From a virus: a stretch of 64,000 nt of DNA. Of the stretch, positions 1-64,000 are shown in pieces. Location of the stretch: the IMG/VR virus record IMGVR_UViG_3300046370_000202. One strand, 5' to 3'. Under the pieces are notes generated by a model. The model had not been told where the DNA came from, did not search any database, and worked only from the letters and a program-made list of their open reading frames with translations. The position numbers and the translations under genes are program-made. Each line of letters begins with the position of its first letter. The first letter of the stretch is position 1.

Positions 1-1401
1 TAACATTTCTGCGACAGGAATTCTTTGTTGTACTCGTACATCCATGCGCGAGTTTAGAATCGCAGGTGATAGGTTATCAATCTCTGTTAGTAGATTTGAA
101 CGACGGAAGATAGCGTTAAAAGTTGACATCTCCGATCGCACATAAGTATTAATTAATGCCTTAACATCTGTCTCTAAACTTTGTGATTTAGTTACCTTTA
201 GGGCATCTAAATTGAATGTTGTGTTTATTTCTAGATAGGTTTTTTGTGGTTTTATAAATTCCAAATCAATCGACATGATTGATAAGTTAGAAGTCAGTTC
301 TTGTCGTATTTTTGTTTGTTCATTTTCAATAACATTTTCATCTACATCATCAATAAAATTAAGACTAACGAAAACTTTACCATACTCTGGGGGAGTGTTA
401 TCATTACCGCCCCAAGCAACAACATCACGAATGTAGGAAGAATACTTTGCTTGAATAAGAGCTTGATAGTCATCAGCAGTAACAAGACGATTTTGTGCAG
501 TATATGCACGAGGAGCATTCATCTTAATAGAAGAAATGCTTTCTTTACCAGAACCTCCTGCAGAAAAACTTACGGTATCAACCTTAACCGTATATCCAAG
601 TTCACCAAAGTCATTTAAAGTAAATGTCTTCGCACCATTTCCGGCCGCACCTTTAGTGGATACATACGAAACATCAATCATATTACCCTGAATAGGTCTT
701 TTGCCTAAGATATTACCATCACTGAATAATATATCATAATATCCATTAGGCGTTTCATTCACCATATAGACTTTAGAATCATCATTAATAGTGACGACAG
801 TCTGTAAATCTTGATATGCGGACGAAGTGGTTGAGGTTGAGTTATCGCGTACATTTACAGATAAAGTGGACGTATCTATTTTTTCGTCCATTATAACATA
901 ACTCACATCTACTGAATTATTTGCCGCGAAAGTACGCGTGTTCATTTTTCCTTCAGCAATGTGTAAATCTTCAAATGTAAACTTGCCGTCTTTAATACTA
1001 GCTGTTCTAGATTCTAATGTATAGAAGGTATATCCAACATCATCAATAAATGTTAGGAATTCAGTTCCTCTCAATAAACTAAAAGTTGATGGTGAGTTTG
1101 GAATTGTTATCTCAACATTTATTGTTGCTCGGGCAGAGGTGCGTGACTTTACAGAATATCCTAATGCCTCGGCATGAGAAATAACAGACTGTCTTATTTG
1201 AGAAGTGGTTAAAAAAGATTCGTTGATTGCAAGGTTAGCTGTAATTGCATTAATGTGTGTATTATAAGCAAGTACATCTAAAATATTAGACAGTCCACTC
1301 GCATTAAAATCATAATCCTCAAACTCAGAATTTGATCTCAAATGAGTTTTTAGTTTAGACTTAATATCATTAAAATCTAGTTTAGATGTATTGATTGTCA
1401 T
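1..1401 (-). CDS. gp6: Baseplate wedge subunit gp6 (runs off the left edge)
   Basis: Not in the ORF track. ATG at 1401 gives MTINTSKLDFNDIKSKLKTHLRSNSEFEDYDFNASGLSNILDVLAYNTH, the typical T4 gp6 N-terminus; later APRAYTAQNRLVTADDYQAL. Directly follows gp25. Confidence 0.93.
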   Translation of the reverse strand, partial: MTINTSKLDFNDIKSKLKTHLRSNSEFEDYDFNASGLSNILDVLAYNTHINAITANLAINESFLTTSQIRQSVISHAEALGYSVKSRTSARATINVEITIPNSPSTFSLLRGTEFLTFIDDVGYTFYTLESRTASIKDGKFTFEDLHIAEGKMNTRTFAANNSVDVSYVIMDEKIDTSTLSVNVRDNSTSTTSSAYQDLQTVVTINDDSKVYMVNETPNGYYDILFSDGNILGKRPIQGNMIDVSYVSTKGAAGNGAKTFTLNDFGELGYTVKVDTVSFSAGGSGKESISSIKMNAPRAYTAQNRLVTADDYQALIQAKYSSYIRDVVAWGGNDNTPPEYGKVFVSLNFIDDVDENVIENEQTKIRQELTSNLSIMSIDLEFIKPQKTYLEINTTFNLDALKVTKSQSLETDVKALINTYVRSEMSTFNAIFRRSNLLTEIDNLSPAILNSRMDVRVQQRIPVAEML

Positions 1402-1844
1402 TATCTTGACCTTGAAATAGTTAAATTCATAGTGACGACTTTTGGAGTATTAACGACCGCAAATATCAACTGTATGCTTAAAGTGTAATTGTTCTCGTTA
1501 AATGTTGCATTGACTTCACGAACTTTTGCACGAGGTTCATAATTATTAATAGTTCTTCTTATAGTATCTTCAAGTTCTTCTTCTGAAAATTCGGTAGACA
1601 ATGAAAACAACAAACTTTCTAAACCACCGCCAAATTCTGGTCTAAATGGAACAGACCCGCGTTCAGTCAAAAGAAGATTTTTAACAGACTGACGTACTGC
1701 TGATGCACTTGTTTTTTTATAGATGTCTTTGGTTGTAGGCTTAACCACGAAAGTGCAATCAATATCCGAATACTCACGGTCAATAGATACCGTGATCGGT
1801 TTATTCTGCAGATTTCCATCTTGTACTGAAAATACGTTTGGCAT
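1401..1844 (-). CDS. gp25: Baseplate wedge subunit gp25
   Basis: YSDID...AVRQSVKNLLLTERGSVPFRPEFGGGL...NYEPRAKV motif; synteny with gp6. Confidence 0.92.
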   Translation of the reverse strand: MPNVFSVQDGNLQNKPITVSIDREYSDIDCTFVVKPTTKDIYKKTSASAVRQSVKNLLLTERGSVPFRPEFGGGLESLLFSLSTEFSEEELEDTIRRTINNYEPRAKVREVNATFNENNYTLSIQLIFAVVNTPKVVTMNLTISRSR

Positions 1845-1868
1845 TACATTAAACTCTTTTCTTTGTAT

Positions 1869-3710
1869 TTATACAGGAAGTTCTACATCAAATGAAGTTG
1901 GTATGCCAATCAACGGTAAAACATCACAAAGTGTCAAAGTGAGTAAGTCCATTAACTTTCCTAAACCAATTGCATCAAGGAACTTCTTAATCTTCTTCAA
2001 CCATATGTTGAACAGTTCCTTCTCCCAGTTCGCAGCAAAGTCACGTGCAGCCTTGATCAAGTTGTCAATGTCTTTCTCTGCTGTCTTTACTGTCTCTTCT
2101 ATTTCGCCACCTATAATATCAAGCAAAGACATGCCAAATAATGACACACCTTCAAGGTGATCAATGATCATACTGTATGCCTCTGCCTGCAAATCAAAGT
2201 TCTTTATTCTATCCTCGGCGTTTTTAAGTTCCTGTTCAAACTCCTTCTTTAAGTTGTCTACGTCAGCTTCTAGGTCGTCAATCTCTTGTTGAATCAGTTG
2301 GTCCATATTCTCTATGTCCGACTGCACCTGTTCTACTTCAGCGATAGCGTCCGTCTTAAACTGTTCTGCTTTCTGTTTAGCGATCTCAATTTGTGCCTTG
2401 ATAAATGACTCAACGTCAAAGTTCAATAAATCAATTAACGAAGGTAGACCTAACGCATCCCATATCTCTTTGAACTTGCCAATTAGTGCACCGAAGGCTC
2501 CGTGTAAAGCATTGGTGCAGAACTTGACAATTTCGGTCTTGATGTATTGCCATGTAAGTTTAGCTTTCCATTCGTTGCAGACAACACCAAACTCGCCATT
2601 GAACTGTTGGTACTCCGGCGGCAATAAGGAGAAGAACTGATCAATGATCGCATTCTTCTCTTCGTCTAGTTGATTCAACACAGAATCATATGCGTCTTGT
2701 TCCAGTTTACCACTTTCAAAGTCCGCTTTTAGTTGATCTATCTTTGCAGTGTATTCTCCGGTCATACCTGAGATTTGAGAGACAATGCGATTCTGTTCTT
2801 CTTCTTCAAGTATCTTTAATACGTTAATTGATATACCAAGGACAGGTACACTGAAGTTAATAGGAATGACTTTTGAGATCATCTCTAACATCTTGGCAGG
2901 AATAAAGATATGGAACTCTTGTATCAACTCATTCCATGCGTCGTCAGCTTCCTTCTGCCAGTTTCGGACCTGACCCTTCTTCCAATACGGTGATAGAATG
3001 TCGGCGATCAAATCCATGATCTCTTCTACCTGATCAATGATGCCTTGTAACTGTTCTGTTATCTGCGCAATCTCGCCTTCAATCTGAGATTCTATTTCTG
3101 CTTGTATGTCAAAGTTCCGTACGTCAGAGTCTAAGTCTTCTACCTTCGCTCGCGCCTCTGCTTCTAGTCGCGTCTTCTCGGCCTTTACCTCTGCCTTGAT
3201 GTCCGGCAATGAATCAATGTAGACCTGTAGTTTACTTGGTATCTGCGCAAGTTTATTGAACTCGTTAACGATATCGGCGCGGGTAGGTAGAGTGTTACCA
3301 TCACACGGTATTTGTATGCCACCGATCGCAGGCAATGCGAGAGCGGGTAATGCAATACCAGCCAAAGACAAACCACCCGAAGCGAGTTTGCTAAGGAAGT
3401 CTGCGTCCTCTTTCTTAAGAGCGGGAAGGGTAGAATTAGGAACAGGTCTGATATTGAGTGTAGGGAGTTCTACCTCTACTATCGGTTCAGGTTCCGGTTG
3501 TGGTTCCGGTTCAGGTTCTGGCTCCGGTTGTGGTTCTGGCGTCTGCGCGGACCATAAGAGTTGATCACCCAACCGAATTTCAATGATTGGTTCATCACCT
3601 AAAAACGCAACATAAGTTGACCATACCAGTTCATCACCCAGGCGGACTTCGACGATCGGTTGATCGCCAAGTAGAACGTTGTGATTGTCCGACCCGTTAA
3701 TGACTGGCAT
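1869..3710 (-). CDS. Hypothetical virion protein, 613 aa; duplicated N-terminal LGDxPIxExRLGDxLxWS motif, PE linker, coiled-coil body
   Basis: ORF track; located in the baseplate module. Confidence 0.6.
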   Translation of the reverse strand: MPVINGSDNHNVLLGDQPIVEVRLGDELVWSTYVAFLGDEPIIEIRLGDQLLWSAQTPEPQPEPEPEPEPQPEPEPIVEVELPTLNIRPVPNSTLPALKKEDADFLSKLASGGLSLAGIALPALALPAIGGIQIPCDGNTLPTRADIVNEFNKLAQIPSKLQVYIDSLPDIKAEVKAEKTRLEAEARAKVEDLDSDVRNFDIQAEIESQIEGEIAQITEQLQGIIDQVEEIMDLIADILSPYWKKGQVRNWQKEADDAWNELIQEFHIFIPAKMLEMISKVIPINFSVPVLGISINVLKILEEEEQNRIVSQISGMTGEYTAKIDQLKADFESGKLEQDAYDSVLNQLDEEKNAIIDQFFSLLPPEYQQFNGEFGVVCNEWKAKLTWQYIKTEIVKFCTNALHGAFGALIGKFKEIWDALGLPSLIDLLNFDVESFIKAQIEIAKQKAEQFKTDAIAEVEQVQSDIENMDQLIQQEIDDLEADVDNLKKEFEQELKNAEDRIKNFDLQAEAYSMIIDHLEGVSLFGMSLLDIIGGEIEETVKTAEKDIDNLIKAARDFAANWEKELFNIWLKKIKKFLDAIGLGKLMDLLTLTLCDVLPLIGIPTSFDVELPV

Positions 3711-3722
3711 AGGTGATGCCTA

Positions 3723-5024
3723 TTACCCTGTGATAAAGTACAGTGTATCTGGATCTGGTGTCAATGCAGAATATTGGCTTTGGGTACCCGTCCATAGTTT
3801 AACAGGATTCCCCGAACTGTTTTGATTGTCTAACACTCCACTTGATGCAGCCAGTTCTGAAAGTATGGTTGTCTCTTGAGCTGTCGCACGATTAACCTCT
3901 GACGTGATTTGTGTCTGTAGATCGCTAACAACAGTGTCGTGTCCATCTATGCGAGAAACCGACGCATCTAACTCTCCGTGAAGTTCATTAACAGCATCAA
4001 CATTGTTCTGTGCAGTGGTGTTAAAAGAACCTGTACCAACCTTGGATTGGTTTTGGGTTACGGCAGTCTCTAGGTCTGTAGTGCGAACTTCTACCGCAAC
4101 GATATCAGTCTCTGCAGTCGTCAACCGGCCGGAGTTGTTGGTGATGACCTGTTGTAGATCACTGTCAGCATTTTCAAATGCGGAAACTATTTCCTGAATC
4201 GTATCCAGAGTCTCTGGAGATGATCCAATGATTGTATCAACTCGACCTGTTACGACATCAACGTCAGTACGTAGACCGGACTCGATACCTTCTGCACGAT
4301 TCTTTTCAGTAACAACAGCAGCGGCGTTAACACCTTCTGCGGCAGTTGCACGAGAGATCTCTGCAGTCAACTGTGACTGTAAATCACTTACGTCGTTGTT
4401 CACTAAGTTCTGTAGAGCAAGGATGTCCGAATCCGCATCAAAAATATCAAATGCGTTTTGATCTATATCTGTACGTAGACCCGCCTCGATAGCCGTTGCA
4501 CGAGTGTTTTCTGCGACGATTGCGTCTGCGTTAATGCCTTCATTAGTGGTTGCACGAAAAATCTCTGCGTCTAACTGAGACTGTAGGTCACTTACATCTG
4601 TACCCACGGAGTTCTGTAGAGAGAGAATGTCAGAGTCGTTTGCGGTGACTTGTGATTGTACACTATCTACATCCGTACGTAACCCAGACTCTATCGCCGT
4701 GGCGCGAGCAATCTCTGCATCTATGTTACTCTGCAGAACAGTATCTGCAGCATCACGATCGGATGTTTCGGTCGCGAGAATGCCATCAGCATAAGTCTTG
4801 GCCGCCAACTCTGCAGCGTCTGCCTTAGTGGTTGCGTCTGCACTCGCATCTGCAAGCACCGCATCATCAGCTGTAGAGAACTCATTACGAATTGCAGCAT
4901 CTACGGTTTCAAAATTAGAGTTAATTTTGTCAAATGCCGGTAGCATGGGTTCAATCACGGTACCGTCAATCTGTACTACATTTAATCCATCATCGGAATC
5001 TAGTTGTTGTATATTGTCTGTCAT
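3723..5024 (-). CDS. Coiled-coil tail fibre-like protein
   Basis: Repeated LQSQLxAEIxRATxxE heptad segments; C-terminal LWTGTQSQYSALTPDPDTLYFI motif typical of phage minor tail proteins. Confidence 0.65.
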   Translation of the reverse strand: MTDNIQQLDSDDGLNVVQIDGTVIEPMLPAFDKINSNFETVDAAIRNEFSTADDAVLADASADATTKADAAELAAKTYADGILATETSDRDAADTVLQSNIDAEIARATAIESGLRTDVDSVQSQVTANDSDILSLQNSVGTDVSDLQSQLDAEIFRATTNEGINADAIVAENTRATAIEAGLRTDIDQNAFDIFDADSDILALQNLVNNDVSDLQSQLTAEISRATAAEGVNAAAVVTEKNRAEGIESGLRTDVDVVTGRVDTIIGSSPETLDTIQEIVSAFENADSDLQQVITNNSGRLTTAETDIVAVEVRTTDLETAVTQNQSKVGTGSFNTTAQNNVDAVNELHGELDASVSRIDGHDTVVSDLQTQITSEVNRATAQETTILSELAASSGVLDNQNSSGNPVKLWTGTQSQYSALTPDPDTLYFITG

Positions 5025-5031
5025 AATCTAC

Positions 5032-5721
5032 CTATGAATTAAGTTTAATTGTGTCGCCTCTAAGAGTTACACTGGGGGCGGATACGTCAATAGAAACTGC
5101 AGATGTGACCTTAACATCTTCTTTTACAGAGATCAGCGCATTACCAGTGACGTTGATCTTAACGTTACCAGTCACATTCACTTCGTCATGACCAGCGACT
5201 ACAGTGTACTTGTCGCCCAAAACAACGAGGCGTTCATCTTTTACTACTAAAGTTGTTCTATCACCTTCTTTAAATATTTCGTAGTTAGTGCCCGACCTAT
5301 GTTGTTCGCGGATACGTTCTTTACCTTCGGTGTCGTCATACTCTTTGAAGTGGCCACGTTCAGTCTCATACACTTTATTGAGGGGATAGTTCTCTTTCGC
5401 CTTCTCGTTTGTGTCACCTTCTTTTGGTACTGCACCAATCACCATCGGTAACTGAGAGTTCTGTCCATCCAAGAAGATACCGAAAACCTGAGTACCCACT
5501 AACATGCCTAGGTTCTGTCCTTTACCTTCGTGGATACCTGTAGTAACGGGCACAACTATCTGGGCCCAAGGTAGGTCTTCGTCTTTGATATTGTCATACA
5601 CGCCAAACGCACGTACCTGTGCGCGACCCAACTGCAAAGGATCGTCAGCTACGTTAATGACCTCTCCAATAAACCAGCGGGTCTGGTCACCATAATAATC
5701 TATAAAGGTCTGAGGTATCAT
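5032..5721 (-). CDS. gp5: Baseplate hub/spike gp5, short form without lysozyme domain
   Basis: WFIGEVINVADDPLQLGRAQVRAFG...LPWA (OB fold), YPLNKVYETERGHFKEYDDT...ERIREQHRSG, then beta-helix repeats. Confidence 0.9.
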   Translation of the reverse strand: MIPQTFIDYYGDQTRWFIGEVINVADDPLQLGRAQVRAFGVYDNIKDEDLPWAQIVVPVTTGIHEGKGQNLGMLVGTQVFGIFLDGQNSQLPMVIGAVPKEGDTNEKAKENYPLNKVYETERGHFKEYDDTEGKERIREQHRSGTNYEIFKEGDRTTLVVKDERLVVLGDKYTVVAGHDEVNVTGNVKINVTGNALISVKEDVKVTSAVSIDVSAPSVTLRGDTIKLNS

Positions 5722-7157
5722 GTGATATCACCATTTGATAATTTAACACCAGAAAATGTTAGTGTATATTCACGTGGAGTGAATGAATGTTTACAGGCAA
5801 ATATAAGATAGTCGCCAGATTTCTTTTTATCAAACCGATCTGTAGGATCTCCGACCTTGGTATTACGTAAAACTTTTACTCTTAACTTATTTCCTATGGT
5901 TACATTATAATCACCGTATAAGAAATCTACCCCATGAACGATGAAGGCGACAGGGTCTGTCGTCAACAATCTAGAAAATGTACGTGAACGTTCATTCAAT
6001 CTATAGTCGCCAGTTTCTGTTTCTTCGGATATAGATTTCTTATCATCGAAAACCTTTGAACTGCCTACTCGTGTAATTTTTCTTGAGTTGATAGTTGAAG
6101 TTGACCAATCATATCGATACTTATCATATATTGGCAATCTTCCCTTTTCAACAATGCCGTCTTCTTCGAGTGTCTCGATTACGTCAGTCTCAATATCAAA
6201 AAGAAACCTATTAAATTTCTTCTTGTACTTTTGTTCTAAAGAAGTACCCTCTCCTAGAGCTTCTAAAGAAGTAACCTCTTCTAGAGCTTCTAAAGAAGTA
6301 ACCTCTTCTAGAGAAGTATCTTCTTCTTCTTTTATTTTTTTTATCGTATCAATATACTGATATTCCGATCCTAAAAGTCCCTTGTCAATTAAATTATACA
6401 TGTCATAACTATCTTTAGACTGCATAGCCATAATCACTCTACGTCTATCGCCCGCTGATGGAGACCCTATCTGAGATTCATAATACGTATATTCTCTTCC
6501 CTTTTTTGGGTTCATCACGGGAGCCGTCAAAAGACTCTGTAAATCAACGAAGTTTAAATTCTCATCTATTAAAGTAGAATAGAGATAGAAAGGATATCCC
6601 TTTACTGTAGTGGTTCTATTTTTAATCCAACACATTGCATCAATGGGCGTTAGGTTGGGGACGATGACTTTTATACTCTGTTGATCTTTGTCTATTGGTC
6701 TATTTACTTCCATATCAAAAAACTCAGAAGATATATCCTCAATAATAGAGGAAGGCTTACCGCTATAACACCTGTTCAAGTTGATCAAATTAGATAAAAA
6801 TCCGATGTCTTCTATTAGGTGTATAGCAAAAAATTCTTCGTTGTCAGAAACTTTGTTTGATGATGAAATTTTATCAATATAGAAAACCTTTTCGACAGGA
6901 ACAGCATTCTCCATATTTGACTGTAGTACAATTGTTATTTTCTCGCCGCCGCTTATATTCAAAACACCAACAACGTCCTGAATATCTACAAAACCAAGCA
7001 GAGCTGTAACATACGGTTTATCTAGATGTTCAAATACATCTAGGTCAGTGACAACACCAGATATGTCCACCTTTTCAGAATGTTGACTATGAATAAAAAC
7101 AGATTTTATTGACACCGAATCAACAGATTCGGGCGGTGACGGATTTACCTCGCTCAT
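5718..7157 (-). CDS. Baseplate hub/tail protein (gp27-like position)
   Basis: Lies between gp53 and gp5; C-terminal DKKKSGDYLIFACKHSF motif of marine T4-like hub proteins. Confidence 0.65.
   Translation of the reverse strand: MSEVNPSPPESVDSVSIKSVFIHSQHSEKVDISGVVTDLDVFEHLDKPYVTALLGFVDIQDVVGVLNISGGEKITIVLQSNMENAVPVEKVFYIDKISSSNKVSDNEEFFAIHLIEDIGFLSNLINLNRCYSGKPSSIIEDISSEFFDMEVNRPIDKDQQSIKVIVPNLTPIDAMCWIKNRTTTVKGYPFYLYSTLIDENLNFVDLQSLLTAPVMNPKKGREYTYYESQIGSPSAGDRRRVIMAMQSKDSYDMYNLIDKGLLGSEYQYIDTIKKIKEEEDTSLEEVTSLEALEEVTSLEALGEGTSLEQKYKKKFNRFLFDIETDVIETLEEDGIVEKGRLPIYDKYRYDWSTSTINSRKITRVGSSKVFDDKKSISEETETGDYRLNERSRTFSRLLTTDPVAFIVHGVDFLYGDYNVTIGNKLRVKVLRNTKVGDPTDRFDKKKSGDYLIFACKHSFTPREYTLTFSGVKLSNGDIT
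6234..6314. repeat. 27-bp tandem repeat x3 (in-frame, ALEEVTSLE)
   Basis: Unit ttctaaagaagtaacctcttctagagc at 6234, 6261 and 6288. Confidence 0.9.
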
Positions 7158-7891
7158 TGTGTACTAATAGCCTCTCTGAATAATTGAACAACCCTGTTCA
7201 TTGCAGTTGGTTTTATTACAACGATTTGTCGTAAGTCCTCATTTTTTTGATTATAAAAATCTAAATTGGTAACCTCAACATAAGTTAGTTGGTCTGGTAA
7301 GTCAGACTTGTTTCTGTACAACTCATCCTCATGTAAATAGTGGTGAGCTGATAGGTATTGAAGTTCTACCGATGTTAATTGAACGGAATCAACAAACCCT
7401 TGAACGTTGACAATGTCGGTTGACTTAAAAGAAGTTACACTAGTTGTTTCTATAACAAGTTGTTTTAAATCTAGGTCATATGATATGAGTTTTCCCGTAG
7501 CACCAGAGGGATTTCCGTCGGCCGACTGTGAAGCGACAACCGTCGATCCAACGACAAATGTTGAAGGTATAATATCCTCAGTAGACAATGTTATGTACGG
7601 GAAATCCTTTTTTGCTTTATTTACGATTTCAATATGATCAAGTGGCCATCCCTTTTCGCGAAGATGGTCGTTCATCATAAAAAATGTCCAGTGTAACAAC
7701 GGGTTGTCATATAATTCATATGAAACATTATCCGATCTATCGCCGTTACGAATGTAGTAGTTTTTATAAAAAGAACTGTTTGTTTTTATTTCATCTAATA
7801 TTTCAGCATATACCGAGATATTTTGTATGGCCGCTCTTTCTCCATTCGCGAATGTATATACAGATGAAGGAAACCTTTGAAAGTATGACAT
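7154..7891 (-). CDS. gp53: Baseplate wedge subunit gp53
   Basis: MSYFQRFP...YYIRNGDRSDNVSYELYDNPLLHWTFFMMN...WP, LysM-like gp53 pattern; C-terminal NEDLRQIVVIKP. Confidence 0.88.
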   Translation of the reverse strand: MSYFQRFPSSVYTFANGERAAIQNISVYAEILDEIKTNSSFYKNYYIRNGDRSDNVSYELYDNPLLHWTFFMMNDHLREKGWPLDHIEIVNKAKKDFPYITLSTEDIIPSTFVVGSTVVASQSADGNPSGATGKLISYDLDLKQLVIETTSVTSFKSTDIVNVQGFVDSVQLTSVELQYLSAHHYLHEDELYRNKSDLPDQLTYVEVTNLDFYNQKNEDLRQIVVIKPTAMNRVVQLFREAISTQ

Positions 7892-9111
7892 TAATAATTA
7901 TTCCTTATATCCGTGCGAGATAATGTGACCTCTTCTACAAAGTTAAGTGTCAAATCAATTTCGACTGGTTGACCATCTGTATGAAAAGACATTGATGTTG
8001 GATTATAATTTGTGGATATTGATCGTAAAAAACAATCTTTTATTTTAGATCCAATTCTTTTATTTGAAGGTTCATGTTTCACTTCAATTCCAAACATGTC
8101 GGGATACTTGTATCCAGCACTTATCCCACCAGCTTGTATTACTTCTGGGTAGGAAAATTCTCTGAAATTACGAATAATCTTCTCAACGGTTTTAGATTCT
8201 TTTTGAGATCTGGCAATAAATTTAAAAGTAAAAGAAAATTCTCGCAAAGCAACCCCACGGAAGGCACTTCTAATATTAGGGTTGACAGTAACAGCTCCGG
8301 AGATCTGTGCAGCTGCACCCAACTCAGTCCCTAAGACCGGAACCTTACCTGCGAGTTGCGACACACCCAACCTAGCAGCATCTCCTGCAAGTTGTCCAGT
8401 AACTAAATCAACAAAAGTTGATGCTCCTTTCGAGAGAGCATCTATCACCTGACCACCGTTACTCATAACGGCCGCTGATGCTGCACCAATCTGTCCAAGT
8501 TCTGGCGTAGCAATATTAAATGAATCGTTCTGTTGAAACGAAATCGGCAGATACAATTTAATTTTAGGAACACCCTTTCTTGGTTCTATAAGTTTTTCTG
8601 TATAAACAGCGCCTGTGTCGGGCTCGCCGGCGCCGGTCGAATTGTCTGAACTATTGACTGTAGCCCTTGCGTTTTCTTCCGCTTCAGTTATAGCTTGTTC
8701 TTGTGACTTCCCATCATTTTCAGATGGGTCATAGTCTGCGCTATTAGCTGACTGAAGTTTCTTATTAGCCTCTCTATAGTCAATAGACGGTAAGTATTTT
8801 TCTATAACATCACTAAATTTGTCCACGAGACCAAACCCACTTAAACTAGCTCCCTTTACTTCCATCAAAGTAAAGGTTACACTAGCTCCATAGTAACGAG
8901 TTTCTTCTTCTAAAGGATACTTAAGATTTTCAGGTTCTTTAGGAGTTTCGTCATCCTTTTCTACTTCCTCTGTAGATTCTTCTTTTATTCTACTCGAGAG
9001 GGTAGACTCTTCTAATTCGCTGGTATCCGTAATCGTTAAAGGAGGCTCGGTAGTTTCTGTGGGCGATATTACTCTACCCGAACTAACTACAACATTTGGA
9101 TCATCTGCCAT
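7891..9111 (-). CDS. gp48: Baseplate tail tube cap gp48
   Basis: LKYP...IKLYLP...VNPNIRSAFRGVALREFSFTFKFIARSQKES...YPDMF...SISTNYNP. Start moved to MADDP (9111), downstream of a late promoter. Confidence 0.85.
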   Translation of the reverse strand: MADDPNVVVSSGRVISPTETTEPPLTITDTSELEESTLSSRIKEESTEEVEKDDETPKEPENLKYPLEEETRYYGASVTFTLMEVKGASLSGFGLVDKFSDVIEKYLPSIDYREANKKLQSANSADYDPSENDGKSQEQAITEAEENARATVNSSDNSTGAGEPDTGAVYTEKLIEPRKGVPKIKLYLPISFQQNDSFNIATPELGQIGAASAAVMSNGGQVIDALSKGASTFVDLVTGQLAGDAARLGVSQLAGKVPVLGTELGAAAQISGAVTVNPNIRSAFRGVALREFSFTFKFIARSQKESKTVEKIIRNFREFSYPEVIQAGGISAGYKYPDMFGIEVKHEPSNKRIGSKIKDCFLRSISTNYNPTSMSFHTDGQPVEIDLTLNFVEEVTLSRTDIRNNY

Positions 9112-9128
9112 GATGTGTAACCTATGTC

Positions 9129-9154
9129 TATAAATATGATTTAAGTATTTATAC
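9129..9154. promoter_or_regulatory. Oppositely oriented T4-type late promoters (TATAAATA on + at about 9129, on - at about 9147)
   Basis: TATAAATA and TATTTATA between the divergent gp48 and gp4 genes. The same octamer precedes many late genes (about 1867, 9671, 14831, 21978, 27404, 35801, 39326, 50051, 51703, 59311, 60399, 63063). Confidence 0.8.
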
Positions 9155-9165
9155 ACGATTTTCAA

Positions 9166-9675
9166 ATGAAGACCTACAAAGGAAGATACAAACCAAAGAA
9201 CGCATCCAAGTATGTGGGTGACGCGAACAATGTCGTGTATCGTTCTATGTGGGAACGACACGTCATGAAATGGTGTGATGATAGTTCTGACGTTGAACAG
9301 TGGATGTCCGAAGAGTTGGTCATCCCCTACATCTGCGAGACCGACAATAAGCCTCACCGATATTATATGGACTTCGTCATTCAGTACAAGTCTGGTCGTG
9401 TTGTACTAGTCGAGGTTAAACCCCACAAACAAACAATGCGTCCCGAACGTAAGCAAGGGAAATCCAGAAACACCTTACTAAACGAGGGGATGACTTACAT
9501 AAAGAACCAATCCAAGTGGAAGGCCGCAAAGCAATATGCAGACGACCGTGGGTACCACTTTGAGATTTGGACAGAGAACGAACTCACCGCTATGGGTATT
9601 ATGCCTAAGCCATTACGATCCAAGAAACCAATCAAGAAATTGCCTCCGTTCAGAAAAAAGAAAAAACGCGTATAA
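9166..9675 (+). CDS. gp4: Head completion nuclease gp4
   Basis: YKGRYKPKNASKYVGDANNVVYRSMWER...WMSEELVIPY...HRYYMDF...EVKP...NQSKWKAA. Confidence 0.92.
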   Translation: MKTYKGRYKPKNASKYVGDANNVVYRSMWERHVMKWCDDSSDVEQWMSEELVIPYICETDNKPHRYYMDFVIQYKSGRVVLVEVKPHKQTMRPERKQGKSRNTLLNEGMTYIKNQSKWKAAKQYADDRGYHFEIWTENELTAMGIMPKPLRSKKPIKKLPPFRKKKKRV

Positions 9676-9705
9676 ATACAGTTAAGAATTTTTACGGAAG
9701 CGCAC

Positions 9706-10296
9706 ATGTCTAACATATTTCAGAACCTAGAACTGCAGGCGTTTCGTGCTGGGATCACTCCGCGTACCAAGGAGTCCCGTGAGTGGTTCAGAAAGAAGAT
9801 CAAAAGTCTTAAAAGTATTAATCGCGAATCCTTGATGAAAGAGGATCCGCTGAAGCAAACAGGCAGAGAGATCATAGGTAGCATGTATATGTTCTTCTAC
9901 GACCCGAAGCACAAAGAGACTTTGCCGTTCTACGACACGTTTCCATTAGTTGTCGTTGTTGGTCCAGCTGAAGGTGGGTTCTATGGTTTGAACCTACACT
10001 ACCTTCCACCCATCTTACGTGCGAAGATGTTGGATGCGTTGATGGACATCACAACAAATAATAAGTTTAACGACTCAACTCGATTCAAGATGTCGTATGA
10101 ACTGTTGGCGAAGACGGCAAAATTAAAGTATTTCAAACCGTGTTTCAAACACTACTTGAACGAACATGTACAGAGTAAGTTCGCGATGGTACCCGCACCA
10201 GAGTGGGAGATCGCAACATTCTTACCGACAGCTAAGTTCGAGAAGGCAAGTATAAACGCAGTCTATAAAGACTCCAGACAGAAGATAACAGACTAA
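9706..10296 (+). CDS. gp2: DNA end protector protein gp2
   Basis: GSMYMFFYDPKHKETLPFYDTFPL...GLNLHYLPP...KPCFKHYL. Confidence 0.92.
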   Translation: MSNIFQNLELQAFRAGITPRTKESREWFRKKIKSLKSINRESLMKEDPLKQTGREIIGSMYMFFYDPKHKETLPFYDTFPLVVVVGPAEGGFYGLNLHYLPPILRAKMLDALMDITTNNKFNDSTRFKMSYELLAKTAKLKYFKPCFKHYLNEHVQSKFAMVPAPEWEIATFLPTAKFEKASINAVYKDSRQKITD

Positions 10297-10919
10297 TGGC
10301 AGGCATAGAAGAATTAAAAAGTAAACTGATCTCCAAAGGTGGTCTGGCTATGAACAACCAGTTTCTGGTTAATCTTCCATCAATGGGCGGAGTAGATAGT
10401 CGTACAATGAATGTTCTCTGTAAAGAAGTGTCTTTGCCGGGAAGACAGATACTTACTCTTGACAGACCCATCGCAATGGTCCAAGAAAAAGTTGCTAATG
10501 GATTCTCAACAGAGGATGTGTCTATGACATTTTATGTTACGAATGACTATGCTCCCAAGAAGTATTTTGATAAATGGAAGTCTGAAATAATCGTAAAAAA
10601 AGACGACCATTTACATGTTGGATACAGAGACAATTATTCAAGAGATATTTTTATACGTCAACTAAAAAAACCTATCGCCAGATTTGGTTTTGATTTAGGA
10701 CCATTAGATTTTAATCTAGATGTTTTGGGAAAATCTATATACAGTGTAAAACTGATAAACGCATTTCCAACGTCAATGAGTTCTATTCAGTTGAATAGTG
10801 ATCAGGATCAAATTGTTGAATTTTCTGTACAGTTTTCCTACACTGATTGGGAAGTTATAAAGAACGAAAAGGATGGGTTGAGTCCAAGCATAGGGCTCAA
10901 TCTTGGTGGTTTAATTTAA
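10296..10919 (+). CDS. Tail tube-like protein (gp54/gp19 family)
   Basis: GGLAMNNQFLV...LCKEVSLPGR...YSVKLINAFPTSMSSIQL...FSVQFSY. Confidence 0.8.
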   Translation: MAGIEELKSKLISKGGLAMNNQFLVNLPSMGGVDSRTMNVLCKEVSLPGRQILTLDRPIAMVQEKVANGFSTEDVSMTFYVTNDYAPKKYFDKWKSEIIVKKDDHLHVGYRDNYSRDIFIRQLKKPIARFGFDLGPLDFNLDVLGKSIYSVKLINAFPTSMSSIQLNSDQDQIVEFSVQFSYTDWEVIKNEKDGLSPSIGLNLGGLI

Positions 10920-10934
10920 ATTATAGGATATATC

Positions 10935-11648
10935 ATGGCATTACCAAAACTTAACTCGTCGCCGTCGTATGGGATGACAGTTCCATCTAGCAAACAAAGT
11001 GTCACATACAGACCATTTCTAGTTAAAGAGCAAAAATCTTTATTGATTGCACTTGAATCTCAAAACCGCAGAGACATCGTTAGATCGATAATTCGCACTA
11101 TTGAGTCTTGTGTTGAAGAAAAATTAGATCATGGACTAACAACATTTGATGTTGACTATATGTTCACAAAAATTCGTTCTAAGTCGGTGGGAGAAACATC
11201 TAAAATAAACGTTTCTTGTAGCGAGTGTAACGAAGAAAATGAGATTTCTATATCATTAGACGATATAGAAGTCACAACCGGAAGTGAAAAGTCCGGCACT
11301 ATCATACCTATTACCGATGATGTGTCTGTCAAAATGAAATATCCAACGTATGATGAGTTTCTCTTAAATGAAAACTTATCTGAAAGTTCTACGGTAACCG
11401 AAGCTCTCATGCAACTAATCATTACTTGTATGGACTCCATTATGACCGAAGAAGAAAATATTTCTGTTAAAGACGAAACAAATGAAGATATAATGTCTTT
11501 TTTAGAGTCTATGACATCAAGTCAATTTGAAAAGATTTCTGACTTCGCCAACAACATACCCAGTCTCACAAAAAACATAGAGTTTAAGTGTCACTCATGT
11601 GGAACTGAAAACGATCACATATTAAGAGGACTCGACGATTTTTTTTAG
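10935..11648 (+). CDS. gp26: Baseplate hub assembly protein gp26
   Basis: MALPKL...YRPFLVKEQKSLLIA...IRSKSVGE; two CxxC pairs; ends GLDDFF. Confidence 0.9.
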   Translation: MALPKLNSSPSYGMTVPSSKQSVTYRPFLVKEQKSLLIALESQNRRDIVRSIIRTIESCVEEKLDHGLTTFDVDYMFTKIRSKSVGETSKINVSCSECNEENEISISLDDIEVTTGSEKSGTIIPITDDVSVKMKYPTYDEFLLNENLSESSTVTEALMQLIITCMDSIMTEEENISVKDETNEDIMSFLESMTSSQFEKISDFANNIPSLTKNIEFKCHSCGTENDHILRGLDDFF

Positions 11649-11830
11649 TAAACCTCTCCCATGAAACGTTGACAAACTATTATCAAGTCAACTTCCAACT
11701 AATGAACAATTTCAATTACTCATTGGACGACGTTGAACATATGATTCCTTGGGAGAGAGAAATCTACTTAACACTGTTAGTGGATGATGTAAAAGAAAAA
11801 AATGAGAGGGCAAAACGGAAAGGTTTATAA
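11645..11830 (+). CDS. gp51: gp51-like baseplate hub assembly catalyst, probably expressed by a -1 frameshift from gp26
   Basis: Not in the ORF track. The -1 frame reads LVNLSHETLTNYYQVNFQLMNNFNYSLDDVEHMIPWEREIYLTLL..., matching the gp51 MIPWERxIY motif; no ATG with SD at its 5' end. Confidence 0.8.
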   Translation, partial: LVNLSHETLTNYYQVNFQLMNNFNYSLDDVEHMIPWEREIYLTLLVDDVKEKNERAKRKGL

Positions 11831-13504
11831 ATGTCTTTAGCTGATCTATCAGAACAATTAAAAGAATTAAATAAAGATCAAAGGGATTCTCACAATGATG
11901 TATATGACTACATCAGGGCGGTAGTTCACGAAACACCTAGTCTGAAACAATACAGACTGGAGTTGATGGACACTGCTGAAAAAATAAGGAACATCACGCC
12001 CGAGCCCGGAGATTTGTCCGAAGAAAAGAGTGAAAAGAAAGCATTTGATAAAAAAATGCTGGACACTCTAATGGAAATTTCGGCCAACACCAAAGATAAA
12101 GATACAAAAGGATCCGGAAAAAAACAAGGCGTGTTCTCAAATGCATTAGCGGGCGGTCTGGGTTTTATGGCTAAAGGCCTAGGCGCTGGTGCCGCTCTTG
12201 CGGGACTAGGTATTGGACTGGGTGCATTCTTTTCAGGGATTGCTTTGGCAGATGCTGCAGGAAATTACTTAAAAATAGATGGACAATCTCTTAAAAAACA
12301 AATAATCACTTTGAGTGAAGCATTCTCAGAGGCGCCAAAGGACGGGTTACTTATACTTGGGGGTCTTATTGCAGGTTCTGGTGCATTAGGAGCTCTGTTC
12401 GGTGCAGGGTCATCCTTTAGAGCAGGCGGCGGTATGGCCGCGCTTGGTCTTGGACTAGCCGGATTTTTCGGAGCTCTCGCTGTTGGCGACAAAGCAATGT
12501 CTTGGATGAATGTTGATGGTTCTAAACTCAAATCAATGATGATCAACCTCTCCGAGGGTTTGAGTGCATTCAGTGGTGGTCAACTAGTAGGTCTGGCTGC
12601 GCTTTTAACCGGAGCTGGTATATTTGCACAATTTAAAGGTGGAATAAAGGGGTTAGGATATGCTGCAGTCGGCATGACTGCAATTGGACTGGGTATTGGT
12701 GGATTCTTCGGTGGTCTTGCTGTTGGCGACAAAGCAATGGACTGGATGAACGTTGACGGTTCCAACATACGAAATATGATGATTAACTTGGGCGAGGGTT
12801 TAACGGGACTGACAAAACCAGACTATACAAAACTTCTTGGGTTTGCTCCGGTGGCTGCTATAGTTGCAACCGGCATTGCTATGTTAACAGGAGCAAAAGC
12901 AATTGATGGGGTTGGTAATTTAATTGATGGTTTTGCAAGTTTTTTGACCGGAGACACTTCAACCGTTTATGAAAGAGTTAGCGAAGGTCTTAAGCAACTT
13001 GAACAAGTTGACCTTTCTAAACTAGAAAAGTTTGACCCAGCCGCAAATGCAGTTGCAAAAATGACGATGGCTTTATCAAATCTTTCGGACACAAGCCTTA
13101 ACTTCAGTCGGTCTAAAAAAGAATTAAGTGAACTTGGAGAATTGATGGCGTTAACACTTCCGATGTTCGATGCAATGTATGAAGGTGGAAAGGCGAATAC
13201 TCCAAAGGGGAAAGAATTAACATTTAAACCGGGCTTAAAAAACATACCTAATGATACGTTCAGTAAAATAGATTCTGTCTTATCGGTAAGTGAATCATCA
13301 CGACAGTCTACACCGACATCTTCTAGTAACGTGTCTTCTTTAGTAAAAGAAAGTAACGAGATGAAAAATACGCCTCCTGTTGTAGCTATCGACAACAGCA
13401 CATTAAACAATGTTTCTAACGGCGGTGGTGGCGGGGCATCCATCGTGACCGGAAACATATCTACGACAGATCCTCAAGATCCATACGTAGGAACACGCAA
13501 ATAA
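11831..13504 (+). CDS. Tape-measure-like protein (gp29 position)
   Basis: Follows gp26/gp51; Gly/Ala-rich hydrophobic repeats of about 80 aa (LAVGDKAMxWMNVDGS twice, 240 bp apart). Confidence 0.65.
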   Translation: MSLADLSEQLKELNKDQRDSHNDVYDYIRAVVHETPSLKQYRLELMDTAEKIRNITPEPGDLSEEKSEKKAFDKKMLDTLMEISANTKDKDTKGSGKKQGVFSNALAGGLGFMAKGLGAGAALAGLGIGLGAFFSGIALADAAGNYLKIDGQSLKKQIITLSEAFSEAPKDGLLILGGLIAGSGALGALFGAGSSFRAGGGMAALGLGLAGFFGALAVGDKAMSWMNVDGSKLKSMMINLSEGLSAFSGGQLVGLAALLTGAGIFAQFKGGIKGLGYAAVGMTAIGLGIGGFFGGLAVGDKAMDWMNVDGSNIRNMMINLGEGLTGLTKPDYTKLLGFAPVAAIVATGIAMLTGAKAIDGVGNLIDGFASFLTGDTSTVYERVSEGLKQLEQVDLSKLEKFDPAANAVAKMTMALSNLSDTSLNFSRSKKELSELGELMALTLPMFDAMYEGGKANTPKGKELTFKPGLKNIPNDTFSKIDSVLSVSESSRQSTPTSSSNVSSLVKESNEMKNTPPVVAIDNSTLNNVSNGGGGGASIVTGNISTTDPQDPYVGTRK

Positions 13505-13535
13505 GAAAAAGGGGACTTGATGTCCCCTTACTTTT
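13505..13535. terminator. Bidirectional intrinsic terminator
   Basis: aaaaaggggac-ttgat-gtccccttactttt between convergent genes. Confidence 0.8.
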
Positions 13536-13818
13536 AGTTGGTAGAGTTTCTATCGAGTGACTCAATCAAGATCATTTTTACGATCCTTGATTTAGTATAA
13601 GACTTCGGTACCATCAACCCCAATTCTTCGGCCATCACAACTAATTGTGCCCTAGTTAATGACATTAAATCAGCCTGATCAGGTTGAGTAGGAGTAGTAG
13701 GAGTGGTAGGAGAAGAGCCTCCACCCGTAGTCTTTTCCGGTTTGCGTGATACTGATCGGTAGATCAGACCAAGTGCGACTAGTCCCGCTAGGACCAGAAT
13801 AATCATATTGTTATCCAT
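13534..13818 (-). CDS. Small membrane-anchored protein with C-terminal HeH/Rho-N-like motif
   Basis: N-terminal TM segment, PT linker, LMSLTRAQLVVMAEELGL...TKSRIV. Confidence 0.55.
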   Translation of the reverse strand: MDNNMIILVLAGLVALGLIYRSVSRKPEKTTGGGSSPTTPTTPTQPDQADLMSLTRAQLVVMAEELGLMVPKSYTKSRIVKMILIESLDRNSTN

Positions 13819-13821
13819 TTT

Positions 13822-14769
13822 TTAATCCTCCGCTGCCATCTGTGCGAAGTACGACAGGGTGTCGTCTTCTTCGGTCGCAACCGCTGCAGGGGCAGGAGCA
13901 GGAGCAGCTACGATTGTTGGTTCAGAAGATTCTTTCCAAGGAGCAGATTCTGCAGTCTGGGCGAGAGCCTCATTCTTAACAGTTGCGCCAGAACCTGTTG
14001 CAAGTCCCAACACAGTCTCCAACTTGTTCTTCAACTCATCATAAGTCTTAAACCAGTTGGCATCGTGTGCGTTAGGGTAGTTAGGTACTACAAACTCATT
14101 TAGATCGTACAACGCATTGTACACGGCTTCAAGTTGCGTCTCATCTGAACCTAAGTGTGCAGAAGGGGACTTGAAGTCCGACTTATCATAGTTACGATAC
14201 CCAGCGACATTGCGGATCTTTAGTTCAAAGTCTGCGCCGCCCCAGAAGTCAAACGGATTGACTGGAGTCTCGCCTGGGAATTCTGGTTGCATCTGGTCCA
14301 TGATCTTATCAAAGATCTTCTTACCGAACTCATAGAGGAACGTCTTGCCGTTATTGGCAGGGTTCGCAGGATCGTTGATCACTTGGATATTAGTGACGTA
14401 GTGTAGACGACGCTTCTGGCGACGTGCGGTCTCTTTGTCCTCTTCGATACCTGAGTTCCACAGACGTGAGTTCAACTCACCGACTGGGTCGTTCTGACCA
14501 AGGGTAGTGAGTGATCGTTCGATGTACCATTGTCCGGTTGGACCCTTGAATGCGTGGTCCCAATAACGGACCCACGGTAGGTCTTGACCCTCAGTAGCAG
14601 GAAGAAAACGAATAACAGCGTAGCCGTTGCCCTGTTCATCAACAGTAGGCTTCCACTTGCGATCGTCTTGGTATTTGTTGGTGTTGGTTGTCTGACCTGA
14701 CGCTTCGGTTGCGGCAGTGACAAGTTTGGAGATGTCCATAGATCTGGACTTTAGATTTGCAAAAGACAT
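13822..14769 (-). CDS. gp32: Single-stranded DNA-binding protein gp32
   Basis: DDRKWKPTVDEQGNGYAVIRFLP...GPTGQWYIE...FGKKIFDKI...NPFDFWGGADFELKIR...YRNYDKSDF; acidic tail ending SYFAQMAAED. Confidence 0.97.
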   Translation of the reverse strand: MSFANLKSRSMDISKLVTAATEASGQTTNTNKYQDDRKWKPTVDEQGNGYAVIRFLPATEGQDLPWVRYWDHAFKGPTGQWYIERSLTTLGQNDPVGELNSRLWNSGIEEDKETARRQKRRLHYVTNIQVINDPANPANNGKTFLYEFGKKIFDKIMDQMQPEFPGETPVNPFDFWGGADFELKIRNVAGYRNYDKSDFKSPSAHLGSDETQLEAVYNALYDLNEFVVPNYPNAHDANWFKTYDELKNKLETVLGLATGSGATVKNEALAQTAESAPWKESSEPTIVAAPAPAPAAVATEEDDTLSYFAQMAAED

Positions 14770-14833
14770 AATATGTACCTTGTATAAACTTAAATATAAA
14801 CTAAAATATGAATTGCCTCTAGGGCACTTCTAT

Positions 14834-15070
14834 TTATACGTCTAGTGTGTTCTGCTGAGGGAGAAAATGTAACTGTCTCGCTTCAGCCTCGAGATGTTCA
14901 ACTATAGTCGGAGACAAGTATTTCTTAATGTCTTCTAACTCTAGTCCATTCTCTTCACATAGATGTACAATAGCGTCCATATAGGACTGTTTGTTTCGAA
15001 ACACGAAACTCTCAACCATAGTTGAGAAAGATTTTTTGGTTAGGAACTTCTCTTCAGTTTGTTCATCCAT
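14834..15070 (-). CDS. gp33: Late transcription coactivator gp33
   Basis: FSTMVE...SYMDAIVHLCEENGLELEDIKKYLSPTIVEHLEAEARQLHFLP; start refined to MDEQ. Confidence 0.88.
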   Translation of the reverse strand: MDEQTEEKFLTKKSFSTMVESFVFRNKQSYMDAIVHLCEENGLELEDIKKYLSPTIVEHLEAEARQLHFLPQQNTLDV

Positions 15071-15314
15071 CGAGTACCTCAACTTGCGTGACGTTTTCCA
15101 CACGGAAAGACCGCCAAGCTTGCTTATCGATAGCGAACGCACGTACAACTGAGTTGTTCACAGCCAATGCAGCCGCAGTCTCACCCTGTTCACGTTTCGG
15201 TAACAACTCAGGTAAAAGGGTACAGGGCATAACACGCTCTTCTCCATCTACCTTTGTGAACGTGACCTGTAAGATGTTAGACTTTAACTGTTCAACAATG
15301 TTTTCATATGACAT
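15063..15314 (-). CDS. Small SH3/WYL-like beta-barrel protein
   Basis: VTFTKVDGEERVMPCTL...AFAIDKQAWRSFRVEN; start refined to MSYEN after an AAGGAGG SD. Confidence 0.7.
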   Translation of the reverse strand: MSYENIVEQLKSNILQVTFTKVDGEERVMPCTLLPELLPKREQGETAAALAVNNSVVRAFAIDKQAWRSFRVENVTQVEVLDG

Positions 15315-15324
15315 TGACGCCTCC

Positions 15325-15621
15325 TTAGAATCGTTCGTATTCATCGTCCTCGGCGCCTTCTTCACCAGTATCTGCATGAACGGCTTCGAGAAACTCTTCA
15401 CTCTGATCAAGAACTGCAATCGTGTGCTCAAACGCTTCGAGCGTAGAGATTACATTCATACGTTTCTCATCGTCTTCAGGAAGTTCTGCGAACTCCTTAA
15501 CGAAGGTATCCAGAGTGTCTAGATATGCAATGCGCATGTACTCACGTGCGATGAGTTCTACATCATTGCGAGGGTATTGACCTAAGTCAATAAGGTTTTC
15601 AGGTAGGGACATTAATTCCAC
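15325..15621 (-). CDS. Hypothetical acidic protein
   Basis: ORF track; coupled to its neighbours. Confidence 0.6.
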   Translation of the reverse strand: MELMSLPENLIDLGQYPRNDVELIAREYMRIAYLDTLDTFVKEFAELPEDDEKRMNVISTLEAFEHTIAVLDQSEEFLEAVHADTGEEGAEDDEYERF

Positions 15622-15836
15622 TCCTCGTTTTGGTTAGCTTCATATACGTCTGAGAAATGAGTATTCACAAATTTAACCTCATCTCCCCAACGCACATCCG
15701 ACTTATAGTCTTGACGATCAAGACGTTCTACTTCATCAGCGAGACGTTTATTTGCCGCACTGATTTTGCCACGCTTCTGAATCTTAAGTGCAGCTGCACG
15801 AATCATTGCGTAACGTTCTTCTTTCGAAATTGACAT
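15612..15836 (-). CDS. Hypothetical protein
   Basis: ORF track; GGAG SD. Confidence 0.6.
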   Translation of the reverse strand: MSISKEERYAMIRAAALKIQKRGKISAANKRLADEVERLDRQDYKSDVRWGDEVKFVNTHFSDVYEANQNEEWN

Positions 15837-15838
15837 AT

Positions 15839-15867
15839 ATTATACTCCAAAAAACTCTTCTTGTCAA
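15839..15867 (-). promoter_or_regulatory. Sigma70-type early promoter
   Basis: TTGACA-17-TATAAT, perfect consensus. Confidence 0.75.
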
Positions 15868-16013
15868 GAGTGATCATTATTAGGATAGAGGCTATCTTCA
15901 GGATAGCCCCGTTTCTTGACCTCTTTCTTACGGTCAACGTGGGTGGATGGCCGATTGAACTTCGGTGAGTGTTTCGCCACCGGATTCGACCGATTGATAG
16001 ATTTCTTCTTCAT
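15864..16013 (-). CDS. Small basic phage protein (NPVAKH...NR...HVDRKK)
   Basis: Motif recurrent in T4-like phages; start refined to MKKKS. Confidence 0.55.
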   Translation of the reverse strand: MKKKSINRSNPVAKHSPKFNRPSTHVDRKKEVKKRGYPEDSLYPNNDHS

Positions 16014-16407
16014 ACCTATACGCCTCTTCTTCCCAAGGATGATCTTCATAGGCAAGGTTTGTGTACTCAACTCCATCAAAGATATGTTTGTATGACAAAC
16101 CATCCTCATCAAGAGTTAGACCCACATGAATGAGTCGTCCCGTTAAAATCTGCACAGCATGAACAAACTCGTGTGCGATATTAATCTTGAGCGATTCATC
16201 ATCTTGGTCATGAGTTGAAAACCGAATATCTACTCGATCTTCATCACCATCTGTTTCACCAGAAAAATTGCCGATCATCTCTTCTTCAAACAAAACTTTA
16301 ACATACCCGCCTAGACGGGTAATTCCAATTGACTCTGCGCAACGAAACACATAGTCGGAGATGCCCTCATTGGGCGAGTTTTCTATAATAACATTTTCGG
16401 CAATCAT
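15934..16407 (-). CDS. Putative Zn metalloprotease-like protein (HExxH)
   Basis: IAHEFVHAVQ...Y...PWEEEAY. Confidence 0.7.
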   Translation of the reverse strand: MIAENVIIENSPNEGISDYVFRCAESIGITRLGGYVKVLFEEEMIGNFSGETDGDEDRVDIRFSTHDQDDESLKINIAHEFVHAVQILTGRLIHVGLTLDEDGLSYKHIFDGVEYTNLAYEDHPWEEEAYRYEEEIYQSVESGGETLTEVQSAIHPR

Positions 16408-16416
16408 ACCTAGTCC

Positions 16417-16626
16417 TTAATGAATTGTTATTTCGGGCATGACTTCATCGAACGCTTCGAGTAGATCAATCTCATCTTGGATTGCCTCACGAATCTCGAC
16501 TTCACTCATACCAATAGCTTCCATACTAGAAACTGCCATCTCAGGTGAGAGCATATCATCAATCACCGAATCAAAAAGATCTCGAAGATACTCTCCCACT
16601 TCACCACGTGCATACCATGCTGTCAT
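16417..16626 (-). CDS. Hypothetical protein
   Basis: ORF track; ATGA overlap with the upstream ORF. Confidence 0.55.
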   Translation of the reverse strand: MTAWYARGEVGEYLRDLFDSVIDDMLSPEMAVSSMEAIGMSEVEIREAIQDEIDLLEAFDEVMPEITIH

Positions 16627-16856
16627 TGCTTTGACTCCACTAACCTATTGTCTCTAAACTCGAACCCCTCGGGGGCACTTAACTTACCTAACAACCACCA
16701 ATCTTCAGCCTTCATAGTAGGCACAAACTGGCCGTGTTCATCTTGAAACTTCTTACCCATCTTGTTGTACTCGTTCAAGTAATCAACCGCGTCTAGGACG
16801 ACTTCAAACTCTTGCACATCAAGGTTGTTGTTTAACTTAGGCTTTGCTGTATACAT
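16623..16856 (-). CDS. Hypothetical protein
   Basis: Start refined to MYTAKPK after a GGAGAG SD. Confidence 0.55.
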   Translation of the reverse strand: MYTAKPKLNNNLDVQEFEVVLDAVDYLNEYNKMGKKFQDEHGQFVPTMKAEDWWLLGKLSAPEGFEFRDNRLVESKQ

Positions 16857-17017
16857 TACTTCTCTCCTTTCATTTCGTGACGGTACTCTCTCTTCAACCA
16901 CCACTTATACATTCTAAAATATTCTGCTGAATCGTAGAGGGGACTGCGACCCGTGAACTGTGCCACTTCGTCGCAATGCTCATACCACTTTTGGTTACAC
17001 CAGTGACGAAAGTTCAT
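16856..17017 (-). CDS. 53-aa hypothetical protein (MNFRHWCNQKWYEHCDE...YKWWLKREYR)
   Basis: Below the ORF-track cutoff; TAATG coupling at both ends. Confidence 0.65.
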   Translation of the reverse strand: MNFRHWCNQKWYEHCDEVAQFTGRSPLYDSAEYFRMYKWWLKREYRHEMKGEK

Positions 17018-17565
17018 TACGCGTACCAACTTCGGTAGAAAGACTTACCTTCTTCGGCGAGACCAGCGTGACGCACATCGTCAATGTTGATGTACTTACC
17101 AGTGATTCGCTTCTTGAACTCACCACCGATGAACTCGTTCTTGACTGGAATGACACGGTCACTCATGAAACTCTCACTACCTTCAACAGAAGCGACAGCG
17201 ATCTCACGCAGAGTGACAGTCGCACCTTTCTTGGCGACAACTTGGTAAGCGTCGATGTTGGTCTGTTCCCAACCCCAAGACGCGACATAGATGTCACCCT
17301 CTTTGACAGACTCAAGAGCGGCAGCCTTGGCGGCAGCACGAGCGATCTTGCGTTCCTGCTTCCACTGATCAGCGCGTTCAAGGTCAACAAGGAACTGCTC
17401 AACGTGTTCAATCATACGAGCGACAGTGCCGTAACGGTAAGCGAACTCGGTCTTGTAACCCAGACGGGCACGTTTAGTAGGACGCTTACAAACCGCAGTG
17501 ATCTTCGCCTCATCAATCTCCAACTCAAGACCACGCGCTTCGTACTTCTCAATCAACTTCAACAT
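17017..17565 (-). CDS. Hypothetical early protein
   Basis: Directly downstream of a consensus promoter and a purine-rich RBS; GDIYVASWGWEQTNIDAYQVV motif. Confidence 0.7.
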   Translation of the reverse strand: MLKLIEKYEARGLELEIDEAKITAVCKRPTKRARLGYKTEFAYRYGTVARMIEHVEQFLVDLERADQWKQERKIARAAAKAAALESVKEGDIYVASWGWEQTNIDAYQVVAKKGATVTLREIAVASVEGSESFMSDRVIPVKNEFIGGEFKKRITGKYINIDDVRHAGLAEEGKSFYRSWYA

Positions 17566-17596
17566 AATTAACTCTCTCTCATCAATTTATGTAACC

Positions 17597-17660
17597 ATTA
17601 TACCAAATCTGGCGGGATTGTCAACACTTTTTTAAAACTTTTTTATGTTAATTTTTCACA
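17597..17660 (-). promoter_or_regulatory. Early promoter cassette (family A)
   Basis: TTGACA-16-TATAAT with extended -10 TG, A-tract UP element and upstream TGTGAAAAATTAACA. Confidence 0.85.
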
Positions 17661-17879
17661 ATAAATGGGTTGTATTTTTCGTTCAACAATTCGCATTGCA
17701 CAGGGATCGTTTGCGAAAACACTCCAAGTGCCGTCGTACTGACTGGCGATAGTGATCTCAAATTCTTCTCCGTAGATGTCGTACGCTTCAAACTTAAATT
17801 CGTAGAAGATGTTAGGCTCTCCCAACACTTCGGTCAACCTTTCATAGGACACGTCAATGTATCCTTGTAAACAACTCAT
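17643..17879 (-). CDS. Hypothetical protein
   Basis: ORF track; LQGYIDVSYERLTEVLGEP; GAGG SD. Confidence 0.6.
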   Translation of the reverse strand: MSCLQGYIDVSYERLTEVLGEPNIFYEFKFEAYDIYGEEFEITIASQYDGTWSVFANDPCAMRIVERKIQPIYCEKLT

Positions 17880-17899
17880 GATAACCTCTTAGCAAAGGA

Positions 17900-18011
17900 G
17901 TGAGAAGGGAAGAAGCAGTGAACCGTAGTTCCTATTCTGACACCAGATGTCTCGGAGAGACAAACAGTGGGCCGAAGCCCCTAGTCGAGAGACCAGATCT
18001 CCCCAACTCAC
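17900..18011 (-). ncRNA. Candidate structured ncRNA or 5' leader
   Basis: Starts at the predicted TSS of the 18019-18046 promoter; closing stem plus five internal hairpins, two with UNCG tetraloops. Confidence 0.6.
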
Positions 18012-18018
18012 AATACAC

Positions 18019-18046
18019 ATTATACTCTTTTTTCAAATAAAGTCAA
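18019..18046 (-). promoter_or_regulatory. Sigma70-type early promoter
   Basis: TTGACT-16-TATAAT. Confidence 0.75.
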
Positions 18047-18059
18047 GACCTTTTTTAGA

Positions 18060-18647
18060 TTATTTTGGAATAAAGGGTGCGTTTTTTACTGCTTTTAACC
18101 ACGACTCAGGATCTTTCGGTTTCGACGGGGTCACTCGCAGACCCTGTTCCTTGAAGTTCGCCTTCAGGATCGTGGCGGTCTCACGACCAAGGAACCTCGA
18201 CACCAGTTTCAGTAGGGTCTGTCGAAAGGTCACATGGTGGTGGCTGTGTCCTGCACTATGCGCGAGTTCGTGTAGGACGATGTACTTGTTGAAGTCGAAC
18301 GCGGGCGAGATCTCGATCCACGACCCATGCGACCTACCCATGTATGCCGCTCGACTTCCCATATTGCGTGACTGGACGACTCTCACCTTACCGTGGTAAC
18401 GGGACACCTTCTCCCAAGTCTTGGAAGCGGTCACTTGTTTTACAAACTTCTCCACGTCTTTGAACTCATTGAGTGGACCGATCAACTCAGGGTGTTCGTT
18501 TTCGAGTTTCCACTCTGCGTTATAGGTCTTGGTCTTCTCACTGTCGCGTTTTGGCAGGACAGTCTTGCGACGGTAGTAGTCAGAATACTTTTGGGCCTGA
18601 GAGGTAGTCAGTCCCGCGTTCAATGCTCTGCGATATGCAGTTCGCAT
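18060..18647 (-). CDS. SprT-like/HExxH metallohydrolase
   Basis: YIVLHELAHSAGHSHHHVTFRQTLLKLV; start refined to MRTAY. Confidence 0.7.
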   Translation of the reverse strand: MRTAYRRALNAGLTTSQAQKYSDYYRRKTVLPKRDSEKTKTYNAEWKLENEHPELIGPLNEFKDVEKFVKQVTASKTWEKVSRYHGKVRVVQSRNMGSRAAYMGRSHGSWIEISPAFDFNKYIVLHELAHSAGHSHHHVTFRQTLLKLVSRFLGRETATILKANFKEQGLRVTPSKPKDPESWLKAVKNAPFIPK

Positions 18648-18910
18648 TACTTCTTTTTCCTTACCCGCTTCTTGGCAGGAGCCTTCTTCTTGGGTGCTGT
18701 CCATTTCTTTGCGAGGAACTCCTCAACTGATAACCCACACTCACGAAGGGTCTTGTGGAATCTTTTCACATCGGTCATTTCCCATGTATTATCAATAAAC
18801 GATCCGAAGTGGTTTAAAACTTTTTCTCCAAGTTGTGCGTTCTCTTCAGTCTCTTTGTCGAAGATATAACGCACCTTCTTGGTGAAATTTAACTTAATGA
18901 TCTTAGACAT
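18647..18910 (-). CDS. Hypothetical protein with basic tail
   Basis: ORF track; AGGAG SD. Confidence 0.6.
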   Translation of the reverse strand: MSKIIKLNFTKKVRYIFDKETEENAQLGEKVLNHFGSFIDNTWEMTDVKRFHKTLRECGLSVEEFLAKKWTAPKKKAPAKKRVRKKK

Positions 18911-18918
18911 AGAACTCC

Positions 18919-19149
18919 TTATGCAACTCCAAACAATTCATCAAAGGTCATTGGAACAACCAGTTCCAACTCGGTCTGTTCCTCGATCTGGGGGACAGGT
19001 TTGGGAGACAAGATGTTCTTGATCTCCGCGATGCGGCACCCGATCTCGCGGGCAAAGGGATGGTCAGTACCCACATCTTTTTGTAGGGCTTCCAATTCAA
19101 CTTCTAACATGAATTTGTTTAACGATGAATAGGTATTCATTACGCACAC
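18919..19149 (-). CDS. Hypothetical protein
   Basis: ORF track. Confidence 0.5.
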   Translation of the reverse strand: MCVMNTYSSLNKFMLEVELEALQKDVGTDHPFAREIGCRIAEIKNILSPKPVPQIEEQTELELVVPMTFDELFGVA

Positions 19150-19391
19150 TCCTCAACAAATGGTTTCGCAATCAAGTAAATGCCAGGGCAAGCGGGAACA
19201 TCACAGAAGGCATACTCACTCACAAGCAATCGGAACTTCGCAATGTACCGCAGTTCAGATTGATCAGCACTGCTGATAGGTGGGAAGTAGACCACAACCT
19301 GTTCACCACGATCTTCGACGACCTCACCCATACGCTCTGGGTACATCGCACCAGAGTTGATCTGAACTACACGACCTTTCAAATTTTCCAT
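19140..19391 (-). CDS. Hypothetical early protein
   Basis: Downstream of a promoter cassette; GAGGAGAGG SD. Confidence 0.65.
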   Translation of the reverse strand: MENLKGRVVQINSGAMYPERMGEVVEDRGEQVVVYFPPISSADQSELRYIAKFRLLVSEYAFCDVPACPGIYLIAKPFVEECA

Positions 19392-19418
19392 AACAACCTC
19401 TCCTCATTTGATGTAACC

Positions 19419-19472
19419 ATTATAGTACATGTTTCAGAAATATGCAAGAGTTATTTGTGGTAATTTGTCACA
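19419..19472 (-). promoter_or_regulatory. Early promoter cassette (family B)
   Basis: TTGCAT-17-TATAAT; nearly identical to 42851-42904. Confidence 0.8.
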
Positions 19473-19658
19473 ACTAGAAGAAATATCGGGCCAAGAGTGA
19501 TGATACAACGATAGAACCCACAACAACAAAAGGCATCATGATTAGTTTTCGTTCTACCCTGTCGGCCGCGGCATCCCATCGATCAAACGCCGCTTCTACT
19601 TTATCAAACGACTCGTTCAACTTTCTTTCACTTTCTCTCATATTGATCTCCTGTAAAT

Positions 19659-19721
19659 AAAAAAAATAGGGGAGCAGTCCACATACCTGTCAGTCGGAAT
19701 CTTCGCAAGACCGACTCCCCT
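19659..19721 (-). terminator. Terminator-like branched structure
   Basis: AGGGGAG...CTCCCCT stem followed by a T8 tract, enclosing a GNRA-capped hairpin. Confidence 0.5.
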
Positions 19722-19726
19722 CTTAA

Positions 19727-20191
19727 CTATTGACTAACGAATCCGGTACCGTCACACATGTAACAGTCTTCATCGCCATAGTCATCGTACCCATAACCTG
19801 AACACTCTTGACACGTCTCATCAAGATCTTCATCCGAATAGTCGAGCATGTCTTCGGTGTTCTCCATCGTCATCAACTGAGGGTTGAAGGTCACCATCTT
19901 GGTGGTCATCTCAACGATGCGGTCGATGGCAACATGGAAAAAGTCGTCCTCATACTTACCTTCATAGAGTCGACCCGTCGTGTAGGGTAGGACGTAATCG
20001 AATAACTCCTTGTCGATCGCACCCTTCTCACGTAGGAACTTCAGGGCACCGGAAGTGTTGTTACCCATCCCGTTGTTGTAGAAGTCATAACGCAGACGAC
20101 CGGCGGCACGAACCATCTCACCAGCGACAGTAGCGGCGTTACCTTCACGAGGAACCAACTCCTCCCAGATTCGTTCAAATGTAGCACTCAT
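19727..20191 (-). CDS. Hypothetical protein with C-terminal CxxCxGxG zinc finger
   Basis: LVPREGNAATVAGEMVRAAGRLRYDFYNNG; CQECSGYG...CYMCDGTG. Confidence 0.7.
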   Translation of the reverse strand: MSATFERIWEELVPREGNAATVAGEMVRAAGRLRYDFYNNGMGNNTSGALKFLREKGAIDKELFDYVLPYTTGRLYEGKYEDDFFHVAIDRIVEMTTKMVTFNPQLMTMENTEDMLDYSDEDLDETCQECSGYGYDDYGDEDCYMCDGTGFVSQ

Positions 20192-20295
20192 CGTGTTCTC
20201 CCTCTCAAAAGTGCATGTATCGCCTTCGCCTCTTTAGCCTTGATACGACGATCTTTGTTTATCTCTTTCTGTACCGCTTCCTTGTTGTACTTCAT
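20188..20295 (-). CDS. 35-aa basic peptide MKYNKEAVQKEINKDRRIKAKEAKAIHALLRGRTR
   Basis: TAAGGAG SD upstream; paralog of a module inside the 50381-51628 protein. Confidence 0.75.
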   Translation of the reverse strand: MKYNKEAVQKEINKDRRIKAKEAKAIHALLRGRTR

Positions 20296-20438
20296 AGACG
20301 ACTCCTTAGTAGACATAGGGTTCAACAGGATGACCGGCAGCGAGTTGCATCGCAGCGTAGACGAACATCCAAAGAGTTGCATTAGCGAAAAGAACTTCAA
20401 CAATTCGTTGGGGACTTGCGGGCTTCAATTTAATCATC

Positions 20439-20738
20439 TTAGATCACCTCCACACGGTTATCAAAATCACGACCAGCCATCTCAAAGGGGACATACATGA
20501 TGCGACCCACACGTTGTATGTCGTGTTCTACAGACCCAGTCACAGAGTCCTTGACGAAGATGGTGTAACCATCACACATATAGACCTTGCGAGGAGCAGT
20601 GTAGTGGGGTTTCGCCCAAATCGCACCTTTCTCAAGTACCTCACCTACGAGGTAAGAATCCGGACGATCAGACATCGGTTCAAAATCGTATGCACGAATA
20701 ATGTCTCCGACGTTCGCAGTGTTTTCAAATTTCATCAT
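20439..20738 (-). CDS. Hypothetical early protein
   Basis: VGDIIRAYDFEPM; GAGGAG SD; downstream of a promoter cassette. Confidence 0.65.
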   Translation of the reverse strand: MMKFENTANVGDIIRAYDFEPMSDRPDSYLVGEVLEKGAIWAKPHYTAPRKVYMCDGYTIFVKDSVTGSVEHDIQRVGRIMYVPFEMAGRDFDNRVEVI

Positions 20739-20763
20739 ATGTCTCTCCTCATTTGATGTAGCC

Positions 20764-20827
20764 ATTATATCAAATCTGGCGAAAGAGTCAACACTTTTTT
20801 AAAACTTTTTTGTGTGAATATTACACA
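20764..20827 (-). promoter_or_regulatory. Early promoter cassette (family A)
   Basis: TTGACT-16-TATAAT; shares cgccagatttg and aaaaaagttttaaaaaagtg with 17597-17660. Confidence 0.85.
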
Positions 20828-20828
20828 T

Positions 20829-21164
20829 TTATCTACGCATTGACGCAAGGTCTTTCATCTGTTGTTCGTCAATTACGGGAATCGCATTCGACTTGTGCAT
20901 AGTACCGATACCCTTTACGAGAGTGCCAGTGTACTCTTTTCGTTCGGGCTTAGAACATGACTCCGGTGTTGCGAAGTCTGACCGACTGGGGTACTGATTT
21001 GACTCCGCGCATCTTTGCTCTGCATATGAAAGGATGCGCGTTGGTTTCGTTGTCTTGATTGCACGGAACGCTGGCGGTTGGTATTTCCCATAAACTTCTC
21101 CTTTAGGTTTCACTTTTTTAATCTTACGACCACTAGGGGTATGTCTCATCGATCCATGTATCAC
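20829..21164 (-). CDS. Conserved T4-like hypothetical protein
   Basis: YTGTLVKGIGTMHKSNAIPV motif. Confidence 0.7.
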   Translation of the reverse strand: MIHGSMRHTPSGRKIKKVKPKGEVYGKYQPPAFRAIKTTKPTRILSYAEQRCAESNQYPSRSDFATPESCSKPERKEYTGTLVKGIGTMHKSNAIPVIDEQQMKDLASMRR

Positions 21165-21308
21165 AACTCTTTCTCCATTCGACGTAGTATCTGTTGCATC
21201 GCACCCAGCTCTGCTGTTAAGAAATGCAACTTGGTGTTGGGTGATGTGTTGTCAACGGGAAGATTTCGTATCTGGTCCATCTTCTCAGAGATTTCTTCTT
21301 TGACGATC

Positions 21309-21875
21309 TTAAGCACTTTCTCTTTCATTCTTTACCTCAAACCATGATGGGACGGGACGACTAGTCCACGTCATACTAAACCGATCTTGCTTGGTCTGGT
21401 AGAATGCACGGTATGACTCTACAGGGTCAGACATCATACACTCAGGGTTGGAACCCATAGCAAGCTTGAACGGTGTCCGCTCGACGTGTGGTATACGCGC
21501 CGGTGGAGTGAGTAATATATCACGTAGAAGGGTGTCTGTCAAGTGTCGTTTACCATAACGATACATATATTCATCACAGAGTGCGATGAAGTGCTTGTAG
21601 TGCCAGATGTAGTTGCAGATAGATTCCATCGTCCAGATGGTGCAGGGGTGTCCGTGATGGACTGCTTTGTAGAGTTGGTCGTCTAGGGTAGGATGATCGT
21701 AGTACTTGATCATGGTCTTACCAGACTTGGAAGGTTGTCGAGATACTTGACCGTCAAGCATACGATGTGCCGTTGACAACATCTGTGCAGACTCGACGAT
21801 CATTTTGACAACGTGTTTGTCACACTGCTCTTGGGCAGCTATGACTGGATTGTTACTGAGTACAAAAATATTCAT
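21309..21875 (-). CDS. Pyrimidine dimer DNA glycosylase / endonuclease V-like protein
   Basis: MNIFVL...QCDKHVVKMIVESAQMLSTAHR...HHGHPCTIW...EYMYRYGKRH; own promoter TTGACA-17-TACAAT at 21903-21931. Confidence 0.8.
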   Translation of the reverse strand: MNIFVLSNNPVIAAQEQCDKHVVKMIVESAQMLSTAHRMLDGQVSRQPSKSGKTMIKYYDHPTLDDQLYKAVHHGHPCTIWTMESICNYIWHYKHFIALCDEYMYRYGKRHLTDTLLRDILLTPPARIPHVERTPFKLAMGSNPECMMSDPVESYRAFYQTKQDRFSMTWTSRPVPSWFEVKNERESA

Positions 21876-21989
21876 ATACTATATCCCCCATTTGGTTAGG
21901 ATATTGTACAGGATAAATTGAGTTCTGTCAAGCCCGTCGAGGATTTTTATTTTTTTTACGTATAATTTTATTTAGGTATAAATAACTCT

Positions 21990-22241
21990 ATGAACGATTT
22001 ATTTGATTTTGGTTTTACTGCAGTAGATGAGTCCGAGCTCGAGGCATTTCAACAACTCGAGAACGTCTCGGAGGCTGTAGATGAAACTCAAACACGTCTT
22101 GATAATCTATACAATGCGATTCAACCGCTACTGACCAATCTCAAGATGAATCCTGAGAAAGAGTACATTTTGTGGCCAAATCGATTGGATAAGATTGAAC
22201 AATTCGAAACACATATTCAAAACATCTATAAGGGACCCTAA
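21990..22241 (+). CDS. Conserved hypothetical late protein
   Basis: FDFGFTAVDESEL...PLLTNLKMNPEKEYILWPNR; TATAAATA just upstream. Confidence 0.75.
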   Translation: MNDLFDFGFTAVDESELEAFQQLENVSEAVDETQTRLDNLYNAIQPLLTNLKMNPEKEYILWPNRLDKIEQFETHIQNIYKGP

Positions 22242-22244
22242 CCA

Positions 22245-23096
22245 ATGTTTTATAGTACCAAAGACGAATTTATTTTAAGAGATGGTGAAGTACAATCTAT
22301 TATCACTGGATCAGATAAACACCAGATGGTAAAGAGCATCAACTCACTTATGAAGTTCTTGACTGTTCACCAAGGCAAATATTTACGTTACAAAAATTCA
22401 GAAGTCAACGTCATAGAAGAAGCTTTCTCTCGTGGAACTATGATGTGTAATGCAATCATGTCTCGTAGATATAAGAACATTTTATTTGTTGGTCACTACA
22501 ACGACCACCAGACGCACTGGATGTTGGATAAGTTCTCAGGAAGAATGGTAGACGTTTTTCCACCGGAACGTGATCACATGCAGACATTCCCAGATTTAAA
22601 CATCGTTGCACAGTTCGTACCGTATGTTTTCAAAACAATGGAGTATGATGCATCCTTTACCGTCGTTAGACCACCAGAGTCAAAACATAAGGGCGTAATG
22701 CATACCATATACGAAGCTGTGGGAATGGTTCAAGACTCTCTTCCATGTTCTCACCAATATAAACACGGACAAACTTCATGGTCACTGGAAGGTGAACACG
22801 AAAAGTTTGATGCTGTTGTGTTCTTGGGAGTTCCTATGATGGAACAAGGTGTAGGATTTGAAGAGGATCAGGTGCGAGAGATTTTTGCACCAATGTGTAC
22901 AGAAGATTTTGAGATGGTAGACATCTATTATGGATTACCATCCTCTGTGAAGTGGTTTAATGGAGAAGAAAAAGACAACACGACTATGGTTGAAGTTGCT
23001 TTCTCTATTCGTTCGGGATGGGATGATGATGTTAAGACCGGCGGTGGCCGACCAGAAGAATACGACATTATGAGTAAGATGATTTCCGTATTCTAG
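22245..23096 (+). CDS. Hypothetical protein, 283 aa
   Basis: ORF track; followed by a terminator. Confidence 0.7.
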   Translation: MFYSTKDEFILRDGEVQSIITGSDKHQMVKSINSLMKFLTVHQGKYLRYKNSEVNVIEEAFSRGTMMCNAIMSRRYKNILFVGHYNDHQTHWMLDKFSGRMVDVFPPERDHMQTFPDLNIVAQFVPYVFKTMEYDASFTVVRPPESKHKGVMHTIYEAVGMVQDSLPCSHQYKHGQTSWSLEGEHEKFDAVVFLGVPMMEQGVGFEEDQVREIFAPMCTEDFEMVDIYYGLPSSVKWFNGEEKDNTTMVEVAFSIRSGWDDDVKTGGGRPEEYDIMSKMISVF

Positions 23097-23121
23097 GAAC
23101 TTACCCGACAGTAAGACACGC

Positions 23122-23147
23122 GAGGGGACTACGGTCCCCTTTTTTTA
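23122..23147 (+). terminator. Intrinsic terminator
   Basis: agggga-ctacgg-tcccct followed by a T tract (UACG tetraloop). Confidence 0.85.
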
Positions 23148-23251
23148 TGCCCAGTATAAGAACATGCCTGCGATGGCACACCAAATCAGAACGTTGGGTG
23201 CATTATCCCAAACCCACTGAAAGTCTTTGATCGTATACTTGATAAATTTTA

Positions 23252-23908
23252 TTACTTGCTCGATTCTTCCTTCCATGACCGTGTCCCCACTTCGACCCTA
23301 GCATTCTCTGGCAATTTTAGTTTTATGTCAGAATGCGTGTGATGTATTACAAACTGCGTGTTTTTGAACTCTTTGAAGAACGACCCCCAGATAGGACGCC
23401 AGTTGCTCGACATACGGTGTACATTCAATGGACTGCGATCGCTCTTGAGGAATTCGTCAGTGTAGCTGTCTAGATTCATGTCGAACATTGCATCGAACCC
23501 ATACATATGAACTTCGTCTGCCTTCATGACACGACACGCATAGTCGGTTGCCATATGACCACAAGAGTAGTTGGTCGCAGCATCTGATAGAGAGTGGCCC
23601 GGTAGTTGTGCGTATGGCGGTATAAAGACGTGAAACCCTTTGATGTTCACAGAGTACTTGAGATAGAACGCAGGCGTCTGTTCCATCCACTTACGTGGAC
23701 GTGTGCCTAGAACCCAGTCATATTGACCAAGATCAACTTGTCCTTCGTGCAACGCCTTCATCATCTTGAAGTCTACCATACAAGAAGCGAACACTTCTTC
23801 TGGCGGCAACTTGATCGGTGGCATATTACATACCAATAAAAGGCCTTCAGTGCCCCTTGTAAAAATACGTGACCCAGGCCCGTTACCTAATATATTTACT
23901 CTTTTCAT
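23252..23908 (-). CDS. Putative sugar transferase-like protein (GT29/Maf-like Rossmann fold)
   Basis: VNILGNGPG...CN...VD...YSCGHMA...EVHMYGFD pattern; start refined to MKRVN. Confidence 0.5.
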   Translation of the reverse strand: MKRVNILGNGPGSRIFTRGTEGLLLVCNMPPIKLPPEEVFASCMVDFKMMKALHEGQVDLGQYDWVLGTRPRKWMEQTPAFYLKYSVNIKGFHVFIPPYAQLPGHSLSDAATNYSCGHMATDYACRVMKADEVHMYGFDAMFDMNLDSYTDEFLKSDRSPLNVHRMSSNWRPIWGSFFKEFKNTQFVIHHTHSDIKLKLPENARVEVGTRSWKEESSK

Positions 23909-24264
23909 TTTGGTTCTCTGTGATAAGTTCCATACACACAGTGTGCAAGTTCGTGACCCCAAGTGGTCATGTGATTGTCGGCTACGCCTTCAGGTACAAT
24001 GACATAGATCTCACAACGAGACATCTCTCCAGTTGTTTTAGAAAGAAACCAACGCGAGTATCCGATTGCGGATTCGTCGTGGGTCTTGATGTCTTTCATT
24101 GCTTTATCAAACTCTCTTTGATTCTGAAACGTATAGACCGTAATAGGAAATTGAATTCCACTGTAGTCCTGTGTACCAGAAATCTTTTCTCTGTCCTTAG
24201 ATGGTTCGCAAGAAACTAACAGGAATGTGAATAAAGCGATTAATACTGTTATTTTAGATTTCAT
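23905..24264 (-). CDS. Lipoprotein with HExxH motif
   Basis: LLVSC lipobox-like signal; GHELAHCVYGTYH. Confidence 0.6.
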   Translation of the reverse strand: MKSKITVLIALFTFLLVSCEPSKDREKISGTQDYSGIQFPITVYTFQNQREFDKAMKDIKTHDESAIGYSRWFLSKTTGEMSRCEIYVIVPEGVADNHMTTWGHELAHCVYGTYHREPK

Positions 24265-24592
24265 ATCTTTCAGCATGGCCTACTTCTGTGAGTAAACTAT
24301 TTAGGTTTGTTCGGTCTTCCAAAAAAACCTCGGCAAGTATACGACCATACTTACCTTCTTTGTATGTGACAATAGTTACCTTTGATCCCACAGGAGCAAC
24401 TTCGTTTACGTACGCGGTTGCAGCAAGGCCTTTTTCCTTTTCGTCAAGGTCTCGTGTACGCTGCTCAGGAGCATCAATACCGTAAAGACGAAGGCGCTGA
24501 TTAGCATAAATGAGGCCAAAACCAAGATCAATATCAACGTCGACGGTATCGCCATCAACCCATCTACGAACTGTCGCTTCATACTCGTACAT
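24254..24592 (-). CDS. Thermonuclease (SNase-like)
   Basis: VDGDTVDVDIDLGF...RLRLYGIDAPE...GKYGRILA. Confidence 0.88.
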   Translation of the reverse strand: MYEYEATVRRWVDGDTVDVDIDLGFGLIYANQRLRLYGIDAPEQRTRDLDEKEKGLAATAYVNEVAPVGSKVTIVTYKEGKYGRILAEVFLEDRTNLNSLLTEVGHAERYEI

Positions 24593-24807
24593 TAGTCTGA
24601 CGGAATTTGAAACGCCACCTCAAGCATATCTTGATACTCGGCGATCTGTTTAAGTTCATGTTCAAACGACTCCATAATATCGGAGTGTTCTCCAATACCC
24701 GCAGGGTTCTGCAGATATACTTCCAAGTTCGCTTTATGATATGCGATCTTGCCTTGTAGATGCGAAACTGTAGCTTCGATCATTCGTGTACGTAAAGGTG
24801 TGCTCAT
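24592..24807 (-). CDS. Conserved hypothetical protein
   Basis: HKANLEVYLQNPAGIGEHSDIM motif. Confidence 0.7.
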   Translation of the reverse strand: MSTPLRTRMIEATVSHLQGKIAYHKANLEVYLQNPAGIGEHSDIMESFEHELKQIAEYQDMLEVAFQIPSD

Positions 24808-25268
24808 TATCTATCCCTTGCTTTCTCTATTGCACGAGAACCAAACCAGAACGAAATGATGGCGGCGAAGATTGCCTTGGTGTCGTCGTCCCATAGAATG
24901 TTTAACGCCTCTGTTAGTGACATTCCGTTGTTGATTGCTTCTCGCAGTAATGTAATTTCAATTGCAGCGAACAGTATGAAAAATGCATACGTGATCACTG
25001 GCCGTACTGATTTCTGCAGTGCGGACATAAGACCCGTCCCCTGAGAAATCGCTGTGTCGTGTGCTAGAAGCGCCTTCTGCTCTTCGTGCAGACCCATCTC
25101 GGCAAATCGCTTGATCTCATGCTCGTAACCTTTGGCAGTGAGTTCAGCCATCTTCTCCATCTTCTTGAGTTCAAACTCCATACTCTTTTTAGTCTTGTAG
25201 TGTTCTGTGATCGCAGGTACGACCGAACTACCAAAACCAAGTATAGACCCTATAAGACCGCTCAACAT
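24807..25268 (-). CDS. Holin-like membrane protein (3TM type)
   Basis: SVRPVITY...IISFWFGSR, typical of GTA/3TM holin-like proteins. Confidence 0.6.
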   Translation of the reverse strand: MLSGLIGSILGFGSSVVPAITEHYKTKKSMEFELKKMEKMAELTAKGYEHEIKRFAEMGLHEEQKALLAHDTAISQGTGLMSALQKSVRPVITYAFFILFAAIEITLLREAINNGMSLTEALNILWDDDTKAIFAAIISFWFGSRAIEKARDR

Positions 25269-25277
25269 ATGACCTCC

Positions 25278-25937
25278 TTATTTATTCATTAGTCCACGTA
25301 TCGTATCGTTGCCCTTTCTACCTGTATGGTGGATGACGATAGGATCTTTTACCGCTACATTATCTATGTAGTCAATACGTAACGTATTATATGTGTGTGG
25401 TAGGGGATATATTTTACTTAACTTTTCTATCGGCGAATACATATTATGCAGAACTTCTTGATCCCCCTGTTCTGGTGCGGACTCTGTACGTAACATCCAC
25501 GACTCTAGTACGTGGTTACGGTCTGTCATTACAACACCGGAATTGTACCAGTCTCCGTTCTGAGGCCGTCGTGTAGTCCAAGGGCGGTCAATTACCATAC
25601 CCAGCTTGCCGTGTTCAAAGTGTTCCCAAATAGAGTCAATGTCACCGTCTATCTGACAGTCTGTGTCTAACCAACACACTCTAAATCCATCTAGTGTCGC
25701 GTTGTAGATCGCACGAGGTTTTTTGAACCAGCCGTCCACTGGTGATTCTGTATGAACAACATAGAAACGATTCTCATACATCGGATGTTCTTTGAGATTG
25801 GCCAACATATCACTTGACATTCCAAAGTCCGCGACCATGAGTGGTACTTCTGACCACTTAAGAAAGTTCTGCAGAAACCAAGGCAACTGCCACTCGGTGT
25901 TACTGTCACATCCCGTTAAAAAATTTCTTCTATACAT
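25278..25937 (-). CDS. GT-A fold glycosyltransferase
   Basis: GWFKKP...WLDTDC (DxD)...YNSGVV...GDQEVL...IHHTG. Confidence 0.75.
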   Translation of the reverse strand: MYRRNFLTGCDSNTEWQLPWFLQNFLKWSEVPLMVADFGMSSDMLANLKEHPMYENRFYVVHTESPVDGWFKKPRAIYNATLDGFRVCWLDTDCQIDGDIDSIWEHFEHGKLGMVIDRPWTTRRPQNGDWYNSGVVMTDRNHVLESWMLRTESAPEQGDQEVLHNMYSPIEKLSKIYPLPHTYNTLRIDYIDNVAVKDPIVIHHTGRKGNDTIRGLMNK

Positions 25938-26586
25938 CTATCAACTCATACTCATTACTGTAGTTGTGTTTTGCGACGGTACCTTTATGGTTTTGCACTG
26001 TAGAAAAACTGTCGTCTGCATACGCACAATACGGATAGTATTCTTGTAACCACCCAAATCTACTTATATGTAGGAATACGTCAGTTGGTCCGGCCTCGCG
26101 CCTCGCACGTTTTATTAATAACTTCGCGCCCATAGGCGTAACGATGTATGCATGACAGCCAGGAAAGTAAGGTTTAGACTGCAATGGACCCCACCCAATC
26201 GTCGCTGGCGTGTTAAACTTTCCAAACGAGGGTTGACCAATGTTACCGACAAAGTTTGGTGGCGTTGACGGTAAGGGTCCAGTGACGATGGCATCGTGTT
26301 CAAAAATTACGATGGGTTCGTTCAAGCTTATGCACGTTTTCCACAACGTGTAGTGCGAGAGAAAACAAGCAATACAGTTGTCTCGTTTTGAATACTTGTC
26401 ATCAAACTTTTCTGTATTAACTATTCCGACATTAACGCACAACTTATCAACATCATCTTTTGGTGTGATCGCAGCCATTGTCTCAATATTCAGTCCATAC
26501 TTTTTACCCGACGCAATACATCTCTCTGCGGATAGTCGCGACTGTACATTACTGTTGATCGTGATAACAAATGCTCTCATACGCAC
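25930..26586 (-). CDS. Glycosyltransferase family 25-like protein
   Basis: IACFLSHYTLWKTC...IFEHDA...GCHAYIVTPMGAKLL...PTD. Confidence 0.8.
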   Translation of the reverse strand: MRMRAFVITINSNVQSRLSAERCIASGKKYGLNIETMAAITPKDDVDKLCVNVGIVNTEKFDDKYSKRDNCIACFLSHYTLWKTCISLNEPIVIFEHDAIVTGPLPSTPPNFVGNIGQPSFGKFNTPATIGWGPLQSKPYFPGCHAYIVTPMGAKLLIKRARREAGPTDVFLHISRFGWLQEYYPYCAYADDSFSTVQNHKGTVAKHNYSNEYELIDV

Positions 26587-26594
26587 CTCATAGA

Positions 26595-26630
26595 CAAAAA
26601 AAAGACAGGTCGGTTTCCCTTCCTGTCTCT
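26595..26630 (-). terminator. Intrinsic terminator
   Basis: agacagg...cctgtct hairpin followed by a T tract on the minus strand. Confidence 0.65.
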
Positions 26631-26651
26631 TATATAGTTTGACGTTAAGTC

Positions 26652-27350
26652 TTAGAGAGAATCAACAAATTCGTCAATCTCTTCTGCTTGTTCTTTTGAT
26701 AAGAACTCTTTGTGAATACCCACGCGATCCAAAAGACCTGGCGATTTGACTTCACTGCGCAGCTCGCGAACATTGCACTCCTGTACAACTAAGTCTACAA
26801 TGTCAAAAGACACTTCGCGTTTTGCTTGACCAAAAGTTTCTAGTTGTGGATTGTCTTGACGTGGAACTAAAAAGTTGACCAACTTAGTCAAAAACACTTG
26901 TGGTTCTTCAACTAACTGTTCATATGAGAATTCAAACTCATAGACTAGTTCGGACGCTTCCTTTTCAAAAGCGGCTACTAAATCAAATCCCAAAGAACTA
27001 TCACGAAAATCTTCCCACATCATATCTGGGGCAAAGGTCTTCCATGTATGAACCATTGCGTCTTTGTAATCGCGAGTCATTCTGAAAAGACAAGTTGTCG
27101 CAGACTTAGATAACCTCTCCAGAGTAAGACTATCTTCAACAGGTGTATGGCCCATACTAGTTGCAAAAAGAGGCTTCCACATCCATTGGTGAGCAATAGC
27201 TGACACTTCTAGGTTAGTTAGGTCTTTAGGTAGGCTCTGATTAAAACGGACATACATCCCATACATATTCTGTGCAAAGTCTGCACCTGAACAGACACCG
27301 CCTACCATGTAGTGATCATCCAGAGATACTATTGAGTATACTTCTTCCAT
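26652..27350 (-). CDS. Sulfotransferase-fold protein
   Basis: MTRDYKDAMV, FSYEQLVEEPQVFLTKLVNFL, and VGIHKEFLSKEQAEEIDE; 5'-PSB motif degenerate. Confidence 0.55.
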   Translation of the reverse strand: MEEVYSIVSLDDHYMVGGVCSGADFAQNMYGMYVRFNQSLPKDLTNLEVSAIAHQWMWKPLFATSMGHTPVEDSLTLERLSKSATTCLFRMTRDYKDAMVHTWKTFAPDMMWEDFRDSSLGFDLVAAFEKEASELVYEFEFSYEQLVEEPQVFLTKLVNFLVPRQDNPQLETFGQAKREVSFDIVDLVVQECNVRELRSEVKSPGLLDRVGIHKEFLSKEQAEEIDEFVDSL

Positions 27351-27411
27351 TTTGGTTTTATTCCTCTTTTTTGGACTGCGTGATTAACACAATTAGATGA
27401 ATGTATTTATA

Positions 27412-27615
27412 CTAATTCTGTTCCTTATACATCGTCCAAAGTCCATAAAGTACACCGCCATATGCGCCAAGTGTAAGAATAGACTCAAAAAGAATGTAAC
27501 TACCGCACAATGCGACGATAACAACACCATCATATGTGGTGCGTTCCCCTAGACGTGACATCACCCATTGTTTTGCAAGTGATGCATATACTGATACCGC
27601 TGAAAGATTAAACAT
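27412..27615 (-). CDS. Small membrane protein
   Basis: RLGERTTYDG followed by hydrophobic segments. Confidence 0.6.
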   Translation of the reverse strand: MFNLSAVSVYASLAKQWVMSRLGERTTYDGVVIVALCGSYILFESILTLGAYGGVLYGLWTMYKEQN

Positions 27616-27617
27616 AG

Positions 27618-28604
27618 TTAGTCCCTATAATCGTTTAAAGTAAAGTTTGTTCCGTGCATCTTCATCAAATCTCTCTCGTGATTGGTGTAGACCAATACTT
27701 CTGGATCATCAATGAGGAAGTCACAGTTTTTACAGAAGTCTGGATAGTCCCCTGTACGATGTTGTTCACGAAGTTTTTCGTACTCTTCACCAAAGAAGAT
27801 ATCTAAGATGTTATCTTCTGAACAGTGACCAAGTACGGCCTCTTCATCGCGACCTAGAACCTGACAACACGGGTGAACCGCACCCGTCTCGCCTTCTAGA
27901 CCACCGGCACGAATTACTACATCGGGCGAGAACGGACGACCACAAGTCTTTACTTGTCCCTGTCGTGCGTTGTCTCCGATATCCCATGCGCCAGACCAGT
28001 TGTGCATCTTCCAGATCTCTGTCTTGACGCCCAACTCATCGACCAGCGACTTGTACTTCTCTAGTTCTTGGTCGATGCTGTCGTTGTCTGTGATTAAGTG
28101 ATAGGTAGACACTACGCAATCTGCGCCTGTCTCATTTACATAGGAAACCATTTCCTGAATGTTGCGCTTGATCTGCGCGTAGTGCCCACCCACAGCATTG
28201 TACATCCACTTGGTGTAGTCTTGTTCGTCCGCACCAATGAATGAAAACCGATAGAAGTCCAGTCCCGCGTCTACACAGTCGCGCATGTACTGACCTTCCA
28301 TTTTAAATCCGTTAGAGAAAATGAACGCCTTTGCGCCATACTTCTTACATATCTTAATATACTCAGGCAAGTTCTTAGCCATCGTCGCCTCGCCTGACCC
28401 ATCTAAGTTGACTACGTTCAGGCCATACTGTGCGCAGTCAGCGACGTACTTCTCAAACTCATCCACTTTCATGATGCGCCGAAACCCTTTGTGGCGGCCG
28501 CCCTCACGTAGATCTTGTGGACACATAGAACACGAGTAGTTACATCCCCCCGCTACCTCAATCACGGCACGGTCAATTTGAAATGTTTCTCTAGTCATTT
28601 CCAT
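27618..28604 (-). CDS. Radical SAM protein with SPASM/twitch domain
   Basis: CNYSCSMC; GSGE; C-terminal CGRPF...VHPCC...CKNC. Confidence 0.9.
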   Translation of the reverse strand: MEMTRETFQIDRAVIEVAGGCNYSCSMCPQDLREGGRHKGFRRIMKVDEFEKYVADCAQYGLNVVNLDGSGEATMAKNLPEYIKICKKYGAKAFIFSNGFKMEGQYMRDCVDAGLDFYRFSFIGADEQDYTKWMYNAVGGHYAQIKRNIQEMVSYVNETGADCVVSTYHLITDNDSIDQELEKYKSLVDELGVKTEIWKMHNWSGAWDIGDNARQGQVKTCGRPFSPDVVIRAGGLEGETGAVHPCCQVLGRDEEAVLGHCSEDNILDIFFGEEYEKLREQHRTGDYPDFCKNCDFLIDDPEVLVYTNHERDLMKMHGTNFTLNDYRD

Positions 28605-29475
28605 AGTATTGATTCATCCTATTCTCATAGTCAACTGCTTTATTCTTTGCGTGACCTAATAGATCACCTGTATGTTCTAACCACCACCAAACGTTACGAT
28701 CGTCATAGTGCGTCTCAGGGTTCAACCTAAGCGCATTAGGTGTATGGTATTTAGTCACGCCTTCACCACTGATTACGGCGAGAGGTCTTGCAAAGTTCTT
28801 CGCGACATAGTGCCAAATCCCGTCGTAACAAATCACCATCCGTGCAGTAGAGATAAGGTGCATTGCTTCAGATGCTGGTGTACGATACGATAGTTCGTGT
28901 AACTCGAACCCCATCGCCTTGAAGTGTATAATCAACTGTTCCCAGTCTTCGTTATCGAACAACCGTTTCCATGTGCGAGGTTTCTCTGCGTTCCATGTCG
29001 GCCGCCAGAACACGATACGTTTGGGGGCGTACTCTTGAAACGCATCTTGCCGAAAGATCCAATCGTTGTTCGGCGCAGGGGATCCCCGATCGTCTTTGTA
29101 GTATCCTGATTGAAACCAGAACCTATTCTTGGGCCCGTGAGAGTTTATAGCTGCTATTCTACGTTCACCATTCGACTCCAAAACAACATCATCGTCAAAC
29201 TTCCAATCACGGTATCGGCCGTTCGCGTTAAAGATGTGATGTATCTCTACGCGATCTTGTTGGTGGTAGAAGTTGTGGATGTAGTCACATCGTTCGATGA
29301 TCGTCTCAGGATCTTCGAAGTGATGAAGATAGTCTGGTCCGTGTTCCCAATGAAGTTCTAGATTGATCTTTCGGACATTATGATCAGCCGCGTAACGATG
29401 GCAGGCATTGAGTGCCCACATAAAATCACCGACGCCTGGGGTACCGCGCCAGGTAACGAGCTCGGACGGTTTCAT
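28591..29475 (-). CDS. GT-B glycosyltransferase, GT9-like
   Basis: GVGDFMWAL at the N-terminus; LISTARMVICYDGIWHYVA at the C-terminus. Confidence 0.55.
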   Translation of the reverse strand: MKPSELVTWRGTPGVGDFMWALNACHRYAADHNVRKINLELHWEHGPDYLHHFEDPETIIERCDYIHNFYHQQDRVEIHHIFNANGRYRDWKFDDDVVLESNGERRIAAINSHGPKNRFWFQSGYYKDDRGSPAPNNDWIFRQDAFQEYAPKRIVFWRPTWNAEKPRTWKRLFDNEDWEQLIIHFKAMGFELHELSYRTPASEAMHLISTARMVICYDGIWHYVAKNFARPLAVISGEGVTKYHTPNALRLNPETHYDDRNVWWWLEHTGDLLGHAKNKAVDYENRMNQYYGND

Positions 29476-29810
29476 TAATTCGTCTTAATACTCTTGACTT
29501 TACGTGCTGAACCTGTAGACGTGTACAGACCAAACCATGCAGCCCCCGCACCGACTACGACAGAGATAAGACCTGCCTGTGACGCGTTAGGCTCTGGTAG
29601 AGACATAAACCACTGAGTTGTCTGTATGAGCAGGTACAGATAAGTACCAATGAATGCACGAGGGAATAATCTGTATGCATCAATTACGTCTGCGAATTGT
29701 AGTAGGGACTCGAATTTATTATATTCCGGCGCCTTCTGAGTTGTATCTAACTCAATCTCTACTTGCAGTTTCTTTTTCTCTACTACTGGTACTGCTGATT
29801 CTTCTGTCAT
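29475..29810 (-). CDS. Two-TM membrane protein
   Basis: DAYRLFPRAF...QAGLISVVVGAGAAWFGLY. Confidence 0.65.
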   Translation of the reverse strand: MTEESAVPVVEKKKLQVEIELDTTQKAPEYNKFESLLQFADVIDAYRLFPRAFIGTYLYLLIQTTQWFMSLPEPNASQAGLISVVVGAGAAWFGLYTSTGSARKVKSIKTN

Positions 29811-30080
29811 TTAGCTAAACCTTTTTTGTATCCATTTATATATGGCATATATTGAAAGACCATAAAACGCAAGTACACTCATCGGCAGACCGATGTAGAT
29901 CAACTCCCACGGGTGAAGAAACAACAACTCCCACGAAAGATCTACGATTGCCTGTACGTCACTTGTTCTAGAAACATCTGACATATCCATGGCAAGATCA
30001 TATTCTTCTACGATACCGTTCCATGTGTCGATGTCCATACAGACCAGATCGTCTGGACAGATAAATTCTTCTTCCATCAC
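29811..30080 (-). CDS. Membrane protein
   Basis: C-terminal TM segment. Confidence 0.55.
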   Translation of the reverse strand: MMEEEFICPDDLVCMDIDTWNGIVEEYDLAMDMSDVSRTSDVQAIVDLSWELLFLHPWELIYIGLPMSVLAFYGLSIYAIYKWIQKRFS

Positions 30081-30271
30081 TTAACCTTAAAATCTTTCGG
30101 GTCGCCGTTGATCAGTTCTTTTGCTTTTGTTTCCCAGACCCAAGGACACAGTCCATGTACAAACGAAACAAAAGAGATTGTCCAAGCCCTTCGTAGATGT
30201 TCAAAGTAACCCAGTTCAATCTCTTTCAGATGTTTCATTAGAAGACCTTTACGTCGTATTTTTGTTGCCAT
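30077..30271 (-). CDS. Small hypothetical protein (HLKE...YFEHLRRA...VHGLCP)
   Basis: ORF track; real start is probably MKHLKE. Confidence 0.55.
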   Translation of the reverse strand: MATKIRRKGLLMKHLKEIELGYFEHLRRAWTISFVSFVHGLCPWVWETKAKELINGDPKDFKVK

Positions 30272-31743
30272 AGTTCTGCATCGTGTTCGTCGTTGACCAT
30301 TGGTCGACCACGTATGTTTAAACTAGTATTTAGTAACATTGGCACGCCGGTACGATCATAATATTCTTCAATAACCTTACGGAACACCGATTCGCAATCC
30401 TTACGCACAATCTGTACTCGTGCAGTACCGTCCACGTGTGTGACGGGTGCATAGTCATGCTTTGCCCACGAAGTAAATTGCATGTGTTCGTTCATTGGGC
30501 CGTCGAAGTATTCTTCTGCATACTCTTCCAGAATGGCAGGGGCAAACGGACGATACTTCTGCCGCCGTTTGATTGTATTGACCGTGTCCTGTACGTCGAA
30601 TCTTACATCAGCGATAAGAGATCGGTTGCCAAGAGCTCTAGGGCCAAACTCAGCCCTTCCATTAGCAATGCCACAATACTTATGTTCAAGTAGATGGTCA
30701 ACGACAGCACTGGGATCAATAGGATTGGTAATATCATATCCCGCATATGGACTCCAAATAAGTTTATCTTTACCTGTTGCTTTTGCCCATGAACGTGCGG
30801 CAGTACCTAGACCTGAACCAGCGTCCGTTGGTGATACTGCAATGTGCACTTCGTCAAACAACTCAAACAAACGCGAGTTGATTACGACGTTCTGTGCGCA
30901 CCCCCCAGAGTAACACAACTTCTTACCATATTTAGACGCCTCGCGCATTATACTCATGATCGCGTAGTCCGCGAAATCTTGAACCGCACGTGCCGCAACT
31001 TTATCTTCTACCGAAAGAACGCGTCTCTGGTATTCTTTACGAAACTGCAGTCTATCTTGTTCACGTTTAGATTTTGGATCGCCGACTGCAACACCCATTG
31101 CAACTTCTGGTGCGATGTCTTCTAGGTTGTCGTACCAATCGATCAACCACTGCGTCAGTTCCATAGACTGTTCGTCAGTCTCATGATACGCAGACAGACC
31201 CATAACCACGTACTCATCTTCAAGTGGACGCAATCCCAAGAACTTAGTCACGAGTGTGTACACTAGACCGACTGACTTCGGGTAGTGCCACTCTTTGATT
31301 AAATTGAACTTGTGGTCCATGATGCAAGCCGTCTGCAATTCACCGACCCCATCGATAGAGACTAGGACAGTATCTTCAGATGAATCCCACGGCCGCGTAT
31401 AGAACGCAGAGGCGCAGTGTGACTCGTGATGTAGATGGTGCGCATCATACACAGACGCTTCTGGATATGGAAATTTTTCGAACGCTTCAGAAAATCTAAT
31501 ACTTCCTAGGTTTCTAGCTGTACCTTCTGCTCCGCCACGTATATCAAACTTGATACCGTGATCTTCATAGAAAGACACATGGTCATCATCATTTATCATA
31601 TCCCATAATACATCGGGTATGTTAGCGTCGTTTTTCTTTTTGGAGTATCGTTCTCCGTGCGTAGCAAATTCTACTGTACCATCTTCATTGATGATCGCTA
31701 AGCCTGCGTCGTGATAGAATTCGCTGTAACCTACGTATCTCAT
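30238..31743 (-). CDS. Carbamoyltransferase (NodU/CmcH/TobZ family)
   Basis: HDAG...ERYSKKKND...HHESHCASAFY...IDGVGE...EYVVMGLSAY...GGCAQNVVIN...DAGSGLG...EFGPRALGNRSL...RPFAP...HVDGTARVQ...LLNTSLN. Confidence 0.95.
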   Translation of the reverse strand: MRYVGYSEFYHDAGLAIINEDGTVEFATHGERYSKKKNDANIPDVLWDMINDDDHVSFYEDHGIKFDIRGGAEGTARNLGSIRFSEAFEKFPYPEASVYDAHHLHHESHCASAFYTRPWDSSEDTVLVSIDGVGELQTACIMDHKFNLIKEWHYPKSVGLVYTLVTKFLGLRPLEDEYVVMGLSAYHETDEQSMELTQWLIDWYDNLEDIAPEVAMGVAVGDPKSKREQDRLQFRKEYQRRVLSVEDKVAARAVQDFADYAIMSIMREASKYGKKLCYSGGCAQNVVINSRLFELFDEVHIAVSPTDAGSGLGTAARSWAKATGKDKLIWSPYAGYDITNPIDPSAVVDHLLEHKYCGIANGRAEFGPRALGNRSLIADVRFDVQDTVNTIKRRQKYRPFAPAILEEYAEEYFDGPMNEHMQFTSWAKHDYAPVTHVDGTARVQIVRKDCESVFRKVIEEYYDRTGVPMLLNTSLNIRGRPMVNDEHDAELWQQKYDVKVF

Positions 31744-31754
31744 TTTTCACCTAT

Positions 31755-31778
31755 AAAAAAGGGGGACCGAAGTCCCCC
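31755..31778 (-). terminator. Intrinsic terminator
   Basis: ggggga-cttcgg-tccccc followed by T6. Confidence 0.85.
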
Positions 31779-31798
31779 AACATGCTACCTTGAGCGGG

Positions 31799-32371
31799 TT
31801 ATTCTCCAATTACGTAGTTATATATGTCTTTCCAATTACGCATCAATGGGAACTCGCTGTCCTGATTGTACCCGTGCGACATAACTATAGACTCCAGACC
31901 TACCTTCGCACCAGCGACGGCATTCTCTACCTTGTCTTCTACCCACAGACATCCTGTGTCTCGGTAGAATTCTAGCTCTTCATCTTTGTCCGCGCCGGTA
32001 TCAAGATACACATACTTCTCGAATACTGTTGGGCCGAACAACTCTTGGAGATTCTTAGTGCGCAGGTGTTGTGCGTATTCGTCGTTACTCAGAGACGTGA
32101 TCGCGTGGAATACGTAACCGTGCTCTTCGTGTAACTTACGTACATACTTCATTGCGTCTCGTAGGGGAGGTACCTTACGGATTGTCGCACTCTCATTGAA
32201 CATACGACAGAGTCGTCGCTTCTCGTTGCGTTCCAGACCGTACATAACGCCAACGTCATATACATCTGGGTTCTTGATCATATAGTTATGACGTTTCATC
32301 CACTGTTGGAATGAGTACACCCAATCAAGTAGTACTCCGTCACAGTCTACCAATATAACCTTATCTCGCAT
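31799..32371 (-). CDS. HAD-family 5'(3')-deoxyribonucleotidase-like protein
   Basis: LVDCDGVLLDW...ITS...K...WVEDK. Confidence 0.8.
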   Translation of the reverse strand: MRDKVILVDCDGVLLDWVYSFQQWMKRHNYMIKNPDVYDVGVMYGLERNEKRRLCRMFNESATIRKVPPLRDAMKYVRKLHEEHGYVFHAITSLSNDEYAQHLRTKNLQELFGPTVFEKYVYLDTGADKDEELEFYRDTGCLWVEDKVENAVAGAKVGLESIVMSHGYNQDSEFPLMRNWKDIYNYVIGE

Positions 32372-32595
32372 TACGCCTCCGTTAGGAACTGAACAATTCC
32401 AGTTCCACCTTGTCGTACATCATTTAGAATCTCGTACACTTGGCTTGGGGTGTACCCATAGTCTTGCAAGGCAAGTTGAATGCCGCCCCAGTCGGCTGCC
32501 CCTGTTGGAGATTGATACACATAGTGACGAACTAAATCTTCTACTAATTGTTGACTCGCTCTCATACTACTACTCCTTTCACATTTCAAAAACAA
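32371..32595 (-). CDS. Hypothetical protein
   Basis: ORF track; probable start MRASQ after an AGGAG SD; promoter TTGACA-17-TATAAT at 32595-32623. Confidence 0.55.
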   Translation of the reverse strand: MFLKCERSSSMRASQQLVEDLVRHYVYQSPTGAADWGGIQLALQDYGYTPSQVYEILNDVRQGGTGIVQFLTEA

Positions 32596-32649
32596 TTATA
32601 ACGCAGATAAAAGTGTCTGTCAACACTTATTTTCAATAAATGTAAATAT

Positions 32650-33468
32650 TTACTGTGTCTTATATCGCTTGTCATTCCAGTGCTGCAACATGTCCAGCTT
32701 CCACTCGCCACCCGTGTAGTGACAGAACTTTGCCTTCTCAAAAAACTCTTCTTCGGATGCGTAGTGTGGTGAGTCGTTCCATGTTTGGTCTATAGTCTCG
32801 ACATCAAAGTCGTGTTTCATCAATTGAGATGAAATATAGGGTTGATCGTTCATGATGGACATGTGGAAATCGCCGGAGTAACACCAGTCTTCCCAGTTCA
32901 TAAACTCCTCACGCGCACGTAGGCGCGCCTCACGCGTCCAGAGAACGACCCCTGTATTCATAATCATTAGTTTAGAAGGTTTGTTAGGCGGCATTACAGG
33001 GACAATGGGACAGTCATGCATCTCGAACTTACGACAGAAATCTCTGTAGGTAGAATCTTTGTAATCCCACGAGTTGTACCCACCACCCGATGCAGTAACA
33101 AAGTCTGATTCTAGGACACCATAGACATCGGCACCAGACTCCATTACGTCAAATATGTTTTCTTCGGTATTGACCACGATGTCTGTATCTGCAAATAACA
33201 GATTGTCATAGTCATCAAAGATAGGATCTAGCCAGACACGAGCGCACTCGTGTAGTAGAGAAGTAGAACAACCGTGCCCTTTGGTAACGACACGTTCGTC
33301 TGAATAGAAGTGAGTTGCGCCTATTTTATCGGCATAGTCCTCAAAAGACTCTCGCGAGATTCGTGCGACTTCTTGGTAGAGATCAGAACGATTCCAATCT
33401 CCGATGCGGCCTCGTTTATCGACCGCCTCCGTAACAATCATATATTGAAAGATGGCGTTTCGGGACAT
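32650..33468 (-). CDS. GT-A glycosyltransferase (GT8/GT34-like)
   Basis: YDNLLFADTDIV...MNTGVVLW...NDQPYI...WN...FCHYTG. Confidence 0.75.
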   Translation of the reverse strand: MSRNAIFQYMIVTEAVDKRGRIGDWNRSDLYQEVARISRESFEDYADKIGATHFYSDERVVTKGHGCSTSLLHECARVWLDPIFDDYDNLLFADTDIVVNTEENIFDVMESGADVYGVLESDFVTASGGGYNSWDYKDSTYRDFCRKFEMHDCPIVPVMPPNKPSKLMIMNTGVVLWTREARLRAREEFMNWEDWCYSGDFHMSIMNDQPYISSQLMKHDFDVETIDQTWNDSPHYASEEEFFEKAKFCHYTGGEWKLDMLQHWNDKRYKTQ

Positions 33469-33904
33469 TTTCTAACCTCGTCATAAGTCGTTCAGCACGA
33501 TTGCTTACTTGACGGTACCATAATGAATCACGACCTTCAGCGGCCGCGGTTTCCCAGTCATCTCTATATAGAGCTGCCTGCATCTTCTTGAACTTGGACA
33601 ACCGTGGTCGCCCAAGGTTGAACATCATATTAACCAGTATCTGCTTGACTTCGTCTGGAAACTTATGCCACCCGTTTCCGTATAACACAGTGCATTCTGC
33701 GAGTGCGGTGTTAAGGTCGGATTCGAAAGCTTCGGCGACTCTTTCTTCGGATACTTTAGTTCCGATTGGGTATCCATGCTCGGGGTCACTCTCTGTGATG
33801 AGATGTCCAACACCGAACGTGGGATAGTTGAGATGGTCGAGGTAAATCTCATAGACAACTCCTTCGTCAATCTTTAGTTGTTCAAATACAGCATTACGAT
33901 TCAT
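33416..33904 (-). CDS. Phage lysozyme (T4 e-like)
   Basis: QLKIDEG...YLDHLNYPTFGVGHL...NMMFNLG...FKKM...DSLWYRQVSNRAERL. Confidence 0.9.
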   Translation of the reverse strand: MNRNAVFEQLKIDEGVVYEIYLDHLNYPTFGVGHLITESDPEHGYPIGTKVSEERVAEAFESDLNTALAECTVLYGNGWHKFPDEVKQILVNMMFNLGRPRLSKFKKMQAALYRDDWETAAAEGRDSLWYRQVSNRAERLMTRLENVPKRHLSIYDCYGGGR

Positions 33905-33921
33905 GTTGTATTATACTCCAA

Positions 33922-34113
33922 TTAAAGTTTGATTGCAAGCGTTACGAGAATTGCACATAGTAAAATATTAGTCATCAACAATTCTAATGCCAAAATAGTA
34001 TGGTACCAGATCCATCGAGTCTTGTAGGCATTATCTACAGAGATGTCTTCAGGATCTGGACCATTGTCTATCTTGCTTACTTTATTGAATCGTAACCAAG
34101 ATAAGAGTTTCAT
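33922..34113 (-). CDS. Small membrane protein
   Basis: NAYKTRWIWYHTILALEL followed by a TM segment. Confidence 0.6.
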   Translation of the reverse strand: MKLLSWLRFNKVSKIDNGPDPEDISVDNAYKTRWIWYHTILALELLMTNILLCAILVTLAIKL

Positions 34114-34115
34114 AT

Positions 34116-35759
34116 TTATGAACCGTCTGAGTCAGCAGGAGCTGGTCCGGCAGAAAGGGTTGCTAAATTATCAGCAAATTTATCCGACAATAACATACTT
34201 GTAGAATATCTTTGGAATATATTTCCGCCTGAGAATTGTTGGTACTGCATTGGTTCGTTGTATTCTTGAACAGCGCCATGAGAAATCATTTCTATCTTGT
34301 TCTCATCAAAATATCTATAAATCGTATACAACAGATTGTATGCATAACCAGTAGACATGCTGTTGCTTTGGACGTCGGTCCAACTGAACACGATAAAATG
34401 TTCTTCATCTAACCACATAGATTGTAAAGACTCATTAGGAGCCTTGTACGAATCAGTTCTGTGAGTATTCCAAGCATTAAGGTATTCCGTGCTTGTAAAT
34501 TGCTGTGGGGAACCCGAACTAATACCCTGAACTTGTTGTTCTCTTCCCCCAACAAACATCCATGTTTTGAATGTACGAGAATTTTCAACACCATTAAATG
34601 TAGAAATGTCCTTATCTACTTCGGCAGCATAATCGCTTACTGTCATAGTGTTTAGTGGTAACCAAACACCAAAATCTTCTCTACTGCCTGGTAAAGATTG
34701 GTCATCACATCTTCGGCCTGTTAGTCCCCAAGAACCATCAGACGGATTGTACGTAATGAAGTATTCATTATATGACATATTTGCGTTAAAGTTGGACCAA
34801 TAGTGACTACCCTGCGTACCGGTGGATTCTTGAACTGCACCAAAGTGCAATAACCCGTCTCTACCAGTGACAACGGACAACCACCTCATTGTATTTGCAT
34901 TGCCTTGGTCGCCCGAATAATCTGAAGCGTGCCCATGCATCACCGGCCAGTTATCATAACTACTTACTAAATCTACATCAACATCAGATGGTCGCATAAC
35001 TTGAAAGTTATTTTGATCTAATTCAGGCACAAAGGACCATGTGTCTCCATAACCACTATAATCCGCAGTTCGCCATGTAGACTGGGTTCTTATATGTGGA
35101 CCTCTATAATTTGAACACACAATTCTATTGGTCAAAGATTTTGTTACTGGGTCCCAAGATCGTTCAACCAAAGATCCCCCTCCCCAAGTCCAATCAGAAT
35201 TAGATTCATAAGTGAGAATTTTATTCTCTTCCAATTGATGCATAAATCGATGATGTATGCCATAACCTTGTTGATATGCACTACTGTTATAATTGTAAGC
35301 GCCACCCATCAAAAAATTAGGAATTTGTTGATCAAGGTCTGTTACGGATACCGTATTGCCATTAGACTCATCAATTTCTATAATAAAATGTACACTGCCC
35401 TTATTGTTGGCGCTTCTAACCGTAGACGTAAGAACCTTCATATAGACAGCTGAAGAACTTAATCTACACATTTCTATATTACTTGTACGTGTTGTATATA
35501 AATTCTGTAATTGAGAATTAATAGCTTCGGAATATAATACTGTTTTTTCAGTAGGGGACTGTAAATCGTCCACCTCTGAAACTTCGACGAACCAATAATT
35601 TTCGTCTTCTTGCATTCGGATGCTGAATATCTTGCGGTCGTTATTTCCGCCGATCCAACACCACCCGAACCCGTTGCTGTCGGCAACGTTGTTTCCAGAG
35701 GTGGAGCCGACATTACCGCTAGCATATGGAATGTTTACATCTATAATTGTTGTTGACAT
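34116..35759 (-). CDS. Hypothetical late (probably virion) protein, 547 aa
   Basis: Late promoter at about 35801; beta-rich, S/N/W-rich composition. Confidence 0.6.
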   Translation of the reverse strand: MSTTIIDVNIPYASGNVGSTSGNNVADSNGFGWCWIGGNNDRKIFSIRMQEDENYWFVEVSEVDDLQSPTEKTVLYSEAINSQLQNLYTTRTSNIEMCRLSSSAVYMKVLTSTVRSANNKGSVHFIIEIDESNGNTVSVTDLDQQIPNFLMGGAYNYNSSAYQQGYGIHHRFMHQLEENKILTYESNSDWTWGGGSLVERSWDPVTKSLTNRIVCSNYRGPHIRTQSTWRTADYSGYGDTWSFVPELDQNNFQVMRPSDVDVDLVSSYDNWPVMHGHASDYSGDQGNANTMRWLSVVTGRDGLLHFGAVQESTGTQGSHYWSNFNANMSYNEYFITYNPSDGSWGLTGRRCDDQSLPGSREDFGVWLPLNTMTVSDYAAEVDKDISTFNGVENSRTFKTWMFVGGREQQVQGISSGSPQQFTSTEYLNAWNTHRTDSYKAPNESLQSMWLDEEHFIVFSWTDVQSNSMSTGYAYNLLYTIYRYFDENKIEMISHGAVQEYNEPMQYQQFSGGNIFQRYSTSMLLSDKFADNLATLSAGPAPADSDGS

Positions 35760-35814
35760 TTTTAGATCTCTCCTAAAAATAAATTAAGTTAAGTTGGGAA
35801 TATTTATAAAACTT

Positions 35815-38085
35815 TTATTGCGTCTCTAGCAGTTTTCGCAAAACTAAAAGACCACCTTCGCCCTGTTGTCCAGAAGAACCACCTACACCGGCGTTATCTT
35901 TATAGTAAGTGTTTGTTAAGTGTGTTGTGGTAGAAGCGCTTATTAGGTCAGGCGAAACATATCCAGATCCACCACCCGCTGCTTTAGGAATATCTACAGT
36001 AGGAGGTTGTATATCATTTGACACCCATTGATACATTGATCCGCCCCACAAACCGCGATCGCCTTTGACAAAATACATTATCACACCAGTGTTGATGGTG
36101 GGAGTATATACTGCTAGGTTGTCGTTTCCATATATGCTACAAGTAATGCTTCCAGTAAGGTATTGTTGGCTAACATTTTTAAGAATAGTATTAACGAAGA
36201 ACCACTCACTGTTATTGCTTTGATTAGTGTGAGCTACCCTCATTTGTCCCCAAGATTCTGTTCTTGTACTATTCGTAAGATTCGTACTGCCATCAGAACC
36301 CAAGTTGCCCCATGTACCAACAGAGAAGTTAAAGGTAGGATCATTGCATTCGACATCCAGTTTAAAGATTCCTCGAACTGTCCAACCATGTTTTACGGTA
36401 AATGTTCTGCCATGATGGGTTTGTGTTTCTGTGTATATTACACCGTCGTTACCATTCATATTTGCAAAACTAATATAAGAAGCCGAACTAGTTACAGGGT
36501 TGTAAATATAAAAATCTCCCCAATCATCAAACCAATCACCGCCCCAATCGCTCCACCTATACCTTGTTCCAGTAGGAGTTAGACCTCCATTCCAACCGCC
36601 ACTATGATATCCATTTTGAATTGTTCGAGGCGATTGGGCGGACATGTCCTTACTAGGAGTGCCTGTATATTGACTATACCCTTGACCACCTGTCAATCCT
36701 TTAGATTGTAAACTTGTACCATTTCCTTCTTTGACTGCAGCGCCACCGCCACCGTAGTAACCTCCGCCACCGCCAGATGATTCTTCGCTTCCGCGGCCAC
36801 CTTGTAGAGCAGAACCGGACAAAGCGGTTGGATCTCCAGCACCACCACCACTTACTTGTGTTCCACCAGCACCAATACCGCTGCTAGTTGTAGCCCAACC
36901 ACCATGACCTCCGGTTGCGCCACCACCACCGCCGCCAGCTGATTCTGCTGAACCACCACCGCCGCCGCCTGCAATAATTAATGATGAGGCCTGACTGACC
37001 GAATTTACAAATATGCCAGTATATCCACCACCACCAGCACCATCATTAACTTCAGTAGTGTTTTGTTCTGTTCTTCCTCCGCCGGTTGAATACGCACCAT
37101 ATGCGTCGTTAACTACTGGGCTCTGAGAACCTCCTTCACCACCGCCGCCAACAACTACGTGATATTCTACGTTTGGTTCAAACGTGTATACTCCGGTCGA
37201 GTATCCTCCTCGACCTCCTCGTTCGCTAGAAGACGATTTGCTTCCCCCAGCGCCAGCGCCCCATAAGTGCATCTCCATTACAGTCGGTTTATCAACTGTA
37301 AAACTTGTAGAGTGATATGCCATATCGGTTTCTGCGGCGCTCAGAGAGAAAGTTTCCCCTTCACCTACATTATGAGAAGATTCTAAACTGCCTGAGAATG
37401 AAATCTGAGTATACTTCATGAACAGACGTGATGTAGTTCCATAGATACCGGACATAGATCCTAGAACCACTTCATTGGCCCAGATACTGTCATTTGGTTC
37501 ACTAGATGGGAACAGCCTTGTTCCGCCAGTGACTTCGGTACCGTCTAGAGTTAGTTTAGAGGTCTCGCTGTAAATATCTGAGATAGATCCTAGAACCACT
37601 TCATTGGCCCAGATACTGTCATTTGGTTCACTAGATGGGAACAGCCTTGTTCCGCCAGTGACTTCGGTACCGTCTAGTAGAAGTTTAGATGTAGTTCCAT
37701 AGATACCGGACATAGATCCTAGAACTACGTCATTGGCCCAGATACTGTCATTTGGTTCTTCGGACGGGAACAGCCTTGTTCCGCCAGTAACTTCAGTACC
37801 GTCTAGTAGAAGTTTAGAGGTCTCGCTGTAAATATCTGAGATAGATCCTAGAACCACTTCATTGGCCCAGATACTGTCATTTGGTTCACTAGATGGGAAT
37901 AGAATTGTTCCACCAGTGACTTCGGTACCGTCTATAACTAGTTTAGATGTAGTTCCATAAATATTGGATATAGAACCAAGGACCACAGGGTGATCCCACT
38001 GTGGTGGACGGACTTCTTCGACACCGTCCGAAGTAAGAGCGACATTACCACTAAGTACTGCGCCCGTTTTTAGTATTAGTCCCAT
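35815..38085 (-). CDS. Glycine-rich fibre/decoration protein with 43-aa N-terminal repeats
   Basis: WGAGAGG...GGRGGY, IIAGGGGGG, GGGGYYGGGG and GGGSGY polyglycine-II type motifs. Confidence 0.75.
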   Translation of the reverse strand: MGLILKTGAVLSGNVALTSDGVEEVRPPQWDHPVVLGSISNIYGTTSKLVIDGTEVTGGTILFPSSEPNDSIWANEVVLGSISDIYSETSKLLLDGTEVTGGTRLFPSEEPNDSIWANDVVLGSMSGIYGTTSKLLLDGTEVTGGTRLFPSSEPNDSIWANEVVLGSISDIYSETSKLTLDGTEVTGGTRLFPSSEPNDSIWANEVVLGSMSGIYGTTSRLFMKYTQISFSGSLESSHNVGEGETFSLSAAETDMAYHSTSFTVDKPTVMEMHLWGAGAGGSKSSSSERGGRGGYSTGVYTFEPNVEYHVVVGGGGEGGSQSPVVNDAYGAYSTGGGRTEQNTTEVNDGAGGGGYTGIFVNSVSQASSLIIAGGGGGGSAESAGGGGGGATGGHGGWATTSSGIGAGGTQVSGGGAGDPTALSGSALQGGRGSEESSGGGGGYYGGGGAAVKEGNGTSLQSKGLTGGQGYSQYTGTPSKDMSAQSPRTIQNGYHSGGWNGGLTPTGTRYRWSDWGGDWFDDWGDFYIYNPVTSSASYISFANMNGNDGVIYTETQTHHGRTFTVKHGWTVRGIFKLDVECNDPTFNFSVGTWGNLGSDGSTNLTNSTRTESWGQMRVAHTNQSNNSEWFFVNTILKNVSQQYLTGSITCSIYGNDNLAVYTPTINTGVIMYFVKGDRGLWGGSMYQWVSNDIQPPTVDIPKAAGGGSGYVSPDLISASTTTHLTNTYYKDNAGVGGSSGQQGEGGLLVLRKLLETQ
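37430..37985. repeat. 129-bp tandem repeats (about 4.3 copies)
   Basis: tcattggcccagatactgtcatttggttc recurs at 37472, 37601, 37730 and 37859. Confidence 0.95.
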
Positions 38086-38088
38086 TAC

Positions 38089-38331
38089 TTAAACCTTTAT
38101 TGTGTTATCCTTACCGGATGATTTTTTTATGTTAGTTAAGTGATTTTCCCAATCCTTTCCAGCCATGGTCATTGCTGACTTGACACCAGAAACAATTTTG
38201 GGAGCAGAACCAGATGAGTGGTATCTTTCCCATTGCGGGTTATCTTTTTTCCACTCATCGTATTCGGAAATCCGGAGAGACATTTCCATGACCTCTCCGG
38301 TCTCCACATTTTTAAATTCATATTGAGGCAT
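38089..38331 (-). CDS. FmdB-like T4 hypothetical protein (cysteine-free)
   Basis: MPQYEFKNVETGEVME...EYDEWKKDNP...W...L..IKK. Confidence 0.7.
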   Translation of the reverse strand: MPQYEFKNVETGEVMEMSLRISEYDEWKKDNPQWERYHSSGSAPKIVSGVKSAMTMAGKDWENHLTNIKKSSGKDNTIKV

Positions 38332-38402
38332 TATTTATACATTCCAAATCTTTCAGTCACTACGACAAAGATCTCACACGTCTTTGAAGAGATGATCACC
38401 TC

Positions 38403-38558
38403 CTATCGAGAAAGTTGTTGAGTAGACGAATTACAATACAGTCTCGTTTGATAATACGTTAAATTACCTTGAGAGTATAGCGATTGTCGCCTTGCATCGT
38501 GAACGAACCTCTGAAGTTCGTTAATATCTTTGTTCAACTTTTCTTCTTGTCTCGACAT
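38403..38558 (-). CDS. 51-aa hypothetical protein (MSRQEEKLNKDINELQRF...)
   Basis: TAAGGAG SD; below the ORF-track cutoff. Confidence 0.5.
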   Translation of the reverse strand: MSRQEEKLNKDINELQRFVHDARRQSLYSQGNLTYYQTRLYCNSSTQQLSR

Positions 38559-38596
38559 AGGATTCTCCTTAGATTATAGTTTAATTGTCGAAAAGA

Positions 38597-39028
38597 TTAC
38601 TCGCGGATCAAATTTGGAAATGCCTCCTGTACAATTTTCTTGGTGATGTAACGGACAGGTGGTTTCTTTGCCACCATTTTTAAAACATACTCAGCATCCT
38701 CCGCGTGAACGGATTCTAGAAGCTGAATAAATTTATTCTCTCGTTTGTATGCGGGAAGCGTATCGCCTCGACCGCCTTCTACAAACCAACCAAACTCCTT
38801 GTGTTGTCTCAAAAGAGTAGACGGTGTAGATTTAGCTTTGTTTGGGGTAAAGGGGGGACGACCTTCGGGCAGATTAAACGTCAAGGAATCGTCAAACGTT
38901 CCGCGTAAAATATCCCGAAGGGCGCAGTTTTCTGTGTATTTTTTCAATACATCTAATCGATCTTCACGAGAGTCAGCTTTCTTGTACTCCTCAAAGATCT
39001 CAAAGACTTCTTTACGAATGGTGTTCAT
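38597..39028 (-). CDS. Conserved T4-like hypothetical protein
   Basis: FNLPEGRPPF...KRENKFIQLLESVHAEDA...ITKKIVQEAFP. Confidence 0.75.
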   Translation of the reverse strand: MNTIRKEVFEIFEEYKKADSREDRLDVLKKYTENCALRDILRGTFDDSLTFNLPEGRPPFTPNKAKSTPSTLLRQHKEFGWFVEGGRGDTLPAYKRENKFIQLLESVHAEDAEYVLKMVAKKPPVRYITKKIVQEAFPNLIRE

Positions 39029-39031
39029 ATC

Positions 39032-39301
39032 TTATGCCTTCTCAATTGGATAACAGACATAACGTTTTCTCTCAATGAGAATTTCTTGTTTCGTAGTACA
39101 TGCAAACAAGAACTGTCTTAGTCCGATATCATACCTAATGATTGTATTGCGATCTTGACCAACCTTTCTCTCTAATTGAGCGATGCGATTGTTCTTCTGA
39201 TCTAACACTTTTATATATTCATCTTGTATCTTAGCTGTGCCACCAATCCAGACCAAAGAGCACAGCAAGGCACTGAGTGCCGCTGTATATAAAGTGCGCA
39301 T
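39032..39301 (-). CDS. Signal-anchored coiled-coil protein
   Basis: N-terminal hydrophobic helix; late promoter at about 39326. Confidence 0.55.
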   Translation of the reverse strand: MRTLYTAALSALLCSLVWIGGTAKIQDEYIKVLDQKNNRIAQLERKVGQDRNTIIRYDIGLRQFLFACTTKQEILIERKRYVCYPIEKA

Positions 39302-39346
39302 TAGACTCTCTCCTTTGTCTATAATTATTTATAGACGGAGAGGGTT

Positions 39347-39547
39347 TCATTCGGGTAGTTTGTCCACCTTTTTCTTAATAAATGTACGACCCTTGGTTGA
39401 AAAGAGTCGCGACTTAAATGGAATGAACTTACCACCCAACTCTTTTTGGTATCCGTGTAGATAGGTGTTGCGTTCGGACGCATAATAAATGTAGTTGGAA
39501 GCTGCACCGCCCCAGTCCGTTGTTTCAATCAGTTGGTTGTACATCAT
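39347..39547 (-). CDS. Hypothetical protein
   Basis: ETTDW...NYIY...FSTKGRTF motif. Confidence 0.6.
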   Translation of the reverse strand: MMYNQLIETTDWGGAASNYIYYASERNTYLHGYQKELGGKFIPFKSRLFSTKGRTFIKKKVDKLPE

Positions 39548-39736
39548 TCATTTCCTTTATCAGTTCAATAGATTGAGAGAGACCATTGATCTCACCTTCA
39601 CACAACATCCAAGAAGTTTTACGAGTACTTATTCTGGTACTCACTAAAGTTTCTTGATTGACAATGTCGATTTGAGACTGAAAGTGTTTTACTTCTCTCA
39701 GTCTCTCCTCGAGTCGTGCCAGTAACAGATCTACGT

Positions 39737-40696
39737 TCACGCAGCGACTGCCATCTCGACTGCGAGTTCTGCAGCCTTCTTCTTCTTGACACCGTTGGCA
39801 CCGTACCATGCAGAAGTCATACGACCGTCAGCAGTACGACCCGCAACGTGGTCAGTTAAGTAGGTCACAGAGTTGAATGCTTGCCACCATGAACCGCGAC
39901 CGAACTCAGCGCCTGGTTGAGTCTCCAACAACTCGTACGCCTTTTTCGCGTTAGGTGCGAGATCTTTGTACTCACGTACCTCATCAGCAGGTGCCTGTGA
40001 TGGGAACAAAGTGTTGTAGTAGTTGATCAACGACTCTGCGGTGAACTGCTTAGAAGACAGGAACTGTGCCATCTCTTTGTACTGGTCAAACTTCTCGTGG
40101 GCAAGACCCAAGTGTTGCTTGACCATCTGTGGGTCAAACGCACGTCGGTGATTCACCTTGATTCCGTTGTTCGCAGAACCCTTGAGTGCAAGTGTCAGAG
40201 TGTTCATACAAGTCACACGGATCGGGGTGAATCGGATGTCAATAGACTTACCGTACTCGTGTGGGTTAGAGAACAGAAGGTATGAATCAACTTGATCGCC
40301 CTTCAACACGTCAAACGACTCCTTGATCTTCGCGAGTGCGTAGACGAACTTGCCATCTTTGAGTGAACCCGCAGAGTTCATCTCCATGTCACCAGCGGCA
40401 CAGTACTCGTTGAAGAATGTGAACGCCTCAAGGTTCTGACAGGGTTCCCAGTTACCACCAACTTGGGTCAATACCTTATTGTCAGATGAACGCACGAGGG
40501 CTTCCATACCAGTAGGGATCAGATCAACACCCTCTTTCGCGGCATAAGTAGGTACCTTCTCAACTTCCCAGTTGACGCCCGCCTTCTCCATCATCTGCAC
40601 TGGAGTCAAATCATTAGATACGTTAGTACCGATACCCCAAGGGCAGTTTCCAACAGTAGCTGATGTCTCAATTTGTAATACGTTATTCAAACTCAT
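39737..40696 (-). CDS. DUF932/DUF945-family phage protein
   Basis: PWGIG...AGVNWEV...AGSLKDGK...YLLFSNPH...FTPIRVTCMNTL...WQAFNSVTYLTDH. Confidence 0.85.
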   Translation of the reverse strand: MSLNNVLQIETSATVGNCPWGIGTNVSNDLTPVQMMEKAGVNWEVEKVPTYAAKEGVDLIPTGMEALVRSSDNKVLTQVGGNWEPCQNLEAFTFFNEYCAAGDMEMNSAGSLKDGKFVYALAKIKESFDVLKGDQVDSYLLFSNPHEYGKSIDIRFTPIRVTCMNTLTLALKGSANNGIKVNHRRAFDPQMVKQHLGLAHEKFDQYKEMAQFLSSKQFTAESLINYYNTLFPSQAPADEVREYKDLAPNAKKAYELLETQPGAEFGRGSWWQAFNSVTYLTDHVAGRTADGRMTSAWYGANGVKKKKAAELAVEMAVAA

Positions 40697-40698
40697 AA

Positions 40699-40908
40699 TT
40701 AAATATCCTCTGGTCGATAGGTTTCAAATAGTTCTTTGGCCTCGGCTTCAAGACCAAGTTCAGCGAGACGATCCATCGTCACACGAATGCGTTGGGACTC
40801 ATCGCGTCCCTTCACGTAGTAACGATTGTCGTCAGAAAAGTGATAGAACCAATCGTGGTTCTGGAGCATCTGTTCAAGAAGCTCTAACTGTACGTCGGTT
40901 TGACTCAT
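40699..40908 (-). CDS. Hypothetical protein
   Basis: HDWFYHFSDD motif. Confidence 0.65.
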   Translation of the reverse strand: MSQTDVQLELLEQMLQNHDWFYHFSDDNRYYVKGRDESQRIRVTMDRLAELGLEAEAKELFETYRPEDI

Positions 40909-41201
40909 TACGCAGCCTCCTTTCGTTCGCGAACGTCCAAGATCATGTCACGGACAATCTCACGGTCGATGCTGTCACCGTCAAAGTCAAAAGACGGACG
41001 ACCCTTGAATCGGTCGATCATACCTCCGCAAATCTCAGCGATAGTGAAGTCGTAACGGTAGATCGCGTCTTCACCGCAGTAGAACATCTGCATGTACTCG
41101 ATGAAGTCGAGGACCTCGGCAACGGTCATTTCTGGATCGTTGGGTCGGAATGCACATCGGTAGTACTCAGTAACAGCGTGGATTTCTAAAATGTCAGTCA
41201 T
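40908..41201 (-). CDS. Hypothetical early protein
   Basis: FDGDSIDREIVRD; downstream of a promoter cassette. Confidence 0.65.
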   Translation of the reverse strand: MTDILEIHAVTEYYRCAFRPNDPEMTVAEVLDFIEYMQMFYCGEDAIYRYDFTIAEICGGMIDRFKGRPSFDFDGDSIDREIVRDMILDVRERKEAA

Positions 41202-41237
41202 ATCAAATCTCTCTCTTGATCATCAAATTACGTGGTA

Positions 41238-41303
41238 ATTATAACACGATTTAAAAACATCTGTCAACACATTTTAAAAAAAAGTTAATGTTAATTTTAC
41301 ACA
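41238..41303 (-). promoter_or_regulatory. Early promoter cassette
   Basis: TTGACA-18-TATAAT with upstream TGTGTAAAATTAACA. Confidence 0.75.
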
Positions 41304-41307
41304 TTTT

Positions 41308-41490
41308 TTAGAAACGTCCGATCGGTTCAATTACGGCATCAACTATCTGGATTGTGTTGTTCTTCCAGTACTTGTCATACACCACGCTTTCAAATCGTTT
41401 CTGTGCAAGTTCAAAAGACTTGTAGTAAGCCGCATTGAACGTGCACCCCCTCTTGTCTGTTAGGACTATTTTGAATTTATTATTATGCAT
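41308..41490 (-). CDS. Hypothetical protein
   Basis: ORF track; AGGAG SD. Confidence 0.5.
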   Translation of the reverse strand: MHNNKFKIVLTDKRGCTFNAAYYKSFELAQKRFESVVYDKYWKNNTIQIVDAVIEPIGRF

Positions 41491-41498
41491 AACTCTCC

Positions 41499-42014
41499 TT
41501 ATGCCATCATTGCCTCAAGTTCGTCGAACTGTTCTTCGACACCATGCATGCCCATCTCTTTCTTGACGCGCCATTCCTCGCGGACAGCTTCGTCAAGGTT
41601 GGTAAGCGAACATGCGTCCTTACCCATAGAGTCCTGCTCCCAGCGACGGACACCGACAACCTCGTTTTCGAAGTTGAGCGCCTTCTGTTCGCAGTACAAC
41701 TGACCGAAGTCTACCGACGCGTAGATCGCGGACTCCCAGAACTCGATGTGGTCTTCCTCACGGAAGTCGATAAGATCGACAACCGACTCAGAAATGATGT
41801 ACTCCTCAGAGTACTCAGATGAGTGTTGAATAGATCGCTCAACGTCGACCCACCACTGAGTGTTGGCGACATCATCCGCCGACGCGTTGATGAAGTAGGT
41901 GTCGCCACCCTTAGACTTCCAGTGCTGAGGGCAGTAACCCTCACCGTTCCAATCGTGGGCACCGTAGTTCTCACGGAACTGAGTAGCGATAACAACAATG
42001 ATTGAATTAGACAT
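41499..42014 (-). CDS. Hypothetical protein
   Basis: TQFRENYGAHDWNGEGYCPQHWKSKGGDTY; start refined to MSNSII. Confidence 0.7.
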   Translation of the reverse strand: MSNSIIVVIATQFRENYGAHDWNGEGYCPQHWKSKGGDTYFINASADDVANTQWWVDVERSIQHSSEYSEEYIISESVVDLIDFREEDHIEFWESAIYASVDFGQLYCEQKALNFENEVVGVRRWEQDSMGKDACSLTNLDEAVREEWRVKKEMGMHGVEEQFDELEAMMA

Positions 42015-42033
42015 AATAAAGACCTCTAAAAAT

Positions 42034-42249
42034 TTAGGCGTAAAAATCGTTACGGAAGCGGCGAGTCTGAGATTCAGCCTTCGCAAGAAGTTCAGACCAA
42101 TCGCCAGTGTTCTCAGCGCGTTGAAGATCGCGATTCACCCAGCGACTCAAGTGTTGATTGGACTTCGCATCCATTGCAGTGTTACCTCTCGCGCCAGACT
42201 TCATTGTCCGCTGAAAGGGTTGATTGTTCAACTGATAAAAACCTGACAT
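42034..42249 (-). CDS. Hypothetical early protein
   Basis: GAGGAG SD; downstream of a promoter cassette. Confidence 0.6.
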   Translation of the reverse strand: MSGFYQLNNQPFQRTMKSGARGNTAMDAKSNQHLSRWVNRDLQRAENTGDWSELLAKAESQTRRFRNDFYA

Positions 42250-42279
42250 AACTTATCTCCTCATCACTTTACAAATACC

Positions 42280-42342
42280 ATTATACACGTTTTTGAAAGA
42301 AAGTCAACACTTTTTTAAAACTTTTTTATGTTAATTTTCACA
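42280..42342 (-). promoter_or_regulatory. Early promoter cassette (family A)
   Basis: TTGACT-16-TATAAT; upstream ttaacataaaaaagttttaaaaaagtgttgac identical to the 17597-17660 copy. Confidence 0.85.
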
Positions 42343-42629
42343 CTCAAGTATAAAGTAAACCATAACCCATCATAAATCCAAGAGCCATACCCATACTAAC
42401 TAGAATCAAGTAAGCAACGAAACCGCCATTACTAATCTCTGGTTCTTTGTTTCTCTCGCGACGAACAAAATCTCTATACGGACTCATACTGCCTTCTCCA
42501 GCTTCTCGATTTGGGTTTGAAGCGCGGCAATACGCGCCTCAACACGTGCGTTGTCTTCGGGAGACAACTCCCCACGTACCTCACAGAGGCACATCAACTC
42601 GTTATAAAGATTACCTACTACTGCATCCA

Positions 42630-42815
42630 TTACACAATCTCCGAAATACTAATGAACCCATACTGGGGGTTGTTGAACATGTTGTCAAACATACCGACTT
42701 CGTCAAAACCAAACAACGACAAAGCGGTGCTAACGTCACCTTTCTCGAACACGACCATCTCGTGGCCCGAAGGAATTGAACCTACAAACTCATTAATGTT
42801 TTCAATCAAAATCAT
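42630..42815 (-). CDS. Hypothetical early protein
   Basis: Directly downstream of a promoter cassette. Confidence 0.55.
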   Translation of the reverse strand: MILIENINEFVGSIPSGHEMVVFEKGDVSTALSLFGFDEVGMFDNMFNNPQYGFISISEIV

Positions 42816-42850
42816 TACAATCTCACTCTCTATCTCAACTTTATGTAACC

Positions 42851-42904
42851 ATTATAGTACATGTTTCGAAAAGACGCAAGAGTTATTTGTGGTAATTTGT
42901 CACA
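42851..42904 (-). promoter_or_regulatory. Early promoter cassette (family B)
   Basis: TTGCGT-17-TATAAT; near-identical to 19419-19472. Confidence 0.8.
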
Positions 42905-42905
42905 T

Positions 42906-43319
42906 TTATTGGGGGAGATGTTTGGCGTGGATTTTACAACCGATGAACGCGTTGTAGTAGTCGTCTCTCAGGAGTACGTCGTACTCGAACTGGAGTTTTG
43001 CTTCGTAGTAGGAACACTCGCCTTTGGTTCGGCAGAGCTTGAGGATTTCTCGTTTGTAGTTATCGGCGCCGCGTTGCGCGACTGCCTCTTTTAGATCTTG
43101 GCTTGATCCGTAGTACCTGGGCCAGTCAGACTCTACTCGCGTCTTTACTTTACGCTTTCGAGTCTTAGTCACTGGCAGTGTTTTAGGTTTCCAAAAAAAC
43201 TTTTTTCCGATATACTTCATGCCCGTGTCGAGCTCAGTAATCAGATACACAAACCCCTGATAGTCTTCAAGAAATCCATCTTCGGGTTCAAATGTGGTGT
43301 CTTCATATAACCAATCCAT
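42906..43319 (-). CDS. GIY-YIG-like endonuclease
   Basis: GFVYLITELDTGMKYIGKK...YYGSS...REIL...E...YYN. Confidence 0.8.
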   Translation of the reverse strand: MDWLYEDTTFEPEDGFLEDYQGFVYLITELDTGMKYIGKKFFWKPKTLPVTKTRKRKVKTRVESDWPRYYGSSQDLKEAVAQRGADNYKREILKLCRTKGECSYYEAKLQFEYDVLLRDDYYNAFIGCKIHAKHLPQ

Positions 43320-43343
43320 GAACCTATGTATAGGTCTGGTAAG

Positions 43344-43484
43344 TTATTCATCATCGGATGATATTTCCGATTCGACATCTGCACCACACATAGGACAATG
43401 CCTAGGCATTTCATCCTCGTATGGCACACGTACCACAGTGTGTATGTCACAAATCGGGCACTCGATAGTATATTCGGTGTCCAT
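43344..43484 (-). CDS. 46-aa zinc-ribbon protein
   Basis: ECPICD...HCPMCG; coupled to the nrdB stop codon; below the ORF-track cutoff. Confidence 0.7.
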   Translation of the reverse strand: MDTEYTIECPICDIHTVVRVPYEDEMPRHCPMCGADVESEISSDDE

Positions 43485-44458
43485 CACGCTACCTCTAATT
43501 CTATATCCTCCCAACCGAAGTCTTCACCTTCCATACCCGCAACAGAGTATTCTGTTACACGTTTTTCAAAGAAGTTGTCATGTGACGCTCCATTGAGCAC
43601 CCAATCTAACCACGGCAATGGGTTTTTCTTTTGGTTGAATAACGGCTTCATTCCTAACTGAAGTAGACGACGGTCAGCAATGTGACGTATGTAGTCGCGG
43701 ACTTCTTTCTTTGTTAGGCCTTGAACATCGTTACCTTTAAATGCAAGTTGAATGAACTTCTCTTCCAACCTGACAGCATTCTCAGCCATAGAATAAATCT
43801 TTGACTTGAGTTCGTCGTTCACGATGCGAGGATGTTCCTCACAAAACTCACGGAACAACTTTGAGTTACCTTGTACGTGAATGGTCTCATCACGGATGGA
43901 CCACTCTACGATTGTCGCCATACCCTTCATCTTACCGAACCTCTGGAAGTTCAGTAGCATGACAAACGATGCGAAGACAGACATGCCTTCGTTGAACACT
44001 GACTGCGCTAACGCGAGTGCAAGTCCGGTGTGAGAGTTCGTTTCACCCTCTTTCATAAAATCAATCTTGTCTGCCATCTCCTTGTACTCTAGGAACTTGT
44101 GAAAGTCTTCGTCTGGCAGACCAAGTGTATCATTGAGAAGTGCGTACGCACGTTGGTGTACTGCTTCTCTTGCCGCAAACGATGACAACATGTTGCGGAC
44201 TTCGTTGTTCTTGAACTTTGGTATCAACAGTTCGTGGTAGTTCTCCCCTACCTGTACATCTGACTGCGTGAATAGTCGCAGTACATGAGTAATAAATTCT
44301 TTCTCTGACTCAGACAGTTTGGTCTTCCAATCTTGTACATCTTCTGACAATTCTGCTTCATCTTCAATCCAGTGTATTTCCTCGTGTTTTTTTGATAGTT
44401 CAACCGCCCAAGGATACTTGAACGGTTTGTATGTTTCGGACGTTTTTAGTAATGACAT
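43484..44458 (-). CDS. nrdB: Ribonucleotide reductase class Ia beta subunit
   Basis: YKPFKYPWA...HW...FTQSD...EAVHQRAY...EG...WSIRDETIH...NFFEKRVTEY. Confidence 0.96.
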   Translation of the reverse strand: MSLLKTSETYKPFKYPWAVELSKKHEEIHWIEDEAELSEDVQDWKTKLSESEKEFITHVLRLFTQSDVQVGENYHELLIPKFKNNEVRNMLSSFAAREAVHQRAYALLNDTLGLPDEDFHKFLEYKEMADKIDFMKEGETNSHTGLALALAQSVFNEGMSVFASFVMLLNFQRFGKMKGMATIVEWSIRDETIHVQGNSKLFREFCEEHPRIVNDELKSKIYSMAENAVRLEEKFIQLAFKGNDVQGLTKKEVRDYIRHIADRRLLQLGMKPLFNQKKNPLPWLDWVLNGASHDNFFEKRVTEYSVAGMEGEDFGWEDIELEVA

Positions 44459-44483
44459 ACTAATCCTTTATTTGAATTGTTTA

Positions 44484-46478
44484 TTAACCCTCGCAGGCCC
44501 GACATTCGTCGCCACCGTCACTTGGTTCGTACTCCACTTCACCCTTTAGATGCATCATAAGATCTTCATAACCACCTATGTACTTGCCTTCCAGATAAAT
44601 TTGAGGAACTGTCTCGACCTTTCTTCCTGTAACCTCTGCGGCAGACTTCTTTATCTCCTCAAGGTCAACGTAGTCATAATCTATGCCGCGTAGCGACAGT
44701 TCCTCTGCGGCCATTTTACAATACGGACAATCTTTTTTTCCGTAAAGTATGGTACGGTTGTCGTCTTGTAACGCAACCCGTTCCACTTTGTCTGATACCG
44801 TCTCCGCACGAGACTTTGCCTCTGTGCGCAAATAGTACAGACCTTTCAATCCTTTCCTCCAGGCCGTGAAATGCACCTTGTTAACATAACGTTTCGGTGT
44901 TCCTGACGGGAAGAAAAGATTAACCGACTGACCCTGACAGATGTACTGTTGTCTGTCAGCCGCGTGTGTCACTACCCAGTTTTGATCCAGTTCTTGTGCA
45001 GTCTTAAAGACCGCCTTCTCACCTTCATTTAAGAACGGTAAGTGTTGAACCGATCCTTTGCGGGTAATGATACTAGACCACGTAGATTCGTTGTCCTGAC
45101 CCTTCTCTTTGAGTAGGGCCGTTAGATACGAGTTCTTCACCAAAAACGAACCTGCACGAGTTCTATGCGTATAAGCACATGCCTTCAATGGTTCGATTGA
45201 TGGTGACGTGGATAAGATGACTCCCGACGACGCGTTAGGTGCTATTGCTAGTAGATGGGCATTGCGCATCCCTGAACCTAAACCGTCTGAGTATTCACCC
45301 CGCTCTTTCGCAAGGAGTCTTGATTCTTCTTTTGCTTCGTGATTGATATGTTCAAACACGACATTATTTATTTCTCGGGCTTTGTCAGATTCCCAAGCAA
45401 CAAAGTGTTTCTGTAGGAGTGAATGGAAACCCATTGCTCCAAGTCCAATGCTTCTTTCACGTGCCGCCGAATAACGGGCGCGGGAAATACTATCTGGCGC
45501 ATGACCGATGAAGTATTCGAGAACGTTATCCAGCATACGAATAAGATCCCGCACGATATTAGTGTCTTTCCACTCATCATAGTATTCCAAGTTTAGTGAT
45601 GACAAACAACATACCGCAGTCCTGTCTGGACCTGTCGGCAAGTGAATCTCGTTGCATAGGTTTGACCCGTGAATCTTTAGTCCTTTCTCCTTTAGTGGCA
45701 TTGGGAGCGCACGATTCGCAGTGTCAATAAAATTCAAGTATGGTTCTCCCGTACGGAAACGTACCTCAAGGATTCGTTCCCATAACTTACGTGCATTGAC
45801 AGAATCTTTCACAATACCATCTTTCGGGTCACGTAAGTCAAAATCTGTATTGTTGATCACCGCAGCCATAAACTCATCGGTGATGTTGATCGCATTGTGT
45901 ATGTTCAGCGCCTTACGTTGTACGTCGCCTGTAGGAATGCGAATGTTTAGAAATTCCATGATGTCTGGATGATGCACATCCAGATACGCCGCATAAGACC
46001 CCTTACGTGTCTTGCCTTGGCGATACGCGATCATGTCTGCATCTACTGTGTGTAGAAACGGAATCGGGCCAGGCGCGATGTCAGAGACCGTACGCACGTC
46101 TCCCCAGTGTCCACCGACACCACCGCCCATTACGGACAACCAACGCAACTCCGAAGAGTGTTCAATCAGTCCTTCAAGTGTGTCTGGGACATAGGTAAGA
46201 AAACAAGAGATGGGAAGTCCGCGAGTGTCCGCGCCTTCTTTGGGTGCGTTTGACAGAACCGGAGACGCAAACATAAACCATTTCTTTGAGGCATATTCAT
46301 AAAGCCTCTGCGCTAGATACGGATCTACTTGATCTTGATATGTTGACCACGCTTCTGCAGCTCTTGCGTACGCATCTTGGGGCGACTCTTCACCCTCAAT
46401 CATATAGAAATCTTTTAACATACCTATCGCATAGTCTGTTAACAGATCATCGCGATCGTAATTCACATCTACTTTCAT
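44484..46478 (-). CDS. nrdA: Ribonucleotide reductase class Ia alpha subunit with inserted glutaredoxin domain
   Basis: PISCF, SNLCNEI, VCCLSSLNL, APNASS, QGQSVNL, KGLYYLR; then CPYC...TVPQI...YIGG; ends CRACEG. Confidence 0.96.
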   Translation of the reverse strand: MKVDVNYDRDDLLTDYAIGMLKDFYMIEGEESPQDAYARAAEAWSTYQDQVDPYLAQRLYEYASKKWFMFASPVLSNAPKEGADTRGLPISCFLTYVPDTLEGLIEHSSELRWLSVMGGGVGGHWGDVRTVSDIAPGPIPFLHTVDADMIAYRQGKTRKGSYAAYLDVHHPDIMEFLNIRIPTGDVQRKALNIHNAINITDEFMAAVINNTDFDLRDPKDGIVKDSVNARKLWERILEVRFRTGEPYLNFIDTANRALPMPLKEKGLKIHGSNLCNEIHLPTGPDRTAVCCLSSLNLEYYDEWKDTNIVRDLIRMLDNVLEYFIGHAPDSISRARYSAARERSIGLGAMGFHSLLQKHFVAWESDKAREINNVVFEHINHEAKEESRLLAKERGEYSDGLGSGMRNAHLLAIAPNASSGVILSTSPSIEPLKACAYTHRTRAGSFLVKNSYLTALLKEKGQDNESTWSSIITRKGSVQHLPFLNEGEKAVFKTAQELDQNWVVTHAADRQQYICQGQSVNLFFPSGTPKRYVNKVHFTAWRKGLKGLYYLRTEAKSRAETVSDKVERVALQDDNRTILYGKKDCPYCKMAAEELSLRGIDYDYVDLEEIKKSAAEVTGRKVETVPQIYLEGKYIGGYEDLMMHLKGEVEYEPSDGGDECRACEG

Positions 46479-46500
46479 TTTTTATTCCAAACTGTAGAGA

Positions 46501-46998
46501 TTATCTTCTCAAAGAAAAATAACCATTTTCAAGTATTTTTGGCGCTATTGATTCGTAATTACGAATGTCTTTCAGATAGTATATATGATCTGCGGCTTTC
46601 GCCCAAAGACCATCTTTCGGGTCTTTCTCGAATACCTTATACCATCTTTGCAACCACTCTTCAGAAGATTCTGGATCTCTCCTCACGGAGTTATGAACCC
46701 ACTTAATGTACTGTTCCTCCGTGACAACCGACACATCTAGATAGATGCCTTGTTCACGACATTGGAACTTTGCACGAGACCACCTACTACCCATTGTGGC
46801 GTCTATGAAATCAGACACCAATATGATGTATGCAGTGTCTTCTCTGACTGAACAATACTTGACAGTATACTCGGTAAGTGTGGTCTTGTCAAGGCTAGAT
46901 ATGACTTTATATGCCTTGCTGTTTGTTTTCAAATTGTTCAGTGCTGAGGACATATTATTTTGAGTAATCATAAAAGGGTTCATCTTCTTGATAATCAT
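46501..46998 (-). CDS. Hypothetical protein
   Basis: ORF track. Confidence 0.55.
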   Translation of the reverse strand: MIIKKMNPFMITQNNMSSALNNLKTNSKAYKVISSLDKTTLTEYTVKYCSVREDTAYIILVSDFIDATMGSRWSRAKFQCREQGIYLDVSVVTEEQYIKWVHNSVRRDPESSEEWLQRWYKVFEKDPKDGLWAKAADHIYYLKDIRNYESIAPKILENGYFSLRR

Positions 46999-47296
46999 AG
47001 TTTTCTACGATCATCTGTTGGCCAGTGTTCCAGAATTTTTGACAACAATCTATGATATAATCAAGTTGTTCTTTTTTGTCAAACAAACCTTCCCATAAGA
47101 GATGATTTGAAAACGAGAGAGAAGGGTCTTCAGTTAGAAATCTACTGTAAGCAAAATCTTCACCGACATAACCTTTCATAGGAACATAGACAAGCCTAGA
47201 TTCATCATATGACGGAAGTATCATATTCGGATCTTCGTTTGAGGATTCTAGTAAGATAATTTTAAAATCTAAACAGTCTATAATCTTCATGACCAA
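46955..47296 (-). CDS. Hypothetical protein
   Basis: ORF track. Confidence 0.55.
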   Translation of the reverse strand: MVMKIIDCLDFKIILLESSNEDPNMILPSYDESRLVYVPMKGYVGEDFAYSRFLTEDPSLSFSNHLLWEGLFDKKEQLDYIIDCCQKFWNTGQQMIVENYDYQEDEPFYDYSK

Positions 47297-47352
47297 ACCT
47301 TTAATTTGACGTAGAAGTATATAGTATTTTGGAGTACTTGTAAAGGGAGATA

Positions 47353-47532
47353 TTAGATTTTTTTTGGTAGGAGTCTGCGCAAAATCTTGACAGCGTCTTT
47401 GCGCTTATTTTTACGATCGTACTTTTTACGTATGATGACGGTAGAAGAATCGTCACCTGCGCCAGGCACACCACTGGTATTGTTGGTGATTTCTTCATCA
47501 AACTGTTTTATAAACTCTCGATACGTCTTCAT
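47353..47532 (-). CDS. 59-aa putative internal head protein (MKTYREFIKQFDEE...)
   Basis: Not in the ORF track; ATGA overlap with the upstream gene; N-terminus closely resembles the T4 IPIII capsid-targeting sequence MKTYQEFIAE. Confidence 0.7.
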   Translation of the reverse strand: MKTYREFIKQFDEEITNNTSGVPGAGDDSSTVIIRKKYDRKNKRKDAVKILRRLLPKKI

Positions 47533-48122
47533 TTCGCAATCTCATTTGCAGAGAACAAAACTCTGCGGCCGGTTTTAATATGTGTGCCTTCGTAAACTGG
47601 GATGCCCAAGATATCGCAACTTAGGTTATTTTCTTCCACACGAATCTTATCGTCTTTTCGGACTATCTCTTCTGCCTGATCTGTCATCGTGTCATTTTGT
47701 ATGCGGTAGAGGCCAGGACCCAAATTCCCGTCTGACATTACATACCACTTAGAGTTCTCTAGTAGAGCTTCCATTAGATCAATGCCCGTCTCTTCGTGTA
47801 TCTTTTGGATTTGATTGTCGGACAGTTCGCCGTGTTCTTTGATCAACGCAAGTGCAGCACCGTATCGTGCGACAATAGATGATCCGCCAGGCACCTTTGC
47901 CATAAGCCTCTTTAGATTGAATACAAGACGATGGAATGCGGTGTAGTGCGATCTGTATGCGTCACGGTTATCCATTGTGTCCATAGAGAAATCTTTTCGT
48001 TTGTTTCCGTCCGCGTCAATGATACCCGCCTTAAATGCGTTGGTATCCTCGAACTTAGTCACGAGTAATTTCAAGAAACGAATTGTATAGACGATGTCCG
48101 CCGCTGACTTAAGGATTCCCAT
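47529..48122 (-). CDS. Conserved T4-like virion-associated hypothetical protein
   Basis: AADIVYTIRFLKLL...AFKAGIIDADG...YTAFHRLVFNLKRL...ALALIKE. Confidence 0.75.
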   Translation of the reverse strand: MGILKSAADIVYTIRFLKLLVTKFEDTNAFKAGIIDADGNKRKDFSMDTMDNRDAYRSHYTAFHRLVFNLKRLMAKVPGGSSIVARYGAALALIKEHGELSDNQIQKIHEETGIDLMEALLENSKWYVMSDGNLGPGLYRIQNDTMTDQAEEIVRKDDKIRVEENNLSCDILGIPVYEGTHIKTGRRVLFSANEIAK

Positions 48123-48478
48123 TAGAGTGCTCTCAATTTATCTATTACGTATTTATCCATTTCTATACCTGTGATGTCTTCGGTTCGTATTGCGCGAAGA
48201 AATACCAAAAAGGGTTTGAGGGTAGTCCATTGTTCTAGAGGTATTTTAAGGGCGAGCATCTCTACTCCAGCCTCGTGACCAAATACGTTGAAAATGACGA
48301 TGAGGTGATTGAGTATTAATCTTTCTGCTAGATCGCCATTTTGATGATACCGATTAATCAATCGTTTAACATATTTAAATTTTTTCAGGTCGTCAAAAAA
48401 CTCTTCACCGTCAATGTGCTTAGGGTTATAGTAATGTTTGGCAGCATACACAACCAAATTGTTTTTTGTTAGCTTCAT
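48122..48478 (-). CDS. Conserved T4-like hypothetical protein
   Basis: YAAKHYYNP...EFFDDLKKFKYVKRL...ERLILNHLIVIFNVFG; start refined to MKLTK. Confidence 0.75.
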   Translation of the reverse strand: MKLTKNNLVVYAAKHYYNPKHIDGEEFFDDLKKFKYVKRLINRYHQNGDLAERLILNHLIVIFNVFGHEAGVEMLALKIPLEQWTTLKPFLVFLRAIRTEDITGIEMDKYVIDKLRAL

Positions 48479-48519
48479 GATAAAGACTTTAGAAGTGTGG
48501 TCAGATTTATTTAGACGCA

Positions 48520-48549
48520 CAAAAAAACCGCAGTATCAACTGCGGTTTC
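48520..48549 (-). terminator. Intrinsic terminator
   Basis: ccgcagt...actgcgg hairpin followed by a T tract on the minus strand. Confidence 0.75.
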
Positions 48550-48564
48550 AAAAGAATAGTTAGA

Positions 48565-48783
48565 TTACTCTGAATCTTTTACTTCGAAGATGTAAGGTAC
48601 GTCTTCTGCAGGTTCTACTACTTTAGGTTTTTTCTTGACTGGAGTAGGGTTTTTGGCTTCATGCCATTCTGCAATCTGTTCCTTAGAAAAGTTCTGCATT
48701 TTTAGAACTTCGCCTGTATATGGGTCTAACCAACCAGCCCTAGAAGGAACTGCGTTACTACACCACTTAGGAGCCTTGATCAT
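48565..48783 (-). CDS. Hypothetical protein
   Basis: PKWCSNAVPSRAGWLDPYTGE motif. Confidence 0.65.
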   Translation of the reverse strand: MIKAPKWCSNAVPSRAGWLDPYTGEVLKMQNFSKEQIAEWHEAKNPTPVKKKPKVVEPAEDVPYIFEVKDSE

Positions 48784-48784
48784 A

Positions 48785-49633
48785 TTACTTTCCTTTTACT
48801 GGATTGATGACTGACTTATCACCATTAGATAGATTGTCTGCACCACTTCGTGCAGGCGCTTGTTTCTTGACTGCCTTAGCAGCAGCAAAAGTTTTCTTAT
48901 GACTATCTTCTTCTTCGCCTTCAACTTTCTTATCAGACTTCTTGTGCATACCAATGACTTTCTTGTCATGTTCAGAAGAATGATCATCATATTTTTCAGG
49001 AGCAAGTGCGCCTTTCTTAGGATTTGCGGCTTCAGCAAATGCCGACCACATATCTGCAAACGATCCACGTAGGTCTAGACTCTCGATCTTGGAGATCTCT
49101 GATTTCTTATCAGCAGTCTTAGGGTTTTTCTTGACAGGATTCTCTTCGTCATCCTTTGCATCGATCGCGTCGTCCGTTGCGGCACGCTTCTTGTGTAGGT
49201 ATTCGTCAGAAGAATCTGTATCGCCATCATTATCGATGTCCTTGTCCTTACGATCTTTGAACTTCTTATCGTTCTCTTTATCGTCTACTGGATCAAGTTT
49301 CTTTTCAGACACTTCGTGATAACCTTTGTTATCGCAGTGATCACAACCTTTGCCTTCACACTTAGGACATTCTTTCTGTCCTTCTTTGTAAGTTTTTTTG
49401 CCACAGGCTTCGTCTAGTTCTGATTCGACTTCTTCTTTAACAGTTCCAGACACACGCAATGCTGCGATGAATGCCTTGGCTTGTGGACCTTTGATGCCCG
49501 CTTTAGACATTGCTTTATTAATAGCACCGCGATTCCACGGCCCCATGTTTACTGCTTCCTCTAGAGTTTCCTCTGCCTGAGGCTCGGAGACCATTCCCAA
49601 ATACGCCTCCATAATTTTAGTGATATCTGACAT
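48785..49633 (-). CDS. Modular charged protein, putative head-internal
   Basis: TLEE, ELDE and VSE linkers; CPKCEGKGCDHC finger; DIDNDGDTDSSDEYL EF-hand-like loop. Confidence 0.65.
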   Translation of the reverse strand: MSDITKIMEAYLGMVSEPQAEETLEEAVNMGPWNRGAINKAMSKAGIKGPQAKAFIAALRVSGTVKEEVESELDEACGKKTYKEGQKECPKCEGKGCDHCDNKGYHEVSEKKLDPVDDKENDKKFKDRKDKDIDNDGDTDSSDEYLHKKRAATDDAIDAKDDEENPVKKNPKTADKKSEISKIESLDLRGSFADMWSAFAEAANPKKGALAPEKYDDHSSEHDKKVIGMHKKSDKKVEGEEEDSHKKTFAAAKAVKKQAPARSGADNLSNGDKSVINPVKGK

Positions 49634-49652
49634 TATAGTCTCCGTTAATTAA

Positions 49653-49964
49653 TTATGCATCAAAGAAAATTTTGATGACTACACCGGCAAAGATTGTTGC
49701 AGATAATGTAATAATATACTGCATTACTTTAACAGTCTTTCCTTGTTCTTGAACATTATCTTCGATTTCGTCCATTCGAGTTGAGAAACGATTCATACGT
49801 TCAAAGTGTTGTGAGTTCGCCTTCTCAATGTTAATAAGCTTTTCTTCCGCTCTTGCAAGATCAATCATTGCATCGGAAAGCTTGTCTATTTTGTCCTCGA
49901 TTCTTGCGAGGCGTTGCTCTTCACGTTGCACATGCTCTTGTAAAATTAGGTTGTTATCTGCCAT
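49653..49964 (-). CDS. Coiled-coil protein with C-terminal TM helix
   Basis: RLARIEDKIDKLSDAMIDLARAEEK followed by a TM segment. Confidence 0.65.
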   Translation of the reverse strand: MADNNLILQEHVQREEQRLARIEDKIDKLSDAMIDLARAEEKLINIEKANSQHFERMNRFSTRMDEIEDNVQEQGKTVKVMQYIITLSATIFAGVVIKIFFDA

Positions 49965-50066
49965 GTCTCGATCAGCCCATTAGTATTGATAATATAAGTC
50001 ATATGATAATTATTATATAATTAGTTGACTTATGGTTTAAGGTTTGTGTTTATTTATAACAATCAA

Positions 50067-50384
50067 TTACCATGCGCGACACGACCAATATCGTGCCTTC
50101 CACTTCGGGCCAGGATCTGCACAATTGTGCCTAGCTCGAAAACTTTTACGACGAGCAGGGTTGTCTTTTTTAATCTCCATATTCGGATCACCGAATGAGA
50201 CCTTCACGACATTTCCCTTCTCGTTCTTTGTATACACGTAGAACTTCTTAGAGCCACCACGTACAGGTTTGTTCAATGTAACAGTCTTGCCCTGATACTC
50301 CGCCTCGCTGAGTTCTAACTCTTCGTCGAGAGACTTACACGCCTCACAACATCTTTCTTCTACATACTGTTTAAACTTTTTCAT
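50067..50384 (-). CDS. Putative internal head protein
   Basis: MKKFKQYVEE leader; KVSFGDPNM...RRKSFRARHNC...ARYWSCRAW. Confidence 0.75.
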   Translation of the reverse strand: MKKFKQYVEERCCEACKSLDEELELSEAEYQGKTVTLNKPVRGGSKKFYVYTKNEKGNVVKVSFGDPNMEIKKDNPARRKSFRARHNCADPGPKWKARYWSCRAW

Positions 50385-51628
50385 TTTGAAAGTAATGCCT
50401 TTGCCTTGGTGCGATCGTGGAAAGCGAATGTATAAGACTTACCGTCCTTTTCGTCTTTGACCACATAACCAGATTTGGTCATCTTAGTGATCTTACCCAT
50501 TCTCTTATCGCCATTCTTAGGTTCGTAGAAATCAACACCTCTTCCAACGTTGATTGAGTTCTTTGTCTCTGCGCCCATGCCTTTAGTTGCAAGAGTTCGG
50601 TAATTTTCATCAAGCGATTCTACTGATTCCTCTAACCCTTCACGCATGAGTTTACCACCTTTCACTCTGAATCCGTTATCTTTTAGGATTTTAGTAATAG
50701 TGGTCTTCTTTACCAAGTCGTCCATATCCTTGAGCAACTTAGTCAAACCCATGAATGCCTTATCCTGTACACTTAAAGAGGAATTCATAAACATAACACG
50801 TGCGAATGCAGCGGCCTTCTCGAACTCAATACCCTTTTTCTTATGTTTCAAGAGTTCATTAGATATCTTTTCAAAATCTGCGGCTTCGTCAAGTTCGATA
50901 TCTTCTTTTCTTGGGGTGCGACCTTTGAGTAGTGAATGAATGGCTTTCGACTCTTTGCCTTTGATACGACGATCTTTTTTGATCTCTTTATCGACAGCGC
51001 CTTTGTTGTACTTGGATTCACCAAGTTCGACTGACTCATTTGCTTGACGAAGTGCCGCTTGTACTGCCTTATGCTTAGACAGACCTTTCTTCATTTTCTC
51101 AATCTCGCGAACAGCACCTGTCATATTACCGCCCATTTTTTCGGCAGTTTTGACTGCTTTGATAAGTAGGTTTCGATCGGCGATCTTGTTGTGAATACCC
51201 ATATCAGAAAGTTTTGCTTCGTCAAGTTCGACTGACTCGCTCACGTCACTTGCATTGCCATACGAAGACTTTCCGATGACGGACCGCATGAAGTCATTCA
51301 GTTTGCCTTTTGGTCCACTGATACTGACATGGCCGCCCGATGTGGTTGCTTTCAGACCAAATCGTGTTGCGCCCGAAGAAACCTTGTCTGCCATAGTTGT
51401 CTTGATCTTTGCTGTTGCTTCATCAAGTTCAACTGACTCCTTTACAGGTTTGCCACCTTTAGAAATGATACCCTTGTATCCTTCTTTTTCCTTATCAGCA
51501 AGGAATTTCTTGGCGTACACTAATAGGTTAAAAGGCATCGTACGAATCGGCCCTTTCTTTGACATTGCGTACTTCACCACAAACTTATCTTTATTTGCGG
51601 ATTCTCTTAGTTCAAAAAAATCTTTCAC
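50381..51628 (-). CDS. Putative head-packaged polyprotein of six basic modules
   Basis: GTG start, MKDFFELRE leader; five ESVELDE-type linkers. Confidence 0.75.
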   Translation of the reverse strand: MKDFFELRESANKDKFVVKYAMSKKGPIRTMPFNLLVYAKKFLADKEKEGYKGIISKGGKPVKESVELDEATAKIKTTMADKVSSGATRFGLKATTSGGHVSISGPKGKLNDFMRSVIGKSSYGNASDVSESVELDEAKLSDMGIHNKIADRNLLIKAVKTAEKMGGNMTGAVREIEKMKKGLSKHKAVQAALRQANESVELGESKYNKGAVDKEIKKDRRIKGKESKAIHSLLKGRTPRKEDIELDEAADFEKISNELLKHKKKGIEFEKAAAFARVMFMNSSLSVQDKAFMGLTKLLKDMDDLVKKTTITKILKDNGFRVKGGKLMREGLEESVESLDENYRTLATKGMGAETKNSINVGRGVDFYEPKNGDKRMGKITKMTKSGYVVKDEKDGKSYTFAFHDRTKAKALLSK

Positions 51629-51633
51629 TTTAT

Positions 51634-51813
51634 TTAACTTCCTCTTGATGCGCCTCGAAATACCTTCGTTCCGGCAACTGGATTGACTGTTTTAACTTTA
51701 CTATTTATAGGATTAAAACTAGTACCGCCGTAGTTGTTGTCGGTTGCCTGTTGCAGTCTTTCTTTTTTTGCAGCAGACATTTTCTTGTTACGTGGTTTCT
51801 TCGATTTGCTCAT
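51634..51813 (-). CDS. 59-aa basic protein (MSKSKKPRNKKM...)
   Basis: ATGA overlap; AAGGA SD; below the ORF-track cutoff. Confidence 0.5.
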   Translation of the reverse strand: MSKSKKPRNKKMSAAKKERLQQATDNNYGGTSFNPINSKVKTVNPVAGTKVFRGASRGS

Positions 51814-52022
51814 ACGTTGTCCTTATTTAATTGTTCTACTGCATATCCCATCTTTTTTAATTCTGCCTTGGAGAAGGATGGTGGTGGTTTACTGAAAAAG
51901 TCAGCCGACTTCTTGATCCTGTCTAGTTTCTTTTGAGACCCAAGACCATGTTTCGACGCACGTGCGGAAAGACGGTCTTGTGCAGACCGCCTTGCTTCTC
52001 TTATTTCAGTAAACTTTTTCAT
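51810..52022 (-). CDS. Putative internal head protein (MKKFTEIRE...)
   Basis: Start refined; CTS-like leader followed by a basic body. Confidence 0.65.
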   Translation of the reverse strand: MKKFTEIREARRSAQDRLSARASKHGLGSQKKLDRIKKSADFFSKPPPSFSKAELKKMGYAVEQLNKDNV

Positions 52023-52024
52023 AA

Positions 52025-53266
52025 TTATCCTATAGAGACCGAATATCCGACCCAATCTGGACTTATGCTATCGAATGGGACCAGTTTAGTCGGCTGCGCA
52101 GATAGATCATTAGTATCATAAATATAAATAGAACCCGTGTAACCATCATCGCCTGGAGCGCCAACAATTAGTTTATCAAGGAGCGCATCAATTGACATTC
52201 CGAACAGGCCAGTGGGTAGGGTCAGTTTAGTCGGTTGTGTGGATAAATCATTGGCGTCATAAACATATACTGAACCAGAATCCTCTGGTCCGAAGTTTGG
52301 AGATCCGACAAAGATTTTATCGTCAATAGCAGCAACTGATTTTCCAAAGTTATCGCCCGCAGCTCCATCAAACGCTGTTAGTTTCGTTGGTGTCGCAGAA
52401 AGATCATTTGAGTCATAGACGTAAGCTGAACCAGAGTTAGATCCGTTGTCATCGTCATAATGTGCACCAACAATAATCTTATCGTCAGTAGCAACAACTG
52501 AGATTCCAAAGTTATCACCCTGCACTCCATCAAACGCTGTTAGTTTGGTAGGTGCAGCAGATAGATCATTGGCGTCATAGACGTAAGCTGAACCAGAGTT
52601 AGATCCGTTGTCATCGTCGTTAAGTGCACCAACGACGATCTTATCAGATGTCGCATCAACTGAGGTTCCAAAGGAATCAGACGTAGCACCATCAAACGCT
52701 GTTAGTTTAGTTGGTTGCGCTGTCAGATCGTTGGTGTCATAAACGTATACAGAACCTGAGTTTTCTGCGGCGTTGTCGTCATCACTTTCCGCGGCAACAA
52801 CTAACTTACCATTATTGGCAGAAAGTTGTTTGCCGAATCTATCACTTGCAGCACCATCGAATGCTGTTAACTTAGTTGGTTGAGCAGATAGATCGTTCGC
52901 GTCATAGACGTATACCGCACCAGAATCAGATCCATTGTCGTCATCATGTGGTGTGCCGACAAAGATTTTATCGGCCGTAGCACCAACTGAACTACCAAAC
53001 TGATCATTAAATCGTCCATTACCGCTTAAAATTAATTTTGTTGATTGATCAGATAAGTTGTTAATGTCATAGACGTAGACTGAACCAGAGTTTGTGAAAT
53101 CTATATCTGAATATGGTACTCCAACTACCAACCAGTTTGCAGATGGGGCTGGTTCCGGTGCTGGTTCTGGTGACGGAGAAGGAACTGCTGGAGGCGCGTC
53201 TGCGTCTACTCCAGTGACTACTGCACCCGCACTAAAGATTGATCCCGATGTAATTTTAGTTGCCAT
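52025..53266 (-). CDS. FG-GAP repeat beta-propeller virion protein
   Basis: About 7 repeats of FG.SV....DKI.VGA..DDDNGS.SGS.YVYD.NDLS..PTKL. Confidence 0.85.
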   Translation of the reverse strand: MATKITSGSIFSAGAVVTGVDADAPPAVPSPSPEPAPEPAPSANWLVVGVPYSDIDFTNSGSVYVYDINNLSDQSTKLILSGNGRFNDQFGSSVGATADKIFVGTPHDDDNGSDSGAVYVYDANDLSAQPTKLTAFDGAASDRFGKQLSANNGKLVVAAESDDDNAAENSGSVYVYDTNDLTAQPTKLTAFDGATSDSFGTSVDATSDKIVVGALNDDDNGSNSGSAYVYDANDLSAAPTKLTAFDGVQGDNFGISVVATDDKIIVGAHYDDDNGSNSGSAYVYDSNDLSATPTKLTAFDGAAGDNFGKSVAAIDDKIFVGSPNFGPEDSGSVYVYDANDLSTQPTKLTLPTGLFGMSIDALLDKLIVGAPGDDGYTGSIYIYDTNDLSAQPTKLVPFDSISPDWVGYSVSIG

Positions 53267-53285
53267 TTTCTTTTAATTCCTTATA

Positions 53286-54608
53286 TTAATCAAGTGGTCC
53301 AGGCGCATACAGAGAAACTCCAAATAAATCGTGAGGCACATATTCAGAATATGGTTGCGTGATTGTTTTTAAAGGCGAAGACAAGTTGTTTATATCAAAA
53401 ACACGAACTGTGCCTGGTCTATCCGGAATTTCTGGAGTACCTTCATTAGAAGAAGCTATAAGTTTATCACCAACAACTTTAACTGCATTCCCAAACTCTG
53501 GATTCCAAGCAGGAGTGCCTAAACTGTCTCTGGTAATGCCCAAGTCAAATCCTGAAAGAGTAGTTGGTGTCGCAGATGGATCGTCGTGAGGCCAAATATA
53601 AACTCTACCCGCAGTCAAGTAGTCACCATTAACGTCTTGGCCGTCAAACAGGTGAAAACCGGTAACAAAGTGAGTATCATTTAAAGCGTTTTGCACGCTT
53701 GAGTACTGAGCTTCATTAGGTTCCGCATAATACCTGTTTTTTAATTCTGCGGATAAGATAAATTCATAAAGTGGGGGATTCAATGGGTTGTTTGAATCAT
53801 AGACGTATATATTTCCAACACCAGCGCATCCTACTACAAACTTAGATCCGTCTACAGATAAATCAAGTGATTTTGCAAACTGACTATATTTAAAGGGCCC
53901 CTCAGGTTGTTCAACTAATGTTGGTGGTGATGATAAATCGTTTCTATCGTAAACCCACATAGCACCTGAGTACAGGTAGTTTGCACTGTCTAAGTTGTGT
54001 GAGTAACCCAGTTCACTGAGTACAATATGATTGGGAAGAACAAGTGCAGTTCTACCAAAGGAGAATCCATCTACTGGTTCTGAGATTTCTATAGGGTCGG
54101 CTGAAAGATCGTTCATATCATACAAATATGCAATTCCGCCACTCCAACAGCTCACCAGAAGAGAATCTTCATCGCCTGAAAGAGAAAGACCAAACTGCAT
54201 ATATTCAGTTGGATTTGAAGGCGATAATGTTGTGACGAGTTGATTTAAATCATTGACATCATAAACATAAACCACGCCTTGGCTGCTTACGGTCTCTGAG
54301 TCAACCCCCCTACTCCCAATAAAAAGGTACTTTGAAGATCTATATGCCGAACTTCCATATTGACCACCTTCCGTTGAAGAAACCTTTATAATAGGTTCTT
54401 GTGTAAGGTCATCTAGGTCATAGATGTATACCGAACCATCATTAATAGGACCATTTTCTGGAGTGTCATCGTATTGTGATAACAAGAAAAGTGGATTTGT
54501 TGACAATGGTATCGGAGGTTCTGGTGGTGCAACATAGTTCTCGTTAGTGCCTGGAGTAAACGTAACGTTTCCAAATACTGAAGTGCCTGGTCTTAATTTG
54601 AATCCCAT
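53286..54608 (-). CDS. FG-GAP-like beta-propeller virion protein
   Basis: Degenerate FG...G.VYVYD.NDL repeats. Confidence 0.75.
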   Translation of the reverse strand: MGFKLRPGTSVFGNVTFTPGTNENYVAPPEPPIPLSTNPLFLLSQYDDTPENGPINDGSVYIYDLDDLTQEPIIKVSSTEGGQYGSSAYRSSKYLFIGSRGVDSETVSSQGVVYVYDVNDLNQLVTTLSPSNPTEYMQFGLSLSGDEDSLLVSCWSGGIAYLYDMNDLSADPIEISEPVDGFSFGRTALVLPNHIVLSELGYSHNLDSANYLYSGAMWVYDRNDLSSPPTLVEQPEGPFKYSQFAKSLDLSVDGSKFVVGCAGVGNIYVYDSNNPLNPPLYEFILSAELKNRYYAEPNEAQYSSVQNALNDTHFVTGFHLFDGQDVNGDYLTAGRVYIWPHDDPSATPTTLSGFDLGITRDSLGTPAWNPEFGNAVKVVGDKLIASSNEGTPEIPDRPGTVRVFDINNLSSPLKTITQPYSEYVPHDLFGVSLYAPGPLD

Positions 54609-54634
54609 TTTAGTTTCCGTTATCTTTAATTAGA

Positions 54635-54907
54635 TTACGCCAAATCCTTATCGTGATTTAGGCCGCCTTTTTTCTTTTTAACAATGAACGCGTTGACTCG
54701 CGCCATTCCCCATTGTTGCGGTGTGGTGCCAGGCCGATGACCTGTCTTCCACGCAGCAACTCCACGATTATAAACTTTTCTCAAGGTATCTGGTGAGATA
54801 CCCGACTTCTTCGCCTTCGCAGCGATACCATCCGGACCTTCGTCCAGATCAATACTATCATATACTGAATATCGTTTTTCGTCAAGATAGTTTTTAAAAG
54901 ATATCAT
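54635..54907 (-). CDS. Putative internal head protein
   Basis: MISFKNYLDE leader; KAKKSGI...LRKVYNRGVAAWKTGHRPGTTPQQWGMARVN. Confidence 0.7.
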   Translation of the reverse strand: MISFKNYLDEKRYSVYDSIDLDEGPDGIAAKAKKSGISPDTLRKVYNRGVAAWKTGHRPGTTPQQWGMARVNAFIVKKKKGGLNHDKDLA

Positions 54908-56241
54908 GCCAATTTCCTTATCATTCCCGCAAGTACTTTTGCGTCAATATCTAGACTGAACTTGCGAATGGTATCTGCGGCTGCAAACTCCGGAGACGTG
55001 TACTTACCCTTTTGCATCTCACGTTTAATGTGTTGCGCCACTTTGCGATATTTGTCTTTATTTATAGTTTTTGAACCGACACGATTCATTAAATCGGTCA
55101 CCCAGTTCTCAATTAAATCAGTGCTTTCTGGTACACAGTCCGGTACCATCTTCTTACCCTTCTTCTTCATACCGACTTGTTTGTAACCGTCCCAGCAATC
55201 TTCGTCGTACATATCCTTGAACGACTTGGTATACTTGGATGGTTTAGTCTTGGCGGTCTTATCTCCAGGCGCAGGTTTATAGGCAGATGAATCGTCGTCA
55301 TCTTTCTTGCCGTGTTTCTTGAAGTGCGCATCGCGCTTTGCTTTGGTGGACTTCTTCAGTCCGGAGTGATATCGTGCAGGCTGAGTACCCTCACGATCTT
55401 TGATGTCTGGATCTTGTTTCTCAACAAGCTCAACAGAATCTAACCACTTGCGTAGTTTCTTACCGTCAGATGTTTCTACGATAACGTAGTTCGCACCTAG
55501 AACGGATACGGTAGCGATCTCTTCAGATTCTTTAATAACTACCGTATCACCAACTCCAAACAGTTCACCCGAAACATATTGTTCACGAGTTTCTGATACT
55601 GTTTCTAGTTCTAAGTGATTACGGAATTCGCTGGCTTCCTTGAGTCCCATACCTGTACGCACGTCGTTGAATAACTTACGTGTGTCTGGGTTTGACATAG
55701 ACTTAGGAACGCCCTGAGAGAATGCAACGAAATCATTCTTTGACGCGTTCTCTCTTTGTTTAGAGGCAGACATACCCTCTACGCCGCTAGCGTCCGGATC
55801 TCTCTTACCTGCAGATACTATCTTAATGCTTTTAAAATTGTAAAAACCATGTCTTGCTTTCTGTCCGTTGTATTTGTTCAACAGGACTTCGAATTCTGTA
55901 ATACGATCTGCACCGACAACCATAGTAACTGACTTGTAACCTTGGTTGTACAGTGTGACCATTGCGTTGATAGCGGTCTTGACAGACTTATCAACCATGA
56001 CGTTCCGTGCATGTTTTGGAAACATCTTGCGAGTGTGTTTGATTTTGTCGGTATACGACAGAGGATTCTTTTTCGCGTCTTGGGATTGTGACACGAAGAC
56101 TTTATAGTCAGCTTTGCCTGACTTCTGCGCTAACGCGTCCATCACCTTACCGTGTCCTACGGTAGGTGGGTTCATACGTCCGAATGTAAAGTAGACCTCG
56201 CGTTCTTCTTCAACGAGGTACTGACTGAAATTCTTAATCAC
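54904..56241 (-). CDS. Cytidyltransferase-like (HIGH-superfamily) protein with C-terminal modules
   Basis: FTFGRMNPPTVGH...KNPL...VVGADR...SAGKRDPD...GMSASK. Confidence 0.85.
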   Translation of the reverse strand: MIKNFSQYLVEEEREVYFTFGRMNPPTVGHGKVMDALAQKSGKADYKVFVSQSQDAKKNPLSYTDKIKHTRKMFPKHARNVMVDKSVKTAINAMVTLYNQGYKSVTMVVGADRITEFEVLLNKYNGQKARHGFYNFKSIKIVSAGKRDPDASGVEGMSASKQRENASKNDFVAFSQGVPKSMSNPDTRKLFNDVRTGMGLKEASEFRNHLELETVSETREQYVSGELFGVGDTVVIKESEEIATVSVLGANYVIVETSDGKKLRKWLDSVELVEKQDPDIKDREGTQPARYHSGLKKSTKAKRDAHFKKHGKKDDDDSSAYKPAPGDKTAKTKPSKYTKSFKDMYDEDCWDGYKQVGMKKKGKKMVPDCVPESTDLIENWVTDLMNRVGSKTINKDKYRKVAQHIKREMQKGKYTSPEFAAADTIRKFSLDIDAKVLAGMIRKLA

Positions 56242-56609
56242 TTTTCTGCGCCGCCCTGTCTCTTAGCTCTCTTTCTATCTATCTCTTGGCGACGAACCGT
56301 TTTCATCAACTTACGTGACTGACGGTCTATTCGTGATTGTACAGCAGGTCTCGCTAAACGCTTCTCGATTTCTTTCTTACGAGCAATAGACATATCACCT
56401 TTGTCTTGACCTTTGGTGATTTTTGATACCATCGCCTTTCTTGCTTGACGACGTGCACGTTTCTGAAGAACCTCTTTCGAAGCCATCTTACGTTCTGCGC
56501 GTTTGCGACCTAGTGCAATACGAGTTTTATTCTTTTTCATTTTCATAGCGAGCTTGCGACGTTGGGTCGCATCAAGCACTTCGCTTACGAACTGTTTAAA
56601 CGATAGCAT
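56238..56609 (-). CDS. Very basic putative internal head protein
   Basis: MLSFKQFVSE leader; R/K-rich helical body. Confidence 0.7.
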   Translation of the reverse strand: MLSFKQFVSEVLDATQRRKLAMKMKKNKTRIALGRKRAERKMASKEVLQKRARRQARKAMVSKITKGQDKGDMSIARKKEIEKRLARPAVQSRIDRQSRKLMKTVRRQEIDRKRAKRQGGAEK

Positions 56610-56641
56610 AACTATCTTATCCCCTATTGGTTTATTCCATG

Positions 56642-57862
56642 TTATCTACGAGCTGAATCCCAACCCTTTAATATATCGGACGAAAAGTTGTTGTATGAAA
56701 ATTCCATACGGTCAACCAATTTCACCGCGTCACCACCAAGTGTATCAATTGCAACATATCCTTCTTCGCCAGTCACTTTGTAACCATTAGAAGTTTTCAC
56801 GAAAGTATCAATCGATTTAAGTTTGTCCAAACTATTTATAAGTTTTAATTTCACTAATACGATCAATTTTTGCAACTCAAACATTTTTACTAGGTTTGCC
56901 TTGTTTGTGGCAGAGAAAAACTCCATCTCATCCTTCATTTTGGCAATCCAATTGTCCTTACCTCGCTGAGATTTCTTACTTGCAATCTCTTTTGCGTAGT
57001 AGGCTTGTCTGTTACTTATCAGTCCGTTAACGTGCTTTCTTGAGTCCGGAAGTACTGTACCCGCACGAACGAATGAGTTATTGTATGTCTCGATTGACTG
57101 TGCGAACTCGGGGTTGTCCGCGACAGTTTTCAAGGTAGTTGCAGAAGTCTGTTTGAATAGACGACCTATCTGTGTTAGTAAATCATTGACCGATTTGGTT
57201 TCGCGTTCAGTCATTGTAGCTTTAGTCGCATCTTTTAACATCGCATCTTGTGACCATACGTTGCGTGACTTTCGCAACTTACTGACATCAACACCGTAGT
57301 CTGCTTTCATGTTCTCAAAAGATGTACCCGTGTATGTTGTGTGCCATACGATACCGATCTTAGCGGCACGTACTTCTTTCGCTTGATCATAGGGAACTGC
57401 GTATGCGATTGTGTTTGGGTGAAATACGCTGTACTTCTGACCGTCAATGGTCTTAGTAGTGACATCTCCATCACCGAATAAAAAGTCGCCTTGAATGACG
57501 CCTTTGATGCCTAGAGCTGGTAAATACTTGAGCGCGTCTTTCAACTTAGAGTTTAGATCGCCCGACGTATCAGCATCAATGTCTGCGTCGGTCTTATAGA
57601 CCTTTGGGTTCTTGTTGAAGATGCCTTTCTTAGCAACGAAGAACTCGCCGTCTGAAGGATCGGTACCACAGAAGATCGCAGGCGCACCGTCCCACTTTAC
57701 AGAGATGCGACCTTTTGATGTGCCAGATAACATATCGCGTAGTCCACGCAAGGCATTGATTGCCTGACGCGTCCCGTCAACTCCACCGTACAGGACCTTG
57801 TCCTCGATGTGAGTCATATGCGTATTCTTTTGTTCTGTGATAAAGTTACTGAAGTTTTCCAT
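56642..57862 (-). CDS. Conserved T4-like protein with nucleotidyltransferase/ligase-like motifs
   Basis: KNTHMTHIED...VKWDGAPA...QGDFLF...FHPNTIAY...EGYV...VKLVDRMEFS; start refined to MENFSNFITE. Confidence 0.7.
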   Translation of the reverse strand: MENFSNFITEQKNTHMTHIEDKVLYGGVDGTRQAINALRGLRDMLSGTSKGRISVKWDGAPAIFCGTDPSDGEFFVAKKGIFNKNPKVYKTDADIDADTSGDLNSKLKDALKYLPALGIKGVIQGDFLFGDGDVTTKTIDGQKYSVFHPNTIAYAVPYDQAKEVRAAKIGIVWHTTYTGTSFENMKADYGVDVSKLRKSRNVWSQDAMLKDATKATMTERETKSVNDLLTQIGRLFKQTSATTLKTVADNPEFAQSIETYNNSFVRAGTVLPDSRKHVNGLISNRQAYYAKEIASKKSQRGKDNWIAKMKDEMEFFSATNKANLVKMFELQKLIVLVKLKLINSLDKLKSIDTFVKTSNGYKVTGEEGYVAIDTLGGDAVKLVDRMEFSYNNFSSDILKGWDSARR

Positions 57863-57863
57863 A

Positions 57864-59267
57864 TTAGTATAGTTTCGCAAATGGTCCAAATAGATCGCCC
57901 TTTTTCTGACCAAGATATGAGATATCAGATAAAAGGTCGCTTACTTTATTAATGTCACGTATCGTAAATATCTCATTAAGCAAATCCAACTGCATCAACT
58001 TACTATTCGCAACAGCTCTTTCATTGTCGTTCTTCGAACTGTCAAACACTGTTCGCATGTTATCAATAAATTCTTTTTCTGACTTGATATTCATTTCAAC
58101 ACGACCTGTACGATTAAGTGATTTAAATCGCCCGACGTGAACGTCCTGTTCTTTCAAAAAATCTTCTAGACTTTGGGGATATTTTCTCCAAGATCTCCAC
58201 CGATCATAATTTTTGACACCATAAGATCTAAGTGCCGCAGAGACCATGTCTAGTGGCGCTTTACCTAGTCTCGCGGCCCGCGCACTAACATCGGTACCTT
58301 CAATCTTTAAGTTGTTGAATCCACGCGAGTTCTGTCTTATCTGAAAGTTGATGGTTACCTTGCTCGACGCAATCTGAAAAGACGATTCTGTGTTAACAAA
58401 AGAAGTGCCTGACAGAGACAGATTTAATTTTGATTCTTGAAAATCAAACCGATATTCATCGCCGTCAAATAGGTCTTCTCCATCAAAGTTTACCAGTTCC
58501 CATCTTGCAGTTTTACCGGACATCTTCTTCAAAGAAATGCCTACGACTTGACGACTGTTGAACATATCTTGAAGAATTGCATTAAACTCTGGAAGCGATG
58601 TTGAGTTATCCCTAATTTTTGAGTCTAGGTCTCGTTTCGCCTTTGATAAATCTGCGACCAACCAAATGTCAGCCGGGTTCCACGTATCTTTTTGTGTTAT
58701 GCCATACAACTCTTTACAAGTGTCTGTGATGTAATCCATGAACCCGCCATCACGACTGTAGTGACCATACTGTGTATTGCCAACTTTCTGTTGTGTCAAC
58801 TTCTGTTGTTCAAAGAAAACATTCTCCCAGTATTCGTCCATGGCAGGATATTCTTTCAAGAGATCTTCACGATATAGTTTTAAAAACGTTTCTTTATTAG
58901 TATATCCATTTTTCTCAATACCTTTCTGAATCGCTAACAAACTGGCTCGTTCTTGCATCGCAGTGGTCTTACCGTCTGGTTTACCACTTTTTCCGCCCAT
59001 TCCACTAAACGGCGACTTGTCTATTTCGGTCCACTTATATCCATTGAATATAGGCGCATAGTTATTTCCAGACTTTGCCGAAACATTGACCTGAGTTATG
59101 TTTTGTTTCTCTACAGCAGACACAAACTTTTTGACTAAGTCTGTCTGATTGATTACTTGAGAAACATTGCCCTTAAACTTAACAGGTTCACCATTAGTGA
59201 TTTTGTCAGCAAGCATGTTTAAGTATGGCTTAGAAAACTTGAAGTCCCCGCCAGCAAGCATTGCCAT
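57864..59267 (-). CDS. Putative PD-(D/E)XK endonuclease
   Basis: TAMQE...KDTWNPADIWLV...VGISLKK; late promoter at about 59311. Confidence 0.55.
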   Translation of the reverse strand: MAMLAGGDFKFSKPYLNMLADKITNGEPVKFKGNVSQVINQTDLVKKFVSAVEKQNITQVNVSAKSGNNYAPIFNGYKWTEIDKSPFSGMGGKSGKPDGKTTAMQERASLLAIQKGIEKNGYTNKETFLKLYREDLLKEYPAMDEYWENVFFEQQKLTQQKVGNTQYGHYSRDGGFMDYITDTCKELYGITQKDTWNPADIWLVADLSKAKRDLDSKIRDNSTSLPEFNAILQDMFNSRQVVGISLKKMSGKTARWELVNFDGEDLFDGDEYRFDFQESKLNLSLSGTSFVNTESSFQIASSKVTINFQIRQNSRGFNNLKIEGTDVSARAARLGKAPLDMVSAALRSYGVKNYDRWRSWRKYPQSLEDFLKEQDVHVGRFKSLNRTGRVEMNIKSEKEFIDNMRTVFDSSKNDNERAVANSKLMQLDLLNEIFTIRDINKVSDLLSDISYLGQKKGDLFGPFAKLY

Positions 59268-59313
59268 GTAATAGTCTCCGTAATTACTTTATCGTAAGTA
59301 TAACAGACACTAT

Positions 59314-59991
59314 TTATATGTCAAGGGCATTTCCAGAATTTTCTGCATTATATTGCGCAATTGTGTCGCGGAGAGGACGAACCCAATTGTCTCTATGTTC
59401 AATAAAGACTTGTGGTTCGTGGTTGTCTACAGAAATGATGGTGACTAGTTGGGTGATGGGCCTTCCCGTCCGTTCTTCCCACATAATAGCGTAGGCGGAC
59501 TCTTGCATGAAATAGTTTTTGACCCATTCAAGTCGTTTTGGTTTAAGTGAGGTTTTAAAGTCGATGATAGACAACTTACCATCAAACTCAGCAACACAGT
59601 CCACACGACCAGCCACACCCAGATGATTGGAGTAGAGAGGTGCTTCCTGTGCAAATACTCTGCCAATGCGGCTATCGAGAATGGGCTGAAGATCAAGGAA
59701 ACTACTAATAATATCTGGAGTATATCCATTTTTGAAACTCTCTTCATTGTTGATGTATTTCTCAACCACTTCATGGACTGCAGTACCGCGTGTAGATGCG
59801 CGATGAGAAATGCGGTTTGCTTCTTCGTTACCGACTTTTTTACGCCACTTTGCGATAGACTCGCGTGAAAGTATAGAGAGTACGGTGGTTATAGAGGGAA
59901 GGTTGATACCTTCGGGCGTTTTATACTCACGGCGACCATTGCGGTTCTCCGTTTTCATTTCAGTCAATTCAATAGGTACATGTTCAAACAT
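59314..59991 (-). CDS. PD-(D/E)XK exonuclease
   Basis: PSITTVL...RGTAVHEVVE...EAPLYS...AGRVDCVAEFDGKLSIIDFKTS...YFMQESAYA. Confidence 0.88.
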   Translation of the reverse strand: MFEHVPIELTEMKTENRNGRREYKTPEGINLPSITTVLSILSRESIAKWRKKVGNEEANRISHRASTRGTAVHEVVEKYINNEESFKNGYTPDIISSFLDLQPILDSRIGRVFAQEAPLYSNHLGVAGRVDCVAEFDGKLSIIDFKTSLKPKRLEWVKNYFMQESAYAIMWEERTGRPITQLVTIISVDNHEPQVFIEHRDNWVRPLRDTIAQYNAENSGNALDI

Positions 59992-60149
59992 TATCTATAA
60001 TTATCCAAGTCATTTTCATCTATGGATCTTCGCTCTCTTCTCACGAGGTATGATAAAAAGATTACACTGGAGACTAATATAACTCCAATGGTAGCAAAGA
60101 AATATAATAAGAATTCTAACATAAAAACTCTCACTTGTCAATAGCAAAA

Positions 60150-60312
60150 GATCCCCACAAGTACGGCGCCTTTTAGACATTTTGTTTGGTGAAACTTGAT
60201 ATAACTCTGCTGGCATTTTTACATGCACGATTTGAGAGATCTGCAGATCTTATCAGTGCGCCCGTGCGCAAAATTCACTCTATGTCAGACTAACCGTACT
60301 CTGTGGGGGAAC
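60150..60312 (-). ncRNA. Candidate ncRNA of about 165 nt directly 3' of tRNA-Ala
   Basis: Ends pair (CCCCACAGAGTACGG / CCGTACTTGTGGGG) with nested helices inside. Confidence 0.5.
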
Positions 60313-60388
60313 TGGTGGAGCTAGAGGGAGTCGAACCCACGACCTCTTGAATGCAAATCAAGCGCTCTCCCAACTGAGCTATAGCCCC
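60313..60388 (-). tRNA. tRNA-Ala (TGC)
   Basis: GGGGCTATAGCTCAG...TTTGCAT...TTCGA...TAGCTCCACCA; G3:U70 pair; late promoter at 60399-60406. Confidence 0.95.
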
Positions 60389-60418
60389 CTTATCTGTCTA
60401 TTTATACCACATTAATAT

Positions 60419-60486
60419 TGGAGCGGAGCGTAGGAACTTCCCCTACCTCAGCGAGGGGTACTCGCCGACTCAATACTGAACTCCGC
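60419..60486 (-). ncRNA. Non-canonical tRNA-Gly-like RNA (68 nt, CCA end)
   Basis: 7-bp acceptor stem GCGGAGT/GCTCCGC, U73, CCA; minimal D arm; T arm with GGAAGTT loop. Confidence 0.7.
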
Positions 60487-60492
60487 AAAACT

Positions 60493-61905
60493 TTAGTCGC
60501 ACCCAAGTTCTTGACGCGACACTTCATCGTTGTTGATAGGACAGTTGCCACTTGGTAACGACTCTGGCACATATCGCATCAACTCTGGATCATGCAAACC
60601 GTTCTCAAGGAACGCAACAAGGTTTGCAATCTCATCTTCGGTCAAGTCTAACGGCGTGAACCGATAGTCAAGGTCATACGTCTCCACTTGTGGGTGTTGG
60701 GGAACCGCATCAACTTTATATCGCACGACATCCTCTACACTAGAGAACGACGCACCGTGACCGAATACAGTAGTATCTATAAGGTTGTAAAGAGGCGGAA
60801 CTTTGAACGCAAACTTCTCCATCTCATCACCAGTGAATCCACCACGACCCTCTCTAGTCGCATCGTTGACTTCACCGACCGTGTCTTCCCAGATATCTAA
60901 ATCGTGGAAACCGACAGTCATAAACACTTCGTCTGCCATCGCACCAACGGGAGATGACAACGCAGGTCCGTTATGACACGCATAACAGTTACCCTTACCG
61001 AAGAACACTTCCGCACCAGCGACTTCAGATTCAGTCATCGCAGTTTCGTCACCTTTCAAGTATGCTTGGAAGGGTGCTTGATTCGCAAGAATAGTCCGTT
61101 CGTATGCGGCGATCGCTAGTGCAGTTGCCTCTAACATATCGTCGGGTTCTGCAACACCGTAGGCAGCTTCAAACATCTCACGATAAGTTTCGTTAGTGCG
61201 CAGGATAGAATCATCTGTGTCACCCTGACGATGCACACCTAGACCCGCAACTGCTTGTGTCTCTAGACCAGCAAAGTTGCGTAGGTTTGCTTCTTTCGGA
61301 GTACCTTCTGTGAAGTGACGATCGGGATCAATACCAACATTGACATTACCCGCAATCACATTACCTAACTGACCATTCCACAACATCACTTCTTGGAATG
61401 CCGTGTTGAGTACAGTGGGTGTTGCAACAGGTTGCACATCGATGTCTTCGGGATTGACACCCTCAGCGATCATGCGATGATCAAAACCGACACCACCTTC
61501 ACCTATACCCTGACGAATACCAGACTTGAATCCGTTTTGGGCATTGTGACATGACGCGCACGAGAATGTACCTTCACTGGACGCAATGTCGCCTTCAGTG
61601 ATACCAGTCTCATGATAGATTAACTTACCTAGTGCAACTTTCTCTGCAGTAATAGGATTACTTGGGTCTTGCGGAATGTTATCGAAGTCATCACTGTCGG
61701 GAAGGATGTATTCTTCGTATGAACCTGTCGTTGATGTGGAGTCAAGTAACGTGAGTAGATTGTCACGTGCCTCGACTGCTGGATCAACAGGTGTTACAGT
61801 TGGGGGAGTCACGACCACAGGGTCGGGGGCGGATGCGTTATCTGCTCCGCCAGAACATGCACTCAGGAGTGCCGTAGACACAGCTACAGTTAGTAGTTTC
61901 TTCAT
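60493..61905 (-). CDS. Di-heme cytochrome c peroxidase/MauG-family lipoprotein
   Basis: LLSAC lipobox; NPITAEKVALGK; CASCH and CYACH heme motifs; FKVPPLYNL...GHGASF. Own promoter TTGACA-18-TATACT at about 61950-61979. Confidence 0.9.
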   Translation of the reverse strand: MKKLLTVAVSTALLSACSGGADNASAPDPVVVTPPTVTPVDPAVEARDNLLTLLDSTSTTGSYEEYILPDSDDFDNIPQDPSNPITAEKVALGKLIYHETGITEGDIASSEGTFSCASCHNAQNGFKSGIRQGIGEGGVGFDHRMIAEGVNPEDIDVQPVATPTVLNTAFQEVMLWNGQLGNVIAGNVNVGIDPDRHFTEGTPKEANLRNFAGLETQAVAGLGVHRQGDTDDSILRTNETYREMFEAAYGVAEPDDMLEATALAIAAYERTILANQAPFQAYLKGDETAMTESEVAGAEVFFGKGNCYACHNGPALSSPVGAMADEVFMTVGFHDLDIWEDTVGEVNDATREGRGGFTGDEMEKFAFKVPPLYNLIDTTVFGHGASFSSVEDVVRYKVDAVPQHPQVETYDLDYRFTPLDLTEDEIANLVAFLENGLHDPELMRYVPESLPSGNCPINNDEVSRQELGCD

Positions 61906-61988
61906 AATATAAGAGCCTCTCAATACTCTATTTCAAGTTTCGATAAGAAGTATACTACATTATGCTAGGGGTTGTCAAGTGTGAATAA

Positions 61989-62675
61989 TTAACTATTTTT
62001 GACGCGTTTGATCGCTTGCTTCTCTACTTCAATCCAACGCTTGGCCTTCGCGCCGTGTGGTTTGTCCGTAAACTTCTTCGCATCACGATATGCAGTTAAC
62101 GTTTCTTTCTCGTAGTTCTTACCTTCAGAGTTATCAACTACCAAGAAGTTCTCTTTACCAAACATGCGTTGGAACTTGCCGACGTTGCGCTGAACTGCTT
62201 TCCAATACTCAGTAACACCTTTCGCGCCTAGAGTACGCGCACGTTTTGCATCACGGTTGATAGCAGTATCAAGGTCTGTGTTTACGAAAATCATCGCAAC
62301 ATCGTAACCTAATTCTTTAACCTTCTTTGCTTGCGCGGCAATCTTGTCTGGATCTTTACCAGTACCGTCTACGACAAGACCAAGGCGTCCCTTCAGATAA
62401 CGTTCCTCTTTTTTGCCAGTAATCTTCTTTGCCTTACCACGAAGTTCTTGACCCTTCGGAGAGAAGATGTTGTCTGGAGTCATCTCCATATCAACCTTCT
62501 TCATGGCAGCTTCAAACGCGTCATCGGAGTTGACAACTTTGTAACCCATAGAGGTCAAACCAGTTTTGCCGACGATGAATGACTTACCAGAGCCTGGCCC
62601 ACCCGCAAGGAAGATCGCCTTGAAGATTGCTGGATCGTTGACACCTTCGTCTAGGAATGTTTTAAAAGATTTCAT
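61989..62675 (-). CDS. P-loop kinase (zeta toxin/AAA_33-like)
   Basis: KAIFLAGGPGSGKS...VNSD...VVDGTG...R.R; MKSFKTFLDE leader. Confidence 0.8.
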   Translation of the reverse strand: MKSFKTFLDEGVNDPAIFKAIFLAGGPGSGKSFIVGKTGLTSMGYKVVNSDDAFEAAMKKVDMEMTPDNIFSPKGQELRGKAKKITGKKEERYLKGRLGLVVDGTGKDPDKIAAQAKKVKELGYDVAMIFVNTDLDTAINRDAKRARTLGAKGVTEYWKAVQRNVGKFQRMFGKENFLVVDNSEGKNYEKETLTAYRDAKKFTDKPHGAKAKRWIEVEKQAIKRVKNS

Positions 62676-62729
62676 TGTAATACAGTCTGTTGGTGATAGA
62701 TGTATTTATTTATACAAATAATGGCGTAG

Positions 62730-63038
62730 TCAGTTATTGCTTGCCTTATTCCTAGATTTGTATGTAGGCAATTGAGAATCACAATTACTACAAACGAATC
62801 TTAGATTTTCTAGTCTGTTGTCGTTGTTCACCCCATTGATGTGATCTAAGACTAGAGTCATTGGTTTTCCCATCCACTCTGGTCCTATCCCACAACAATC
62901 ACAAGAATACGAGATCATTTCTTGTTTGATGATTCTTGCTTTCAGTCTGTGTCTAGCGTATGTAGAATTCTCTACAAACACATCTTCATCTAATCTTCTA
63001 GGTCCGTGTTGGTTTCTTGGGTTTTTAGCTGCTGCCAT
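62730..63038 (-). CDS. HNH endonuclease
   Basis: CDCC...LDHINGVNNDNRLENLRFVCSNCD. Confidence 0.9.
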   Translation of the reverse strand: MAAAKNPRNQHGPRRLDEDVFVENSTYARHRLKARIIKQEMISYSCDCCGIGPEWMGKPMTLVLDHINGVNNDNRLENLRFVCSNCDSQLPTYKSRNKASNN

Positions 63039-63101
63039 TTCAAATACTCCTATGTTTAGAAGTATTTATAATAACTGCGGTTTCTGGAACCGCTGTAATA
63101 A

Positions 63102-63189
63102 TGGCGGTGGGCGTAGGATTCGAACCTACGGAACCTCTCGGTTCAATGGTTTTCAAGACCATCGCTTTCGACCACTCAGCCAGCCCACC
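63102..63189 (-). tRNA. tRNA-Ser (TGA)
   Basis: Cloverleaf with long variable arm, CTTGAAA anticodon loop, GCCA end. Confidence 0.95.
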
Positions 63190-63194
63190 TAATT

Positions 63195-63443
63195 CTATGA
63201 CTTGGGTTCTCTGTAGAACCTCTTTGATACAGCATCCCACAATTGTGGAGATATTTCATCAATCGATCGTCTTGGATGTGAATCTGCAAGATCTACAGTG
63301 TCTGGTTCACGCAACTCGTTAGGATACTCCGGTTCACCTCGTGTGTTCTGATACCGTTCAACCTGTTTTTGCAGTGCATCGAATGTCTGCGACAACTCTT
63401 TGATGTTCTGTTCCAGTCTCTGCATTTCACTAATAAAACTCAT
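63195..63443 (-). CDS. Hypothetical coiled-coil protein in the tRNA array
   Basis: Start refined to MSFISE after a GAGGA SD. Confidence 0.55.
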   Translation of the reverse strand: MSFISEMQRLEQNIKELSQTFDALQKQVERYQNTRGEPEYPNELREPDTVDLADSHPRRSIDEISPQLWDAVSKRFYREPKS

Positions 63444-63459
63444 ACTATTCCTCATTATA

Positions 63460-63534
63460 TGGCTGGGGTGGATGGATTCGAACCACCGAATGGCGGGATC
63501 AAAACCCGCTGCCTTGCCACTTGGCGACACCCCA
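63460..63534 (-). tRNA. tRNA-Gln (TTG)
   Basis: TGGGGTGTCGCCAAGTGGCAAGGCA...TTTTGAT...TTCGAATCC...GCCA. Confidence 0.95.
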
Positions 63535-63538
63535 ATTT

Positions 63539-63615
<77 letters not shown>

Positions 63616-63632
63616 CAATTCTTTCCAGCCTC

Positions 63633-63722
63633 CGGTACCACTCGTTCGTTGATTTGAGAGAGGAACGAGACTCTCTGCTCTTCTGGGCACCACTGATTCA
63701 GTTATTTGGATAGGGGAATCAG
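63633..63722 (-). ncRNA. Candidate pseudoknotted RNA element
   Basis: AGAGAG/CTCTCT stem whose loop (CTCGTTC) pairs with downstream GAACGAG, nested inside GGTGCC/GGTACC. Confidence 0.45.
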
Positions 63723-63894
63723 ACCCTTTTTGCAAAGATGTCTGAGAAGTTCAGACCTGAATATTTAGATGCACTAGTACTCTGGTTATTGTACCATCGC
63801 TCTCGTGCGCCGTACTCTGTCATTGAGTAGGTGAGACCTACTTGCATACCTTTGTAAAAAATCTTCCACTCGTGTATCATAACATTTCCTCAAT

Positions 63895-63971
63895 TGGTCG
63901 GAGATGCTGGATTCGAACCAACGGCCCCTGCATCCCAAATGCAGTGCTCTACCAAGCTGAGCTAATCTCCG
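63895..63971 (-). tRNA. tRNA-Pro (TGG)
   Basis: CGGAGATTAGCTCAGCTTGGTAGAG...TTTGGGA...TTCGAATCC...GACCA. Confidence 0.95.
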
Positions 63972-64000
63972 TTAACTGTTTGAAACAAACTCGTTGATGA

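Follow-up and report, generated by a model that had tools for sequence, protein, structure and literature searches.

Results

Two copies of a small domain in a marine T4-like phage

The window, by which we mean the whole stretch of 64,000 nucleotides that was analysed, corresponds to the minus strand of a virus record in IMG/VR (IMGVR_UViG_3300046370_000202; 160,050 bp, estimated completeness 93%). Its nearest relative in GenBank is phage C48C1 of the Kyanoviridae (82% nucleotide identity across 57% of a 24-kb query), followed at greater distance by OM43 phage Melnitz and pelagiphage HTVC008M, and we therefore assign it to the marine T4-like myoviruses. The genome encodes a gp21-family prohead protease (PF03420; genome record positions 126620-127060, 140 bits, E = 4.4e-42), after which come the scaffold and major capsid genes. 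The features discussed below, centred on a free-standing 35-aa gene and a 415-aa modular protein, are collected in Table 1. In the genome record, the cluster around the 415-aa ORF lies ~105 kb from the portal-protease-capsid block and adjoins genes of nucleotide metabolism.

Table 1. Features of the two loci (positions counted from the first letter of the window; a slash marks a proposed cut)
Feature	Position	Strand	Remarks
154-aa downstream gene	19727..20191	-	ATGA overlap: TGA of the 35-aa ORF with its ATG
35-aa free-standing gene, basic helix-loop-helix mini-domain	20188..20295	-	ORF, syntenic orthologs, codon pattern, AlphaFold2
TAAGGAG Shine-Dalgarno	20302..20308	-	6 nt before ATG; TAA is the stop of the 43-aa gene
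43-aa upstream operon gene	20306..20437	-	kept in relatives
Sigma-70-type promoter-like site, TTGACT-16-TATAAT + TG	20764..20791	-	heads the operon of the 35-aa ORF
282-aa modular protein	48785..49633	-	module AVNMGPWNRG... also inside relatives' polyproteins (L023)
105-aa gene, leader MKKFKQYVEE...ELELSE + domain	50067..50384	-	homologs
415-aa six-module protein, candidate packaged polyprotein	50381..51628	-	GTG start
Linker 4, EDIELDE	50881..50905	-	directly after module 4; 25-nt DNA repeat, family D1
Module 4 cassette, 44 aa	50885..51016	-	mini-domain + spacer PRK + linker EDIELDE
Linker 3, ESVELGE	51013..51037	-	directly before module 4; 25-nt DNA repeat, family D1
Linker 2, ESVELDE	51214..51238	-	25-nt DNA repeat, family D1
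Linker 1, ESVELDE	51415..51439	-	25-nt DNA repeat, family D1
Leader (M)KDFFELRE	51602..51628	-	resembles T4 capsid targeting sequence; ends L-x-E
TATAAATA, T4 late-promoter-type motif	51702..51709	-	74 nt upstream of the GTG of the 415-aa ORF
70-aa gene, leader MKKFTEIRE/A	51810..52022	-	N-terminal motif

An initial annotation of this DNA had reported that the 35-aa ORF matches the fourth module of the 415-aa ORF at 26 of 33 residues, with many synonymous codon differences, and that the match is bounded by the linkers. BLASTP returned the same alignment (26/33 identical, 29/33 positives, no gap; E = 8e-16), which covers residues 206-238 of the 415-aa ORF (window 50915-51013), begins one residue past ...ESVELGE and stops three residues (PRK) short of EDIELDE. 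At the DNA level 74 of 99 bases are identical, and the differences comprise 14.5 synonymous and 10.5 non-synonymous changes (pS = 0.69, pN = 0.135, pN/pS ~0.2; p = 1e-6, Fisher). These are the only two copies of the mini-domain found in a six-frame search of the whole 160 kb.

The relationship between the copies appears to be an old one. Module 4 is 97% identical to copies embedded in the polyproteins of other phages (P0008 and P0011), and it is closer to the free-standing copies of other phages (85% identity) than to the small gene of its own genome (79%). In a tree of the mini-domain the 35-aa ORF falls, weakly, in a sub-lineage other than that of module 4; this tree has 33 columns and is mostly unresolved, and only nearest-neighbour statements were drawn from it. 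Since the copies fall in different sub-lineages, a recent internal duplication was ruled out, and their sequences indicate that they are old paralogs which were separately acquired. Among the larger records, a complete 161.9-kb genome carries the embedded copy only, a 78-kb fragment the free-standing copy only, two records carry neither form and the genome of the window carries both. The free-standing and embedded forms are thus gained and lost independently, as would be expected if the function is accessory and either form can provide it.

The 35-aa ORF is a selected gene in a promoter-rich operon

Downstream of the promoter-like site at 20791-20764, the operon consists of a gene of ~100 aa (annotated as a 108-aa ORF), the 43-aa gene, the 35-aa ORF and the 154-aa gene, in this order. 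The initial annotation had placed the small ORF in an early-promoter operon behind a TAAGGAG Shine-Dalgarno sequence of its own, and both signals were located. In addition to the Shine-Dalgarno sequence (Table 1), three sigma-70 promoter-like sites with 11/12 matches (21931-21903, 21542-21514 and 20791-20764), all on the same strand as the ORF, occur within 1.7 kb upstream of it. Sites this close to consensus (>=11/12) number 40 in the genome as compared with 5 in shuffled sequences, and 32 of the 40 lie on the main coding strand. The placement of the small ORF in a promoter-rich, early-type operon is supported by these motifs, and the gene is probably expressed early.

The first ATG of the 108-aa ORF (20439-20765, minus strand) abuts the -10 hexamer of the 20791-20764 site. 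Because its homolog in C48C1 starts MIMLKFEN, the true start of this ORF is probably the methionine of MMKFEN, near 20741.

Syntenic orthologs of the small ORF, 35-42 aa long, were found in Tara and JGI marine contigs (P0005 and P0007 among them). In one ortholog group the upstream gene is a different one, yet ATGA-type overlaps are kept on both sides of the small ORF. Phage C48C1 is without exactly this gene: the stop of a 44-aa gene and its GGAG are immediately followed by the ATG of the 154-aa homolog, such that the same Shine-Dalgarno sequence serves the 154-aa gene directly. The ~105-nt ORF of the window therefore sits exactly between a Shine-Dalgarno sequence and an ATG that are contiguous in C48C1.

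Between close orthologs, synonymous changes number 4-8 and non-synonymous ones 0-2. In a set of 12 distinct copies of the mini-domain, the variable columns at codon positions 1, 2 and 3 number 16, 11 and 33 of 33, respectively, and pN/pS ranges from 0.06 to 0.47; in most pairs synonymous sites are saturated and pN is 0.1-0.25, within an overall range of 0.03-0.25. The purifying selection that the initial annotation had proposed is thus evident, and strong, on the mini-domain in both of its forms. As this codon pattern is particular to the frame of the small ORF, an overlapping signal on the opposite strand does not explain it. On the evidence of the codon-position pattern and synteny, we regard the 35-aa ORF as a genuine, selected gene.

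The neighbouring 154-aa gene had no match in the family search. Its C-terminus carries two CxxCxGxG motifs (CQECSGYG and CYMCDGTG) resembling DnaJ-type zinc fingers, and its first residues, MSATFERIWEE, are a loose fit to the leader motif described below. A functional tie between the two genes was considered and set aside as lacking general support, because C48C1 has the 154-aa gene but not the small ORF and two other contigs (L070 and L076) have the small ORF in another context.

A family of basic mini-domains in viral proteins

The mini-domain spans ~33 residues with a net charge of ~+7, and its consensus reads x-Y-N-K-x-A-V-x-K-E-I-x-K-D-x-R-I-K-G-K-E-A-K-x-I-H-x-L-L-K-G-R. An AlphaFold2 model built from 81 sequences (mean pLDDT 87) consists of two helices, residues 5-14 and 20-31, joined by a five-residue loop. 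A search of 1.84 billion representative proteins with a profile built from ten copies retrieved 400 clusters (at 50% identity) at E <= 1e-3, 123 of them at E <= 1e-10. The match was always full length, in carriers of 36 to 840 aa, either standalone or embedded, such that both kinds of homolog exist. Among the best 150 clusters, 15 were of at most 45 aa and 37 of 46-70 aa. Across very diverse phages 15-22 positions are invariant or nearly so, including Y3, A7, V8, E11, I12, K14, D15, R17, I18, E22, A23, I26, H27, L30 and G32.

Library searches gave no relative of this family. Neither Pfam nor PHROGs had anything for the 35-aa ORF, and at E <= 10 Pfam gave no match for the mini-domain, SAP, HeH and Rho_N included. 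A resemblance to helix-extension-helix DNA-binding motifs of the SAP/HeH type had been suspected from the residue pattern; the model is a helix-loop-helix, and none of the searches lent this resemblance support. Foldseek found no match to the model in the PDB, a wide VIA-align search reached at best a Z of 3.9, to unrelated generic helical hairpins, and a profile search of PDB sequences produced chance matches to levansucrase only. The sole match in the ESM Atlas (0.76) was to an unnamed cluster, and a tblastn search of GenBank phages with the peptide yielded just two weak matches, to Rhizobium phages (E = 0.02). The carriers are no better annotated: 68 of these proteins had almost no Pfam matches and hit only PHROGs of unknown function. 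By these searches the family is undescribed in Pfam, PHROG and the PDB. Because the domain is tiny and strongly basic, its most likely mode of action is to bind nucleic acid or an acidic protein of the host, rather than catalysis.

Free-standing mini-domains occur in at least two unrelated contexts, namely the early operon of T4-like phages and an element with a serine-recombinase-like gene. Two closely related contigs of this element (L076 2818-3093 and L070 2109-2222) differ in this respect: in one the mini-domain stands free (37 aa), and in the other it makes up the C-terminus of a ~74-91-aa protein, apparently through a recent fusion or a shift of the start codon. The surroundings of embedded copies also differ. 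One embedded carrier (P0051) adjoins genes for MuF, a portal-InPase fusion and an ADP-ribosyltransferase, surroundings typical of polyvalent proteins that are packaged (PMC5512222). In the Logan contig SRR29078153 (L079, 7226-15000), from a phage with an Sf6-type terminase, a 574-aa carrier directly precedes Phage_Mu_F, a portal-InPase fusion and a gene for an ADP-ribosyltransferase. In some carriers the domain has other flanks, for example [DE]V.PV before it, or is N-terminal, and a glutamate immediately before the domain is moderately enriched (29/66, as compared with 27% expected). These varied flanks, and the element with the recombinase, show that the mini-domain is not confined to protease-linked arrays.

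The 415-aa protein is an array of exchangeable modules

The sequence L-x-E marks the leader and each of the five junctions of the 415-aa protein, and cutting past each occurrence divides it into six modules (residues 1-70, 71-137, 138-204, 205-248, 249-341 and 342-415). The modules are mutually unrelated. All six are basic (pI 9.8-10.4 and a charge of +6 to +9, linkers excluded), and acidic linkers join them. No Pfam family matched the whole protein at E <= 0.01, and nothing matched in PHROGs; single modules gave at most chance-level matches in either library, even at E <= 10. An AlphaFold2 model of the protein, which is of low confidence and was built from a collinear alignment, showed no fixed arrangement of the modules relative to each other (pTM 0.25, overall pLDDT 58). 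In this model the leader and the stretches containing every linker fell below a pLDDT of 50, most modules scored moderately, and module 4, which the alignment did not cover, scored low.

Across 62 related IMG/VR loci the modules were found reshuffled. The order was 1-2-3-5-6 in L015 and L016, x-3-5-6 in L017, 1-5-6 in L033, 3-2-5-6 in L035, 6-5 in L042, 1-3 in L044 and 5-2-6-1 in L048, with the junctions falling at the linkers. Module 4 is missing from L015, L016 and L017, in which the junction between modules 3 and 5 is otherwise unchanged: L017 reads ...ESVELGE/AADFEK..., as compared with ...ESVELGE/SKYNK...PRKEDIELDE/AADFEK... in the window. Module 4 together with its own linker therefore represents a precise 44-aa insertion. 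In another relative (P0011), module 4 runs straight into module 6 (x-4-6). The 25-nt linker repeats in the DNA are a plausible substrate for this shuffling.

The modules are, by the evidence of these rearrangements, autonomous and mobile units with exact cassette boundaries, in agreement with the initial annotation, which had proposed that they are autonomous. That annotation had also taken the free-standing paralog to be the strongest internal support for a polyprotein; the shuffling of modules among relatives is the stronger argument.

Exchange extends to other genes of the cluster, as seen from the module of the 282-aa protein that also occurs in relatives' polyproteins (Table 1). The 282-aa protein shares the segment KKFxDRKDKDIDNDGDxDxSDxxLHKxR with a Melnitz protein (L002 2024-2779) that also contains a module-3-like segment, indicating that modules move from gene to gene within the cluster and from one phage genus to another. 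Adjoining the leader-tagged cluster is a 413-aa protein with six FG-GAP repeats (52025-53266, minus strand; PF14312, E = 2.5e-75).

Candidate signals for packaging, cleavage and late expression

In T4, IPII and IPIII start with MKTYQEFIAE/A and IPI with MKTFKEF... (T4 record AF158101). The T4 protease gp21 cleaves after L/I-x-E, and for packaging the N-terminal 10 residues of IPIII are enough (PMC9026906). The 415-aa ORF begins (M)KDFFELRE/S, and the 35-aa ORF has no such leader. Under a strict motif, searched in six frames across 160 kb, such leaders occur only in the cluster of the 415-aa ORF, where a DNA repeat (D4) is common to the leaders of the 415-aa and 70-aa genes. Under a looser motif they occur in nine genes between 47.5 and 62.7 kb; the major capsid protein, which keeps the FLTE/ maturation site of T4, matches this loose motif as well.

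Further N-termini resembling the capsid targeting sequence begin at 47532, 54907, 56241, 56609, 57862 and 62675 on the minus strand (MKTYREFIKQFDEE, MISFKNYLDE, (M)IKNFSQYLVEE, MLSFKQFVSE, MENFSNFITE and MKSFKTFLDE, respectively). The genes with such leaders include those of a cytidyltransferase-like 445-aa protein and of a 228-aa protein with a P-loop (GGPGSGKS), so that enzymes may be packaged too. Outside the window, directly upstream of the protease gene and in the position of T4 gp67/gp68, lies the gene of a 65-aa basic protein with a GTG start (genome record, contig C1, 126364-126561); it starts VKTFQELRE/A, which fits the looser motif and is nearly the leader of the 415-aa protein.

Among the relatives the linkers vary (ELDE, IEE, PIVE, PITE, FIDE, LLDE), with P3 mostly L or I and P1 always E. 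The domain of the neighbouring 105-aa protein (residues 30-105) is leaderless in pelagiphage and roseophage podoviruses, and carries a leader and an L-x-E site only in T4-like phages (C48C1 and HTVC008M). This domain, named 'HVA1 family protein' in some records, is also found free-standing in Flavobacterium phages and in spindle-shaped viruses of Nitrosopumilaceae.

The late-promoter-type motif upstream of the 415-aa ORF, TATAAATA, has 25 copies on the coding strand as compared with 4 on the other strand, and no near-consensus sigma-70 site was found upstream of this ORF. Packaging and cleavage of the 415-aa protein are a plausible, and we believe the best, reading of the leader, L-x-E, protease and late-motif signals combined.

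A model of dual supply and its alternatives

The 415-aa protein would, in our model, be made late in infection and brought into the prohead core by its leader. The gp21-type prohead protease would then cut it after each L-x-E into separate peptides, which would be injected along with the phage DNA. The free-standing gene would supply the same mini-domain from early transcripts, and the domain would thereby be on hand as soon as infection begins and be replenished later. We consider it somewhat probable that the array is packaged and cut in this manner, the mini-domain reaching the host both pre-made and via early transcripts. This dual supply has a parallel in T4 Alt, which is injected from the head, as opposed to its paralogs ModA and ModB, which are not (PMC5512222).

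A broader scheme may also be considered, which we put forward tentatively: a plug-in form of delivery in marine T4-like phages, in which a leader-tagged array would capture small early-acting proteins for release as injected mini-effectors. The conserved 25-nt linker repeats would allow capture by recombination, and the head protease would free a cocktail of mini-effectors. The 33-residue domain would count among these effectors, with anti-defence or host-takeover binding as one example of its role, and its dual supply would cover the time before phage transcription begins.

The 415-aa protein may instead be an ordinary multi-domain protein that is neither cut nor packaged, the 35-aa gene being its single-domain paralog; solo and fused forms are found side by side in many families. 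The distance of its cluster from the head genes is in keeping with this, as is the occurrence of the mini-domain in many architectures without obvious L-x-E flanks. L-x-E is also a short motif that any acidic linker would contain by chance; linkers of this kind with a terminal E could be mere flexible spacers, and the low pLDDT at the linkers fits both readings. Several observations nevertheless make this account rather unlikely in our judgement: the leader is common to the gene beside the protease and resembles the targeting sequence of IPII and IPIII, the junctions of relatives retain their P3 and P1 preferences despite varied linkers, and the 105-aa neighbour gained a leader and an L-x-E site only in T4-like phages. 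A different possibility is that the modules are packaged and cut but serve as basic filler with no effector role, neutralising or organising DNA or forming transient parts of the prohead core; in that case the free-standing copy, made early, would have an unrelated task or serve as a general coat for DNA. All six modules are indeed basic, and in T4 many molecules of internal proteins are embedded within the packaged DNA (PMC3012670), which counts for such a role. However, the (nearly) invariant positions of the mini-domain also include non-basic residues (Y3, V8, E11, I12, D15, I18, E22, H27, L30 and G32), arguing for a specific fold and partner rather than bulk charge, and presence or absence of the domain varies among close relatives, as with accessory genes; we hold the filler role to be improbable.

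It was also conceivable that the small ORF is an untranslated remnant, decaying after recombination with the polyprotein gene, as it has 35 codons only and is lacking from C48C1. Against this stand the saturation of synonymous sites at low pN, with all 33 third positions varying, the conservation of start, stop and coupling overlaps in different contexts, and dozens of independent solo clusters (36-70 aa). These patterns leave a remnant with almost no likelihood and, to judge from them, effectively refute it. We retain packaging and cleavage of the array, with dual supply of the mini-domain, as the preferred reading.

Discussion

The candidate array shares several properties with the internal proteins IPI, IPII and IPIII of T4. 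The leaders are alike in type (MKTYQEFIAE in T4; (M)KDFFELRE, MKKFTEIRE and MKKFKQYVEE in this phage); the genome encodes a gp21-family protease, and L/I-x-E precedes every proposed cut; and the predicted products are small, basic and highly variable, encoded at a hyperplastic locus. Outside the leader, the 415-aa protein has no sequence similarity to IPI-III. Whereas T4 makes one internal protein per gene and cuts it once past the leader, here a single leader precedes up to six or more unrelated modules, with candidate cut sites between them, and the modules are reshuffled between phages. In Alt and ModA/ModB, as in the logic proposed here, one family is both delivered pre-made from the head and expressed from the genome; those proteins are enzymes of >20 kDa with known targets, in contrast to a 33-residue, probably non-catalytic domain whose packaged form would be one bead of a polyprotein.

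A second likeness is to polyvalent proteins (Iyer et al. 2017, PMC5512222), which join two to fifteen unrelated domains per polypeptide, a range into which the 415-aa protein fits. They too are mosaic among relatives, contain domains that are also found solo and are predicted to be delivered with the DNA. None of their hallmark domains (MuF, zincin-like peptidase, ART, ParB, methylases) was found in the single modules by Pfam at E <= 10. The array differs from them in the small size of its modules (35-90 aa) and in the proposed release by the head protease at repeated L-x-E sites, rather than by an in-built peptidase. The 415-aa gene also lies ~105 kb away from the virion and packaging genes, unlike the carrier P0051, which is located among them. 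In the giant phages phiKZ and SPN3US, propeptides of ejection proteins are cleaved at S/A-x-E (PMC9026906, PMC5694885), such that there, as proposed here, the head protease cuts after glutamate at short motifs, with several sites per protein possible. The extra sites in phiKZ and SPN3US occur within long propeptides that are discarded, whereas here each piece is conserved and independently mobile.

We thus regard the array as a variant both of the internal proteins of T4 and of the polyvalent proteins, with a new family of mini-domains. This family, hitherto unannotated and comprising hundreds of clusters, is now defined within viral dark matter, and its free-standing paralog offers a clean experimental handle on the 33-residue domain. 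The 35-aa gene further illustrates that even very small ORFs, when located in early operons of phages, can be true genes under selection. Phages of this kind infect abundant marine bacteria, and their relatives include pelagiphage HTVC008M and OM43 phage Melnitz. If the array is packaged and cut, the idea of the T4 internal protein, in which each gene makes a single protein, would extend to a polyprotein that recombines and carries many mini-effectors.

Follow-up and report, generated by a model that had tools for sequence, protein, structure and literature searches.

The window analysed here, a stretch of 64,000 nt, comes from an IMG/VR virus record of 160,050 bp with an estimated completeness of 93%. 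On its minus strand lies a 68-nt segment that resembles a tRNA-Gly reduced almost to its stems, and this raises the question of whether the segment is a gene at all and, if so, what a phage would do with such an RNA. The reading that we favour, and to which we would give close to but short of an even chance, is that it is one of two paralogous miniaturised glycine-identity tRNA genes of an uncultured T4-like marine myovirus, acting as a glycine carrier off the ribosome with a DruA-like GNAT protein as its user. The nearest GenBank relative of the window phage is Phage C48C1, filed under Kyanoviridae. No psbA was found in the 93%-complete genome, and the cyanophage label was dropped for the window phage on this ground. 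ARAGORN identifies 11 tRNAs in the genome, and none of them is a canonical tRNA-Gly. The positions of the features are collected in Table 1.

Table 1. Positions of the features discussed, in window coordinates except for the two entries on record G000, the genome of the window phage.
Feature	Position	Strand	Evidence
Mini tRNA-Gly-like gene, copy 1, 68 nt	60419..60486	minus	sequence, fold, covariance model, covariation
Acceptor stem 5' strand, G1 C2 G3 G4 A5 G6 U7 (partner 60423-60429)	60480..60486	minus	
Vestigial D arm, 3-bp stem and 4-nt loop, lacking G18 G19	60470..60479	minus	
Anticodon-type arm, 6-bp stem and 7-nt loop GUACCCC	60449..60467	minus	
Anticodon-equivalent triplet ACC	60457..60459	minus	18-variant alignment
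T arm, 5-bp stem and 7-nt loop GGAAGUU, lacking TPsiC	60430..60446	minus	
Discriminator U73 and encoded CCA	60419..60422	minus	invariant in 18/18 variants
Di-haem cytochrome c peroxidase/MauG-like gene, 476 aa	60493..61923	minus	PF03150, E = 6.7e-24
Sigma-70-like promoter of the peroxidase gene	61978-61949	minus	
T4-type late-promoter-like box TATAAATA, between copy 1 and tRNA-Ala	60399..60406	minus	
Canonical tRNA-Ala(UGC), next gene of the array	60313..60388	minus	ARAGORN and Rfam, 69 bits
P-loop kinase, DUF6267 protein and PD-(D/E)XK nuclease genes, in this order	61989-62675, 56642-57913, 59314-59991	minus	
Mini tRNA-Gly-like gene, copy 2 (outside the window)	G000:C1:134824-134892		
DruA/DUF4338-family ORF, 378 aa	G000:C1:148249-149382		PF14236, 38 bits against a cut-off of 27

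The first-pass annotation had parsed the segment as a cloverleaf. The minus strand reads exactly so, and the minimum-free-energy fold is this same cloverleaf (-30.2 kcal/mol, z = -2.9, with 3 of 200 shuffles equally good). As read from the sequence, the acceptor stem has seven pairs, the seventh being U-G, and a two-base linker separates the anticodon-type stem from the 5-bp T stem. The D loop reads GUAU, against GUUAU in the majority of the family described below, and the T loop reads GGAAGUU, which bears out the reported loss of the D-loop GG and TTC motifs. Positions 32 and 38 of the anticodon-type loop (G-C) are also paired, leaving a loop of 5 nt. The acceptor end is thus that of a tRNA, with six firm pairs and a weak seventh, U73 and the 3' CCA. 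The elbow lacks the features of an elongator tRNA, namely G18 G19 in the D loop and T54-Psi55-C56 in the T loop, and the anticodon loop has U33 but departs from an elongator by C37 and by the Watson-Crick pair G32-C38. Standard tRNA finders do miss the element, as had been anticipated. ARAGORN did not call it in any of three modes (bacterial, metazoan-mitochondrial, 80% threshold), and the Rfam tRNA model RF00005, with a gathering score of 29 bits, did not match it even at E <= 10; five neighbouring tRNAs score 59-71 bits with the same model. A covariance model built from relatives gives copy 1 a score of 82-83 bits (E ~1e-20).

The stop codon of the peroxidase/MauG-like gene lies 6 nt upstream of copy 1, and no terminator-like site was found between the two. 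The peroxidase gene itself sits within the tRNA array and is kept in 33 viral contigs. The TATAAATA box follows 12 nt past the end of copy 1, and in relatives it is kept directly before tRNA-Ala. About 160 nt just past tRNA-Ala (window 60152-60310, minus strand) are conserved in relatives L002-L011, L018 and L023. They contain no ORF of 60 aa or more, exhibit an AGATCT-type palindrome and a GCGC-rich hairpin, and match nothing in Rfam at E <= 10; this region may form a further structured RNA within the tRNA transcript. The tRNA array is flanked by genes for a P-loop kinase of the zeta-toxin/AAA_33 type, a DUF6267 protein and a PD-(D/E)XK nuclease. At the matching positions C48C1, from which the mini tRNA is absent, carries an annotated exonuclease and several hypothetical genes. 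These flanking genes therefore appear to be independent of the mini tRNA.

C48C1 is without the mini element owing to a clean 84-nt indel. Among 31 relatives of the peroxidase gene, the slot that follows it is variable, being empty or occupied by a small ORF or by a canonical tRNA-Gly(GCC); in one of these relatives it holds the mini element and then, 4 nt on, the canonical tRNA-Gly(GCC). Scanning IMG/VR and metagenomes with sequence patterns yielded 18 distinct full-length variants of 68-70 nt. They are found after an ORF, between two tRNAs with spacers of 3-6 nt, before an intrinsic terminator, or in the leader of gene 47, and they form two context classes, of which class 2 is the 5' leader of a gene 47 (SbcD-like) homologue. 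The element is flanked as a tRNA would be, starting a few nucleotides after a tRNA or stop codon and ending 3-4 nt before a directly following tRNA.

In the alignment of the 18 variants 93.9% of the cells are paired, against 46-51% when the partners are slid. Ten of the 22 base pairs change on both sides, and none of 500 shuffles reached the observed covariation score. A covariance-model search of related contigs for compensatory changes had been put forward as a check, and the homologues do show such covariation. The changes fall in three helices. In the acceptor stem they affect pairs 5 and 6, where the second class has G-C/A-U instead of A-U/G-C; in the D hairpin they affect two pairs of three (8-18, U-A to C-G, and 10-16, A-U to C-G), and in the long hairpin five of seven. 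At 32-38, 16 variants have G-C and the other 2 have A-U. As aligned by eye, the two bases that flank the long stem also pair with each other (U-A in class 1, A-U in class 2). In 13 of the 18 variants the seventh acceptor pair is a mismatch. G1-C72 is present in 17 of 18, and C2-G71, G3-C70 and G4-C69 never vary, to be read with the caveat that the search patterns were taken from the T stem and, in part, from the acceptor stem, so that their invariance is partly ascertainment; for this reason the invariance of the T stem says little. The D-loop letters G, U, A and U are invariant although the D stem covaries, the loop measuring 4 or 5 nt across the family. The T loop has the consensus KGAARNY, its positions 54 and 58 being U/A in 12 variants and G/G in 6. 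Such invariant loops hint at a tertiary contact.

The element is kept in phages whose neighbouring proteins are just 55-73% identical. A blastn search of GenBank phages (50,697 records) with two family members gave no match at E <= 1, and the exact T-arm plus acceptor pattern had 0 matches in the genomes of 185,579 prokaryote species. The mini element is a conserved, phage-specific, cloverleaf-shaped RNA gene, placed as a tRNA gene is, in tRNA arrays or mRNA leaders, with its CCA encoded. That it is a real RNA gene under selection is almost certain. One variant (L102:6390-6459, minus strand, and L248) has C72 replaced by A, which breaks G1-C72, and the neighbouring canonical tRNA-Gly is also missing from that array; it may be an inactivated copy. 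We also considered an origin by in-situ decay of the neighbouring tRNA-Gly(GCC). This was rejected, as the two, compared by eye, have little in common apart from G1-G4, the bases paired with these, and the UCCA end, and as the mini element and the canonical gene coexist in tandem.

A second copy is present in the genome of the window phage. It scores 67-86 bits with the covariance models, the lower value (67 bits, E = 1e-15) being obtained with the model from the first 12 variants. It starts about 27 nt past a perfect sigma-70 promoter (TTGACA-N17-TATAAT, 12 of 12 matches), and its end is 14 nt upstream of the gene 47 start codon. Among the 80 closest gene 47 loci, 10 have such a class 2 mini element in this place, and the other 70 have only the promoter and a short leader.

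Which tRNA-reading factors could recognise the element? In bacteria the glycine identity set has been defined experimentally as U73, G1-C72, C2-G71 (and G3-C70), C35 and C36 (PMC9976931). As the first-pass annotation had stated, the whole set is present in copy 1; it is complete in the entire family as well, except for the single variant with G1-A72, and U73, C35 and C36 are invariant in 18/18 variants. The emphasis that the same annotation placed on U33 holds for copy 1 and not for the family, 3 variants of which have A or G instead of U at position 33. At position 34 there is A in 13 variants, G in 3 and U in 2, and variants that are almost the same elsewhere can differ here. Position 37 carries C in 14 of the 18 and A otherwise. 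This pattern points to a selection that keeps what GlyRS reads and drops what the ribosome reads, and so suggests a glycine acceptor that is no ordinary decoder. Judged by these sequence marks, the mini tRNA is probably a glycine acceptor, and the balance leans, somewhat less firmly, against its being an ordinary decoder.

The opposite possibility is that the element is an odd but working elongator tRNA-Gly, which replaces the canonical phage tRNA-Gly(GCC) found in the slot of the relatives. The triplet is NCC in all 18 variants, and the window phage has no other tRNA-Gly, while relatives hold a canonical one in this same slot. U54/A58 is retained in 12 of the 18 variants. The reduced D arm and the 6-bp anticodon stem resemble those of functional metazoan mitochondrial tRNAs; an extended anticodon stem together with a reduced D arm is found in working mitochondrial tRNAs as well. 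A decoder is nevertheless hard to reconcile with a purine at position 33 in 3 variants, C at position 37 in 14 of 18, a 32-38 pair that is Watson-Crick and covaries, the missing G18G19 and TPsiC, and a position 34 that alternates between A, G and U among near-identical variants. Moreover, several phages have the mini element 4 nt from a canonical tRNA-Gly(GCC), so that in those phages it is no replacement. We consider an elongator unlikely, and return to the reading of the mini tRNA as a glycine carrier outside translation.

Such a carrier would need an enzyme that uses it. Searches of the 160-kb phage genome with the models of FemAB (PF02388), Acetyltransf_6, Leu/Phe-transferase and the MprF C-domain gave no match. 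The candidate is the DruA/DUF4338-family protein listed in Table 1, whose gene adjoins neither copy of the mini tRNA (about 13 kb and 21 kb away). The search for homologues of this protein found 6663. The DruA/DUF4338 family is also found in Druantia defence systems. Among GenBank phages, the gene is present in Synechococcus myoviruses and in Pelagibacter phage HTVC008M, and C48C1 does not have it. It belongs to the replication module, following the DNA polymerase gene in HTVC008M and directly preceding the gp62 clamp-loader gene in S-SSM7 and S-SCSM2R, and it is annotated as mom in one GenBank phage record. An AlphaFold model of the protein, made with 43 sequences, has a pLDDT of 92.5, and its Foldseek matches are all GNATs, though weak. 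In a wide VIA-align search with this model the top row is Mu Mom (8bv8; Z 9.8, rmsd 3.8, 171 of 202 residues aligned), a rank that is nominal given that many ordinary GNATs lie within 1 Z unit and FemA reaches 8.8. At the sequence level, BLASTP of the protein against Mu Mom and hhalign of its 43-sequence profile found nothing, phmmer and a profile search against PDB sequences found nothing, and the Mom Pfam model PF25680 has no match in the phage genome at E <= 10. Mom moves glycine from Gly-tRNAGly onto N6 of adenine in double-stranded DNA; the paper describing this reaction is silent on DruA and on phage-encoded tRNAs (PMC13219725).

The distribution of the two genes was compared in the related records that cover both loci (n=8). 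Mini tRNA and DruA-like gene are both present in five (G000, G001, G006, G019 and G020) and both absent in three (G002, G003 and C48C1). The DruA-like proteins of the five double-positive records are 55-100% identical to that of the window phage. Judged by gene 47, G001 and G003 (88% and 87%) stand at about the same distance from the window phage, yet are opposite in both traits. Fragments with just one of the two genes end before reaching the other locus. The sample is small and its eight records are related phages rather than independent events, so the co-occurrence is suggestive and short of proof. The reverse does not hold: S-SSM7, S-SCSM2R, G033 and others combine a DruA-like gene with a canonical tRNA-Gly or with none. 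As many DruA-positive phages lack the mini family, the DruA-like enzyme can do without it. From this analysis the mini tRNA emerges as a possible donor for the DruA-like enzyme, a pairing we hold tentatively and with rather less confidence than the glycine-acceptor assignment.

Other reduced or altered tRNA-Gly genes were encountered in the course of these scans. DruA-positive phage contigs contain mini tRNA-Gly-like genes that look unrelated to the present family, in L460-L462 (63 nt), L467/L475 (two tandem 69-nt genes) and L477 (68 nt), all with GCGG...CCGCUCCA ends and CC in the middle loop. Further mini tRNA-Gly-like classes of IMG/VR are those of L141, L181 and L207 (67 nt) and of L145, L221 and L165; in the L141 group the T stem itself shows compensatory changes. 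Among phage tRNA-Gly genes of 72-74 nt, many have the anticodon ACC (IMG/VR loci L138, L160, L232, L241 and others), which is unusual for bacteria, and T loops of the kind GUGCGAU in place of TTC.

The glycine-carrier reading can be laid out as a sequence of steps. Copy 1 would be transcribed together with the peroxidase gene. Copy 2, in the leader of the SbcD-like gene 47 homologue, would be an early product of its own sigma-70 promoter. The mini tRNA would then be excised by RNase P and trimmed at its 3' end, and the host GlyRS would presumably charge it through U73, G1-C72, C2-G71, G3-C70, C35 and C36. The product is predicted to be a poor substrate for EF-Tu and the ribosome, because its loop is closed by the 32-38 pair with U33 unfixed and C or A at 37, and because its D and T loops are without G18G19 and TPsiC; it would therefore constitute a private pool of Gly-RNA. 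In the last and least certain step, the 378-aa DruA-like GNAT-fold enzyme might glycylate a target from this pool, as Mu Mom does with Gly-tRNAGly. The most likely target would be phage DNA, because the DruA-like gene stands in the replication module of related phages. More generally, and more speculatively than the pairing itself, marine T4-like phages, including relatives of pelagiphages and cyanophages, may run a two-part system in which a DruA/DUF4338 GNAT takes glycine from tRNA as Mom does, and to which some of them add a private, early, ribosome-unfit mini tRNA-Gly.

A tRNA-Gly mimic could instead serve the phage as a decoy or sponge. It would then draw off a host defence factor that recognises the acceptor end of tRNA-Gly, for example the toxSAS FaRel2 or a GNAT toxin of the TacT type, or it would titrate GlyRS. 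FaRel2 depends on G1-C72, C2-G71, G4-C69 and purine5-pyrimidine68 (bioRxiv 10.1101/2024.07.05.602228), and TacT on U73 and G71 (PMC9976931). All of these determinants are kept here, with G1-C72 in 17 of 18 variants, and the early promoter of copy 2 would suit such a role. Readers confined to the acceptor do not explain the invariant C35 and C36, however, no toxin of this kind is known for the host, and a decoy leaves the co-occurrence with the DruA-like gene unaccounted for. It seems to us a slightly weaker candidate than the elongator. Less probable again is a signal acting in cis, a tRNA-shaped RNase P site for processing or stability that would set where the upstream mRNA ends or where that of gene 47 begins. 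The element is always found either immediately behind an ORF or tRNA or within a 5' leader, and in one context an intrinsic terminator follows it; this placement agrees with such a role. But a signal of this kind needs the acceptor and T arms only, whereas C35, C36 and U73 are invariant and the anticodon-type stem is maintained by compensatory change; besides, 70 of the 80 gene 47 loci manage without the element. Finally, a functionless, decaying tRNA-Gly pseudogene, for which the sporadic distribution and the C72 to A change in one variant might speak, is strongly disfavoured and for practical purposes excluded by the two diverged paralogues in one genome, the invariant loop letters, the compensatory changes in three helices and the retention across phages with neighbour proteins of 55-73% identity; the earlier claim that this is not simple decay is thus upheld by 18 variants, by 10 of 22 pairs with compensatory changes and by the second copy.

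No published description of this mini tRNA-Gly family was found in the literature. Bacterial and phage tRNAs are held to be uniformly cloverleaf-folded and L-shaped (PMC11551756). A conserved glycine-identity RNA of 68-70 nt with a vestigial D arm would be an exception to this uniform shape, and one that is invisible to annotation pipelines. It offers a minimal natural substrate with which to probe what GlyRS, RNase P and EF-Tu need from the tRNA body. Should the carrier reading be true, the mini tRNA would be the smallest glycine acceptor known from the bacterial world and the first tRNA encoded by a phage to be reserved for a reaction outside translation; it would provide a link to the recently described tRNA-dependent DNA hypermodification by Mom, and a testable function for the DruA/DUF4338 family. 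If it is charged and used off the ribosome, the idea of non-proteogenic tRNA-Gly, which comes from staphylococci, would extend to viruses.

Several known systems resemble the mini tRNA in part. The t-elements of plant mitochondria and the stable RNAs of the T4 tRNA cluster are likewise tRNA-shaped transcript modules cut by tRNA-processing enzymes. They have no conserved amino-acid identity set in the anticodon-type loop, whereas C35 and C36 are invariant in the mini tRNA. Metazoan mitochondrial tRNAs that lack the D arm, such as tRNA-Ser(AGY), share the reduced D arm, the lengthened anticodon stem and the escape from standard finders; unlike what we propose here, they are decoders working with adapted mitochondrial factors, and they have a 7-nt anticodon loop with U33. 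Another is the 74-nt tRNA-Gly(ACC) of HTVC008M (KC465899.1: 91140-91213; L367:1501-1574), a T4-like marine phage with two DruA-like genes. Its D loop is without GG and its T loop without TTC. In contrast to the mini tRNA, it has the full cloverleaf size and an ordinary 7-nt loop (U33, A37), is called by ARAGORN, and scores just 28.6 bits with the mini-tRNA model.

On the side of the enzyme, phage Mu provides the nearest parallel. Mom is a GNAT-fold enzyme that takes glycine from charged tRNA-Gly, and the window phage also has a GNAT-fold protein. Mu relies on the tRNA-Gly of its host and has no tRNA of its own, whereas here the tRNA is phage-encoded. The 378-aa protein, a candidate transferase, differs from Mom in belonging to Pfam DruA (PF14236), with no match to the Mom-family model.

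On the side of the RNA, a non-proteogenic tRNA-Gly serving a GNAT-fold transferase is already known from staphylococci: the NP1-NP3 tRNAs of S. aureus are donors for FmhB, FemA and FemB (PMC7826273). The analogy with them, drawn in the first-pass annotation, stands as a functional likeness and not as one of lineage or of partner, there being no Fem-type transferase here and no staphylococcal descent. NP1-NP3 belong to a cellular lineage known only in staphylococci and have the full cloverleaf size. The mini tRNA is phage-encoded and 68-70 nt long; its D hairpin has 3 bp, its anticodon-type stem has 6 bp and its loop is closed, and no Fem-family gene was found in the genome. What the two have in common is a glycine-identity tRNA that lacks the D-loop GG and the T-loop TPsiC. 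In the staphylococcal case such tRNAs are poor partners of the ribosome and of EF-Tu, and their glycine goes to a GNAT-fold transferase that acts outside translation; this is the role that we tentatively propose for the mini tRNA.
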